A stretch of 64,000 nucleotides of DNA from Adineta vaga. Lineage: Eukaryota > Animalia > Rotifera. Of this stretch, positions 1 through 64,000 are shown piece by piece. Each line of letters starts with the position of its first letter. Within the stretch, counting starts at the first letter, position 1. Location: assembly GCA_021613535.1 (NCBI GenBank), contig CP075497.1, positions 11,842,001-11,906,000 on the forward strand. The letters are read 5' to 3'. Below the pieces are notes generated by a model, which worked only from the letters and a program-made list of their open reading frames with translations, ran no database searches and was not told where the DNA came from. The translations under genes were made by a program, and so were the position numbers.

Positions 1-3000
1 TTCACGTAGTTTAACTTGACGTTCGATGAGATAATCTCGATTTTGAATTTCATTAGCTAATTTTTGTTCTAATTCAACACGTTTTACATGTTCATCATGA
101 CATCGAACAAGTTCATCATAACGTTCGCGTAACTAAAAGAATTGATTGTTAAGAAAAGAACAACGTATTTTTCGTTTGAATTCATTTACTTGTTGTTCAA
201 GAACTGTCATTTTTTCAAGTTTAGCAACAGCAATCATTTCTTTCAATTCATTTAATTTCTCCTGATGATTATCTTTCAAATTCATCCTAAGAAAAGAGAA
301 CATAATAATCAATCAATTCTTTCTTCTTCAACAAAATTTTACTTCGATGATGAAATACTATCTGAATAATTCAATGTATTATAAAGATTTGATGGAGATG
401 AATGATACATTAATGCAGTTCCATTTAACCAACCATCTAAATTGATAAATTTAACTTTGGAGTTTTGTCTCTATGAAAAATTACCTTTAGAACTATGTTG
501 ACCGTTTTCGTAAAGTTTCTTGTCGTGATTTATAGCTGAAGATAATCCATTGAGTTTTTGTTCTAATTCATTAGCTTCGAATTTCTTTTGTTTGAATAAT
601 AATTTCAATTTTTGTTTTTCTCGTTCGAGTTTTTCTTTTTCAATAATCACTTGATGTAAAATAATGTTTTGTTGATGATCAAGATCACGTAACGTATTCT
701 ATAAGAGAAGATGTACTTGAAAGTTTTATTTATAATTAACTAAATCTACTTGTCGAAGTTTAGAATTTTGTGCAACAATGATTTGTTCGTGTTGAAAATG
801 TTCTTCCGCTTGTTCGAGTTCTGCTTCACAGCGTGTTTCTAATTCCATTAATTGAAATTCGAGATCTTCATGTTTTCTTCGTGTCTCAGCGAGAATTTCT
901 TTCTTTCTAGACAACATAATCATTGATTAAATAGAACATAAAAGAAAGATTACACTACTCACTTGAGAATCTTATCGTCTGACGGTCGATATTGTTCTTC
1001 GAGTTCACGTAATTCATATTCTAGTTTATAGAGTATCTGTTGTGTATATTCAATTTCATTACGAATCTAAAAAACAAAACCTCATCTCAAAATATACGAT
1101 TTCATTAACAAAGAATTCTTACAGAAGATTTTTCCGACATGATACGATCAGTTAATAATTGTAAATCATTATAAATATGTCGAATTTTTTCTTGATCACC
1201 TTCACTATCGTCTAAAATTTGTTTGAAAACTAATTCGTGTTCACCTTCGACTAGAGCACGTTCAATTTCCAACTAAATAAGAAGAGAAAGTAAATGAACA
1301 GGTGAAAAGAAGATATCGATGTCAATGGGCTTTTCGCATGCACATCTGGTAACAAGATGTTTATTCTCATATCAACACGCACGATCAATAAATTAGATGA
1401 GAGAGAGAGAGAGAAAGGAAAGAAATATCATGCAAACCTGTAAATGTCTGACGATCTTGGGAGAAAATGATCGTTGACTAGTAATTGCCTTATTTCGATT
1501 TTCATGGTGAGAAAAGGGAACAACTGTGAAGCAAATTATTTTAATGAAATTGACAAGTTGTTTTAATTGGTTTTAAGGTGAAAATATCAACTGAAGAATG
1601 GTCAATCGCTGATGATGATGATGATGATGATAAACTCATAGACTGATCTTGAAAAATGACTGTGTCTAAATAATTGAGGGTTGAACATTGAAAAGAAAAA
1701 GATAGATATCAGTGAATAAAGTTCTCCTAGAAATGATAAGATGTATCATTTACATACTCCGAATGGTATGTGCTACATTAGAAAGAAGAAAATGGATAAC
1801 AACAGTCATCGATATCATTATTCATATCATCATCATCATCGAATGTAATCACAACAGGAAACAGACAGACAACAGCACTGTTCATCATTAGTTTTCTTTT
1901 CCTTCTCTTCGATTGCGTATGTATCGTTGTCTAACCTATAAATAATACTCGACTACGTAATCATTTTTCTTTCTCATTCTTTTATTTCGAAAGAGACAAC
2001 TTGTTGAATTTCTTTCTTTTGATGAATTGTAAATGTATAAAATAGAAAACGTTATGCTTAACGAAACTGATGGTTTCGAAAGAATTCTTTTTCTTTATAA
2101 CTCTATTAGAAGAAGAAAAAAAGTTTCCATATACGATAGATACGTATTTATCCCGAGGAGACAATTAAAGAAAAAAATAACTCTTTTTATTTAGATAAGA
2201 AATTGTTATTATCTTACCTCTCGCATGGCTTCACTGAGACGACTTTCAATATCCACAATATTCTTCTTGATAATAGTTAGATCAGCTAATGTTTTTCGAT
2301 AGTTACTTTCGTATTGTTTTAATTTACCACTGTTCGTTATATCAATAGGAATACCATCAGCATCATTCTAAATAACAATCATCCACTTCATCGGTCATCG
2401 GACAAGTATGCGTAGAAACAAGAATTGACGAAGAAATAGGGGACAAACGGTCAAACAATGTCGATATGTGTGAAACAAGCCACCAAGGGCATCTTCTATT
2501 TTTCCTTCTTCTTCTTCTTCCTCTCTTGCTCTCTCTTTCTCTTATCGGACATCACATCTGCCATGTCCAACAGACAGATGAAGTAGTTCAATTAGTGAAT
2601 CGAATATTAATGGTGGGAGAACACGACAAGCCTGATGGCGGAAAAGAAGATCAAAACATTCATATAAATGACTTCCGGTTTTACTCGTTTTCTTCTTCGA
2701 TGCACATGTTTTGATTCAATTAATAAATCTTACTTCTTCAATACTAGCATTCGAAGTCGGTCGTGTAACAGCTGAATCAATAACAATGCCCGAATCGGAT
2801 GTTGGAACTTTATTTTGATGCATTGATGTTGATGATGAAGATGATTGTTTTTGATACCATGATTCATCATTGGTATTATTTTCAAAATCAATTGGATAGA
2901 GAATTTTTGATGATTGTTGAGCAGCTGTGGCAGAGATCGTTTTTAGACTAGACGCTTTACGTTGTTGAGAAATCGTTTGTTGTTGTTGCTGCTGTTGTTG

Positions 3001-5626
3001 CTGTTGTTGTTGTTGAAGAATATAATCAGATCTAGACATGAATTTTTCACCTGATGGTGAATTCGATTCAGACGATGATGAAGATGAACCAATCGGTGAA
3101 GATAATGTCGATAATTTTTCTTCACTTTTTGGTTTGGTCTGATGACGATGTTGATTAAATGTTAAAGGTGGTTGATTTCGTCGTTGATTTGAACAATGTG
3201 ATAATAATAAACCATTTGTTAGAATTCGACGAGTAAATGATGGTCGACGTTGATTATCATCTGATGATTTGTTTATTGTTGAAGATTCTTCATCAAGATT
3301 TGAAACACAATAAGACATATGTGGAGTTGTTGAACAATCGGTTAGAGAATGATGAACGCTTGGAACTTCTTCATAATGTACTAAAATAGATGAAGAAAAC
3401 AAATTTAATTTCATCAAAGCATATCATTGACATTTCGTTTTGATCTTTTCAAAAGAAAAAGAAATCTATTTACTTGTATTTGCTAATGTCGATGCTGGTG
3501 TTGGTATGATAAAATCTGATAAACTTGATGATGTTGATTGAATTACTTTCATTGTTTTGATATGTTGCGATGGCATTAATTTATTATTATCAATCATGCT
3601 TGTACTTTGTTCGTTTGTATTTGGTAAGAGTAAGATTGGTACGGATAATGACATTGGAGTAGATTTCGTTGGAGATTGTTGATCTGTTGGTAAAGATGCA
3701 AGAGACTTATTAATATAAGAAGTATTGATCACCGGTGATGGAGATGATTTATCGTTGTGATTAGTTAAAGGTGGAGTAAAAACTTTTGAATTAACCATAG
3801 AAGATGTTCCACATAGACGAGATGCTGAAACTGTAGTTGACAATATTGGACAGGGTTTAAATGATGCGTCGGTATAACATGAACTTATACGAGTTCGATC
3901 GAGAATTGGTGATCGATATGATAAACATGGAGATCTAATTGGTTCAGATTTGGGACTGATACGAGTTGGCTAAAATAAATAAATATATATATATATAGAT
4001 GAATTTTTATTTTTCCTGATAAAATCTTTCGTTTTCGTACTTTTTCTACATGAGCAATATCATATACAATTAATTTATCGTATGCTTCATCATATATGTC
4101 GTCATCGCCGTCTTCTTCTGTTCGAGGTTGTGGACTTGGAGACTCATAAATAGTTGAAAGACGTTTTTCAATATCTTGATTGGAATCGAAATTATTTGTA
4201 GTATTCATAATTATAAGTTGGGCTTCACTATCATTTATCTGATCATCATCATCTTCATCATCATTCTCAAGTATATCAGCTCGATCATCGTTATCATGTA
4301 ATGTTATAGTTGGTATTGACCCATCATTTATTTTTAATAAATGATTTCGTCTTTTTTGTTCTTCTTCATCATCATCACGTCGTAATTGTTCAAGTTCTTC
4401 TTCGTTCTCTTCAGTAATTGGCAAACATGAATGAACAATATTCACAACTGGTTCATAAGAAATCTCTTCGTACGAATAATCATCATCCTAACAAAACGAA
4501 AGAAGAAGAAGAAGAAAAAAACATGAATGAGAACTTTGTTGAATTCATTCCTTCTTCTTTCTGTAGTCAAATAAGAAGACATAAACAATACGAATTCAAT
4601 CTTGTCTATGAATAGGTTTCATCTCATTATGATTGCTCAATTGTTCAAGATATTTTCTTTATTAAAATTTTCAAACTTACGAAGAATATTGCTGTTCGAG
4701 AATGAGATTGTTGAGAGGCATTTTCATTTGTATCTGATAAATCCATACTATAAACAAAACTATCGGCCATTAATTGTTGTTGTTGTTGTTCACATTGAAT
4801 AAATGCAGCTAATTCTTTATCATAGATTTTCGTTGGAGAAACAGGGGCTGAGTGACTTCGTTGGGATTGAGAATGAAATTCATCCGTATCATCATCATTC
4901 GTATTCAATTGATTTTCATTTTGACAACCAATACCAGTTAAATCCATTTCAGTACGTGCTGTATCCGATACGTGATTATCATGAGATTGTTTTCGATGAG
5001 ATTGACAATGTAATTGTAAATCGTCAAGACTTTACTTTGAAATGTAATCCGGTAAGATTTCTTTGTCGATCGAAATAAATCGTCAAGTTCAACAAATGAC
5101 TGATGAGATAAGACTTCTTCTTCTCCGTCTAAATAATCAACCAAAATTTGTCTTACATTATATTATTACTAGAAGCGTCAGCTGTTGAATTTTACGTCAT
5201 CAGAAAAGAAGAAAAAGAAAAGACTGCCTAACATTTAGCATAACTATTCTTTCATTTTTTTCACTTATATTAATCTTATTACATAGAGAATTATCAAGAG
5301 ACGTCTGTCTGTTACCAACTAATCCATTAGTAATCTAATGTCAATTATATATACATTCTTATAGTTCTCTTCTCTTCTACTAAACTATTACATTATTTCG
5401 GATATAAGAAAAAACACAACTATATGCCAATTTCTCTTTTCCTTCTTCTTTCCCTCGTTTGATCGTTTATTTATCCAACTATCGACGTTGTCATCCAATC
5501 GATCATTGTTCAGAAGTATTATAATGTGAATGAGTAAAAAGAAAAGAGGGCGTGTAGATTGGATTTTGACTTACCTTGTTGAGGTTCATTTTTCTCATTT
5601 AACCGACAATTGACGTTGTCTATCAT
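1..5626 (-). CDS. PHLDB (LL5)-like coiled-coil protein, multi-exon; 3' end, including any PH domain, lies outside the window
   Basis: Exons join in frame from a candidate ATG at 5626 through long Ser/Gln-rich exons (2716-5144). They continue into coiled-coil exons reading 'LSEAMRE|LEIERALVEGEHE' and 'HEDLEFQLMELETRCEAELE', which resemble PHLDB 'EMERALLQGE' and 'FEDLEFQQLE'. The start is tentative. Confidence 0.7.
2975..3015 (-). repeat. CAA/CAG trinucleotide repeat encoding a poly-Gln tract
   Basis: The ttgttgttgctgctgttg run on + translates as QQQQQQQQQQQQQ in ORF 2716..3417. Confidence 0.9.
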
Positions 5627-7527
5627 ATTGATGACAATTGAATTTTAAATTATCACTGTCAAGGTATTCTTAAAGAAAGCATCAATATTCTCCGAAAAGT
5701 GAGTTTTGAATGAAATTGATGTATGAATGTATGTATGACAACGAAGAACAGGAAAAATTACCAAATCATCGCTGTTAGTGTATACACTTGAATGTACTCG
5801 ACCTTGTATGGGTGGCGAGCGTGCAATCACTGCGTGTAGTAGTAGAAGTAATGGTGTCGTGTGCGAATAGTATGAGTATATGACATACACAACATGCGAT
5901 TTCAAACGCAAGAAAAGAGAAAGAAAGACAGGGAGAGGGGGGAGAAAAATGTGTGAAAGAGAGAAGAAATAAACTGTGAGTGTCGATAAAAAAGAAGAGA
6001 GTAAGAGATGCATCATCAATTATGAAAAAAAAAGGCAAACGAGGGAAGAAAAGAGAAAGAAAGAACAAGAGGCTTACCGCGCTTTGAGACTGATCCTTTG
6101 TTCGTTCAATAGAAATAATACTTAACTATTTGTGTGTTTTCGAAACACTATTCTATCAAAAATTTTACATAGCAATATTAGTAGAAGAAGAAAAAAAACA
6201 ACATTCCTGTACATATAATTAGTCAACTAATCTTCAATGTGTAAACTCAATAATCAGTTATTAACGATGATTGATACATTTATTGAAATAAATCGATGTA
6301 TTTACCTGTAAGTGATGTTAAATGTTGTGTCATCTTGAAGACAACTAAGTTCAAGAGGAATCTATTCTTTCTCGTCTCGTTCTTCTTTTTTTTCTGATGG
6401 ATTGAAACAGATGTTCGTCTTATTCTTTCAGAATGATTGAGTGATTCATTTGAGTGGTTGAAAAAAATAACAAAAGTATGTGAGTCAGTTCAATTTGATA
6501 CATCGACGTTTTTATATTGATGATTTTTCGATTGACCAATCAGTTGGATATAGAAACGAAAATGAAACAAGAGGTCGCCTAATGTCTATCGACTTTTCGT
6601 TTTAGTTTTGATTAAGTACGACTGTCACTGTTAATAAGCGAAAAATCGGTGATTGATCAAGCCTATCAGTATGGGTATAACTAAGGCGAAGATTTTTTGA
6701 TTTCTCATCAAAACGATCGGGTTAGAATATTTATTCAGAGGCAAAGACATTCCTATGAAATCAAATGATGCATTAATAATTTATGTAAAAAATTCCGTCA
6801 ATTAATGTTAATGATGCTTGAATTACTTTCATGTGATAGAGGTGAGTAGGCAAAAGTTTCGAATGCAAAAGACTATTTTGTCAAAATAAGATTCTATATA
6901 TTCTGAAGAAAAAACAAATCATTGAACTAAAACGAATGAATTTTTTTCTCTCTCTCTCGGTATTGTCTAGAGAAAAGGAAACATTTTGCGTTTTCTTTAG
7001 GAGAAAAATGATTAATCAATGATTTTCTACATCATGAAAACATAGTTTTATTCAACTTACAAGAATTGATCTACGATCGAACAAAAGGATTGTTGATGAA
7101 ATAATTTAATAATAATGAAATGCATATTTATATAGTCGGTTTTTATTTCTTTACGAGATCAACATTATACTAATAATCTTATTTAAATGTCATCATCAAC
7201 ACTCTTCTTTTAATATTTGTTGATTATTAGCATAAATAATGAAGTGTATTGTGAGATCAATGTTACATATATTAGCTCACAAAAGAAGACAATTGAGCGC
7301 TAAAAATTATATCAGTTGATTTCTCTTCTTGGTCAAATGTTGGACATTAAACCGATGTTAGATCATTTGTCCTCTTATCGTAACAATTCAAATCAAACTA
7401 TCTTAAGCTCATATTCTTCACCTTCATGTCGAAGATCAGATTTCTTGTATGTAAACAGTTTTATTCATTAGGATTGTCGATGTATTGTTTAAAATTTAGT
7501 CATTATCAACGAAGGAAATATGCAGAT

Positions 7528-9872
7528 ATGCCTCGAAATTCCGAGAAAAAACGATCGATTTTTCTGGTTAATGATCATCAAAAGTAAGGCCTATATGACG
7601 ATCGATAGAAATGTCTTAGAGAAAAACATTAGCGATAGTATCGTTCTGTTGGTGTAGCGGTTATCACATCTGCTTAACACGCAGAAGGTCGCAGGTTCGA
7701 CACCTGCACAGAACAGATTTCTTTTTTTCAATTCAATTGAATTTCTTATTCAAATAGAATATAAAAAAAAACGATTGATGATTTTTACATAAGAAAATTC
7801 GTTGGATTTAAGATTAAATGATTCAAAATTTCTAGATAGAACGTGGTTCTGTTGGTGTAGCGGTTATCACATCTGCTTAACACGCAGAAGGTCGCAGGTT
7901 CGACACCTGCACAGAACACTTTCCTTTTTTTTTGTTTTTGTTTAGATTCACTGAACTTCCATTAAAAGAAATTCGAAAAGAAACAATTCATCCTTTTCGT
8001 CATGTTAATTTACAGACAGATTATCGTGAAGAATCAACGCAAACCGATCCTTTTTCACCGGTGTATACAATTTCAAATGGTGAACATCCTGAAGTATTTG
8101 ATTTAGCCGATTTTATTTATGGAAAAGGTTTACCGGCTACAACGATTGAAATTTGTTTTATTGAACGATTACGAGCTCGTCGTCAATGGGAACAAGATCG
8201 AACGTTTGATGTAACACGAATGAAAATCGTTATTGAACGAGAAATACGAGAATGGCAAATGCGTGAAGAAGAAATTCAATTGTACAAAATTCTCATTGTT
8301 TTATTAAGATTATTATTTGATTTTTTGTAAATAATTTAGATTACAAGATACACGACAGAAATTAATGAAAAGAAATCTTCAAACATATATTCAAAAGGAT
8401 GAAGATTTAATGAAAAGTATAATAGATTTGTTCATCTATCGACAAGAAAAACAATTGAAATTAGAATATCAACGATTAGAACTTGAAACATCGCGAGGTA
8501 ATTTGACAGAAACATTGATTAGATTTACGTTTTTTTTCATACAGATATTCGTCGTATGAAACGTCGGTATCAATTACGTGAAAATTATATCAATGCAGTT
8601 ACTAAATATAATCATTTAGGAGTTATTGGAATGTCATTAAAACCATCATGGCATACACGATCGAATGATATTATAACTACTTTCAATAATAAGAATTCTC
8701 TACCATGTCCTCATTTGGATCATTTCATTGATCGACGTATGCATCATGTTGGAATAAATATATTCAAATTCGAAGAACTCTTACCCAGAAATGCTTTGAT
8801 TCCTAAAATTGATCATTTGAATTCATCAAGTAGAGTAACTAAAAATAAACAGTTACAACGACGAATACAAAATTTAGAAAAAGCTTTTCAAGTTTGTAAT
8901 CAAAATTTCGTTTTCATCTTTTAAAATCCGATTTTCAGTTAATTCAAGAACAAAAAACTAAACAATCATCAACATTAGAAGAAGAAAAACCTTTTCGATT
9001 TGTTGAAAAAATCGAAACAATCGATCATCTTCAACAATCTCAATCTCCTTCAATTCAAACAGAAGTCTTTATTCCTTCATTTTATTCCTTCATTTTATTC
9101 CATTATTCTTAGGAACATGATTATCCTCGAAACATTCTCATCCAATTCCAAAGCTACCTTCGTGGTATCACTGTTCAATCAAAAGTAAAAATCTTCCAAA
9201 TCCTTTCCTCTCGTCTCTCATTACATTCCTTCAGGTCGCAAATGTTCATCGAATTCGTAAAGATTTATTAGACGAATTACGAATTGATTTCAATCAAAAA
9301 TCTTCATCAATGAACATGAATAGAAATGATGTCGAAACACAAATTTATGATTATCTTGAAGGTGAAACCATAGCGGATATGTTAGATTTTCTCTCGAAGG
9401 AATTACTTCGTCTTCAATGTGAACAAACCATTCATCTTTTTATATTTCTTGCTAATCGACAACGACATGAATGTGAAGAAAAAGAAACGACTACTCGTCT
9501 TCAATCAATCCAACGTCAAAAACTCGAGGATCATATTTTTCGACAAGTTCGTATCTTTACACATCAGTTTATCGATCAATTAAAACATAGCTTCTAGTTA
9601 TTTTCATTAAATTCTGATGTAAATATTGAAATCTATATACAAGATCTTATTCTTCAATCAATTTCCAATACAGCAGATGAACAAGCCAGATTAGAAATCA
9701 AAGAACTAACTGATAGTTTAGTCAATCATTCTTCGTAAACAATTTTATCATTCGATGGATTCTTTATCTTCTTTTTATTTGTAGATCGACATCATTTGAC
9801 ATTGAAGATATCATTTCAAATCTTGTTCATAATTTTTTACTTCCAACAGTCGCGAAACACCTGCGTCGGTAA
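7528..9872 (+). CDS. CFAP91: CFAP91/MAATS1-like ciliary radial-spoke-associated protein, multi-exon
   Basis: 'LQTDYREESTQTDPFSP...GKGLPAT..EI.FIERLRARRQWE' matches the CFAP91 (PaaSYMP) motif, and 'LEGETIADMLDFLSKELLRLQ' matches the C-terminal part. An upstream exon ending at 7583 joins 7946 in frame (AA|A = Lys). The start is uncertain (7427 or 7528). Confidence 0.8.
7643..7715 (+). tRNA. tRNA-Val(AAC), copy 1
   Basis: Acceptor stem GTTCTGT/ACAGAAC, D-arm TGGTGTAGCGGTTATCAC, anticodon stem TCTGC/GCAGA with loop TTAACAC, T-loop GGTTCGA, and a downstream T-run. Confidence 0.97.
7846..7918 (+). tRNA. tRNA-Val(AAC), copy 2
   Basis: The 73 nt are identical to copy 1 and are followed by a long T-run (Pol III terminator). 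Confidence 0.97.
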
Positions 9873-10083
9873 TTAAGAATCTTACTATGGATAATGATCC
9901 TAATAAAAACAGACAGAATTCAGAAATAAATTTTATTTTTTGTTACTAATAATCTACGAGAATATCATTCTCAAAGGAAATCTAAGTTCTTTTGTTTAAT
10001 AATATATTTGTTCGATGAATAAATGAAGAAAATGAGAGATTAAATACCGGGATTCAAACGTAATGAGAGAGAAAAAATATGAT

Positions 10084-10841
10084 TTAATTTGCATGTTCAA
10101 AATATTCTTTGGATTTCGAAACATCGGGATTGATGGTCTTCTTTCCTGGTTTCCAGTTCGCTGGACATACTAAAGAACAAGAGAGAGTTTGATATAAATC
10201 TAAGAATGAAAGAATCATCATACCTTCTCCATGTTTATCTGTAAATTGAAATGCTTGAACTAATCGAAGTGTTTCATCAACTGAACGACCAACTGGTAAA
10301 TCATTAATCGTTATTTGACGAAGAATACCATGAGAATCGATAAGAAATAAACCACGAAATGCAATACCTTCATCATCTTTTAAAACACCATATTTCGCTA
10401 AAGATAAAACCATAAATAAAAGAATTTGAAGAACAAAAAGAATGCAATTTACTTGAAATCTCTAAATTCTTATCGGCAAGTAATGGAATATTCATTTTAC
10501 CTAATCCACCTTGTTTTCGACTTGTATTAACCCATGCTAAATGACTAAAATGAGAATCTGTTGAACAAGCGACAACTTCACAATTTATTTGACGAAATTC
10601 TTCAATACGATCGCTAAATGAGATGATTTCTAAATATAAAATCAAACGTTTATCTTATCTTTTTAATCGATTTTTTTCTTGTTTGAATACCTGTTGGACA
10701 AACAAATGTAAAATCCAATGGATAGAAAAAGAGTACGACATATTTGCCTTTATAATCTTTAAGGGAAATATCTTTGAAATTTCCATCAATAACAGCTGTA
10801 CCCTTGAAATCTGGTGCTGGTTTACCAATTCTTGCTGACAT
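10084..10841 (-). CDS. Typical 2-Cys peroxiredoxin (Prx1/AhpC type), 4 exons
   Basis: '[13 protein letters not shown]' (peroxidatic Cys), 'GGLG', '[11 protein letters not shown]' and 'VCPANWKPG...SKEYF' (resolving Cys, YF motif). Confidence 0.97.
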
Positions 10842-11510
10842 ATTTCTTTAGTTAAATAGGGATCTGAAAAGAGAAAAACAAAACATCTTATATTAATATT
10901 TACCTATTATTAAAACTAATTTTTCATTGGATCAACTCGAGAACGAGAACTACATGACAAGTTCATCAAGGTGCATATACTCCGGATCCGGAATTTTATT
11001 TCCTTTCTATTTCTCACACATGATTAATACTCAAGCACAAAAAAAACAAAACGATAACATTCAAAGCATAAAATATGGTGCCATTCAATCGAATATGTAT
11101 CATTCTTCTATTCTATTCTATGAAGTGTAGATTGAAAGAAAAGAAATAGAGAAGATAAATGCATATTAACGTATGGTAGTTACGAAATCAAAGAGAACAG
11201 AAAAACATAAACGCGACGAGGGTAACGACCACCATAAAACTACAATTGTCTCTTATCAACAGTTAACAGTGCACAATGAAATATGATTCAAGTGCAAAAT
11301 TTCACGTTAGAAATTTACATAACAGATCTAATTCAATGTTCCTAAATATAGAAAATAACAAGTAAATATTCAGATGTCGCCTTGATTTATTACAGAAATG
11401 AAAATGAAAAGACTTCTAACAATGATTCGATTGGTTCGAACTAAAACGACCAATTGCAATTCACTTGATAATATTTAGTTGATTTTAGTAACAGAAAAGT
11501 TTTATAAATC

Positions 11511-11912
11511 ATGTCGTCGACAACAAAAGATGTTGAAGTTCATGTTGAATATGCTGATCAACAAAATATCAATAAATTTGCACGTAATAATGCAAAATTA
11601 ACTGAATTAAAAGAAGAAATCGAAGCAAAACGAAAAGAATTAACATCATTATCGGATGCACGAGAAGCTTTGGATGAATTATCTATTCTATCTGATATTC
11701 CAACAGCACCATTACTTGTTGGAGAAACATTTCTTATTGAACCAACGGATGATATTCTAACTTCATTAGATACACGAAAAACTAAAATTGAAAAAGAAAT
11801 TGAAGAAATTCAAACACGAATTCAAACAATTCAAGGGCTATTAAGTGATTTAAAAGTGAAATTATATGGAAAATTTGGTAAAAGTATTAATCTTGAGAAT
11901 GATGAAGAATAA
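11511..11912 (+). CDS. PFDN4: Prefoldin subunit 4
   Basis: 'DVEV..ADQQNINKFARNN', 'VGETF' and C-terminal 'LKVKLYGKFGKSINLE'; single-exon 133-aa CDS. Confidence 0.93.
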   Translation: MSSTTKDVEVHVEYADQQNINKFARNNAKLTELKEEIEAKRKELTSLSDAREALDELSILSDIPTAPLLVGETFLIEPTDDILTSLDTRKTKIEKEIEEIQTRIQTIQGLLSDLKVKLYGKFGKSINLENDEE

Positions 11913-12268
11913 AAATCAAAAAAAAACAAAAGAACTTCCTACGTAGTAACTTCACTTGTTTTTTTTCATACGTTATACGTTTGTTAACAAATAAATGTTT
12001 CTTTTTATCGAACAACAAATAAAGATTTTCTCACGTTTTCAATCATCTTTTTGATTCAGCGGTATTACTCCTCGTGTTTGAAATGATTCTAAAAGATTGT
12101 CTCATGTAAAAATAGTCACGCAGTGATAAATAGATATAAAAATGTGTATTATTAACGTTGGGATACGCTTCATTACTTCTCACATGTTAAATAATGAGTC
12201 GGTATACTTTTTCCTAGATTTTTGTTTAGTCAATATTGTTCTTTTTTTGTTAATATTTCTAGATTTCA

Positions 12269-13813
12269 ATGGATAAATATCTAATAAAAACATTCGATTT
12301 GGTTCCAAATGTGAATCATATAACCGCAATAGATAAATTTAAACTTTATCATGATTTCAATCGATTCCTTACGGTTTTAAAAGAATATGCGTCGGAACAT
12401 GAATTGACAAATATTGAACGATTTTATTATGAATTTGAAACCGATCCTCGACGTGAATTTTTCTATCGATTAAGTCAAACATATTTTGGCAATTATTTTC
12501 TTTCGATTCATTTCATTTTATCCAATTCTACTATTATCAAAACACCAACATTTACAAATCTTTATCGTGATAAACATTATCTATCTCAAATAACCGATCA
12601 TATCATCAATCTATACGAAACACTTGATTCGAAATCATCTCGTTTTTTCAATAAAATTCTTCTCGAAAAATTCATTTCCAATCTTGATTTTACTCCTTTA
12701 CCTGATGATCTTACTTCATCAGAATACAAAACATATTTTACATTATTTTCTCAAGAAACATCTCGATTAAAATCTTATTTAATTCAATTAATCAAAGATC
12801 CCAAATGGGCCACACATCCACCTCAAGGTTTATCTCAATTCGAACCCGAATATTTCCAATTCGCTTTTCAATTTCATACTGGTTTAAGATTGAAATCTTC
12901 GGATAACTTCATTCAAATTAAACAATGGGCACAAAAACATTTAGATTATCTTATGAATGAAGTCAATCAAACATGCGATCGTTTATTAACGAATGAATCT
13001 GATAAACAAAAGTCTACTTATGAAAAAATGATTCTTGTCGGTCAAGATTCCAGTCAACATTGGTCATCAAAACAAGAAATGATTGATGCACATCAGCATT
13101 GTATATCAAAATATCGACGAAAATTTATTGATGAATATCAATTCAAAGAATTCGATCCTCCGAATCTAACAATTCTTGACAATCCATTATTAGCTGGAGG
13201 TTATTATTATAAAGGAAATTTTTATCTTAATGTTTGCAATTGGAAAGAAGGAAACTACAAATATGATGTCGAAAATTTAACTTTACACGAAACCATTCCG
13301 GGTCATCATTTACAAATCGATATTTCATATCATTCACCGAATAATAATTATCTCATGGCTATTCAATATGAAATATCAAATGGATTTATTGAAGGATGGG
13401 CATTATTTGCTGAACATTTAGGTGATTCTATGTTAAATAATCCATGGAATTATTTTGGATATTTACAATCCAATATCCTGCGAACATTTCGAATTATTGC
13501 AGAAATTCTTTTACATGTTGAAGGACAAACACCTGAACAAGTTATTCAATTAGCTAAACAGTATCTAACGACAAGTGAAGAAAGTATTACTGCTGAAATA
13601 TATCGATATCGCATTCATCCTGGTCAAGCCTGTTCGTATAAAACTGGTTTAGAAGTATTCAAACGGATTATTCAAGAGAAGTTTCATGTAACTGATACGA
13701 ACGATTTATTACGATCAGATCTCGTCGACTGGTACAAAGAAATTCTTTGGCAGACAGAAAGACCTCTTGATGTTTTGTTACATGAACATGAAATAACGTG
13801 GACATTTGATTAA
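12269..13813 (+). CDS. DUF885-family protein (bacterial-type, putative zinc metallopeptidase), intronless
   Basis: 514-aa uninterrupted ORF with the DUF885 C-terminal signatures 'LTLHETIPGHHLQ', 'FIEGWALFAE' and 'EIYRY..HPGQACSYKTG'. Confidence 0.85.
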   Translation: MDKYLIKTFDLVPNVNHITAIDKFKLYHDFNRFLTVLKEYASEHELTNIERFYYEFETDPRREFFYRLSQTYFGNYFLSIHFILSNSTIIKTPTFTNLYRDKHYLSQITDHIINLYETLDSKSSRFFNKILLEKFISNLDFTPLPDDLTSSEYKTYFTLFSQETSRLKSYLIQLIKDPKWATHPPQGLSQFEPEYFQFAFQFHTGLRLKSSDNFIQIKQWAQKHLDYLMNEVNQTCDRLLTNESDKQKSTYEKMILVGQDSSQHWSSKQEMIDAHQHCISKYRRKFIDEYQFKEFDPPNLTILDNPLLAGGYYYKGNFYLNVCNWKEGNYKYDVENLTLHETIPGHHLQIDISYHSPNNNYLMAIQYEISNGFIEGWALFAEHLGDSMLNNPWNYFGYLQSNILRTFRIIAEILLHVEGQTPEQVIQLAKQYLTTSEESITAEIYRYRIHPGQACSYKTGLEVFKRIIQEKFHVTDTNDLLRSDLVDWYKEILWQTERPLDVLLHEHEITWTFD

Positions 13814-13868
13814 AGATTTAGTTTATTTTTCAAAAAATAATACGATTACAGAGAAATAAAAAGTTCGA

Positions 13869-14567
13869 TCATTTTCTTCCCGATCGTGCACGATAGTTTT
13901 GAAACCAAATACGAATCGATGATAATGGTAAGAATAATTGTGACGCAAGTTGTTCTTGTTCATACGGAGTTGGATAACGATTTGTGGAATATGCATTACG
14001 AAGATGCCAGATTTGCCAATCAGTTAATTTTCGTCGTCCCTATAGATCAATATAAATCAATCAATTATGTTTATTCATTTCCATTCGACATACTTTTTTG
14101 TCATTCGTCGATACTGTGGTTGATTGATGATCGATAATTGATGCTGAAGAGTTCAATGAACTGTAGCCGGTATCATCTAAATGGATGAATGAAAATGTTA
14201 AAGATTTGATCGAGAGATGTTCGAAAAAAAGAATCTTAAATTTTACTCACGAAATTGATCGAAATTGTTTTCTTTATTAAGAATGTAACTTACCTTGTTT
14301 TTGAAGGAAAAGAGGAGAAGAAGAAGAAGTATTCAATGAAGAAATTGCTAATGATTCAATCGAATGAAAATTCACCCGTGCTTTGTATGTTTGATGTGGT
14401 GTACTTGTAATGATTTGATTGATTTTTCGAAATGAAGAACTACAAATACAAAACGATGAAATAGTTTTCTTGTTTGAATTTGACAACAAAAAATGAAAGT
14501 CTTACTTTGGACTTAAATTACATATATCAATATCCGATGAATTTGAAACGTCAATAGAATAATTCAT
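13869..14567 (-). CDS. Small divergent homeobox protein, 4 exons, 153 aa
   Basis: Exons 14567-14506, 14439-14294, 14176-14094 and 14039-13869 join in frame via GT-AG introns. The last exon reads GRRKLTDWQIWHLRNAYSTNRYPTPYEQEQLASQLFLPLSSIRIWFQNYRARSGRK*. Confidence 0.88.
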
Positions 14568-15186
14568 TTTTACAATGTATGAATGAAATTGATAAATTCA
14601 TATGAATATATATATATATCATACATAATCATTTAGATATGCTATACGAAGTAATCAATCAATTAACGATGTAAATCAATTATAATCAATTGAATAGCTT
14701 GATGAGGATGATGATGACGTGAGTTATTTATTTCTATTTCAAGTGGATTAGAGAATGCTTTTCAATTTACACATTAGGAAAAGCCATTTTCCCCTGAGAC
14801 ATGAGATTAGATGATTTAAACATTAATCGAATTGAGTTTTCGACTAATTGATGAAATCGTTTCGATTCGTTTTGAAAGTATGAATTCAAGGTGACACGTA
14901 TTTGTTGATAATGACAGCGATAAGTTCCCTGCGTGATGTTGTTTTTCGGTGATCATTATATCGATTTCGTTCTTCAATAGTTTCGTTTCTTTTTCTTTTC
15001 TTCTTGAATGCCAATATAATAATCCGTATGTCAAGTGGAGGCGAGTGACTGACTATTTTATTTCGCGTAATGTAAAAATAACAAGATCAATAAAAATTTC
15101 GGTGTATATATATATACTTGTAAAATGAAGAGAAACCTTAGTAATAGTTTATTAACAGTTGTGATTTTTTCGAAGTCACACGCGAA

Positions 15187-15991
15187 ATGGGTTCGATGAA
15201 ATCTAAAACAACAAATACAACACGATTGAATAATGATGATGATGATGATGATATTCATTCGTCAAAATTAATTCATTCCCATTCAATTTTATCATCATGT
15301 GGAAGTTTTCGAAAGAACGAGAATTATTTTCGCACGTCGAGAAATAAACGACGAGTTTGTTCGAAAAAGAAAGTTTTGATATTGGGTTTGGATCGAAGTG
15401 GAAAAACCGATTTATTTCATCGATTGTTATCTTATAACAAACCATCATTGAAAATTGAATCATTTCCGCAACCAACCATGGGTAAGTTGAGAATTATTTT
15501 ATGATGATTGTTCTATGATATGATTTATTTCTCAAGGTTATAATGTTGAAACAATTGGAGTTCGTTGTCGTCATTTAAGTCATCGTCGATATCATAAAAT
15601 TACTTTATGGGATTGTGGTGGTCATTCAGCTGTTCGATCTCTATGGTCATATCATTATTCAAATACGTCTCTTCTTCTTTGGTTAATTAATATTCATGAT
15701 CGAAATCGTTTGGATCTAAATCTTCAAATACTTTCACAAGTTCTTACTAATTCTTTACTTTCTCAAGTTCCTGTTCTGATTGTATTATATAATTCATCTT
15801 TTAATCAATATGAAGAGAATGAAAATCTTCTAACAAATCTTGAAGTTGCTTTTCGTTTTCTTGCAACTCTATCGACATCACGTGCAAGTTCATTTAAATG
15901 GCAAGTGATTAATGTGACATTGAATGAAATCGATTCTCAAACAGATCTTAAAAAGATTCAACAATCTTTTCGAGAACTGATGGAATTATAG
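15187..15991 (+). CDS. Atypical ARF-like small GTPase, 2 exons (intron 15482-15536)
   Basis: MGS N-terminus, G1 'ILGLDRSGKT', G2 'PTMG|YNVET' and G3 'LWDCGGH..VRSLWSYHY'. No recognisable NKxD. Confidence 0.8.
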
Positions 15992-16276
15992 AAAGAAGCA
16001 AATGTTATATTTTTATTTTATTCGATAAAGAAAAGTCATTGATTATAATACATCTTCTTCTTTTCAGGATTCTATTGCGAAGGTTATATAGACATGCCAG
16101 TCAGAAGGAAATATGTTTCTGTGACAAAGATGATAGACGTCAATGTTACATTTGTTGTCTTTTTATGACAGTGCCCTTTAGATAAACTAATTGATGATAT
16201 GACATACTGATATTCTCTGAATAAGAATATATTTCCTTTAGTTAACCTAGAATCCTTTTACATTTGTTCTTTGACG

Positions 16277-17664
16277 ATGTTAATAATGGATTCTTTGGTT
16301 GTTGTTTTATTCTTATGTATTGGATTTGTTCATTTTAATGATGGACAAATAATGCATAAAATACAAGATAAAATTAAGAAAGTTGCCTCGCAAAATTTAG
16401 GTATGGATGTTGGTCGATATGATCATGAAGAAATGATGTTATTTCCCAATGTTGGTTTTCAACGAAAAGAAGGAGATTGGCGTTTAAATTTACATGGTTG
16501 GCGTTTTCAAACATCGAAGAAGAACAAATTTCTCGGTAAATCTTCTTCAGCTATGGCACAACGTATTGCTCGTTTGGTTGCAAGTTCAGAACAAGTTGTT
16601 TATTATAATGATACATTTCAACGTGATCGATTAAAACCATTTATGGTTCAAGATGAAACAAATGAAAAAATTCATATTATGATTGGATCAAAACATAATT
16701 ATACAACGAAAACAGATAATGAAGGACAATTTCGAACATCATTTATTATTCCTAATGCAGATGTACAACAAATGAAGAAAACTCTGAAAAATGATCAAGT
16801 GATTACATATAAAGCTATTGGAGATAATGCGGATATTTGGGAAGGAAAAATTCATTTATTGGAAAGAAATGGTTTATCTATCATTTCGGATATTGATGAT
16901 ACGATTAAAATTAGTGAAGTTTTAGATAAGATTCGATTAGTAGCCAATACATTTATTCATGGATTTCGTGTTGTTGAAGGTAAAATGAATGATTTTGTTT
17001 CATTATGTATTTATTGAATAATAGGCATGCCGGAAGTCTATCGTGGATGGAAAAATAAACACAATTGTTCATTTCATTATCTCAGTGCAATGCCTGATCA
17101 ATTATATACAATTACGAAAGATTTTGTTGATGAACAAAACTTTCCTGATGGAACTTTTCATATGCGGTAAGAACAATTTCTATGTTATGGTTGTACTATT
17201 TTGAGATTTTGTAGACATTTTCGTTGGGCTTCAACATCAATTTATAATTTTGTTCATTCTGTTGGTAAGTTCCATTTTTTTATTTTCGAAAGAAATTCGT
17301 TTGGAAATGATTTTGTTGTTTAGACACAAAAATGCATAAAATCAATCATTTACGTTATTTTGTTTTCAATACTTTACGTTCGTTGGTATTAGTTGGAGAT
17401 TCGGGTGAACGTGATCCAGAAATTTATGGAAATGTTGCACGAATGTATCCAAAACGAGTTCGTCGCATCTTTATTCGAGCTGTTAAAGATGAAAAAGATG
17501 ATGATGATCGATTTCTCAAAGCATTCAAAGATGTTCCAAGAGAAAAATGGTTGATTTTCCGTGATCCTGTTCGAGATTTACCCAAAGATTTAGATATTAT
17601 CCCCACTGCACCACCACCAAAATTCAAAACACCAGCAAAGAAACCTAAATCAAGCCCGAAATAA
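16277..17664 (+). CDS. Secreted App1-family (DUF2183) phosphatidate-phosphatase-like HAD protein, multi-exon
   Basis: Hydrophobic N-terminus, 'IISDIDDTIK' (DxDxT), 'FHYLSAMP', 'FPDGTFH' and 'LVGDSGERDPEIY'. Confidence 0.85.
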
Positions 17665-17903
17665 ACTCTTTTTCTTCTTCTTCTTCTTCTTATTGAAAAA
17701 AAATACACCTAATGACTTTTGAAAAAAATATACACGCTATGCTATGAAACTAAATATTTCTATATAATTGTCTGATAAGTGCGCCATCTATTGTCATGAT
17801 TTCATTCGATTTGAATTCTTCACCAATCGATGCAGTAACAAAGTACGATGTGATATCATATTTATCTAATTGAAATTTGGATGATTATTAGTCAGTAACA
17901 GTA

Positions 17904-19628
17904 ATGATTACGAAAAATTTTTCCGGTGCTCTTCAATTAAGTGATCTAGATGATTTTATTGGTCCTTCACAGGTATTTGTTTCGCTTGTTTTCGATATTC
18001 TTAAAGAATTCATATTTAGCAATGTATAATACCGATGCAAACAAAGATTGCGGATAATCCAGATGATGGTTTGATTAAATTACGTACAAAAAAAGCGAAT
18101 GTAAAACAAGAATCTTCTTTTCTATCGGTTTTTATGTTGATTTTTTTATAGAAAACTGAAGAAGAATCAACACCGAAAGTCGCAAAAATAACATTGAATG
18201 ATTGTTTAGCATGTAGTGGATGTATTACATCTGCTGAAAGTATTCTTATTGATCAACAAGATTATCGCGAAGCACAACGTGTTCTTAAACTTAATCAATC
18301 ACTTGATCAACATGTAAAAAAATAAACTTCATTTTAACTTGGATCAATCTTTTGATTTATTTAGGATCCGGATAGAAAACAAAGTGTAGTATCAATTTCA
18401 CCACAAAGTCTTTCATCATTGGCTGTGAAATATAAACTAGATGGATTAACTTGTGCACGACGGATTACATCATTTTTAAAAATAAAGTATTGTTATTCAA
18501 TTCGTTTTGTATTGTTTATAAATGTTGGTTTTATAGATTAGGAATTGATTATGTTTATGATATTGCATATGCACGAAATTTTGCGTTAATTGAAATTAAG
18601 AATGAATTTCTTAATAGATTTCGAAATAATCGTCAAAATCTTCCTTTTCTTACTTCGGAATGTCCAGGTTGGATTTGTTATGCTGAAAAAACTCAAGGAG
18701 AATATATTATTCCATATATCAGTCGAGTAAAATCTCCACAACAAATTCTTGGTTCATTAGTAAAGAAAGATCCAAATCAAAATATTTATCATATATCAAT
18801 TCAACCGTGTTATGATAAAAAGCTTGAAGCATCAAGACAAGATTTTTACAATGAACAGAAACAACAATATGATATTGACTGTGTCATCTCGACAGGTAAG
18901 ATTTCAGTAGAGTTTAAGATCATATGATTGTTTTTTTTTCAGGAGAATTTGAAAAATGGTTGACGGAAGAACAGTTTGATTGTCAATGTACATCGGAACT
19001 TAATTATGATAAACCGTTAGTTGAATAACTGTTTGTTTGTTTGTTTGTTTTATTCTTTCGCATTTGTTATGAATAGATACTCAATGAACGATGAAAATGC
19101 TCAGATGATTCTTACACATCGTGGTAGTGGATCAGGTGGTTATCTTGATTATGTTTTTCGTTCAGCTGCAAAAGACTTATTTAATATTGATCTTGACGAT
19201 AAACCATTAGAATTTAAAATAGCACGGTGTGTATTCTTTCAGTGTTATATGAAATTAATCATATATCTTTTTCTAGAAATCAAGATTTTCGTGAAACAAC
19301 ATTAACAATCGATGGACAGGTTCAGCTTCGTTTTGCTTATGCATATGGTTTTCGAAATATCCAAAATATTGTTCAAAAACTCAAACGAAACAAATGCGAA
19401 TATGATTTTGTTGAAATTATGGCATGTCCATCGGGTTGTGTCAATGGTGGTGGACAGATTCGTAGTGCAGATGTGACTCTTGATGATGTTCGACATACAT
19501 ACGAATCATTACCTCATCTAAATCAACCATTAGATTTGCGAATTGATGAAGAAAATTCCATTTCGTTACATACTAGTTATCGAGCGATTGAAAAATCTTT
19601 GTCGAATGCTTTTAATTTGAAATGGTAA
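17904..19628 (+). CDS. CIAO3: Cytosolic Fe-S assembly component 3 (NARFL/IOP1/Nar1), multi-exon
   Basis: '[18 protein letters not shown]', '[17 protein letters not shown]', '[12 protein letters not shown]', '[11 protein letters not shown]', 'YGFRNIQN', '[15 protein letters not shown]' and the terminal Trp ('FNLKW'). Confidence 0.95.
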
Positions 19629-19653
19629 TTTTGTTTATTGATTTCAGATAAAT

Positions 19654-21202
19654 ATGTCGACGGATATTTTTACGACGAATCAATCAGAAATCTATGATGA
19701 TGACGATGAAGAAATACAATTGATGGATACAGACGAAACAAATCTGAATTTAGAAGAACAACAATTATTAGAACCAACGACAGATGTGGTGGAGAAACCA
19801 AAAGAAGAAGAAGAAGAAAAAAGAGAAATACCATCGTTACTCGTCATTGAAGTTTGTTAAATTATATAATCATAGAATTTACTTATTGATTTCTTTTAGA
19901 AATTGAAAGTTTATATTCGAGATGGACCGGATAGTCATCATGTTGACACAATTCTGGCAGTATATATTTCAAACTTTCTTCTTTCTAGAGCACTAATATT
20001 GTTTATTTCATTTAGAATGATAAATATTATGAATTACCAACAAAAGATGAATTAGCATTGATTGAATTAACAGAAGAAAAAGCAAATGAGATTTGGCAAA
20101 GGTAGAAAATCAATCTCATTTTCTCTTTTCATTGAATATTTTTATCTTCTAGTTTAAATTTAACTGCCGATGATTTTCGAACATCATTAATACCTGGTGG
20201 AAATTCTCGTCCTGAATCTCTGTACGTTCGTGGTGTAACAAATATGAGTACACAAGAAATTTTCAATTGTTTTGAGGAATTTAAACCGATTGGTATCGAA
20301 TGGATTAGTGATCATTCTTGTAATGTTTTCTGGCATGATTCCTTGACTCCCTTACAACTTCTTTCAATAAAATCTGTACCAGGTCCGTGCATTTCACATC
20401 GACGTCCAGTTAATTATGATCATGCCATGCGATTATCTAAACGAAAAGCATCGGAAATGACAGATAGCGAAACAAATTCAATTGATATTGCACTCCCACC
20501 TGGTCATTGGCGAGAAGGAAACTTTCCATTACTTAACAAACCAGAATCAACAATTAAATTCTATCTTCGATATACAACATTAGATGATCGAAAAGCACGT
20601 GGAGCTGAAAATCATTCTGAATATTATCGACAATATGGAAATCCTAATTATGAGTAAGAAAGAAATTTCTCTAAATTTTGTTATAAAGAATCTCTTTTAT
20701 TTAGTAATATGACTGGACTTATATCTCGAACAAGAAAACGTGCATTAAATGCAATGAAAACGAATCGTTTTCGAAATTTTACTGTTGTTAAATCAAGTGA
20801 TCCAACATCTGTGTCGAGTAGTATCGTTGAAGAAGTACCAATCGCGACTGAAGATAATACAACAGACGCAAAAGTGAAATTTACTGTGGTGCTTCCACCG
20901 AAAAAAGGTTCGCCGAGTAAAGAAGAAGAAGAAGAAGAAGATCATCGATCAAAACGACAACGACGACGATCATGGAATGATGATCATGATAATCAAAGAC
21001 GAAGAGATAAAACACATTTTACGGTAACAATGGATGCGCCTTCTAAACATGGAAGAAGTCGATCAAATAGAACGTAAGAAATGATTTGAATAAAAATCGA
21101 TCGAAAATTTTTGTGTTTTATTTTAGTTATGATGATGAAGATTCAACACCAGTTATTGATGCGAGAGAAATCTTGGAAAGAAAACGACGTCAGCGCAAAT
21201 AA
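19654..21202 (+). CDS. NCBP3: Nuclear cap-binding protein subunit 3-like, multi-exon
   Basis: Acidic N-terminus, RRM-like 'RPESLYVRGVTNMSTQEIF...IEWISDHSCNVFW' and 'LRY.T.DDRK...SEYYRQYGNPNY'. Confidence 0.85.
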
Positions 21203-21754
21203 TTTCTCAATTAGTTTATTTGTTTGTTTTCTTGTATTATAATCAAAAAGATCGAAGTGTATTCAATGTTGATTACATTCAAATTTTTTGTTCTTTTTTT
21301 TGTCGTTTTCATGTGATTTGAACTTTAATCGACATGTGCACAAAAATATATTGAAAAATATCTGTAAATGAAAAACATTGACAGAAGAGTGTGTATGAAT
21401 GTTACTGAATAGACAATACCGTCGCCCATACTCTCAGAGTGGGCAAAAAACGTATGCAAGATTGGGAATGTTCGGTTTCAACTGTGAACCAGGCTGACTC
21501 TAGTGATATCTTTCATTCTCGTTATCATTGATCCGGGATTGGTGGGAAATAGTCCGATTTCTAGATTGGCCTCTCTTCTTATATCTCTACACAAAGAACA
21601 GGAACTAAAGAAAAGGAATCAAATCGATTTGATAGTATATTATTACCTTACTTCAGAAAAACCATGTTGTTTGCTACTTTCTGTTATTTTTATTTAGATA
21701 TTGTTCTATCGAGTCATTTCTTCATTTCGCATTTGAAATTTAATTTGGTTGTAG

Positions 21755-22542
21755 AAAACAAAATATGATATCGTAAGAACCGAATATTAAAATTGAAATC
21801 GTGATCAGTTTTATTAAATGCTCAATTTTCTTTCAGAACTTTTATCTTAATCAATAGCAAATGAACAAACAGATCTTGATACATTTTCAATGTCGATTAG
21901 TTCAATGAATGAACAACAATTGAAAGAGGAACTTACAAAAGTATATAAATTAGTTCAATAAAAATTATCAAAAATTTTGTGAATCTTTTTAGTTCTCCAT
22001 CCAACTTTCAAAACAACCGCAGTGATGGGCAACTCCGCGGGTAACCAACTCCAACTCCACTCTAACTCGGAGTTGCCCATCATTGTGTTCAAACGCCAAA
22101 TCCCGATATGGTTTGTCAAATCACAATCATTGGAGTACTGATAGTTATTTTATTTCATTCTAATAATGTTTTGAATTTTCTCTTTCTAGACTCGATTAAA
22201 TCAATTAGATAAATATGAAGACAATTCAACATCAATGGTGAGTAGTATTGAATTTATGTCATCTTTAAAGCTTAAGAAGTCCCATAATCAATTGTAACTT
22301 GTATATTTTATTTGTAGAATAATCAAGTGTCAAATGGTCATTTATGTGCTGGTAACTGGTGGAGAGGTAAGTGTTAAATAAATTAGTTTTGTCGTTAAGC
22401 ATTAGAAAATAGATGAGATTTTTGTTAATTGGCGTGTTTTGTTTCTTTCTGTCATCAACTAAATGAAGATGCGTCTAAACATTTCTTCGAATGTGTTTTT
22501 AGTTGTTGTCTTTTCATTTCAGGAAAGATTTTTTCATGCTGA
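21755..22542 (+). pseudogene. Small multi-exon gene or remnant ending in a Cys-bounded peptide (CAGNWWRGKIFSC*)
   Basis: Putative exons 21755-21772, 21837-21940, 22190-22237, 22318-22366 and 22523-22542 have GT-AG borders and compatible phases. Exon 2 is 1 nt short of frame, and no start was identified. Confidence 0.35.
22020..22085. mobile_element. 66-bp palindromic mini-element with hAT-like terminal inverted repeats
   Basis: CAGTGATGGGCAACTCCG (22020-22037) pairs with CGGAGTTGCCCATCATTG (22068-22085) at 17/18 positions. No clear 8-bp target-site duplication. Confidence 0.6.
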
Positions 22543-23172
22543 TGAAAATTTAGAGACAAGATCGGAAAGAATCAATGGAACAAATAGAGCACACATTTTC
22601 CCAATCTTTATTGTTGAAATTCTGTCATCAAAATCGTATACTCGTATTTGATGTCATTCTGGTGAAAAAACATGATAGATTCAAAAAATTTAACTAGTGG
22701 AATGATAGAAGCTGAAATAAAATAAATCACATAATGATAATGTTTTTCTTTGAAATAGGTTTCTCCATTTTCAAAGATTATCAATTGGCTGAATAGATCT
22801 GTCCATGGCAAAGCAGAATAAACTGTTATAAGAAAATTGTATGTCTAGATAAAATAAAATCTAAAACATTCATTCCCTCACAAGATATAGTTTTCTTTTT
22901 AAAAATCTTTATTTTAGAAAAAGAAATACCTAAAATCTATAAATGCGTTACAAGATTTATTAAAATATGCACGATATTCATCACCATAAAGCTCACGCAC
23001 ATCAAAAAATGAAATCATTGAACAGAACTCGTATAAAAAATAGAATTTCATATCGTATGAGAAAGAGAATAAAATGTATACGAGAAATTTTTATTCACTT
23101 ATCTAACTAATCTATAAACACTAAAGCACACAAATTAAAGACGAATTTTTTTTCTTTGTTTATTTCTTTCTT

Positions 23173-24978
23173 TTAATAACGATAACTTGAATAATTTCCA
23201 TATCGACCAACTAAATTCGTAACTCCAAGATATCTCAAAGGTAATACATGTTCCATATCACTATCACTATCATATTTTGAAGAACTATAAGCTGAAGTAC
23301 TCAATGGTAATTCATAGCTATTCGTATATGTTGTACGAGTACGAGTTGGAAGACGTGATGAAACATCGAGATGACGTGTTCGATAACCTAAAGAATATTA
23401 AAAGAATGAAGTGAATAGATAGACGAATTTGTTTATCGTACTCGAACTAGTATAGGATGGTCGAGATCTTGCTAATTCACTTTCTGCAGATCGTAAACGT
23501 GTTTGAGTTTCTTCCAGTTGATTTCTTAATTTCGCACAAAGTGATAATGCTGCTTCGGTAATCACCTGTTGAGGAATAAGTTGATTATTTTTACATGCAG
23601 CAATGGTTTCTTCAGTTACACGTGAAAAATCAATTTGATTAAGTAATTCTTCTCGTTCCGTATTACTCAATTGTGTTGATTTTTCTAAATATGATATCAG
23701 AATTACAAAGTGACAAACAGTAAAAGAGAAATTTACCATTTTTAAGAATATCATCAAGTGCAAGTAAAAGACTATCGTGTGAACTACGTTGCTCTTTTGG
23801 TATACATGTTGCTAATTTAACAAATTGTTCACTGGTTAATGTACCACGTTGACGAAGTTGTTCAACATAAGAGTCAATCAGTATTGATAACTAAAACATG
23901 AACTTTGAAAATAAAATCTTACTGCTTTCAAATGAATTACTTTTGCTAATAATTGTGGATCTTTTGAATGTTCATCTTTATGTTTACTAACACGTTCTAA
24001 TAATCTTGTCATAACATCATCAGATATATTTTCCATATTGTCTTCTAAATCCGAGGAATTTAAAATTGCTTGAGTAATAAATGATGATAAAGTTGATTCA
24101 CATTCACATTTTAATTCCACAGCTTTTTCATAAGCAGCATTATGCCATGTTAAAGGTAATTGTTCTAATGTAGTACCCAATTCTTTAACAATTTCATCAA
24201 GTATTGCTCGTTTTTCGTCGTTAGTTTTACTTGGTGTATCTTCTTTTCGTGCGACCGGTGTAAAAGCACTTTGATGTTCACTTTCATTTTCTGTGGTTGT
24301 TGTTGTTGTTGTTGTGGTAGTGTTGGTTGGAGGTGATGTATGAGTTGAAGTTTGATCGAGAACATTTGCAGCTATGTAATGTTTAGCAAATGGAAGAATG
24401 GCATTTTTATTTTCTTTTGGACATAATTTAATTAATTCGATTATCCAATCAAGTGGTAAACGACTAATTATTTCACGATCAGATTTTGTTAATTGTGGTC
24501 CTGCTCCGAATGACAAAGATTCAATAATAACTTCTAAACATTTATCAACAATATGTGCTTGTTTCGCCCATTGTTGATATTGACCAACACATTGTTCAAG
24601 TAAAACTAATGGAATTCCTAAATCATATTTGATACGTGCAACGGAAAGTATTTTATCGAAACGTTCATCAAGTAATGCGCCTAGTGTATCACATTCGATA
24701 AAACAAGCTGCAGAACGAAGTGGAACAATATTTTTATGATCAATTGATATTGGAATGGAATAAAAATAATCCGCTAGTTGATTGAAAACATCTACGCCGC
24801 CGGGAAAGTCCTTTAATTGAACGACATACGGTGCGGAGCTTGTTGATGCTGCAACTGCTTTTTTAAAATAATCACTTTTAGTGAATAATGGAAATGTATG
24901 AAGTTTAAATTCCGTTAAATCGACAACGACAGTTATGTCAGATAATTCACCAGTACGACGAAACTTTTCGAAATTCAT
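23173..24978 (-). CDS. BTB/POZ + NPH3-domain protein (plant NPH3/RPT2-like, NRL family), 4 coding exons
   Basis: BTB 'SDITVVVD..EFKLHTFPLFTKS...LKDFPGG..VFNQLADYFY...NIVPLRSAACFIEC'. NPH3-like 'LIDSYVEQL...LTSEQFVKLATCIPKEQRSSHDSLLLALDDILK...LSNTEREELLNQIDFSRVT', followed by a short coiled coil. Confidence 0.8.
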
Positions 24979-26599
24979 TCTCTATTATAAAGAAAACGAA
25001 TCGACCATCAAATGATGATGATGTTGACAATAAAAGAAAAGAAAAATATATATTTGTTCAACCTTGTGTAGGTTTCGTCCAAGAAAAAAGAAAGAAGAGG
25101 AAAAAAAGAAAAGAATGAGAAATACTCGCAAAGATCTACTGTCGATACAAGTGCCGTTCACACTTACGAGTAGTTGGAAAAAAAAACAAAGAAATTCACT
25201 TCAGTTGAACTTTGACGACCCTACAAAGTTTTCATATAAATGACGATTCCGCTTCTTTTCTTCTTCAGATTACAATATACTATTGATTATTCTTTCTATA
25301 GAGAAAAATTCGAAAAAAAAAGGAATTTTGAGTTGATTTAATGTTGAAGGAGATTGTGGCTTATCGAAAACAATAAGGCCACTATTGCTGACGTCATTAA
25401 CAGGTTTTTTTCTCAGTCAGATGTGAAAAGACGAAAATGTGTTTGAAAGAATGGATGATCGTGGTTTCTCGACGGGGTTTCAAATGACGATTGCATCTAT
25501 CTGAGTGTTTGTTGATGAAGAAAAAGAAAATGCGTTTATTAAAGATTGACTGACAGTTTCGTTTGTTATTGTTGTTGTTGGTGTTCTTGTTTTCATACTG
25601 TGGAATAGTAGGTCATGTGTTTTGAAATGATAAAATCAAATTAAACTTTGATGAAAGGAAAAGAAAAAAAATGTTTTAGAAATGTTTTTCTTTCTTGAAT
25701 TTCAAGCAGCTTTTACTTTTCAAATGACAATGGAATTTTTTGCTTTCAGCTTTGTTTATATCTTCAATTTAAGAAAGATTTAAGTGATAAAAATATTAGA
25801 AACGGTATGGTTGACTGTGTGAAAGTCGATGATACAGTTTGAAACAAGTTAAGTGATCATACCCACTATATTATTGGAGTCTTAGAATTAATTCTGAAAG
25901 TTCAATAGATCTTATTCGATCTTAGATGACAAAGAAAAGATCATGAACGATTATGTACTGAATCTGATGACATATTAAAAGATTGCGATTAACTTATATG
26001 TACAAAAATGATATAGTTTCTTTGCCTATCTATTTACAAACAATTAGAAGTAGACGAAAAGCAAACTCACACACACACATCGAATTCTTTACGTAAAGAA
26101 ATAAAATTATGTTTGTTTAAGTTTATCAAAGATTTCATTCGATCGAATTTTATTTTTGTTGCCGAGTAAAAACACAAAATTTTGATGATTCTTATTTAAA
26201 TATAGAAACAAGTAACGTACCATTTGAAATCGAAAGTTGAGCATTGATTATCCTGCATATGAAAATTTATTTATTTACAACAGAAAGCAAAAAACATGTC
26301 TACATTTTAAAATAAAAAATAAAAATATGATGATAAAAGAAAATTCGTTAATATATATATTGCTCTCTTTAAGAATTTTCCCGCGTGCTTAAATCGAATA
26401 AATCTATTTCGCCTGCTTTGCACTGACGACTTATTCTTAACATATACCAGTATACGTTGAACATCTATCTGTGCTGATATAAAGTTGGTAACACTACATT
26501 TCCTTAATTCTAATTGATCAGACGCCATTAAATAGGTGAAATCTAGTAACGTTAACAATGATTACGATGATTGTATTTCATAAATCAGATTAATATTAC

Positions 26600-26850
26600 C
26601 ATTTTCTTTTTTGTCCATTTATTCAAACGGTGATATCCAACCGTTTCTTCACGTTGGTGTCGAAAGGAAGAGATTAGTCGGTCTATGTAATTATCTTCGA
26701 AGTAACGAGTTCTTCAGTTGATGATAAAACACATTCCAGATCAAACGACACGAACCGTAGACGGCGATAAATGAAAGAATAGCCAACTTCTTTGTATTAA
26801 GATAACAGCCAAAGGAACACTGATATAGATACATTTTGTAACATTTTACA
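26600..26850 (-). mobile_element. Possible degraded MULE/Mutator transposase fragment
   Basis: Broken minus-strand frames give 'KKLAILSFI' and 'YFEDNYIDR', which resemble MULE 'KKL.ALAFVP' and 'YFEDNYIG'. There are many stops. Confidence 0.3.
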
Positions 26851-27001
26851 CATCGTATTATGGAATATCGAATTCTAATAGATGCAATATCATATGATTC
26901 GAATAAACTGGAATGATGACGTGCTCAGTTCGATAAAGAAAAGCTTAATCTACAAGATAATGTTTTTCCTCAATCTTACTTCGATATTGAACGAGCATCG
27001 A

Positions 27002-27054
27002 GGGTGGGTGTGGGTATGAAAGAAGAAGAGATACCCACACCCACACCCACACCC
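27002..27054. repeat. Inverted telomere-like repeat hairpin, TGTGGG / (CCCACA)3
   Basis: TGGGTGTGGGTAT (27005-27017) is the exact reverse complement of ATACCCACACCCA (27031-27043). (CCCACA)3 lies at 27034-27051, and a related motif occurs at about 36500-36533. Confidence 0.75.
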
Positions 27055-27222
27055 CTTGTTTTTCATATTCAACAGAGATGCGATCATGTTTTTTTGATTC
27101 CCTTCATGCCAAGAAAACTTCACATATCTCTGAATGTTTTGTCCAAATAATAATATTAGATTAATCACAATTTCATTTTCTTTGATTTAAACTTATTTTT
27201 TTAAACTTTTTCAGATTTTCAA

Positions 27223-28646
27223 ATGAATGACTCAACTGTTCTCAGTCATATTTATCTGTGTGAATCTTTATGTTATTCTTCTGGAAAGATACGACCATCA
27301 GATTGTACAGAAAGATCCAAACTTCTTTCAAGTTTAGCATTACTTCTAAATGGAAATGCATCATGTACAGCAGTTTATGTTCATCAAGGTGAACGATGTG
27401 TTTTTGTTAGCAGAAATGATCCAATTGCAGCTACTGATGAAAGATATTTTAATGGGTTTTTTCGTTTAATACGAATTTATGCTAATTTATGTTTCAGCAA
27501 TCACCAACAAATAGCTGACGAAGTTCGAGATCAATTACGATGTCATGTTTTAGAATGCAATTCGAAAAAAATCATCCATCGTTTTATTGGTCGAAATGAA
27601 ATGATCATTGATCGATTACAAAAAATGCTTCAATGGAACCAAAAAGAAAAAGATCTCTTTATATCAGAACTTCAATCAAATTCAAAGCTGTACAAGGAAC
27701 GTCCTTTGATGACTGAAAAACTTTGTTTGATTGATGAAAATCAATCGGAAGAAGATTATGTTCAATTCTTATTTGATCAACTTGCCGAATTCATTACAGT
27801 TCGTGAACAATTAATTGATAACAAAGAAAATCCAACTGATCATCAATTATTATCAGCAACAAGGCTTGCTAAAATTCTTTATTCATGACGTTTATTTCAA
27901 TTTATGTTGAATCATTTAGATGAAAATACTGGTGCAGGTGTTTATTATTTTGAAAAAATATCAGCACATGATCGTTCATTACATATGCTTTTAAAATATT
28001 TACATGTTCGTACAAATTATGTTATTGATCTGTATAAAAATATTACATTGAAACTTATTTCATCAATTGAAACAATTAAATACTTATCTGTTACTCCAAG
28101 ACAAGCTTTCGAAAATATCTTCACAAATTTGTGTCATTTAGCAGATGGAGATTTATTAAATATTTTATCAAATATGAAAAGTGAAACATTTTATAATGAA
28201 CATTTAGATAAATTAAAAAGAATTGATAATAATCCTAATCAATCCGTTCATATTCATGCAGAAATATTACCTATTGATCATTGATTAAATATGAATATCA
28301 ATGAAACAAATGGATTGCGAGATGTTGAAATAGGAATTTGAAAATGCCTTGTTTATTATGTTGGTTGTACATCGATTATTTGAACAAAAAATATGATCGT
28401 TGTTTTTGTCAACCATGTACCAATAGAAAAATAGATACCAAATGGTGTTTTCGAGAAAATGAAGATCCAAATATTATCAACATGATCAATCAAGAACTTA
28501 TCACAAGAATCGAACAAGCAATTAAAAAACGATGTACTGATAGTCAACGGACTGATCCAAAGAAAAGTGGCGACATCGACATCATGTCTACTTCAATAGA
28601 AGGAAAGGATTTTGATAGAAAAATATATTATAAAAAGAAGACTTGA
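27223..28646 (+). pseudogene. OTT1508-like nucleic-acid deaminase, copy A, disrupted
   Basis: N-terminal 'LLSSLALLL...CTAV...VFVSRN', catalytic 'HIHAE' (28255) and 'KMPCLLC'. In-frame TGA at 27886, 28282 and 28339, plus a 1-nt frameshift near 28342 relative to copy B. Intronless. Confidence 0.8.
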
Positions 28647-28982
28647 GAATGTATTCGTGTAATAGGTTATTTTTCTTATATGGAAAAGGGTTTAGCAGAA
28701 ATAAACTCTGTGTTGTAATCTCCGCACATACTGACTGTTCATATAATAATATAAATATAATAAAACATTATTACTACTAAAGTTTCATCAAAAGCAACAG
28801 CGAAAGTTATTTTATATTTCATCAATTAATCCAATATCTAATACAATGGAATTGATCCATGAATTTTAGAATGACAATGTAAGATTATTATTATATAAAT
28901 ATCTTTTTTTTTAAAGTTCGTTTTATTTTATAGATACAAAAAAAGAGAAGATTAGTTTATTACTATCAATAGAACATTTCTT

Positions 28983-29138
28983 TCAATCTTCCACAAGTAT
29001 AACATCATTTGTTTGTATATTATCTTCCATGTCATTCACTTCTTCATCAGGTCCAAACTAAACATAAAGAATAAGATTGAATCCATTGAGTGTTATTTTA
29101 ACTTACAAAATATTCGACAAGAGATGGTTTATCTTTTT
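28983..29138 (-). pseudogene. Orphan duplicated 3' end of RAD1 (last exon, last intron, tail of penultimate exon)
   Basis: Matches 42371-42526 and reads FGPDEEVNDMEDNIQTNDVILVED*. Confidence 0.85.
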
Positions 29139-29326
29139 AATCTTTTTATTATATTTAAAATAATTACATGATCACCATCAACTGCCCAACCAGTTGCAAT
29201 ACTTGATGCACAATGTGTTCAATTTGATTATTTACATCTTCACATATTTCATCAGGAAGATTATTATTATGAAACTTAAATGGAGGATCACATTCATGTA
29301 CAAGTAAATAATGAACTATGTTTTAA

Positions 29327-30192
29327 GTGCTACTTATGCTACTGTTAGTATCCGTATATGAAAACATAGGTGGATATGCGAAAGTCTTATTCTTTTTCTA
29401 TGAAAAAGATTTAGCAACTGCGGAAAAGATACTTCCTTCTAATCATCGTGAAGTGGCTGCTTCTTCTAATAACATTGGCTTATTATATGATAAAATGGGC
29501 GAATATTTGAAAACACTTTCATATTAAAAAAAAGTACTTGAAATTCGTTAGAAAATTTTTCCTTCAAATCATCTTGATCTGGATATGACATATAATAATC
29601 TTGGTTATTGTTATGTGATAAGATGGATGATTATTCCAAAGTAATTTTTGCCCTGAAACAATAGTGGAGTATATTTTGCAATAGAACAGTATTTTAAAGC
29701 ACTTCCATACTTACTTGAAGCGATTGAAATAGCTGAACAGAATCTTGCACCAGATCATACGGATTTAGTAACTGCTTATGATAATATTGGTTTCGTCTAC
29801 GATAAAATTGTGAATCAATCTGAAGCATTTATGTACTTTGAAAAATCACTTAATATTCCTATGAAAGTTCTTGCATCAGATGCTTCTAGTCGGATTGGTT
29901 CTTAATAGTAATATTGGTCTAATGCTTTCTGATATGGCAGAAAATGTCAAAGATGTTTCATACTTTGAAAAAGCTGTTTCAAATCGCTGAAAACATTCTT
30001 CCTCGAGATCAATCAGTTTTGGTTAATCTTTGCAACCACATGTGCATTGTCTATATAAATAGTAACGATAACTCAAAAGCATTTTCTTGTTTTAAAAAAG
30101 TATATGAAATTCATCAGAAAATCGATCCTTCAAATCATCCGACGGTAGATGGCAAGGAAATTTTTCTTGAATATCTCAAACGAAGACAATAA
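29327..30192 (+). pseudogene. TPR-repeat (kinesin light chain / NPHP3-like) gene remnant
   Basis: Repeats such as 'EKILPSNHREVAASSNNIGLLYDKMGEY' and 'FPSNHLDLDMTYNNLG'; in-frame stops at 29525 and 29549, and frameshifts. Confidence 0.8.
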
Positions 30193-31634
30193 CTAATGAT
30201 TTTTGTTTATTCCAAAATAAAATCTATCTTCGCTTCACTCTCACACTGATCCATATCAACGGAATAGAATACAATCTCAAAATTTGTCATAAGAATGAAA
30301 AAATAAACAAGATCGATCATTGATTCATGTTTATCAAGAAGAGATAATAACACCTAAAACATTCGAATACATTGACAAGGAATTTTCAGACGTTTAATAT
30401 ATTAATTGAATTTCAAGATGAAAAATATCGCTACATTCAATTTATAACAAAGATAAGTTTTTTATCACATGATCATCTAAAGTAAAAGATTTTATTCTTT
30501 AAACAATAAGAAATGTGTAGAATTTTTCTTCATCTTCTTTTTTTGAATAAGTATGCCTAATCTTTTCAATATGAACATATAGCGCGCCGTCATGGACGTC
30601 GAATAACCAACATGATTGTTCAACTTTGACATATTCTTTCTTCAGTCAATGTTCATTCAGCTCATTTTTTTAGTCTATTCAAGATCATTCGCGTATCTAT
30701 GGCACAAAAAATTTTCTTCTTCCCATATGTTGAAAATTAGTATATTCTTATATGAAAAAGTCATATTAAATACGAAATCTTTTTTATTTATAAAGAGATC
30801 GAACATAATAAATTTGACATAGTTTTTCGTATTTAATTAGTTGAACTTGAAATATTAAACTAACTAATTATTTAAATAAATATCAACATGATTATCTCTA
30901 TTCAAATTCTTCAGAAATCTTTATAAATATTCAATGAAAACATATAATTGATCGATATTGAATTGATTTCAGTAGTATCGAAAAGAAATCTGGTAAAGAG
31001 GGTTATTCTATGTCTTCTCATTAGCTATTAGATGATTATTATAAACAACTTTAGATTTATTCAAACTATCAGTCGACATTATATCTTTTTCTTTTTTTAA
31101 AAGTTATTTTATATTAAATGATATTAACACAAACTGACTTGGTGAAACTTAAAATGAGCTATCTTATCGATAGAATGATGACATCAGATACAGAGTATTT
31201 TTTCTTGTTGTATTTCATGCGAGTTACAATGTAAATAAAGGACTCGTACAAAGCCTTTTTGGTAAAATAAAAAGTTGTCTAATTTACGCGTATGTTCAAA
31301 GATCGACTCTTATTTTACTATGTGAAATCTGTGAATGTTAGGATTTTGTAAAGAATTAACTCGGATATTATCAAAATAGATAATTACTTATTAATAATCA
31401 ATATTAGTTTTCCGTAGGTACAAACATCGTTTAAACAAACAAAGTTTTATGTAGAACTTTTGTTATTTCAATTTTGAAACAAAACTGTCGAAAATATTTA
31501 TTTCCGTTTTTTTTCTATTTCAGAAAAACACAATATGTGTTGAATAGAAAAAAGATCGGACTAAAAATGAATACTTTTATCAATTGATAATTATATACAA
31601 TTTTCATTTATTCGTTTACGGTTGTAAACTTTTG

Positions 31635-33071
31635 TTAAAACTCGAATGACTCATTCTGCTGCATCGGTGTAATTTTGGAATCGATCGTTTTATTGGTATC
31701 ACTATTATCACTAATGGAAAGATGACCATATTGCTTCACTATCCACATAAAACCTTGATAGAGCCACACACCAACAATGGCTCCGATAATTGGACCGATG
31801 ATCGGTACCCAAAAGAAATAGTTATGTACACTAAATACTTCATTCCAACCATAGATAAATGCTCCGAAAAGACGTGGACCAAGATCACGTGCCTAAGTAT
31901 AACAAAATAAAGAGAATAAGACTGTGCTTCAATTAATATATATATAATTTGCATACAGGATTAATTGCAGCACCAGCATTAATTGAAAATCCACAAATAA
32001 TTCCTATAACAATCAATGCAAAGGCAAATGGTTTCATTGCATTTGACATCATATGATTAAATTCCTACACAAAATGACTTCTCAATTACTTATTTATCTA
32101 TTTCAATTGACTCTCTTACGTTCGTCACTGCCATGATAAATATCATCAAAATAGCGGTACCCACAATTTGATCAACGAATGCATTCCAGTTATGTATACC
32201 ACGGATGGCATTGTAAAGAAAATATCAGCTGTACCACTATCACCTGTCATCTGTCTTACACCTCCATCGTATGCATCGAATTGCTTCAAATAGACAAGAT
32301 AGACTAGGGCAGCTCCTAAAAATGCACCCAAAATTTGACCAATAATATAGAAGATACATTGTAATGGTTTCACTTTGCGAATAGTCATTAACGATATACT
32401 CAAGGCTGGATTGAGATGAGCACCTAAAATAATCAATATTGATTTATATTAAATACTATTTTGAATCTTTCTCATACCAGTTATTGATCCAACAAGCATT
32501 AAGGCTACAAAAAACAAGAATAGAAATTAAAATAAATCATTTTTTTGTATATTATAGGAAATAAAGATTGATGAATTTGACTTTTTTTGGAATTTATGAT
32601 TCTATGTTACTATGGATATTATCTTTTTCTTCATGAAATAAGGCTGAAAAGGTGGTCATAAGCAAAGAAAAAAGATTATTATCATATTAGATTAAAAAAC
32701 GATCGATCGATCAAATGTGTAACTGTATATAGTATTTAGATTTGTTCCGGTTGTCATTCTTAGAAGAATTAACTACTACTCATTACAGACAGAAGAATCC
32801 TTTTCGAAATGAAAATAGATTTTATATAATAGTGTTTGAAAAAAAGATCAATGAAGATGATATTCTGATTATTGTCTATATTTTCTATAAATATAACCTG
32901 CATATGTGCCAACACCAAATGCAATGCAATTGGAATTGTAGAATGAAAATTTTGTTGAGTAAATTTATAGTTAGCAATAGAGGCTTCACCAATAAGTATA
33001 AGAATACATGTTGCAAAACATTCCGCTAACAAGTGAACCGCATATTGTTGTAACTCTTTTATATTCACCAT
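31635..33071 (-). pseudogene. Aquaglyceroporin (GlpF/AQP3-like), frameshifted
   Basis: 'LLAECFAT', 'TGAHLNPA', 'AINP|ARDLGPRLF' and 'FFWVPIIGPIIGA'. Apparent 1-nt frameshifts near 32925, 32201 and 31740. Confidence 0.85.
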
Positions 33072-33909
33072 CTTTTGTTTTCCTTTTCTGTTCTAATCGA
33101 AAATAATTGGAGTAGTCTGAATTAAAGTACAAAATAAAAAGATACTTGTATTAATTCTTCATTCTTTTTTTTCTAGTCTCGTTACTGTCATAAAGTTATC
33201 AAGGCCATTGGCTGGCCTCGTAAAAATCATGGACATTTATCTTCTTATAGAAATACAACAATACATCAATTTGACTTCTTAATCTATACTACGACGTATA
33301 AAACCGATAAGAAACAAGTGTTTATATCGGAGTTTAAAATATCATAGAAAACGAAATATTTTTGTCATTTATTCGCTTTTAATATTTATTCGCTTATCGA
33401 GGTTTATCAAATATTTGACAAAGGTTAAATCCGTATAAACTAAACTTATATGAAATACAACGATCAGAAATGAGTTACGTATAGGAAGTTAAACAACTGT
33501 CATGCATGCGATTGTCCTATATTCATTCACTTGTTGACGTATATAGAAAACGTTAAATGAATAACTTATGTATGTGCTATTATCCTAGATATACATCTAA
33601 AGTGATCAGGAATTGATACGATTTTGTTATGCAACTCATGAATTAGGATCGAGAGATTACACTTCAATAGGATTTTATTGTGCATATATGAAGTAATATT
33701 TATATTTATAAAGCGTCATCTTGCCCTGGACAACACAAGACGAAAAATATTTCTCAAACTAAATGATTTTATATCCTTTCTTTTTCAAGACTCAGTTCTA
33801 CTCGTAAGCAAATATTTCTTATCTCCTTTCTCGGTCACCTTTGTTTTATTTTGCGTTCCTCTTCATGTCATTTGCAAAGAGACGAACAATATTTGTTTTG
33901 CGTTTCAGG

Positions 33910-35912
33910 TTACGACTTGGTGAGAACAATTGCTATTGGTTTGTGTGCGGTATATTCGTGTATTGTCGTGGATGGGTGTGGCTGTGTGTATATCTTCTCG
34001 TGATCAGCAATAATAATTTCATCACTTTTATTTATTGGAATGTAATTAAATAAAAAGATTATTATACCACAGATAAACCTAAATAAATCTATTCTCAAGA
34101 AACAAGAAATATCAAGAAAGATAATTTCTACCAGGGACAGTTCGATTTCTGTTTAGAATTCAGTGCCAATTTGAAGACAGATGCATTAGGCCACCAGCCA
34201 AGTAATGTTTTTGATCGAAAACGATTTTTCTGTTGAATTTTCAGTAACAAACCCCATGGAATTTCTTTTGGATAAATTCTAAACAGATATCTAATAAGTA
34301 AAACTAGGAAATTAAAATGAATAACTAACTCATGATCGTCTTCATCAACATCAGCTATATTTTCAAACCAATGATTGATTAATGGTATCATTCGAATTGA
34401 ATAGAATTCTTTTGCTGTTGGTGCCATGATTAAATGTTTTTCAATTTCATTTAATAATCGTCGTTGTTCATTGTCACCTGATTTAACATAAGCAAAAGCA
34501 TTTTGTGCAAGAAGTAATGTTCCAGGTGGAATAATACATTTAGAATAATATTTTCCATGACGATTTTTCATGAATGTTGTATTATAAAAATTGTAATGAT
34601 ATGTTTGAAAATCAAATTGTGTTTTTTGATCAAAATGTTCTTGATGAAACATGGTTTTTAAAGAATAAATTCCATGTGCACATTGATCTTTTAAACGATC
34701 TAAGTTTGCATTAAGTTGTTGATAATCAGATAAATATTTGCAACGTATTTGAGGATCGATTGAGGATGTTTGACTAAGATTAAGAAGTTCAAAAATTGGA
34801 AATGAAAATTCTACTAATGCAATGTTCGCACAAATCAATCGATAAAGACATTTGAAAAATAATTCATCGGATGTTTTATTCAGAAGATGACCAGTAACAA
34901 CAACAGTAGAATCCATACTTGCATCGAAATAAAGACGTTCACGTAAATAGCATGCTGAACGATTTGAATACAATCGAGCAAGATCATGTTGAAATGCATT
35001 TTGAAATAAATTTAATTCATGTTAATTATCTAAAGTTTGATTTTCATGTAAAAGTAAAATGAATAAATGAGAAATAATATCCTACCTTTGGACATGGTCA
35101 TTCGAGCTATAGTAAGAATTCGAGCAATACCAAATGTATAATAATCAATAGCAAATTGTAGATCACCACGAATATAAGCTTGATTACCACGATTTCGTAA
35201 ATCATCGGTTTTTCAAGAACAAAACATTTTTTGATTCGTTCACATAAAATCAAATCGATATTTGGTGCATTACACCGAAGTGTTGGTTGATTATCGATTG
35301 AGCATCTGATCAAAAGTGGATCATATAATTTAATCATACTGCCAATTGGTAAAAGTTCATCCAAAATATGTGATAAAGATTTCATTGATTTCGTTTCATT
35401 TGTTGTTGTTATATAAGACCAATTATTAATTACTAGAAGTAAAATAATGATTCACTGACCGAAAGAATTTATATACGCAGAGAAAAAAGTTTACCTAAAC
35501 GAACATGATAATCAAATTTATCACGAACGACCATATATATGTAGTACCATCAACCATATTCGTTGGTTGAGGTTGTGTTACAATCCATAATGATAATTGA
35601 CAATCATCAGCAACTTCATCTAATTTCATTTCAATTAACGATATATCTGTTCGATGGCAATCATCACATTGATCTTTGTGTTCAATTGTACAACTTAGTG
35701 ATGAATAAGTCAGTACTGGTCGATGAATTTCTTGTTGATCGGGATGTTCTTTATTGAAAAAATTCAATTGTTTGTGGCCTAGAAACAAATACAACAGCAA
35801 GATTTTTTGTTTTATTTTATTATTTGTAGTTTTGAAAGAGTAAATACCAATCAATACGAATGACATAATAATCTTTCTCTGACATTTTACTCTTACAACG
35901 AAGACATTCCAT
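33910..35912 (-). pseudogene. TPR + degenerate SET-domain (SMYD-like) gene, disrupted
   Basis: TPR 'LRNRGNQAY..GDLQFAIDYYT' and 'LYSNRSACYL'; SET-like 'IPPGTLLLAQNAFA' and 'LGWWPNASVF', with no NHSC. In-frame TAA at 35022-35024 and an apparent frameshift near 35210. Confidence 0.6.
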
Positions 35913-36903
35913 GATGAAGATAAATGCTTTTAACACTGATGATTTCGATGATAAATGTGAACAATAGATATACAGACATAGATCGCGCGTGCGTACGCGG
36001 AAGAGAAAAAGGAAAACCGTTAGATGATTTAAAGACACAAAATTATGTAGTTCGTTATCCATGCAATAATCAAGAAGAAAATATTATGAATTTAAATATA
36101 GACTGATAGTAGTACAGACTTGAAAATAAAATTCATTCTAATAATTTGTTCAATCTTCGATATGTACAATATCATTCGCTTGTTTATTATCTTCCTTATT
36201 TTTCAGTTTGTTATCAGGTCTAAACTAAAGATAATTGTGCCGATTTTAGATGCAAGAAGCTAATAGCGCTATATGCTGCGTCGCTTTTGTACAAAACAGT
36301 CATTTATATACTCTCGATAAAAGAAGAAACGGATAAAATGCAGATTAAAAACAAAGATAAAGATAATCTTTTTATCGATCAATAATAGACGGAATGGATT
36401 TCACATCAGCAAAAATGAATTGTTTTGAAAATACTCATTAATGTTCGAATTGATCTTAATATCGCAATAAATACAATGGATGTGTATGGGATAAGGAAAC
36501 ACATCCTCACCCACACCCTCATGCTCAACAGTGATAATAAAAGAAAATACATATAAGAAATATGTGGTAAGAAACAGAGAATTCTTTATCATTCTATTAA
36601 TTTTGTTTTAAATTTCTCTTTAAAATAATCATATCTGTATTTATTATGGCTTATACATTTATTGACTCATTATTATTCAAACTTCTTGTTTTTCTAAATC
36701 CTTTACTCTACGAAATCCTATGTACATATCAACTTTGTATTTTTATGCTCAAACAACAAAATCTTTTAAGATTAATCTGAAACTAATGTCGACGAATAAT
36801 CGAATGAATACTTTGTAAATTGACATGACGATGCATTGATAAGGATAGCGAGTGATTATATATACAATCAATAAAACTATTTTTTATAAAATATTTCATA
36901 ATA

Positions 36904-38388
36904 ATGAATGTATATACGATTTATATCATGGCGTTTTACGCCGTAGCTTCTGGTCATATTCAGCAATGTGTAAGTAATTATTTGTGATGAGAAAAAGAGT
37001 TATTAATTATTGGTTTTATTCTTTAGGATAATATGTCGAGAAAAACAAAACCAATTGTTAATAATATAAATCCAGTATTAATTATCGGAGCTGGATTATC
37101 TGGTTTAGAAGCTGCTCGAATATTAGAACAAAAAGGTATTCAATATTTAATATTGGAAGCACGAAATCGATCAGGTGGCCGTATTTGGTCTTATCGTTCT
37201 CAATCTAATCATATGCTTGATATGGGTGCAACTTGGATTCATGGTATTCATGGATCAATTCCGAGTGGTTTATTAACAAATCCGTGGGATCTTGCACGAG
37301 AAGCAAAACTTCCAACACGAGCAACACAGCTTGATGATATTCTTCAAATCTCTTCAGTTAATGATACTACATCTGATGTTCACCCGTGGTTTAATCAATA
37401 CATTGATTTTGTACGAGAACAAACGCGAATGACTTCAACAAATCTTTCACTTGGTTACTATGCGAATCAATTTGTTAATCAAATGAAATTCAATACAAAA
37501 GAACAATTTACTTTTTATAGTTATTTAAATCATATTATTGAAAATACAGAAGGGGCAGAATTGAATGAGATTGGTGCAAAAAGTTTTCTTGATCTTACAT
37601 CGGTTTATTATGGTGATGAACCAATTTTTCATGATGATGGTTTTATGTCTTTAACAAATTATTTATCGAAGCAAATATCAGATATTCAATTTAATCAAAT
37701 CGTTTCCAAAATAACATTTCATGATCAATCAGTTGAAGTAAGAACAAAAGATGGACAAATTTATCATGCCGAATATGTTCTTCTGACTGTTCCATTAGGA
37801 GTTTTAAAGAGAAAACAGATTGAATTTTCTCCATCATTACCTAAATGGAAATCAGATGCAATCGATCGGATTGGTTATAATATTTTTGAAAAAGTCTTCT
37901 TATTATGGGATCATGCTTGGTGGAATTCTACGAATTTTTATTTCACACATATTTCATCCAATCCAACACGAATGGGTTATTGGGTTAATGCAAACAAATG
38001 GAATGATAAACCTGCTCTTATCTGTTTCTTCTCCGGGAAAACGACACCACAATATTTAGCAATACAAAATCGAAGTATTTTAATCAAAGAACTTCTACAA
38101 GCTTTAGAAGAAATGTTTCCAGGTTATGTTATTCCTCAACCAACTGAAGTTCATGTTACAAATTGGTATGATGATCCATTTTCTTATGGTTCATATTCAT
38201 ATATTTCAACTAAACAAAATTACGATGATCCAATTTACCTATCTGAACCAGTTCATAATCGACTTTTATTTGCAGGAGAAGCAACACATCTTGATACTTA
38301 TGGCTATGCTCATGCTGCATTATCAAGTGCACGAAGAGAAGTTGCTCGTCTTCTATATATTTATAATTTACTATCAAAGAAAAAATGA
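36904..38388 (+). CDS. Flavin-containing amine oxidase (polyamine oxidase/MAO-like), probably secreted
   Basis: 'IIGAGLSGL', 'EARNRSGGRI', 'DMGATWIHG', 'W.DDPFSYGSYS' and 'LFAGEAT'. Exon 36904-36969 (MNVYTIYIMAFYAVASGHIQQC) splices in phase to 37027, and the rest is one exon. Confidence 0.9.
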
Positions 38389-39047
38389 TACAAAAAACTT
38401 AATCAACAACAGTGATATCCATAGAATTACTCATCATGTTTATATGCAAGAAACATCGAAGAATTTTATAACTTGCATCTAAAAGTACGAAAAAATCCTA
38501 TTACATAGAATTTCATGTCACTGGTTTTCTTCAAATAAAGATTAACAATACATTTGTCAATTATTTAAGAATGACGTACATATCAAATCTGAATTTGTAC
38601 GAATTTGTTTAGGTACTTCAATCTCATCACCATCAACTTTTTTTCATTTCATTCATTAAATATTACAAACACTCAATTATATCATCTTCCTAAAGAAAAA
38701 AAATCAGTAGTATAATCTCGAAAGTTGAATTCAACTATTCATCCTCCTTAGACGGGGTATCACTCTGTGTCAATATGCTGATATCCGTCGACACCTTCCC
38801 CTGCACCTCCATCACGAAAATACTATGATAATATAAAGTTTAATCGATGATATAATCTAATTTTATTATTCTAAAATACGTTCAATAATTTCCTTATTAT
38901 TATATTTCAATACAAAAGTAATCTACTTACTTCTACATAAATAGTTATTGCTTCTTTTATTTTAGAAATTACTATTTGAAATTGGACGTCTTGATAAAAA
39001 TAATCAAGTACAAATTTTCGACCAGAATGAAGTGAACCCAAATTAAT

Positions 39048-40060
39048 AACAAGTAACGCTCATTCTTTTGATTCGCTGACCCTTTTCTGAAGGAATGATA
39101 AGCGTGCTCAGCAAACCCATATAGCGGGACTTGAACCTGACCGGATTCGGATCCAACTAAACTTTATACATAAAAGACTTATAAAAGTGTTTTTCATCTT
39201 TTCATTCTTTCTAAGTATCATAAAATCATTGATTGCAAGAGAAAAGGAAAAACAAGTACTGTTTATATACATTCAAGGAATTGATCGCTTGATACTTCTC
39301 AAAAATAGATCACCCGTATTTATTTTCCTTCCTATGAAGCTCTTAAACAAACGTCTAATCAGCATGGTCTATTTTCTACTTTCCTTTCAATCACATGAGT
39401 GTAATGCGAAAGATTCGCTGATCATGTTAGATTACTTTGTAACCGAAGACTTAAAAAATTGGCATGAACGCGTCGTTTCCAGTATAGGCTTCATTCCCCT
39501 TTTCATTTTCAGGAAACAAAAATTTGTCAAATTTGTTCTCGTAGATCATCAAGTAAGCGCGTCCCGAGAAACGTCCAAACCACGTGAAAGTCATTCAAAT
39601 TCATATTCTGAAGTGGCACTCACGGCTAGCCGTTAACATAGACGTCTTTATTGTTTCGTCTATTTTTGATTCATTTCCCAAACGAATAAATAAATTTCCT
39701 TTGCTCTTCGCTTCCAAAGGCACATACTTTGTATTGCTATAAAGGATTCCAGTTCCTTGATTTCGATTACCCTTTTTTCGAACTTTTTATGATATGTTAG
39801 AATTCATCATTTGTTAATTAGCTCATCAGCTAAGTAATTAATTAGAATTTCCAAAAACTAACACCAGATTCGGATTCATCGACCCCGATTACCCCTCAGG
39901 TTAACTTTTTCTCGTCATCCAGATCGGTTTCTAGCACTTTACTGAATGCTGAATTCTGATTGAATGGGCCGGACAGACAAATTTTTTTATTTTTGCATTT
40001 CAAGTCGATGATTTTAACACTGTATCTGTGTAACCCTTTCTTTCAGAAAAGGGAATATAA
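39048..40060. mobile_element. Non-autonomous DINE/HINE-like (Helentron-associated) element
   Basis: 12-bp subterminal inverted repeat CCCTTTTCTGAA (39080-39091) / TTCAGAAAAGGG (40042-40053). Terminal hairpin ACCCTTTC-TTTC-AGAAAAGGG followed by AATATAA, an AACAAG..AACGCT start, and a residual CGGACAGACA microsatellite (~39970). Confidence 0.65.
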
Positions 40061-40310
40061 ACGAACTCCATACTAGGTCATTGTAACGAGATATTGCTAT
40101 ATTCTGGCCTGTATATGCCCTTTAACTCGTCTATGCTAGCATGACCGCTATATCTAACCGATATCCATATTGTTCTCTCCATTGTCTATATAAGCGTGTA
40201 TCTTATAAATAAAGAACAGCTTGTTACGTGAAGAAGCCACATAAAGTGTGTATCCTTGTTCCCAGGCACCTCTCTTCTCAAGTTCCTTACAGTCATGTGA
40301 ATACTACTTT

Positions 40311-42526
40311 TTGTTTTTCATATTCAACAGAGATGCGATCATGTTTTTTCTATTCCATTCATGCCAAGAAAACTTCACATATCTCTGAATGTTTTGTTCA
40401 AATAATAATATTAGATTAATCACAATTTCATTCTCTTCAATTTAAACTTATTTTTAACTTTTTCAGATCTTCAACCAATATTCAACATAGTACAGCACAA
40501 GCTTATTTAGTTGAAATTCATAATACAATCTTCAATATCTTTATTTGTCATTTGTATACATATTCGAGAAGAAATATAAAAGTAGGTTAACTGATATTAA
40601 TGTCATTCTTTTCAATTCTTTTTCAGATTTTCAAATGAATGACTCAACTGTTCTCAGTCATATTTATCTTTGTGAATCTTTATGTTATTCTTCTGAAAAG
40701 ATACGACCATCATACCGTACAGAAAGATCCAAATTTCTTTCGAGTTTAGCATTAATTCTAAATGGAAATGCATCATGTACAGCAGTTTATGTTCTTCAAG
40801 GTGAACAATGTGTTTTGATTAGTAGAAATGGTCCAATTGCAGCTACTGATGAACGATATTTTAATGGTTTTTTTCGTTTAATACGAATTTATGCTAATTT
40901 ATGTTTCAACAATCACCAACAAATAGCTAAAGAAGTTCGAGTTCAATTACAGAAAATGCTTCGATCGAACCAAAAAGAAAAAGATCTCTTTATATCAGAA
41001 CTTCAATCAAATTCAAAGTTCTACAAGGAACATCCTTTAATGACTGAGAAACTTTTTTAATTAAGAAAAATCAATCGGAAGAAGATTATGTTCAATTCTT
41101 ATTTGATCAACTTGCCAAATTCATTACAATTCGTGAACAATTAATTCATAACAAAGAAAATCCAACTGATCATCAATTACCATCAGCAACAGAGCTTGCT
41201 ACAATTCTTTATTCATCACGTTTATTTCAATTTATGTTGAATCATTTAGATGAAAATACTGGTACAGGTAGTTATTATTTTGAAAAAATATCAGCACATG
41301 ATCGTTCATTACAGATTCTTTTCAAATGTTTACATGTTCGTACAGATTATGTTATTGATCTGTATAAAAATATTACATGGAAACTTATTTCATCAATTGA
41401 AACAATTAAATATTTATCTATTACTCCAAGACAAGCTTTTGAGAATATTTTTACATACTTATGTCATTTAGCAGATGGAGATTTATTAGATATTTTATCA
41501 AATATGAAAAGTGAAACATTTTATGATAAACATTTACTTAAATTAAAAAGAATTGATAATAATCGTAATCAATCCGTTCATATTCATGCAGAAATATTAC
41601 TTATTAATCATTTATTAAATATGAATATCAATGAAACAAATGGTTCACAAGATATTGAAATAGGAATTTCAAAAATGCCTTGTTTATTATGTTGGTTGTA
41701 CATGAATTATTTGAACAAATAATATGATCGTTATTTTTGTCAACCATGTACCAATGGAAAAATAGATACCAAATGGTGTTTTCGAGAAAATGAAGATCCA
41801 GATATTATCAACATGATCAATCAAGAACCTATTACAAGAATCGAACAAGCAATTAAAAAACAATGTATTGATAGTCAACGGACTAATCTAACGGAAAGTG
41901 ACGACATCGACATCTTTTCTACTTCATTAGAAGGAGACGATTTTGATAGAAAAATATATTATAAAAAGAACATTTGAGAATGTATTCGTGTAATAAGTTT
42001 GTTGGTAAATAAAACTTGATTTTTTTTGAAAAATTAATAGGTTAGTTTCGATAGTTTTTTTTCTTATATGGAAAAGGATTTAGCAAAAATAAACTCTTTG
42101 TTGTAATCTCCGCACTTACTGACTGTTCATGTAATAATATAAATATAATAAAACCTTATTACTACTAAAGCTTCATCAAAAGCAACAACGAAAGTTATTT
42201 TATATTCCATCAATTAATCCAATATCTGATACAATGGAATTAATGGATGAATTTTAGAATGACAATGAAAGATTATTATTATATAAATATCTTTTTTTTT
42301 AAAGTTCGTTTTATTTTATAGATACAAAAAAAGAGAACATTAGTTTATTACTATCAATGGAATATTTCGTTCAATCTTCCACAAGTATAACATCATTTGT
42401 TTGTGTATTATCTTCCATCTCATTCATTTCTTCATCAGGTCCAAACTAAACATAAACAATAAGATTAAATCCATCGAGTGTTATTTTAACTTACAAAATA
42501 TTCGACAAGTGATGGTTTATCTTTTT
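40311..42526 (+). repeat. Segmental direct duplication, copy B (paired with 27056-29138)
   Basis: Colinear with copy A and contains the native 3' end of RAD1. Confidence 0.95.
40635..41977 (+). pseudogene. OTT1508-like nucleic-acid deaminase, copy B, disrupted
   Basis: 'HIHAEILL...IEIGISKMPCLLC' lies in one frame (ORF 41234-41722). Lesions are an 81-nt in-frame deletion near 40950, a frameshift with stop at ~41058, and AAA>TAA at 41720. Confidence 0.8.
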
Positions 42527-43674
42527 CGGTATAAATCAAAAATTGAGCACAAAGAATACCAGCAGCATCAATACGTAATGAAAGTTTACTGGCAATGGAT
42601 AATGCTCGAACAATATATTGAAAAAATTGAGTTTTATATCTAAATAAAACAGTAAAATCTATTGAAATAGAATGAAGATTACCGATTATGAACTGATTCT
42701 GTACATAAAAATGTGTCCATTACAGGTGAATCTTGTGTTATATCAACAGATGTACTACCACCACATCCATCTGCAATCAACCGAAAATGTGGATCATCTT
42801 GAGTTATCAATAATTCAATACCTTTAATAAAGAATATGAAACAATTTCGAAAAAGAAAAAAGTATCAGATGTTATTACAATCAGCTTTGAGATCGATTTC
42901 ACTAAGTGCTTCTTTGAAACCACTTGCCTAAAACATGTTTACAACTGAAAAAGAAAAGAATCTATCTTCAAATTCATATCTTACTTTAAAGACGACTTTT
43001 GTTACAACATTTTCTGTCTGAAAATCAAAATCAATTGTTTCTGTATCATCCAATACTTTAATTAAACATTCAGTTATAACACCTTCTTCCTCTAAGCTAA
43101 AAAAAGGTCGAATAAAGATATTTGAAATTCTTTCATCCATCATAACTTACTAAAGTTGTAATGGATGAGTTTGATTTTCTCGATAATGAATTTGTACAGC
43201 AACATTTGTTGGTAATGGTTCATGTGTAACAGGATCAAGTGGAATACCAAAAATATTCAAACAATTCTAAATCAAATATGAAAATGAAAAGACGAAGAAA
43301 ATAAACGATCATACAAGAACAGTTTCAAGATGAAATCGAAATCGAACTTGACGTTTCAATTCATACGAATCAAAAACACGTGTATCAATAAAAGCATTGC
43401 CTTGTACACATTGTTTATCTTCTACAATGATTTTGATTCCCGTTGGTAATGCACAAAAGATTGCATCCTAAAATGAAAAACGACAGTTAATCTTTTTATC
43501 GATGAAAGAAATTTTTACATCAGCAAAATGAATTGTTTTGAGAATATTAGCTAATGTTCGACTAGATTTTAATTTTGCAATAAATGCAATATCATCATTT
43601 TCATCGGATTCTTGTTCATTAGGATTATTTTCTTCTTCGTCAGTATCTTCTTGATGGGTATCGAATAATGACAT
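42371..43674 (-). CDS. RAD1: Checkpoint clamp (9-1-1) subunit RAD1, multi-exon
   Basis: 'LANILKTIHF', 'GIKIIVEDKQCVQGNAFI', 'CLNIFG', 'LEEEGVITECLI' and 'ALSIASKLSLRIDAAGILCAQF'. Confidence 0.9.
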
Positions 43675-43836
43675 AGTGAATAAATGTACAGAAATGAAAA
43701 AAAAAGAATATATACGTGATCTGATCTTTAGTTCTATTGGTTGAATTTCCGTACGAATTGTAACGAATGCGTTGAAAATTCTGTTCTGATCTTTTACAGA
43801 GTTTTTCTTTCGTTTGTTTAGATCAAAAGGTGAATA

Positions 43837-45180
43837 ATGAAGAGAAAAATAAAATGTGGTCGAATAATTAAGATGAGAAATGGTTCTCTCAAAAAAATCA
43901 ACGTCGTTAACGATGGCGGTCCAAGATCATGTGATTTTCTTGATGAAAATTTGAAGTTTTATGAAGTTCATCATCGTCTTCGAAAATTCTTTAACGTCGG
44001 TAAGTTGAACACAAACAAAAAAACAAATTTGGAGAAGTTGAAAAATGTTTTCTATTCTAGAAAATTATCATCATAAATCTGTCTTATACAATTTCAAAAT
44101 TGAACCATTGCAGTTCAAGAAGTACAAAACATTTGGTGATTATCTAGATCGATATGGTCTAAGTGGCAAGGATTCTGCTCTTTATTTATGTACATTTGAA
44201 GGTATTGATTTAAATTTTTATCATTTTATCTAAAGAAAATTTTGCTTAAAAGGGAATATTGATGATCGGTCAAAAAGAGAAATAATCAAAAAAAGACCTT
44301 CAACTCGAACAACAACAACATATCCAAGGTAAGTTAAATATTAACCATGATTATCTCGAAAGTTTATATTTAGTGCATCTCAACGAACACAATTGAATCC
44401 TTTTCAACAATCTTGGACGAACAATCAACAGTCGAATCCATCGTAAGAATGTTTTATTGTTTCTTTTAATGATCACATCTATCTATTATTCTTCTAGATC
44501 TACAACTACTAATAGTAATAGTTCAGTAACAACGCAATCTTCCGCATCAGAATATTCATTTGAACATGCATGTGATGATTTGAAGGAACTTGTTCGAGAA
44601 TTGATCAACCAGAATAATTCGAATCAAATTGTCATTCAATTACATGGAAATATTTATAGTACATATGGTTTGATAGTTGCAAAAATTCAACCATTAAACG
44701 AACAGTTGAATCAGATCATTGCATTTTTCGAAACATTGAATGATGCAAATATGATTTCATATTCGAATGACTTGAACAATGCTGTCGATAGTTCTCAATC
44801 GATAATGGATTTATTACAATTGAACAAAGAAGCTTTTGAACGTGTTCAATTATATCAAAGAATTTTTCATACATTTTCGAAATTTGATAATGAACTGAAA
44901 GTGAGTATATATCAATTTTCAAAGCATTTTTAAATGATCAAACTTTTATTAGAAGTTGCATTATAAATGGCTACAATTGGTGGAGAAACACAAGCATCGT
45001 ACAATTTCATCTGGACAACAGGAATTATCCTTTCGTGATCGTCCATCTCGTATACCAAATGCACCAACTGATCCTTTCGCACACGTATGATAAATTTGAG
45101 TGTGAGAAGATATTTTTCTTTGAATTAATTTACAGTTTATATCACTTGAATCAATCGCTTCATTCGCCATCAAATATTGA
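43837..45180 (+). CDS. Uncharacterised multi-exon protein, divergent from RAD1
   Basis: Chain of GT-AG-flanked open exons (ORFs 43837, 44045, 44457, and an exon at 44953). No family recognised, and the 3' end is uncertain. Confidence 0.55.
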
Positions 45181-45424
45181 TTAACTTCTGATTTTGTTCA
45201 TTTACTCTAGTCATATGAGTCTTTGCTTTGTTTTGTGGTTTTATGTTATGATAAGTTTTGAGCTGAAATAAGATGTTCAAAACGTGCTGTTTTGTTTCAT
45301 TCTTTGAAAATATCTTGTTATCTCAAGATTTTATAAGATCAATTTTATTTAGTTTTTTAATACAAAGGAAACCAATCTGTATATCAAACATGCTCAATTA
45401 GTAAGATTCGATAAGTTCATAGAA

Positions 45425-46460
45425 TTATTGATAAAAAGATTGCCAATTAGGTGGATAACCAGTAATTACAGGAGCTCGATTTTTATGTACTACTGCTCTC
45501 TTTACATGTATAGGATAATAATGTGATGTAAAGAAAAAGTCTTCATAACCATCGGGATTAGAATCGTAGTATTCATGTTCATCACTATATGCTTTCATAT
45601 ATGGATTTTGATATGATTCTAAATAGACATAAAAGTTTATACGTATAATTTATTGAAAAAATAACTTACGATAACCATATGGATTTTGATAACCCATCGG
45701 TGACATTGCAGGATTCATTTCACCATAGTTTAGGAGACATATAGGTTCGTTTAAGCTACTATATCGAAATGGAATTTGTTGTAATATATTTAAAGGATCT
45801 CTTTGAACATCAGCTGCAATATTTCGTAAAACAATATCGATATCAGTATTGGGTGTACAAATATGACGAAGTAGATGATATGTATAAAGACTATTTTTGT
45901 TATTTTGTGATAGAGTACTTGAAAATTTGTCTTCTTCACAAGCATACACAATAATAGTTGCTGGTGGTGCTCGCATTGGTGCAAGTCCAACTCCAAGTCC
46001 AAGTCTATCTTGATAACCACCGAATATTGTTCTATAGAAGGGTCGATTTGCATCTGTTGTTACACTGACATCATATCCTCGACAAGCATCAAGTATAGCT
46101 AATACTAATCTCGGTTGTCGAGTGTGAATAGCATCAACTACATTTTGAATATTCAACGCTTGACCATCGAGTCGTTGAAGTAAAAGATTTTCATCATCTA
46201 CACCAAGTAAATAATTAATACCATTGTATTGAATTCCATGACCAGAAAAGTAGAATATTACAATTGAACCTGGTTGAATCGACTGAATAAATCGACCAGT
46301 AAGTGCTTGCATTCCATCATAGGGTATACGTTGCAGGTTGTACTTGAAATCCCATTGCATTTAATGTTGTTGCCACATCAGTCGCATCATTAACACATGA
46401 TCCTATGGGTGATCGTGCATAAGCTTCATTACCAATCACTAAAGCATGTTTTGCGTACAT
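45425..46460 (-). pseudogene. Caspase-family (peptidase C14, bacterial p20-like) gene with one frameshift
   Basis: 'MYAKHALVIGNEAY...CVNDA.DVA', 'FYFSGHG' (His), 'ILDACRG' (Cys) and 'NSLYT..LL'. The frame breaks near 46329, either from a real lesion or a sequencing error. Confidence 0.8.
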
Positions 46461-47104
46461 CTCTTGTCACAATTACTAAATAAATACAAAATTGATCTTG
46501 TACTAAACATATATCTCATGACCCATTACCTGAATAGGTTAGTGATAGTTGTGTGCTAGCTCGACAAGAAAATGAAAAGAAATATCAGGTGGAGAACTAC
46601 TAATGTTTTGATAAAAAAACGTGTCAGCTGTAATTAAGTTTTTTTTTCTTTTGCTAGGATAACACCTTATTCATTGAGAAGAAAGAGAAAAAACAGAAGA
46701 CCGTTTGACAAGACTAATTTACTGTATCAATTGGGTAATATTTCGTCAGAAATTATATGAATATCTTGGTTATCAAAGCGTAAATAAACAAAAAAATGTC
46801 GCCGCAATTTTTCTTCTTGAGATATCGAAAAGTTAACGAGCTATTAAAGTTTATGATGCGTTACCGAACTTGTTTTTACCACCTGTATCATTATCAATCA
46901 ATCGAGAAGCCACACGTCGTATCATTACAAATTATTACTATTGGAATATTTTGATTAGTAGGTTCAAGGACAAATTCGTAATGAGAAAGGTATGTAACAG
47001 AAAAATGATGTCATCTAGTTTTGCTTCGATTAGATTTATTAGAAAAGAAAAGTAAAGAAAATGAGTTCATAGAAAAAATTTTCTTCTGTTCTTTTATTAA
47101 CTAT

Positions 47105-47696
47105 TTAATCATAGACGGGTAATTTGGTATGATAGTTCAATTTTGGTCCATTAAAATTATTCTTTTGAGCAAGACGATTTAATGCAAAGATGCATAACTG
47201 TAAAATGAAAATGCATTAAGTTGATTGATGAACTCAAACGAAAAGAAAAAACACTTACAGTTACTTGTTGAATATTTTGTTTATCAAAACAGTCGACAGC
47301 TTGAAATACTTCACTACCATCGAGACCATATGCACGTGCAGCATTTTGAAAAAGACCGATATTTTCACGTAGTTTTATTGGACCACCTTGACTATGAATT
47401 TTTGGTACAGAACCAGGTTTAAGTTTATTCATTAATCTAATAAAAACAAAAGAAATTTTATGCGATGAAAGATGTTATTTAATCTTACTTGCATAAAATA
47501 ATTCCATCATGAAGAGCTTCTTCATAATCATCCGTAGGAAATCGTTCACCAGTTATAGCTTCAATCCATTCTCTAGCTGCATGTTCTTGTTCTTGATCTC
47601 GTTTAAAATGAATCTATTAAATTAGAAACAAAATATAATTCATTCAAACAAAATTCTTTCTCCTACTTTATCTTTAACAGCTCGATCCAATGCCAT
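47105..47696 (-). CDS. Calponin/transgelin-family CH-domain protein (myophilin/MP20-like), 4 exons
   Basis: 'EWIEAITGERF...LHDGIILCKLMNKLKPGSVPKI...RENIGLF...YG....VFQAVD...NIQQVT'. Confidence 0.9.
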
Positions 47697-48441
47697 TCTA
47701 TGTCTTCGTTGTTATGTTGTTTACAGAAAGAATACAATACGCTTAGAAATAAATCGTAGATATATGTGGACAAATTCTATCTTGAGAGTGTGGGTGTTTT
47801 CGCCTGTCGTCCTTCATCTCATCGAAATAGATAGTAGGCAAATATCCATAATTAACTTCCAAAAAAGAAACATATTCTCATGTCCAAATAAAGTTATTTG
47901 TGGTTAATCATAGACATTTACTACTTGCTCTTCGACAGAATCGTTTGATGATTAAAGACAAAACGAACTTGGTGACACGAAGTTTGATTCAAAAATAGAA
48001 ATGGAATGACAAATAATCGAATTAGTTGTAGATCGTCTTTCTCATAGAAAAGAAACTGATGGAAGTTTAATCAATATCAATTAAAAATTTTTGTTACTTT
48101 TGCAACCATGACAATAGATCAATCTTCATTTGTCTTGTATTAAACAAACATAAACATCGAACGAGACAGTAACAGACTACGGCATCGATCGATTATTCTA
48201 TCTTTAAATAAAGAAGAAGGGAGAAAAGTGAGCGCATGTAAAAAGGTTTCATACGCATCTATAAGTCTGTCCATATAGCTATGTGTAAAGTGAACGAAAA
48301 TTCATCCAAGATGTAAAATAATATGAACTCTTTCGTTTCTTCCGATATAGCTCAAGAAGAAAAGAACGAACAAAAAAGAATTGTATATATATATATACTC
48401 ATGTGTGATTGCATGTAGTGAATCAGATTTTACTCGAAAAA

Positions 48442-49335
48442 ATGGTTTGCTGTTTTACTTTGGCATGTTTTTTCTGTACTCTTTGTATATGTATTGGTAT
48501 AGCAAGTCTCATTCAGTTTTGTATGGGCCTTTACTTAACATTTCTGCAAAATGATATTGTTACAATTAATCATTTGGTTAAAACAGAAAAATTTGATTCA
48601 TATTTAGCTTATGTTTTACTTGTCTTTATTGGATTGGGATTCATTTCGTTAATCTTAGCGTTTTTTTCCATCTATGGTACAATCAAACGAAATCGATCTT
48701 TAACATTATTTCTCACTGTTTTATGGGTATGTTTTGAACTTTTTTTTCTTCATTATGCCCATAAAATTGTCTTTATATGATAGATATTCTCATTAACACT
48801 TAATCTGGTGATGCTAGGTGTTTCTTTTCTTTATTATTATTTTATCCTTTCACAATTACGACCATTATTAATTCTTTCTCTTCGAGAAGCACCTGTCAGA
48901 ACTGCAAATTTACTCGATATTCTTCAATTGAAATATTCATGTTGTGGTATTGATAGTAAAAATGATTATAACAATCTCCCACTCAATTCTCTTCCTTCAT
49001 CATGTTGTCGAGAACCAAATTGTTGGCGAGAAACAGAACTAAAAAGTACTAATGGTACAATTTCATCGATACATTCCAATGGTTGTTATTCATTGATTAA
49101 AGAACATCTCACTATTGAATTATGGGTATTAATTGTCGTAACAGGTCTTTGTTCTCTCTTACAAATCATTGCAATTTTATTATTATGTGTTATCAATGAA
49201 CGTTATAGAAAATTCGATGAAATTCCCAAATTAGTAATTAATCATCTCACTCCTGCAATACCAACTGTTATCAATAGTAATGTTCAAGGTACACCGAAAA
49301 TAATCCAAGAACCAATTGAAATCACACAGATTTAA
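48442..49335 (+). CDS. Tetraspanin, 2 exons
   Basis: Four hydrophobic segments, and a large loop with 'LQLKYSCCG', 'PSSCC' and 'GC'. Confidence 0.85.
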
Positions 49336-49558
49336 TTACAAATAAATTTGTCTTGAAACAAAACTTTAGTTGTAGAGTTATTCTATTCAACATAAATGCG
49401 TGTTTGTAGACAACGATTTTTAAATATGAATAAACTATCTTATTCGTTTGTTTAACGCTACTTTATTATAAACTAGTGTTACGTAGATGTATTTTTTTTA
49501 GTCTTTTGTTTTTCTTGTTAAAAAAATATGAAGTTCGAGAAAAGCTGAATACAAATGT

Positions 49559-51412
49559 TTATGCTACTGTATCAGCCACTGTATCGGCTACCATATTTGG
49601 TAAATATCTTTTTGCAAGAAATCGAATTGCAAATGGTTTAATAACATAAACAGCGAATTGTTTGAAAAGATACAATCCCATGATTGTATAACCAACTCTT
49701 CGACATATTTCTAAGATTTTATCTTGTCGTTTACGTGATTCTAAACATTGTTTGTAAGGAATTCTTGTAAATGTTACCATGGTGTAAAGAGGTACCCACC
49801 ATTGAGGTACAATTCGATATAGAAAGTTATCGATCTTTTTACGCCAATAATATGAACGTGTTGTTACTAAATGTCGCATTTCATAATGATTATACATGGA
49901 TAAATCGACGACAGTATGAGCATCATCGACACGAGTTTTACTAAATGAGAAACAATGAATATAGTTCTGAGAATAAGATGAAACAACTTTACTTGTATTC
50001 GACGAATGCTTTTGGAATTTGAAAATCATTTTCTTTTAATTTATCGAATAGAACGATTGTATCTTCAAAAGCTGAATTCATTCCTTGAGCATAGAATGGA
50101 ATCATTGAATGTGCTGCATCACCCATTAATAAAATATCTCCATGAATTGATGCATGTGGTGAACATTTAATTGAAATTAATGGCAATGGTTTTGATGTAA
50201 AATATGTTTCAATTAAATTTTCTCGTCCAATAAATGAAATTGCATCTGGAAAATATTTTTGAAAGAATGTCAAAAGTTCATCTTCTGTTGTTATTTGTTG
50301 AAAAATTTGTAAAGGAAGAAAAAGTGTTGTTGTAAAGGATTTATCTTGATTAGGTAAAGCGATTAACATAAATTCATGACGTGGCCAAATATGAAGATAA
50401 TTGATATCCATTGCGAACTAAACACAAAGTAATATGAAATAGACGAGAAAGAAAAAAAAATGTTACTTCATTATTCTTTGGTGGAATACAAAATTCCATG
50501 TAATTAGTATCGATATATCGTTGAGAGAAATTCACCGAATCAAGTTTCATCATTGCTGCACGAACACCTGAATGACAACTGAAAACAGAATGTGGGTTCA
50601 TTACAATAGATTCAAGAAAGAACTTTACCCATCATAACCAATCAATGCATCAACTTTGAAATCGACATAATCATCTGATTCACTGAAAGTATCAAAATAT
50701 TTCATAAATGAAAATCTCTTCTCGAACATTTTACTTTTGAAATGTTGCGATCTTTTCTTCTCGATTCCAACTGACAAATTTATGTTGAAAATGAATAGTG
50801 ATTTCCGGACGTTTACATGCTTCTGAAAAGCAAAGAAAACAACTTAAAGAATCTCCCAAAAAAACCTTGAATTACCATCTAAAAGAAGTTCATTTAAAAT
50901 ACGTCGGTCGATCGAAATGATTTCCTATGAAAAAGAAAATAGAGAAGAATATTAATCAAAAAGAAATATTTGTTTACATGATCAGGATGTGTTCCATAAC
51001 GCACTGATGTTGTATGACAATTCAAATCATGTAACATTCTTGAATGCATCGGTATACCATTTTGTACAATAACATCTTCACAATTCACATAAGCAAGAGC
51101 ATCACGACCACGACGAGATAATGCCATATTAATACTACGACCTTTGACAATTTTTTGTTTACGAATATCTTTAATCATATAAATGAAAAAGTCAAATTTC
51201 GAAGAAAAAATAACAAAATTATTAACAGACCCGATCGTAGTTCAAATAAATGAACTTTAATACCATGTTTAGCGAAGAATAGTGAACATAAAGTACCACC
51301 CTAGATCATAATTAATAAAGAGTTTGATTATATATATAAATTGATTACATACAAGACCACCGCCAACAATAGCAACAACTTGATTTGATTCACTGATAAT
51401 AGGGTGTGTCAT
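49559..51412 (-). CDS. KMO: Kynurenine 3-monooxygenase, multi-exon
   Basis: 'VAIVGGGL', 'GRSINMALS.RG', 'LHIWPR', 'GDAAHSMIPFYAQGMN.AFED' and 'PLYTMVTF'. Confidence 0.95.
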
Positions 51413-52489
51413 GACTGTAAAATAATATTCATACGATTATGTCATAAAGAGAAAATCACACCTCGAAAAAGAAATGATTAAAGCGACATCTCAATATTTT
51501 TCACTGGTCTTTCACAAAAATCAACAGTCCATTCATAAGATATGTCCCTACTATTTTACTACTTCGTTCTTCCTATGTATAATAAACGGATCCAATCCAA
51601 TTACATATATACATACCTATGCAAAAAATGTTAATTGAGAGTCTTTAAAGAAGTTTGAATACAATGTTTATATAGTAACAATATTTCTCAATTTTGAAAT
51701 GTCTGACAAATACGTTGTGTATATGTATAATAACAATTGTAGTTGTTCATTCAATGATTTCATGGAATCCTTCGTCATACGAGATGTTAATCACGTTGTC
51801 TGTCGTCCGAAGCAAGAGTAATTCGACAACAATAAATAACCTCTCTCGTAAATAAAACGAAAGCATTATTCATGAAAAGTTCAGGATCAAGAAATTCGAT
51901 TATATATTATCAATGATCAAGTCAAAAGCAGTCGAGACTCTATAGTGAGTCACTATAAGTTAACACATTCAATTCATTGTTATAAAAATGGAAAAGAAAT
52001 ATAAAAGTATTCTAATTTAAGATACTGTCAAGAAATATTTCTTTGATAATTTGAATTCATTTCCTAAACGATGAACATTCCCTGGAAGAATCAAGAATTT
52101 TCTCCAACATTTCATCTTGAAAATAACTTGTCTTCGAACTAATTCTTTCGATCAATAACATTTCTACTGTATATATATATATGCATAATCATGAATAATT
52201 TATAATGGCATCTTTATTTCTTTTTCTCGTATTTCAAATCGAATTCATAAGAAGTATCAAAAAACACATCGAGTAATTTAAGTGTATCACTGACATAAAA
52301 CCTAATTATAAAAACTCTCATTTTTGTATTGATGTATAACTTCTATTTATGTTGAATAAGAAATATACATCTCTTCTTTATTCTTATCTAAGATTAATCA
52401 ACAACATTAACAAATATTTGTAGAAGTAAGAAGAAAAACGAAAGATCTTTTTCATATTATTCTTTCGAATATTATTAAGGATTGATTTT

Positions 52490-54289
52490 ATGATGAGTAA
52501 TTCCAATGAACAATATAATCATTCACCATGGAGTGAACATAAGTCAACAATAAAACCAAGTTGGCAAATTGCTCGAGATGTTTCAACAGCTATGCTATGG
52601 AGAAAATCATCAAAATTAAGTTTTAAACCAGGTATGTAAACATCTCTTAATCATTTTTTCTTATATGTTAATTATTTAGAATTTATTACAAATTCTAATA
52701 AACAAAGATTTTCAAGTAAAAAACATTCAATTTATAGTTCTGAAACAAGTTCAAAATCATCTCAACTTCATCGAACACCTCGAATGCCTACAGAGAAAGA
52801 AGCAGCTCTAGTAATTTAAGATTTCGTTGTCATACAATTATTTGTTGTTGTTTTCTTTGAACAAAAATAGATTGATATCGCATATAAATTATCATGTGCA
52901 TTTTGTGATGAATCTTGTATTGGAAATTATTTACGATGTCGTGTTTGTATTCATTCATATCATGTAGAATGCCTTTCTCAACGTGGTTATCTTTATAATC
53001 CACCAACATCATTTCGACGACATGTTCAACAAGATTGGAGTTGTCCCGATTGTGTAAATGATTTCTTTTCACAATGTTTTATTTTTAGAATTGTCTTTAG
53101 TGTGATCTTACTCGATTGCTTCATCATGAAGAACTTTTATATTTAATTCATGCATTCGATCAAATCGATAAAAATCGAGGTAAAATCAAAGAAAATGAAA
53201 AGACTTCTCTTTTCAATTCATTACATTTAGATGGTTATATCATTCTTGATGAATTTCTATCACTTCAAACAAATAAATCAATACCGGATGGATTAGAATT
53301 ATTTGTACAACATAATCAAGAATTAGGAAAAAGATATTTTTCATTGATGGATTCAGCACAAACAGGTGTCGTTGCTTGGTCAGATTTTGTTCTTCTTTAT
53401 AGTTGTAAATTAATCAGCGCAAAAGATAAAGTAAAAATTTGCTTTTAATATATGATTGTATTAGAAGAAACTTATCATTTCAGATTGAATTAATGACAAA
53501 ATTAACGGAAAAAGAATTAGTAACAGCGAGAAAATTATTCTTAAAAGATCCAAGAAAATCTTTCGATAATGATTTTAATCGTATTATAACTAGAGAATAT
53601 TTTAATAAAGTTCATCAAGATCTTATTCTTTCACTCAAGTAAATACAGAACTATTCGAATAGTTCAAAATAAAGTTCAATTTCTTTTTTAGTAAAAAATA
53701 TGGAATCAATTTTATTGATGCGATCTTAAGCTTTGATCATCATACTGATAATACATCGATGTAAGACATATCGATTAATATCATCTTTGATCGTTGTCTT
53801 TTCTTCTATAGAAAACCATCTGTAGTTTATTGGCCAGAATTTCTTCGTGAAATAGCTTTGTTTATCTTATTAGATCGTTCGAATAATGATGTTCGATCGA
53901 ATGAAACACGTCGTGCATCAATTCCTGCTCATCTTTCCAATGCTTCGAAAGTTTTCTATCCAACATATCAATCAAATGAACATGATTCTACTCGTCGACT
54001 GACATTATCACGATCAAATACATTAGTTTCACCGATATCAACTCATGTTTCGTATGATGAATCTTTTCTTAAACATGCGAAACTTTTACAAAAGATAAAT
54101 CAAACAAAACAAAAAAGTTATCGAATTTTAGAAGAAGAATCGGATGTGAAAACTATGAAATTACCGAAATTAAAAGTCAATGCAAGAGATGATCGTCGAA
54201 CAATTACAGATCCATGGACTTCTGTTAAAGAAATGCAACGATTAAGAAATGAACCAATTCTTCTTAGATCAACTATACAATTGTCATAG
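52490..54289 (+). CDS. PHD-finger + EF-hand protein (PHF24/GINIP-like), multi-exon
   Basis: PHD 'CAFC...CRVC..SYH..C...WSCPDC' followed by EF-hand-like 'FDQIDKNRDGYI.LDEF' and 'FSLMDSAQTGVV.WSDF'. Confidence 0.7.
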
Positions 54290-54721
54290 ATGTCGCTAAC
54301 ATTTACATTTGATTTGCTTCTTTAAAAGTCCAACGAAATAATTCGAAATGATTCATTTACTACAAAGTTCATTCATCATTTTTTTTCACTACATTTAAAT
54401 TGTTGTTCAGTGCCATTTTTATTCATGAGCTAGGAGAAGAAAAAAAAAGACGATTCAATTCTTCGACAATATGTTTTTTTTTGAATTAAACTGTAACTGA
54501 ACATTGTTCTTCCCTTTGAGTATTTGATTAGTTTTCTTGTTAGGACCAGTTATCTGTAAGGATTCGAAAATCTAAATGAAAAGGATCGACGTGAAAAAAA
54601 ATAGATTAATACCACATGTTACATTAATATGAGTAATAGATAGAAGACACTAATATGAGAACGATTTTCTTTTTTTCGTCTCCGACTGAATGAGAATAGA
54701 AAAATAAAAGTATTCTTTATC

Positions 54722-57700
54722 ATGGCGACAGACAATCTCACCAATGATACAATTAGTTTTTCTGTATCTAATCAATCGGAAAATCTTTTCGATGCTATTT
54801 ATCATTCAATTAAAGATATAGTTCAAGCAGGTCAAGAGGATGTTTTTACAATCAATGGTAAGATTACTTTCTAATTCCTAGTAAGAAACGAACAATCGTT
54901 AGACAAGGTCGCCAATTTTGTTGCTTTTTCTACCTGTCGCCTCACGTGTTCTTTCCTTTTACTCTGAAACTAATCAATTCGTAGCAAAAGTACATTATAA
55001 AATCAGGGTTTTTGTCTACCTGAGTTTAATTATTTCAGATAATTGTATATAAATTTTCTTTTCTTTTCTTTTCCTCGAAAACAGAAAAAAGTTCATTGGT
55101 CTAATTGAAAATAGTCAGATTGAATTTGTATTTCTAAATATAATGTTAACCAGCGACTTAGATGCGGAAAAAATCGAATCCAAACAAGAAGAACGTACTG
55201 AAAATGTTCATCGACTTGATGCGTTAAATCTACTGATATTTACAACTCTTCTCGTCGTTGTTGTTCTCACTATTTGGGTATTCAAACGACGGAATTTTCG
55301 TTATATTCACGAAACATGTTTGGCATTAATTTACGGTAAGATTTTCTCAATGATTTAAAATGAATTACACTTTTCTTTCAATAGGTTTTATCATTGGTGC
55401 TATTCTACATCACACAGGCACTTCAAATACAAAACCAAATATATTGAAAATGAATGATACAGTCTTTCCGAAGAATTCCATACCAAACTGGGTGTCTTTC
55501 GAGTAACATTTCCTTAATTTATATTCGTTTATTGATCTGTTGAAATTTATTTAGAGATCAAAATATGTCCGCGATCTATTTATATACTTTTCAAGGACCC
55601 TATCAAAAAGATACAGTTCATTTAGAAGAACATAGAGTAACTTTTTTTTCTTTCGAAATTCTTATGTGATGTGTTTTCTATTCATTAGGCAATGTTCAAT
55701 TCGGAAATCTTTTTCAATATTATTTTACCACCGATTATTTTCCATGCGGGTTATAGTATGAAACGAGTATGGAAGATGAATTTGATTTTTTTTTTCTTCA
55801 AATGAAATGTTTGTTTATAGAAAAACTTCTTTCGAAATTTGGGAGCGATTTTAATGTTTGCACTTGTGGGTACAACGATTGCGTGTATATCTACAGGGTT
55901 TGAATTGATTATGATCTATTGAATTGATTTTTATGTAATGAATGATCTTTCTAGAATCATGGTTTATGGTTCAGTTCGTGCATTTGGTAGTTTACGAACA
56001 TTTTTTTCTTTTACGGATTCACTTTATTTCGGTGCTATTATATCAGCCACTGATCCAGGTTGGTTTCTTTTCTTTTTTTTGAGATTTCTTCTCAAAATAA
56101 ATTCTGTCTTTTTAGTCACAGTCTTAGCGATATTCAACGATTTAAATGTTGATGTTGATCTGTATGCAATTATCTTTGGTGAAAGTGTATTAAATGATGC
56201 TGTTTGTTTAGTCCTTGCAAAGTAGGAACAAAGAATTTGATTTTTTTTTCTTCTTAATGTAAAATCTTCTTGTCTTTTAGTTCAATTGAAAAGTATGTTG
56301 CTGGTGCAATTTTAGATAAATTTGATCGAACATTAATGTTGAAATCTTTTGGCAATTTTTTTGTCGTTTTTATTGGATCTTTTGCTATTGGATCTGGAAT
56401 GGGTTGTCTTACTGCATTGGTAAACGATAGGAAACGAAAAAAAGAAAGAATATCAAGATTTTGATTCGATTTTAGATGACAAAATTTACTTATATTCGTG
56501 ATTTTCCGTTGTTGGAAACAACACTTTTTGTTTTAATGTCCTACAGTACATTTTTGGCTTCAGAAGCAGCAGGATTAACAGGTAAGTATAGATATTGAGA
56601 TTAAAAATTAAGTTTAAGAGATTATTTCGTATTCTACTCACGCAATTTTATCTGTCAAAGTAATACTTTCGAAGAACAACGATTCTTCTATGCCTTTTTT
56701 GACGATATGTTATAAAACATTGAAAATGTTGACGAATTTTAGTTAAATATTTCATCTAAGAAAGATTATCTTTCTTTCCTAATGCTTCATTTGACTTCTA
56801 ATTTTTCCTATTAGGTATTGTTGCTGTACTTTTCTGTGGAATATTTCAAGCTCACTATACATTCAATAATCTCTCTGAAGAATCGAAACAACGAACGCGT
56901 GATGTACATTAAATGATATAGAATGATTATTATTGTTAAAAATTCTTCTCTTTTAGTTATTTGAATTATTTAATTTTCTTGCTGAAAATTTTATATTTAT
57001 TTATATTGGTATAACACTATTTACATTTCCTAGTCAAAAATGGGATATACGATTTATTATTATCTCGATCGTAAGATACAAAATTCCATGATTTTCTATC
57101 CTTAAATTTCTATTTCTTAGATGGCTATTGCTTTTGCTCGAATTTTATGTATTGTATCCCTTTCATTTGTATTGAATTTGACTCGAAAAAATCCAATTAG
57201 TTGGCGTTGGCAATTGATGTTAATCTTTTCGGGTTTACGTGGTGCTTTTGCATTTGCATTAGCTATACGAAATGTCTCGACACATGCACGTTCACTTATG
57301 TATACAACAACATCGATAATTGTCATTCTAACTGTTGTTTTCAACGGTACATTAGTTGCACCAGTTTTGAAATTATTAAAAATTCGGTACGAAACTTTCT
57401 GAAGTTTGCTGTCTAGAGAAGAACGAATCTCCTCTTTTTAGCATCAATGTTCATGAAGAAGTCGAACCACCATCATCGAATAATAAATATCGTATTATCG
57501 ACATAGGAATAGTGTAAGTAACGGTTTTCTTTATTTATCTTTTTCAAGAAGAAGAAGAAGATTCATGAGAGACAAAAAGTAAAGAGTTTTCGAATACAAT
57601 TTTCAGCGAAATCGTCGTGAATCAGATGAGGTTGCTCTATTAACCAATGATGATATTGATAATGATGAAGCAACAATCACCATCGATGCTCGACAAGATT

Positions 57701-58680
57701 CATCAAGAAAGTCAAAGGTATTTTGTTTTAGCTTCTCTTTCAAGCATAACTGTCAAATAAAATGCACGAATAACTAACTAACTAACGCTTGGTGAAGGAG
57801 TGGATAAATGTTGGAAATTGAGACGATTATCAATGTTATTTTCGTTTTAGACTGAATCAAAAACATGGTTACTAAACAAATGGTCTCATTTTGATAAAAT
57901 GTAAGTACAAAATACAATCCATTCTTGCTTTCATACCATTATTTCATTTAGTTTTATGAAGCCTCTTCTCACTCACAGTTATCCACCCTTGACAGCGACA
58001 TTACCAACCTGTTTTTTACCTATTACAAAACTTTTAACAACAAAAGAACAACGTACAATGGTAAGTTAGAATTGAAAAATGATTTGCTTGCTTCGCATGG
58101 GATATAATTTTATAAATCTTGATTCTTTTGATTCATATTACAGCATCGAAATGAAAATATTTCATCATCTATACACTCACCTATGGTTAGCAGTGATGAT
58201 TCAATATTAAATAATCATCATGTAATTCCAACGCTTGAATTGATTGATATTGATACTGTTGATTTGTATTCCAATTCGAATCGATTGATGAATGTAAGTC
58301 ATTTTTTATCGAAGAAAAGTTCATTGATAAAGAAAACCGATAGACGTCAGTTTCTCCTATATATATATAAATGCATGGATGATTACAGGAACCGATGAGT
58401 GTAAATCTTCATACGGATAAAAATGGCGATGTTTCTGCTCGTTTTACTGCATCTTCATCATCATCAGCAGTACCACAATTATTATGAAGTAGATTTCATA
58501 TGCTTTGCTTTTTTGTCTCGCTAAATATCTAACGCTTTATACTCGTTGTTGTTGTTGTTTTTTTCTGTTTTTACAAGATTTGATTATGTGTTTATTTTGT
58601 TTCTTTAGGAACACTTCGAAAGTCAAATGCATCCGTTAGTTCAATATGATGATCAAACAATGACCAGTGACATTGAATAA
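54722..58680 (+). CDS. Endosomal Na+/H+ exchanger (SLC9A6/7/9-like), multi-exon
   Basis: '[19 protein letters not shown]', '[17 protein letters not shown]', '[11 protein letters not shown]' and '[13 protein letters not shown]'. The first exon at 54722 joins 55162 in frame. The final exon is uncertain (stop at ~58486 or 58680). Confidence 0.92.
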
Positions 58681-58860
58681 AATCATCAATTGTTCATTTT
58701 TCGTGATAGATTTTCATCTCATTCTTGTTTCTAGTATGTTTCAATGTCTCTTTATTTGCTCTTGAAGAAGATTTTTGTGATTGAACAAATGTTTTATCTT
58801 TATTTCTCTCAATCGTTTATAAATATTTTATTGAAATATTATCAAATAAAAAAGAAATAT

Positions 58861-59644
58861 TTATTGAAAAATTTCACGTTTGGATAAGCCTATAAAAAAA
58901 AGAATAAAGAAACCAATTAGAAAAGGTTCATATCGAACATACTTTTATGACAAGTTAATCCATAATAAGGTGTTTTACATCGACAATAAAATGTTGAAGT
59001 TAATGGAACACATTCACCTCCATGAAGACAAGGAGAACTTGAACAAGAATCTTTAGTTGATGGGCCAGTTGATTTAAATTCTACATAGAAAAAAAGAGCA
59101 TCGATTAGAAGGAAACTTGGACAAACTAAATTTTACTTTTTTCACAATTTCTTCCATAATATTGTTCAGTACAAGTACAATAATGACGACCACTTGCTAA
59201 TGTTCGACACGATCCACCGTTTTGACATGGATTACCCGAGTTACATGCATCTATTAATGTTACAAAATTTCATAATGAAAGTTTTATAAGAACTGTAAAT
59301 ATATATTTACCATTGAATTTCTTTCCATATTTATCAATTGATCCTGATGAACTTTGTGTTGGTTTATGTTTATTACTCGGAGTCGTTGGAAATAGAGAAG
59401 CTAAAGCATCAGAACTGGGTTTTTTTGTAGTTGTTGTTGATTTTTTTGGTTTAAATAAAAATCGTTTCATTCTTTCGAGATGATCTTAATACAAAATATC
59501 AACTTTTCGATTGCGAATAAGTATCATAAGAAAAATGTTACCTTCTTCATCTTTAAGATCATCATAACGTGTACATTCGATATTAAATGTTAAAATAACT
59601 AAATTTATAGTTAAAATGAATAGAATCAAACGATAGTTGATCAT
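58861..59644 (-). CDS. Small secreted protein with two EGF domains
   Basis: Signal peptide 'MINYRLILFILTINLVIFTF'; EGF domains 'CNSGNPCQNGGSC...CTC.EQYYGRNC' and 'CSSSPCLHGGEC...CRC..PYYGLTC'. Confidence 0.85.
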
Positions 59645-60192
59645 TGTCTTGGTTTAGTTAGTATGAAAATATCTTCGCATCTTTTCTTTATAAATAAACA
59701 TGATAATTGGATTTAGGAGGAGTGTTGACAAATGATGATTTATCTAAGTAATTTGTACGGAAATACTTTAGACTATCTATCTTCCATCTATTATCATGAT
59801 GAAAGATTTGTTAAATTAATAAAATCATATGTAGAAAAGTCATTTTTCTTTTAGATAATTTGGTTTCTATTGAAAATAATGACGACTAACGAAGATAATT
59901 TCTTTTTGATGAGAGTCAAATCAGCTGTTTAAAACATAGATAACGTTTTAAGTTTATTATTTAACAAAAATAAGAAAACGATTCTTTATGAATAGAAATG
60001 TCACAACGTAAAGAATCTTAAACAGAAAATTATCATCAGTTCGACACGTGTTCTACTTGAATCATCTTCAGACTTGTGCAATAGAGATAAGAGTCCCAAG
60101 AAAGAAAAGAAAAGCAAGTTCACTAGTTACCTCACACTTTTGTCCTTTTCATCATTTATCATAAACAACAACGATAAGAAAATAATTTAAAC

Positions 60193-60916
60193 ATGTTACG
60201 AGTGTTATTTTTCATATTCGTTAGTTTTCTTGTTTATATTCCACATACATCAATTCAAGATGTAGCAAAACCATGGAAAGATCATCATCGTTCTCGCCGA
60301 GATGCACAGCCTCCTGTTAATGATTCTCGTAATAAATTAATTATGGCATTAACAGAACACCAACATCAATATGAAACAGCTTTTTATGCATTAGCATTAG
60401 ATAAAACTTTTCCAAATTTTGCTCAATTGTTTCATGAACGAAGTGAACAAAAGTATGTTTACAATTACTAATAGAAATGAATAATAAATCTTGTTTTATT
60501 TCATTTGTAGATATAACGTTATTAAAGGTCTCATTCGTCTTTTCCAATTACTTGGTCTTGAGACTAATTTGGTGAATGTTCAATTATCTTCATCAAATGG
60601 ACCATTGAAACTTGTCGCATTCGATAAACGAAATCAAATGAATTTCATCGATTATTTTTCGCAAGTGGAATATGACGAATGTACAACAACGTTCAAATAT
60701 TTAAAAGAAGTTTACGAGGAAAAAAATTCCGCATCAGAACCATTACAGATGTATTTAAAAAAGAAAGTTTATCCCAAACAGCGTTTATTATGTAAACAAA
60801 CATCAGATTTACATGTTCAACTTGGTCGTTTGCAAGATTCTACAATTAACGGTTCGAATATTCCATTTTCATTTATATATGCAGATTCTCGTGCTAAATA
60901 TTTGTTATCTGAATGA
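60193..60916 (+). CDS. Secreted, highly divergent ferritin-like protein, 2 exons
   Basis: Signal peptide and RSRR site. 'FPNFAQLFHERSEQK' and 'EPLQMYLK..VYPKQ...KQTSDLHVQLGRL' parallel ferritin helices B and D. Confidence 0.5.
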
Positions 60917-61132
60917 ATTTTTATGACTTCGAAATAAAAAAATCAACGAGAAGGAAAGTTTCATTTCATCGAACAGCCATCTGGTGTGTGTGAGAAGAAT
61001 GATAGACTTCATTAAGTTTTCTTCGAACTCATCTTGACAAAAGTAAAGAGAACAAAGAGGAGGAGGAGAAACTATTTATATTCTCATTCATTTTCATTTT
61101 GAATGACTCTTTTGAAAAAAAAATCGAATAAA

Positions 61133-62137
61133 ATGATTAAGATCATTTTCTTTGTTATATTTTGTATTTTTGGTCATCTGGTAGAATTTTCAGCTGGTCA
61201 GTAAGTATTTATTATAAGAAGAAATTTAGTTACAATTCATAAATTATATTAGAGTTCAACCACCATCGATTGAAAAGTATCGATTCAATATTTCAAGTAA
61301 AGGATCACTTCAATTCAATACTAACATTGTACCAGAAGCAATAATACCTCGAAAGTTTGTATTTAAGTTTCATATTCGAATGTAACTTTCTTTTTCTAAT
61401 TGAAAGATTTGCTTGTCTATTCGTATTTGATAAAGAAGCATCGAATCAACTTTATAACAATCTGGAATATGCCAATCTATATGCAAATCAATTGACGGAA
61501 TTTGCATCGAATTATGCTGCTCATGCGAATATTGTTATTACTAATGCAGGTGTAGAAATGTGGTCAACAGGTGATCAAATATCATTTGCTGTTCAAAACA
61601 GTTTTCTTCCACCAGTCGAAGAGTTTTTACCACGATTTCAAACATATTTAGCCGATACGAAGAAGGCACTTTTCGGAACAGTTTATACAGTTGGAGTATT
61701 GATCTCTAATAAAGGTTCTCCATTAGTCAATAGAGGTATTTCTCAAGGACCACCAAATACAACCTGGGGTAAAGTTTACTTCTATCTACAAAAACATTCA
61801 ATTATATTCTTTATTTTAAGGTGCTTCAATCATCTATTATCGACATTATCCATGGGTAATTGCTGGTTTACTTGCACATGAATTAGCACATACACTTTCT
61901 GTTGTTCATACCTTTTCCTTGGAAGGTCGATGTCAAGAATGTCCAAAATTACCATTTTGTCCGTCAGTTACACTGAAACCAATTCCTGATGAATGCAATT
62001 GTAATGGATATCCATATCCTGCTGAACAATGTTTGATGACAAATCAATTTGGACGTGCATCAGGCAATGCTCCAAGATATACATCATGCGACATTCAAAT
62101 GATGAATTTTTTCACATCAAATTCTTCCTGTAACTAA
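61133..62137 (+). CDS. Small secreted M12B/reprolysin-like zinc metalloprotease, multi-exon
   Basis: Signal peptide. The spliced last exon gives 'LLAHELAHTLSVVH' (HExxHxxxxxH), the Met-turn 'CLM' and 'YTSCD'. Confidence 0.75.
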
Positions 62138-62494
62138 ATTTTGATCTATTAAACAAACATATGGGATATTTCGGGATTTATTTATTGATATTGGTATATA
62201 GGTATTATTTATTCCTCTTTATATATGAAAATAAATTTGGTTGAAAACTGCACGCGAACGGAGTTTAGTTTTCTTGAATGCCATCTCACCTTAGGATATT
62301 TTCAATAGATTGAAAAGGAATAATTGATATAAATAGTTTCTTATATTCCTCGTTGATTGTCATTTATAGAACAAATTTGAAATTCATCTGTCGGAAGAAA
62401 CTTGTCAAACAGAATTGGTTGCTACGAATTTGATTTTTTCTATTTAAAACTTACTTCATTCTTTTTTTTCTCTTTTTATTCAAAACGATACTTA

Positions 62495-63277
62495 ATGGCA
62501 ACAGAGTTACCATTTGATTTTCTCTTATGTAATTCTCGAAAGAATATTGTACCATCAGTAGATCAAAGATCGCTCAAAGTTCGTTCTCGTAGTGCTGATC
62601 AGATATATCAAGATCGAAGAATGATTTATCGAAATCAAGTCGAAACAAATCGTCGAGATCTTTTCGTTTCATTAATGGAAAAAGAACTTCATCAAAAACA
62701 AACAACACAACGAATACGTACATTACGTTTCTTAAATAATTTACATCGAAAACATCCCTTAGCCAATGATTTTCTTCCTCAAATATTATCTTCTGATCCC
62801 ATTGATCTTCTCGATCAAATAGATATCTATTCTTTTCATATACGAAAAAATCATTCAAATGAATCTCCACTAAAACAAGCAATCTCCAAGCATTCATCTG
62901 AAATAACACAGAAGATATCGAGTAAATGAATATTAGATATATCATTACTTGATTATTATCAGATTCTTTCAGATGAAAAAACAGAAGCATTGACATCCAA
63001 AGATCAACAACGTTTTACCAGTCGACGAGAAAATGACCAAAGTCTTTTTCCAAGACGTTATCAACAATTACAATTCGCTCGTCGTACTCATCAAGTAACA
63101 AAATATAAACCAACTACTGAAGAAATTAACAATGTAATACGAAGAACTAAACTCGAACGTGTTCGATCCGCATATCAAGCAGTAACACAAACGAAAATCA
63201 AAGATCTTTATCAAACTCAACAACAAATAAAAAATGCACATCTTTCAACACGTATCGATCGGTTTTTAAAACAATAA
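62495..63277 (+). CDS. Uncharacterised basic protein, 2 exons
   Basis: Two long open frames (ORFs 62402 and 62990) separated by a GT-AG intron near 62923-62972. No family recognised. Confidence 0.55.
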
Positions 63278-63895
63278 ACAACTATCCAACAGGATATTCT
63301 TTCTTGATGATATAGTATTGATAACAACTCTTAATATAATATAAACCTCTTTAACTGTATTCATATCAAATTTCAAAAATAAGATATACACATATGAGGC
63401 ATGATTGACATATAAATTAATATCTTCCATTCTGAAATCAAATCTCAATGTTGAATAGAAATGTTTGTCATCATATACAAATAAACATATGCTTGTAGTT
63501 TCTTTCTATCTCTTGTCAATCAAAAAGAAGATGATGACTTCCAGCAGAGATATTCTACTCTCTTCTTCTGATTTTCTACTGGTTTCTATAATACATTAAC
63601 GATAGATGTACAACAGATTGAGAGAAGAGGAAGAGAAAAACAAGATACGATGTAAAACGAGAAAGTGTGTGTGTGTGTGTGTGTATAAGTATAAGACGTG
63701 GGAGGAAATATTGTATTGTTGAATCTATGCATGTAGGCCGATTGAGTTGGAGAAGAGACAACGATGGTAAAAGAATAAAAACCAGATGAGATGAGAGGTG
63801 ATGGAAAGGCGACGAGACAATAATCAAGAACAAAACAACAATCCTATCAACGATAACAAATCAGAACTTCATATTTGTCGTTTTTACTAAACAGA

Positions 63896-64000
63896 ATGGT
63901 CGATGTTATACAACAACAATGTAATAATAATGATCAACAAGAACAAAAACAGTCAACTTCGAATAATAGTAATGATACATCAACATTACTGATGGATCAA
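63896..64000 (+). CDS. Possible N-terminus of a gene continuing beyond the window
   Basis: An ATG after an acceptor-like 'acag' opens a frame MVDVIQQQCNNNDQQ... that runs to the window end. Confidence 0.35.
   Translation, partial: MVDVIQQQCNNNDQQEQKQSTSNNSNDTSTLLMDQ

What the first reader, a model, noticed from the sequence alone, without database searches (positions are those of the whole stretch)
27223..41977. Twin OTT1508-like nucleic-acid deaminase genes with fully complementary lesions
Seen: two intronless paralogues 13 kb apart. Together they reconstruct a ~474-aa protein with HxE ('HIHAE'), 'IGISKMPCLLC' and a downstream 'NGKI..KW'. Copy A is broken at 27886, 28282 and 28339, and copy B at ~40950, ~41058 and 41720. 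Each copy is intact exactly where the other is broken, and copy B keeps HAE and PCxxC in one 162-aa ORF (41234-41722). Known: this motif set fits the OTT1508-type clade of the CDA-fold deaminase superfamily, described mainly from intracellular bacteria and fungi as toxin/effector deaminases rather than from animals. Inference: a horizontally acquired mutator, toxin or antiviral editing family undergoing birth and death in an animal. The two copies were inactivated independently after duplication and could in principle be restored by gene conversion. This is the best candidate here for an undescribed system.
Basis: partly seen in the sequence, partly recalled or inferred. Interest (0 to 1): 0.82.

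Follow-up and report, generated by a model that had tools for sequence, protein, structure and literature searches.

The report
Dead rotifer copies, live deaminase family
The two genes are broken, likely neutrally decaying duplicates in a bdelloid rotifer, and their "complementary" damage is what chance gives; the point of interest is their family, which is intact in other bdelloids and is built like the fungal enzymes that edit RNA in antiviral defence, so it may do a similar job in an animal.

Summary
All six lesions are where stated, and the family is Pfam OTT_1508_deam (34.9 bits, cut-off 27). The window matches Adineta vaga gene models. The two copies lie in a 2.1-kb duplication, 7% diverged, that also carries the 3' tail of Rad1. 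They evolve without detectable constraint (dN/dS 0.87, P=0.51). Independent lesions miss each other in 83% of simulations, so complementarity shows only that both copies died after duplicating. The 162-aa ORF lacks the predicted N-terminal helix and two strands of the fold. A third copy on the same chromosome also looks broken.

Intact 465-490-aa relatives occur in Rotaria and Didymodactylos, in two subfamilies; one intact metagenomic pair gives dN/dS 0.23. They have the large helical insert described for fungal members, and their nearest Atlas clusters are fungal. Fungal members (OLD) are known A-to-I mRNA editors in antiviral defence, so this is not an undescribed kind of system. I found no paper reporting the family in rotifers. 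Donor, substrate and function are untested, and three of the six lesions were not seen in independent data.

The parts
27056..29138 (+). Copy A of the 2.1-kb duplicated segment; likely the derived copy, since it carries only an orphan tail of Rad1
27223..28646 (+). Deaminase pseudogene A (stops at 27886-27888 and 28282-28284, 1-nt deletion after 28339); matches gene model I4U23_031018
   Evidence: second stop and frameshift also in run X3
40311..42526 (+). Copy B of the duplicated segment, adjoining the Rad1 gene
40635..41977 (+). Deaminase pseudogene B (81-nt in-frame deletion after 40945, 1-nt deletion after 41055, stop at 41720-41722); matches gene model I4U23_031022
   Evidence: 81-nt skip also in runs X1 and X3
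41234..41722 (+). 162-aa ORF with HAE, GISK and PCxxC; lacks the predicted helix 1 and strands 1-2 of the fold and the conserved C-terminal loop
40582..40626 (+). Likely 45-nt GT-AG intron in the 5' UTR of copy B; copy A lacks a 157-nt piece here, between short TTTTTCAGAT repeats
   Evidence: sequence; no RNA support
28920..29138 (-). Orphan 3' tail of Rad1 carried along in copy A; a 49-nt intron (29058-29106) is skipped in contigs of two RNA-type runs, which continue into copy B's flank
42340..43700 (-). Rad1 (9-1-1 clamp) gene convergent with copy B; ends approximate
   Evidence: PF02144 in 4 exon-sized ORFs

Best explanation
The two loci are broken, likely neutrally decaying duplicates of a bdelloid OTT_1508-type deaminase gene whose intact relatives are predicted to be intracellular zinc deaminases, likely gained from fungi and likely editing RNA in defence as fungal OLD enzymes do.

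Shown: a 2.1-kb segment with the gene and the Rad1 tail is present twice, each copy carries three private lesions, and the copies differ equally at silent and replacement sites. Inferred: the gene was intact and constrained when it duplicated, copy A is the daughter, and both copies were then lost. Predicted for intact relatives: His of HxE and CxxC bind zinc, Glu activates water, and a ~270-residue helical insert between strand 2 and the HxE helix presents the substrate. The confidence below is for the pseudogene reading. I put fungal origin at about 0.6, and RNA editing in defence at about 0.4 against DNA mutation or other substrates.
For: A vs B: 440 codons, dS 0.082, dN 0.071, dN/dS 0.87, Fisher P=0.51; coding divergence 7.2% against 4.6-6.3% in flanks. 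A/B differences fall on conserved and variable columns without significant bias (11 of 112 vs 46 of 298, P=0.15). Changes shared by A and B avoid conserved columns (7 of 112 vs 120 of 298, P=7e-13), and 5 of 5 pairs of database relatives show such avoidance in a leave-pair-out control (P from 0.004 to 2e-9). Intact metagenomic pair L002/L003: dN/dS 0.23 over 472 codons; copy A vs L001 0.36. 51 of 55 proteins of 440-520 aa keep both HxE and GxxK..CxxC (the 55 include cluster duplicates and two non-full-length entries). A, B and the third A. vaga copy form one clade (SH-aLRT 100, quick tree of 58 rows). The model of an intact relative (pLDDT 85) places helix 29-42 and strands 48-63 before the insert; solved deaminases align across model residues 24-460. 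Nearest Atlas clusters are fungal PF14441 proteins of 443-531 aa (0.95-0.96). No strongly hydrophobic N-terminal stretch in 10 of 10 relatives.
Against: Three lesions are unseen in independent data, and the other haplotype was not seen, so an intact allele is not excluded. The conserved-column test trends slightly towards constraint (9.8% vs 15.4%) and has limited power. Structural matches to deaminases are weak (Z 4.5-4.9, within background; Foldseek found none at E<=0.001). No fungal or bacterial sequence was recovered in four protein searches, so the donor is untested. No zinc-finger (zao-like) neighbour was found. Iyer et al. predicted cytosine deamination for this clade.
Confidence: 0.8

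Rival explanations
1. One locus is still functional: some lesions are errors of a collapsed haploid assembly or sit on one haplotype only, or copy B yields a spliced, C-terminally shortened enzyme like its 318-aa gene model.
For: B's frameshift lies in a T run and was not among the listed indels in two DNA runs. The database model of B splices round it and keeps helix 1, strands 1-2, HAE and PCxxC. OTT_1508 members can have degraded C-termini (PMC3239186).
Against: dN/dS between copies is about 1. B would still lack 27 residues of the insert and everything after residue 389, including the conserved GKIY..W and SGDSD motifs. No protein of 90% or more identity to either model is in the collection (clusters of 1).
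Confidence: 0.12
2. The copies are a reservoir kept for repair or diversification by gene conversion.
For: In the three-way protein comparison the third copy sides with B or with A in blocks (15 runs among 43 sites, P=0.015), which fits past exchange between paralogues. Allelic recombination is documented in A. vaga (PMC8494291).
Against: Non-overlap of lesions is expected by chance (0.83). The longest identical A/B run is 69 nt against a median expectation of 76. Lesions of the two copies interleave along the gene. The third copy also appears broken. The block pattern could come from assembly mosaicism.
Confidence: 0.04
3. The intact family are AID/APOBEC-like cytosine mutators of viral or transposon DNA rather than A-to-I RNA editors; the window copies are dead either way.
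For: Iyer et al. grouped OTT_1508 with AID/APOBEC and predicted cytosine deamination. Weak APOBEC_N hits (E 0.0008-0.004, below cut-off). Rapid turnover and the lack of a zao-like neighbour fit a stand-alone restriction factor.
Against: The only members with a function reported in the papers I read, fungal OLD-1 and OLD-2, are A-to-I mRNA editors, and the bdelloid proteins resemble the fungal type. No excess of C>T/G>A among polarised changes in the copies (22 of 75, against 30 of 75 A>G/T>C), though that tests little.
Confidence: 0.3
4. The family is an old animal lineage lost in most phyla, not a horizontal acquisition.
For: Trichoplax has a member (PMC3239186). The bdelloid family is old and diverse, with divergent members in Didymodactylos.
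Against: The best Atlas clusters are fungal. About 8% of A. vaga genes are horizontal-transfer candidates (PMC8494291).
Confidence: 0.15

Closest known systems
OTT_1508-like deaminase clade (Pfam PF14441; Iyer et al. 2011, PMC3239186)
   Same: [quoted passage not shown]
   Different: Rotifers are not in that paper's distribution list. The loop reads GKIYxxW, mostly without the Pro of 'axxP' in the window's subfamily. No secretion or delivery domain. The window copies are broken.
Fungal OLD-ZAO A-to-I editing system (Neurospora OLD-1/OLD-2; known to me through commentaries PMC12754623 and PMC13327615, not the primary paper)
   Same: Same Pfam family and catalytic motif; size similar to the fungal PF14441 clusters in the Atlas; eukaryotic; prone to duplication.
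   Different: No zinc-finger neighbour found here. The window's stops are TGA and TAA plus frameshifts, not the UAG that OLD corrects. No activity shown. I had no OLD sequence to align.
AID/APOBEC deaminases
   Same: Same division of the fold, paralogue turnover, proposed defence role.
   Different: APOBEC_N scores below cut-off (18-20 bits vs 25); large helical insert; GxxK motif.

Membership tests
OTT_1508-like deaminase (PF14441) | Pfam score above the gathering cut-off (27) | tested here: met
   34.9 bits for window 41048-41719; 40-53 bits for 6 of 6 full-length relatives of the two subfamilies
OTT_1508-like deaminase (PF14441) | HxE and CxxC with GxxK before CxxC | tested here: met
   Both copies; 51 of 55 proteins of 440-520 aa
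OTT_1508-like deaminase (PF14441) | Loop after strand 4 with a polar residue and axxP | tested here: inconclusive
   H/N-G-K-I-Y-x-x-W is conserved; Pro follows the aromatic mainly in the second subfamily (HGKIYPNW); window copies read IDTKW
OTT_1508-like deaminase, fungal type | [quoted passage not shown] | tested here: met
   Predicted model: strands 48-63, mostly helical 69-336, HAE at 345; deaminase alignments span the insert
Deaminase fold | Clear structural match to solved deaminases | tested here: inconclusive
   4 deaminase-type chains among 50 rows at Z 4.5-4.9 (rmsd 4.1-5.0, 90-109 aligned), within background; Foldseek none
OLD-ZAO system | Adjacent zinc-finger gene with an editable UAG | tested here: not met
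   No C2H2, Zn2Cys6 or CCHC pattern in six frames of the window or 4 short loci, one stop allowed; neighbours are TPR, MIP, amine oxidase, Rad1, caspase-like (18 ORFs). Intron-split fingers could be missed, and the flanks of most intact relatives were not available.
OLD-ZAO system | A-to-I editing of mRNA, induced by virus | not testable with these tools
   No raw RNA reads or assays
Bacterial polymorphic toxin / effector deaminases | Secretion or delivery domain, or immunity neighbour | tested here: not met
   No such Pfam domain in the 6 full-length relatives of the two subfamilies, no strongly hydrophobic N-terminus in 10 of 10, no relative found in genome contigs or viral contigs
Functional gene (window copies) | Intact frame under purifying selection | tested here: not met
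   Three lesions each; dN/dS 0.87

The most novel reading that the evidence does not exclude
Bdelloid rotifers took a fungal OLD-type deaminase early in their history and run it as an ADAR-independent A-to-I mRNA editor that switches on defence genes by correcting stop codons, with paralogues turning over in an arms race; A. vaga would be a natural loss-of-function lineage for this subfamily.
Probability: 0.2. Interest if true: 0.8.

Novelty: new member of a known kind. Interest (0 to 1): 0.33.

Why it matters
The window pair itself is ordinary: two pseudogenes. The family behind it matters more. It is an expanded set of fungal-type OTT_1508 deaminases in an animal class known for borrowing defence genes, with signs of purifying selection where I could measure it. 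Fungal members of the family are a recently found third route to A-to-I mRNA editing. If the rotifer enzymes do the same, it would be an ADAR-independent mRNA editing system in an animal, testable with matched DNA and RNA data from Rotaria.

Tried and rejected
No own genome was held, so paralogues were found only through protein databases, and the third copy's DNA was not seen.

No RNA holder was listed for the region. Contigs of two RNA-type runs covered only the spliced Rad1 tail and TPR fragments, not the deaminase; this is no evidence on expression. No displayed contig spanned copy A's junctions, and one bin right of copy A had no cover.

No relatives were found in genome contigs (0 of 53 candidate stretches) or viral contigs (0 of 21). 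No deaminase hit came from PDB sequences, PADLOC (only ankyrin hits in P0065) or Foldseek on PDB and BFVD. A search aimed at fungal relatives returned 35 hits, all 25 named ones Rotaria. None of 6 exact window ORF products is in the protein collection.

Searches used an out-of-frame first segment for copy B; the column and three-way tests were redone, and I do not use the copy B vs L001 figure. L001 vs L004 gave dN/dS 1.03 over 154 codons; L004 is itself frameshifted, so I read it as another broken copy, not positive selection, though a contig error is possible.

Rejected: rescue of the window stops by OLD-type UAG editing (wrong codons, plus frameshifts); uncollapsed alleles (about 7% divergence against 1.7% mean heterozygosity; 27 of 30 displayed variant positions inside the unit are A/B differences).

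Literature: 'OTT_1508'+'rotifer' gave only Iyer 2011, where rotifers appear under the DYW clade. 'PF14441' gave none. 'bdelloid'+'deaminase'+'RNA editing' gave 5 papers, seen as listings only, none on this family by title. Supplements of PMC11258130 had no hit in 13 of 16 files (files 9, 11, 16 unsearched, one more too large, some cut). The one supplement of PMC12220480 is cut and showed no row for these genes. Unseen parts may hold expression data. The library lacks most subscription papers. Earlier findings of this scan held nothing relevant.
Full report
Observation. Both copies and all six lesions are at the stated places. The repeat is larger than the genes: 27056-29138 matches 40311-42526 and ends inside the last exons of a convergent Rad1 gene. 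Only copy B adjoins the rest of Rad1, so copy A is likely the daughter (inference). The coding region has no intron, but copy B has a likely 5' UTR intron at 40582-40626 (sequence only).

Host and family. The best hits are Adineta vaga gene models I4U23_031018 and I4U23_031022, which match copies A and B. A third copy on the same 13.9-Mb contig is split into models of 298 and 118 aa, neither holding the HAE segment; I did not see its DNA. Window 41048-41719 scores 34.9 bits on Pfam OTT_1508_deam, cut-off 27. Relatives of 465-490 aa are named from Rotaria and Didymodactylos, with partial ones from Adineta steineri. All named hits are bdelloid (10 of 28, 17 of 50 and 25 of 35 named). Of 55 proteins of 440-520 aa, 51 keep HxE and GxxK..CxxC (includes cluster duplicates). 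A quick tree of 58 rows (careful search unfinished; most partial proteins left out) shows two subfamilies of 34 and 22 rows (SH-aLRT 86 and 99), several rows per Rotaria species that may include alleles, and the three A. vaga copies as one recent clade. A more divergent Didymodactylos member aligns over 279 columns (probability 99.3).

Are the lesions real? In contigs of independent DNA runs, one contig spans A's second stop and frameshift with no difference, and the 81-nt skip appears in two runs. The other three lesions were not in the displayed rows, and B's frameshift lies in a T run. Sequence of both types is present: 27 of 30 displayed variant positions inside the unit are A/B differences. 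About 7% divergence is well above the 1.7% allelic level reported for A. vaga (PMC8494291, passages). The second haplotype was not seen.

Are the copies dead? A against B gives dN/dS 0.87 over 440 codons (P=0.51), and coding divergence (7.2%) is no lower than in flanks (4.6-6.3%). Their differences show no significant avoidance of conserved columns (11 of 112 vs 46 of 298, P=0.15), whereas changes they share do (7 of 112 vs 120 of 298), as do 5 of 5 pairs of database relatives. An intact metagenomic pair gives 0.23. So the gene was constrained until it duplicated and was released afterwards (inference).

Complementarity. Three plus three independent lesions miss each other in 83% of simulations, even with one 27-codon deletion. 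This shows only that loss followed duplication. The longest identical A/B run (69 nt) is below the median expectation (76).

The 162-aa ORF. A model of an intact relative (pLDDT 85) splits the predicted deaminase core: helix 29-42 and strands 48-63, an insert of about 270 mostly helical residues, then HAE, GISK and CxxC. Four deaminase-type structures align across that span, at weak Z of 4.5-4.9. The ORF covers residues 228-389 only, so it is unlikely to fold into an enzyme (inference).

Mechanism of the intact family. Iyer et al. [quoted passage not shown] Two commentaries (PMC12754623, parts 1-2 of 3; PMC13327615, passages) report that Neurospora OLD proteins of this family edit UAG to UIG in neighbouring zinc-finger transcripts during virus infection; I did not read the primary paper. 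The bdelloid proteins have the fungal layout. Their nearest Atlas clusters are fungal, for the whole protein (0.95-0.96) and for residues 1-335 (0.91-0.92); these count as one source and are leads only. They lack a strongly hydrophobic N-terminus. I therefore favour an intracellular RNA editor used in defence (about 0.4) over a DNA cytosine mutator (about 0.3), and fungal origin at about 0.6. Against this, no zinc-finger neighbour was found and no fungal sequence was recovered for a tree.

Verdict. The window holds two ordinary pseudogenes, and their complementary lesions carry no signal. The family is a new host range for a known clade. My searches found no paper on it in rotifers (supplements only partly seen). 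It deserves a follow-up in species with intact copies. Interest 0.33.

Noticed in passing
window:27034-27051: Three tandem CCCACA hexamers, the reverse complement of the A. vaga telomeric repeat TGTGGG (PMC7943196, passages), end 4 nt before copy A's left junction. It is the only such tandem run in the window, and an inverted partner at 27002-27017 could form a hairpin. It may be a scar of break healing.
   Followed up: partly
window:36140-36477: Older, about 79% identical fragments of Rad1 (matching 42361-42455 and 43485-43590), so this region duplicated pieces of Rad1 more than once.
   Followed up: no
window:27533-27615 vs 40945; 27196 vs 40452-40608: Both large deletions (81 nt in B, 157 nt in A) lie between short direct repeats, as microhomology-mediated repair would leave.
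   Followed up: partly
window:29300-30200: Fragmented TPR gene right of copy A, with many similar contigs elsewhere in the DNA runs.
   Followed up: no
window:27223-28646: A>G is the commonest derived change on the sense strand of copy A (14 of 37), and purine transitions outnumber pyrimidine ones between the copies (54 vs 29, P=0.03). Possibly chance or a transcription-linked bias.
   Followed up: partly
P0065, P0068 (Didymodactylos carnosus): A divergent OTT_1508 deaminase is annotated as fused to ACBP-ankyrin and, in P0068, a tRNA synthetase; probably merged gene models.
   Followed up: no
L004:582-1198: A metagenomic relative also shifts frame near codon 155: another broken copy or a contig error.
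   Followed up: partly
window:12263-13813 and 37027-38388: Long uninterrupted ORFs (516 aa, not scanned; 453-aa flavin amine oxidase) in an otherwise intron-rich window; possible further horizontally acquired genes.
   Followed up: no
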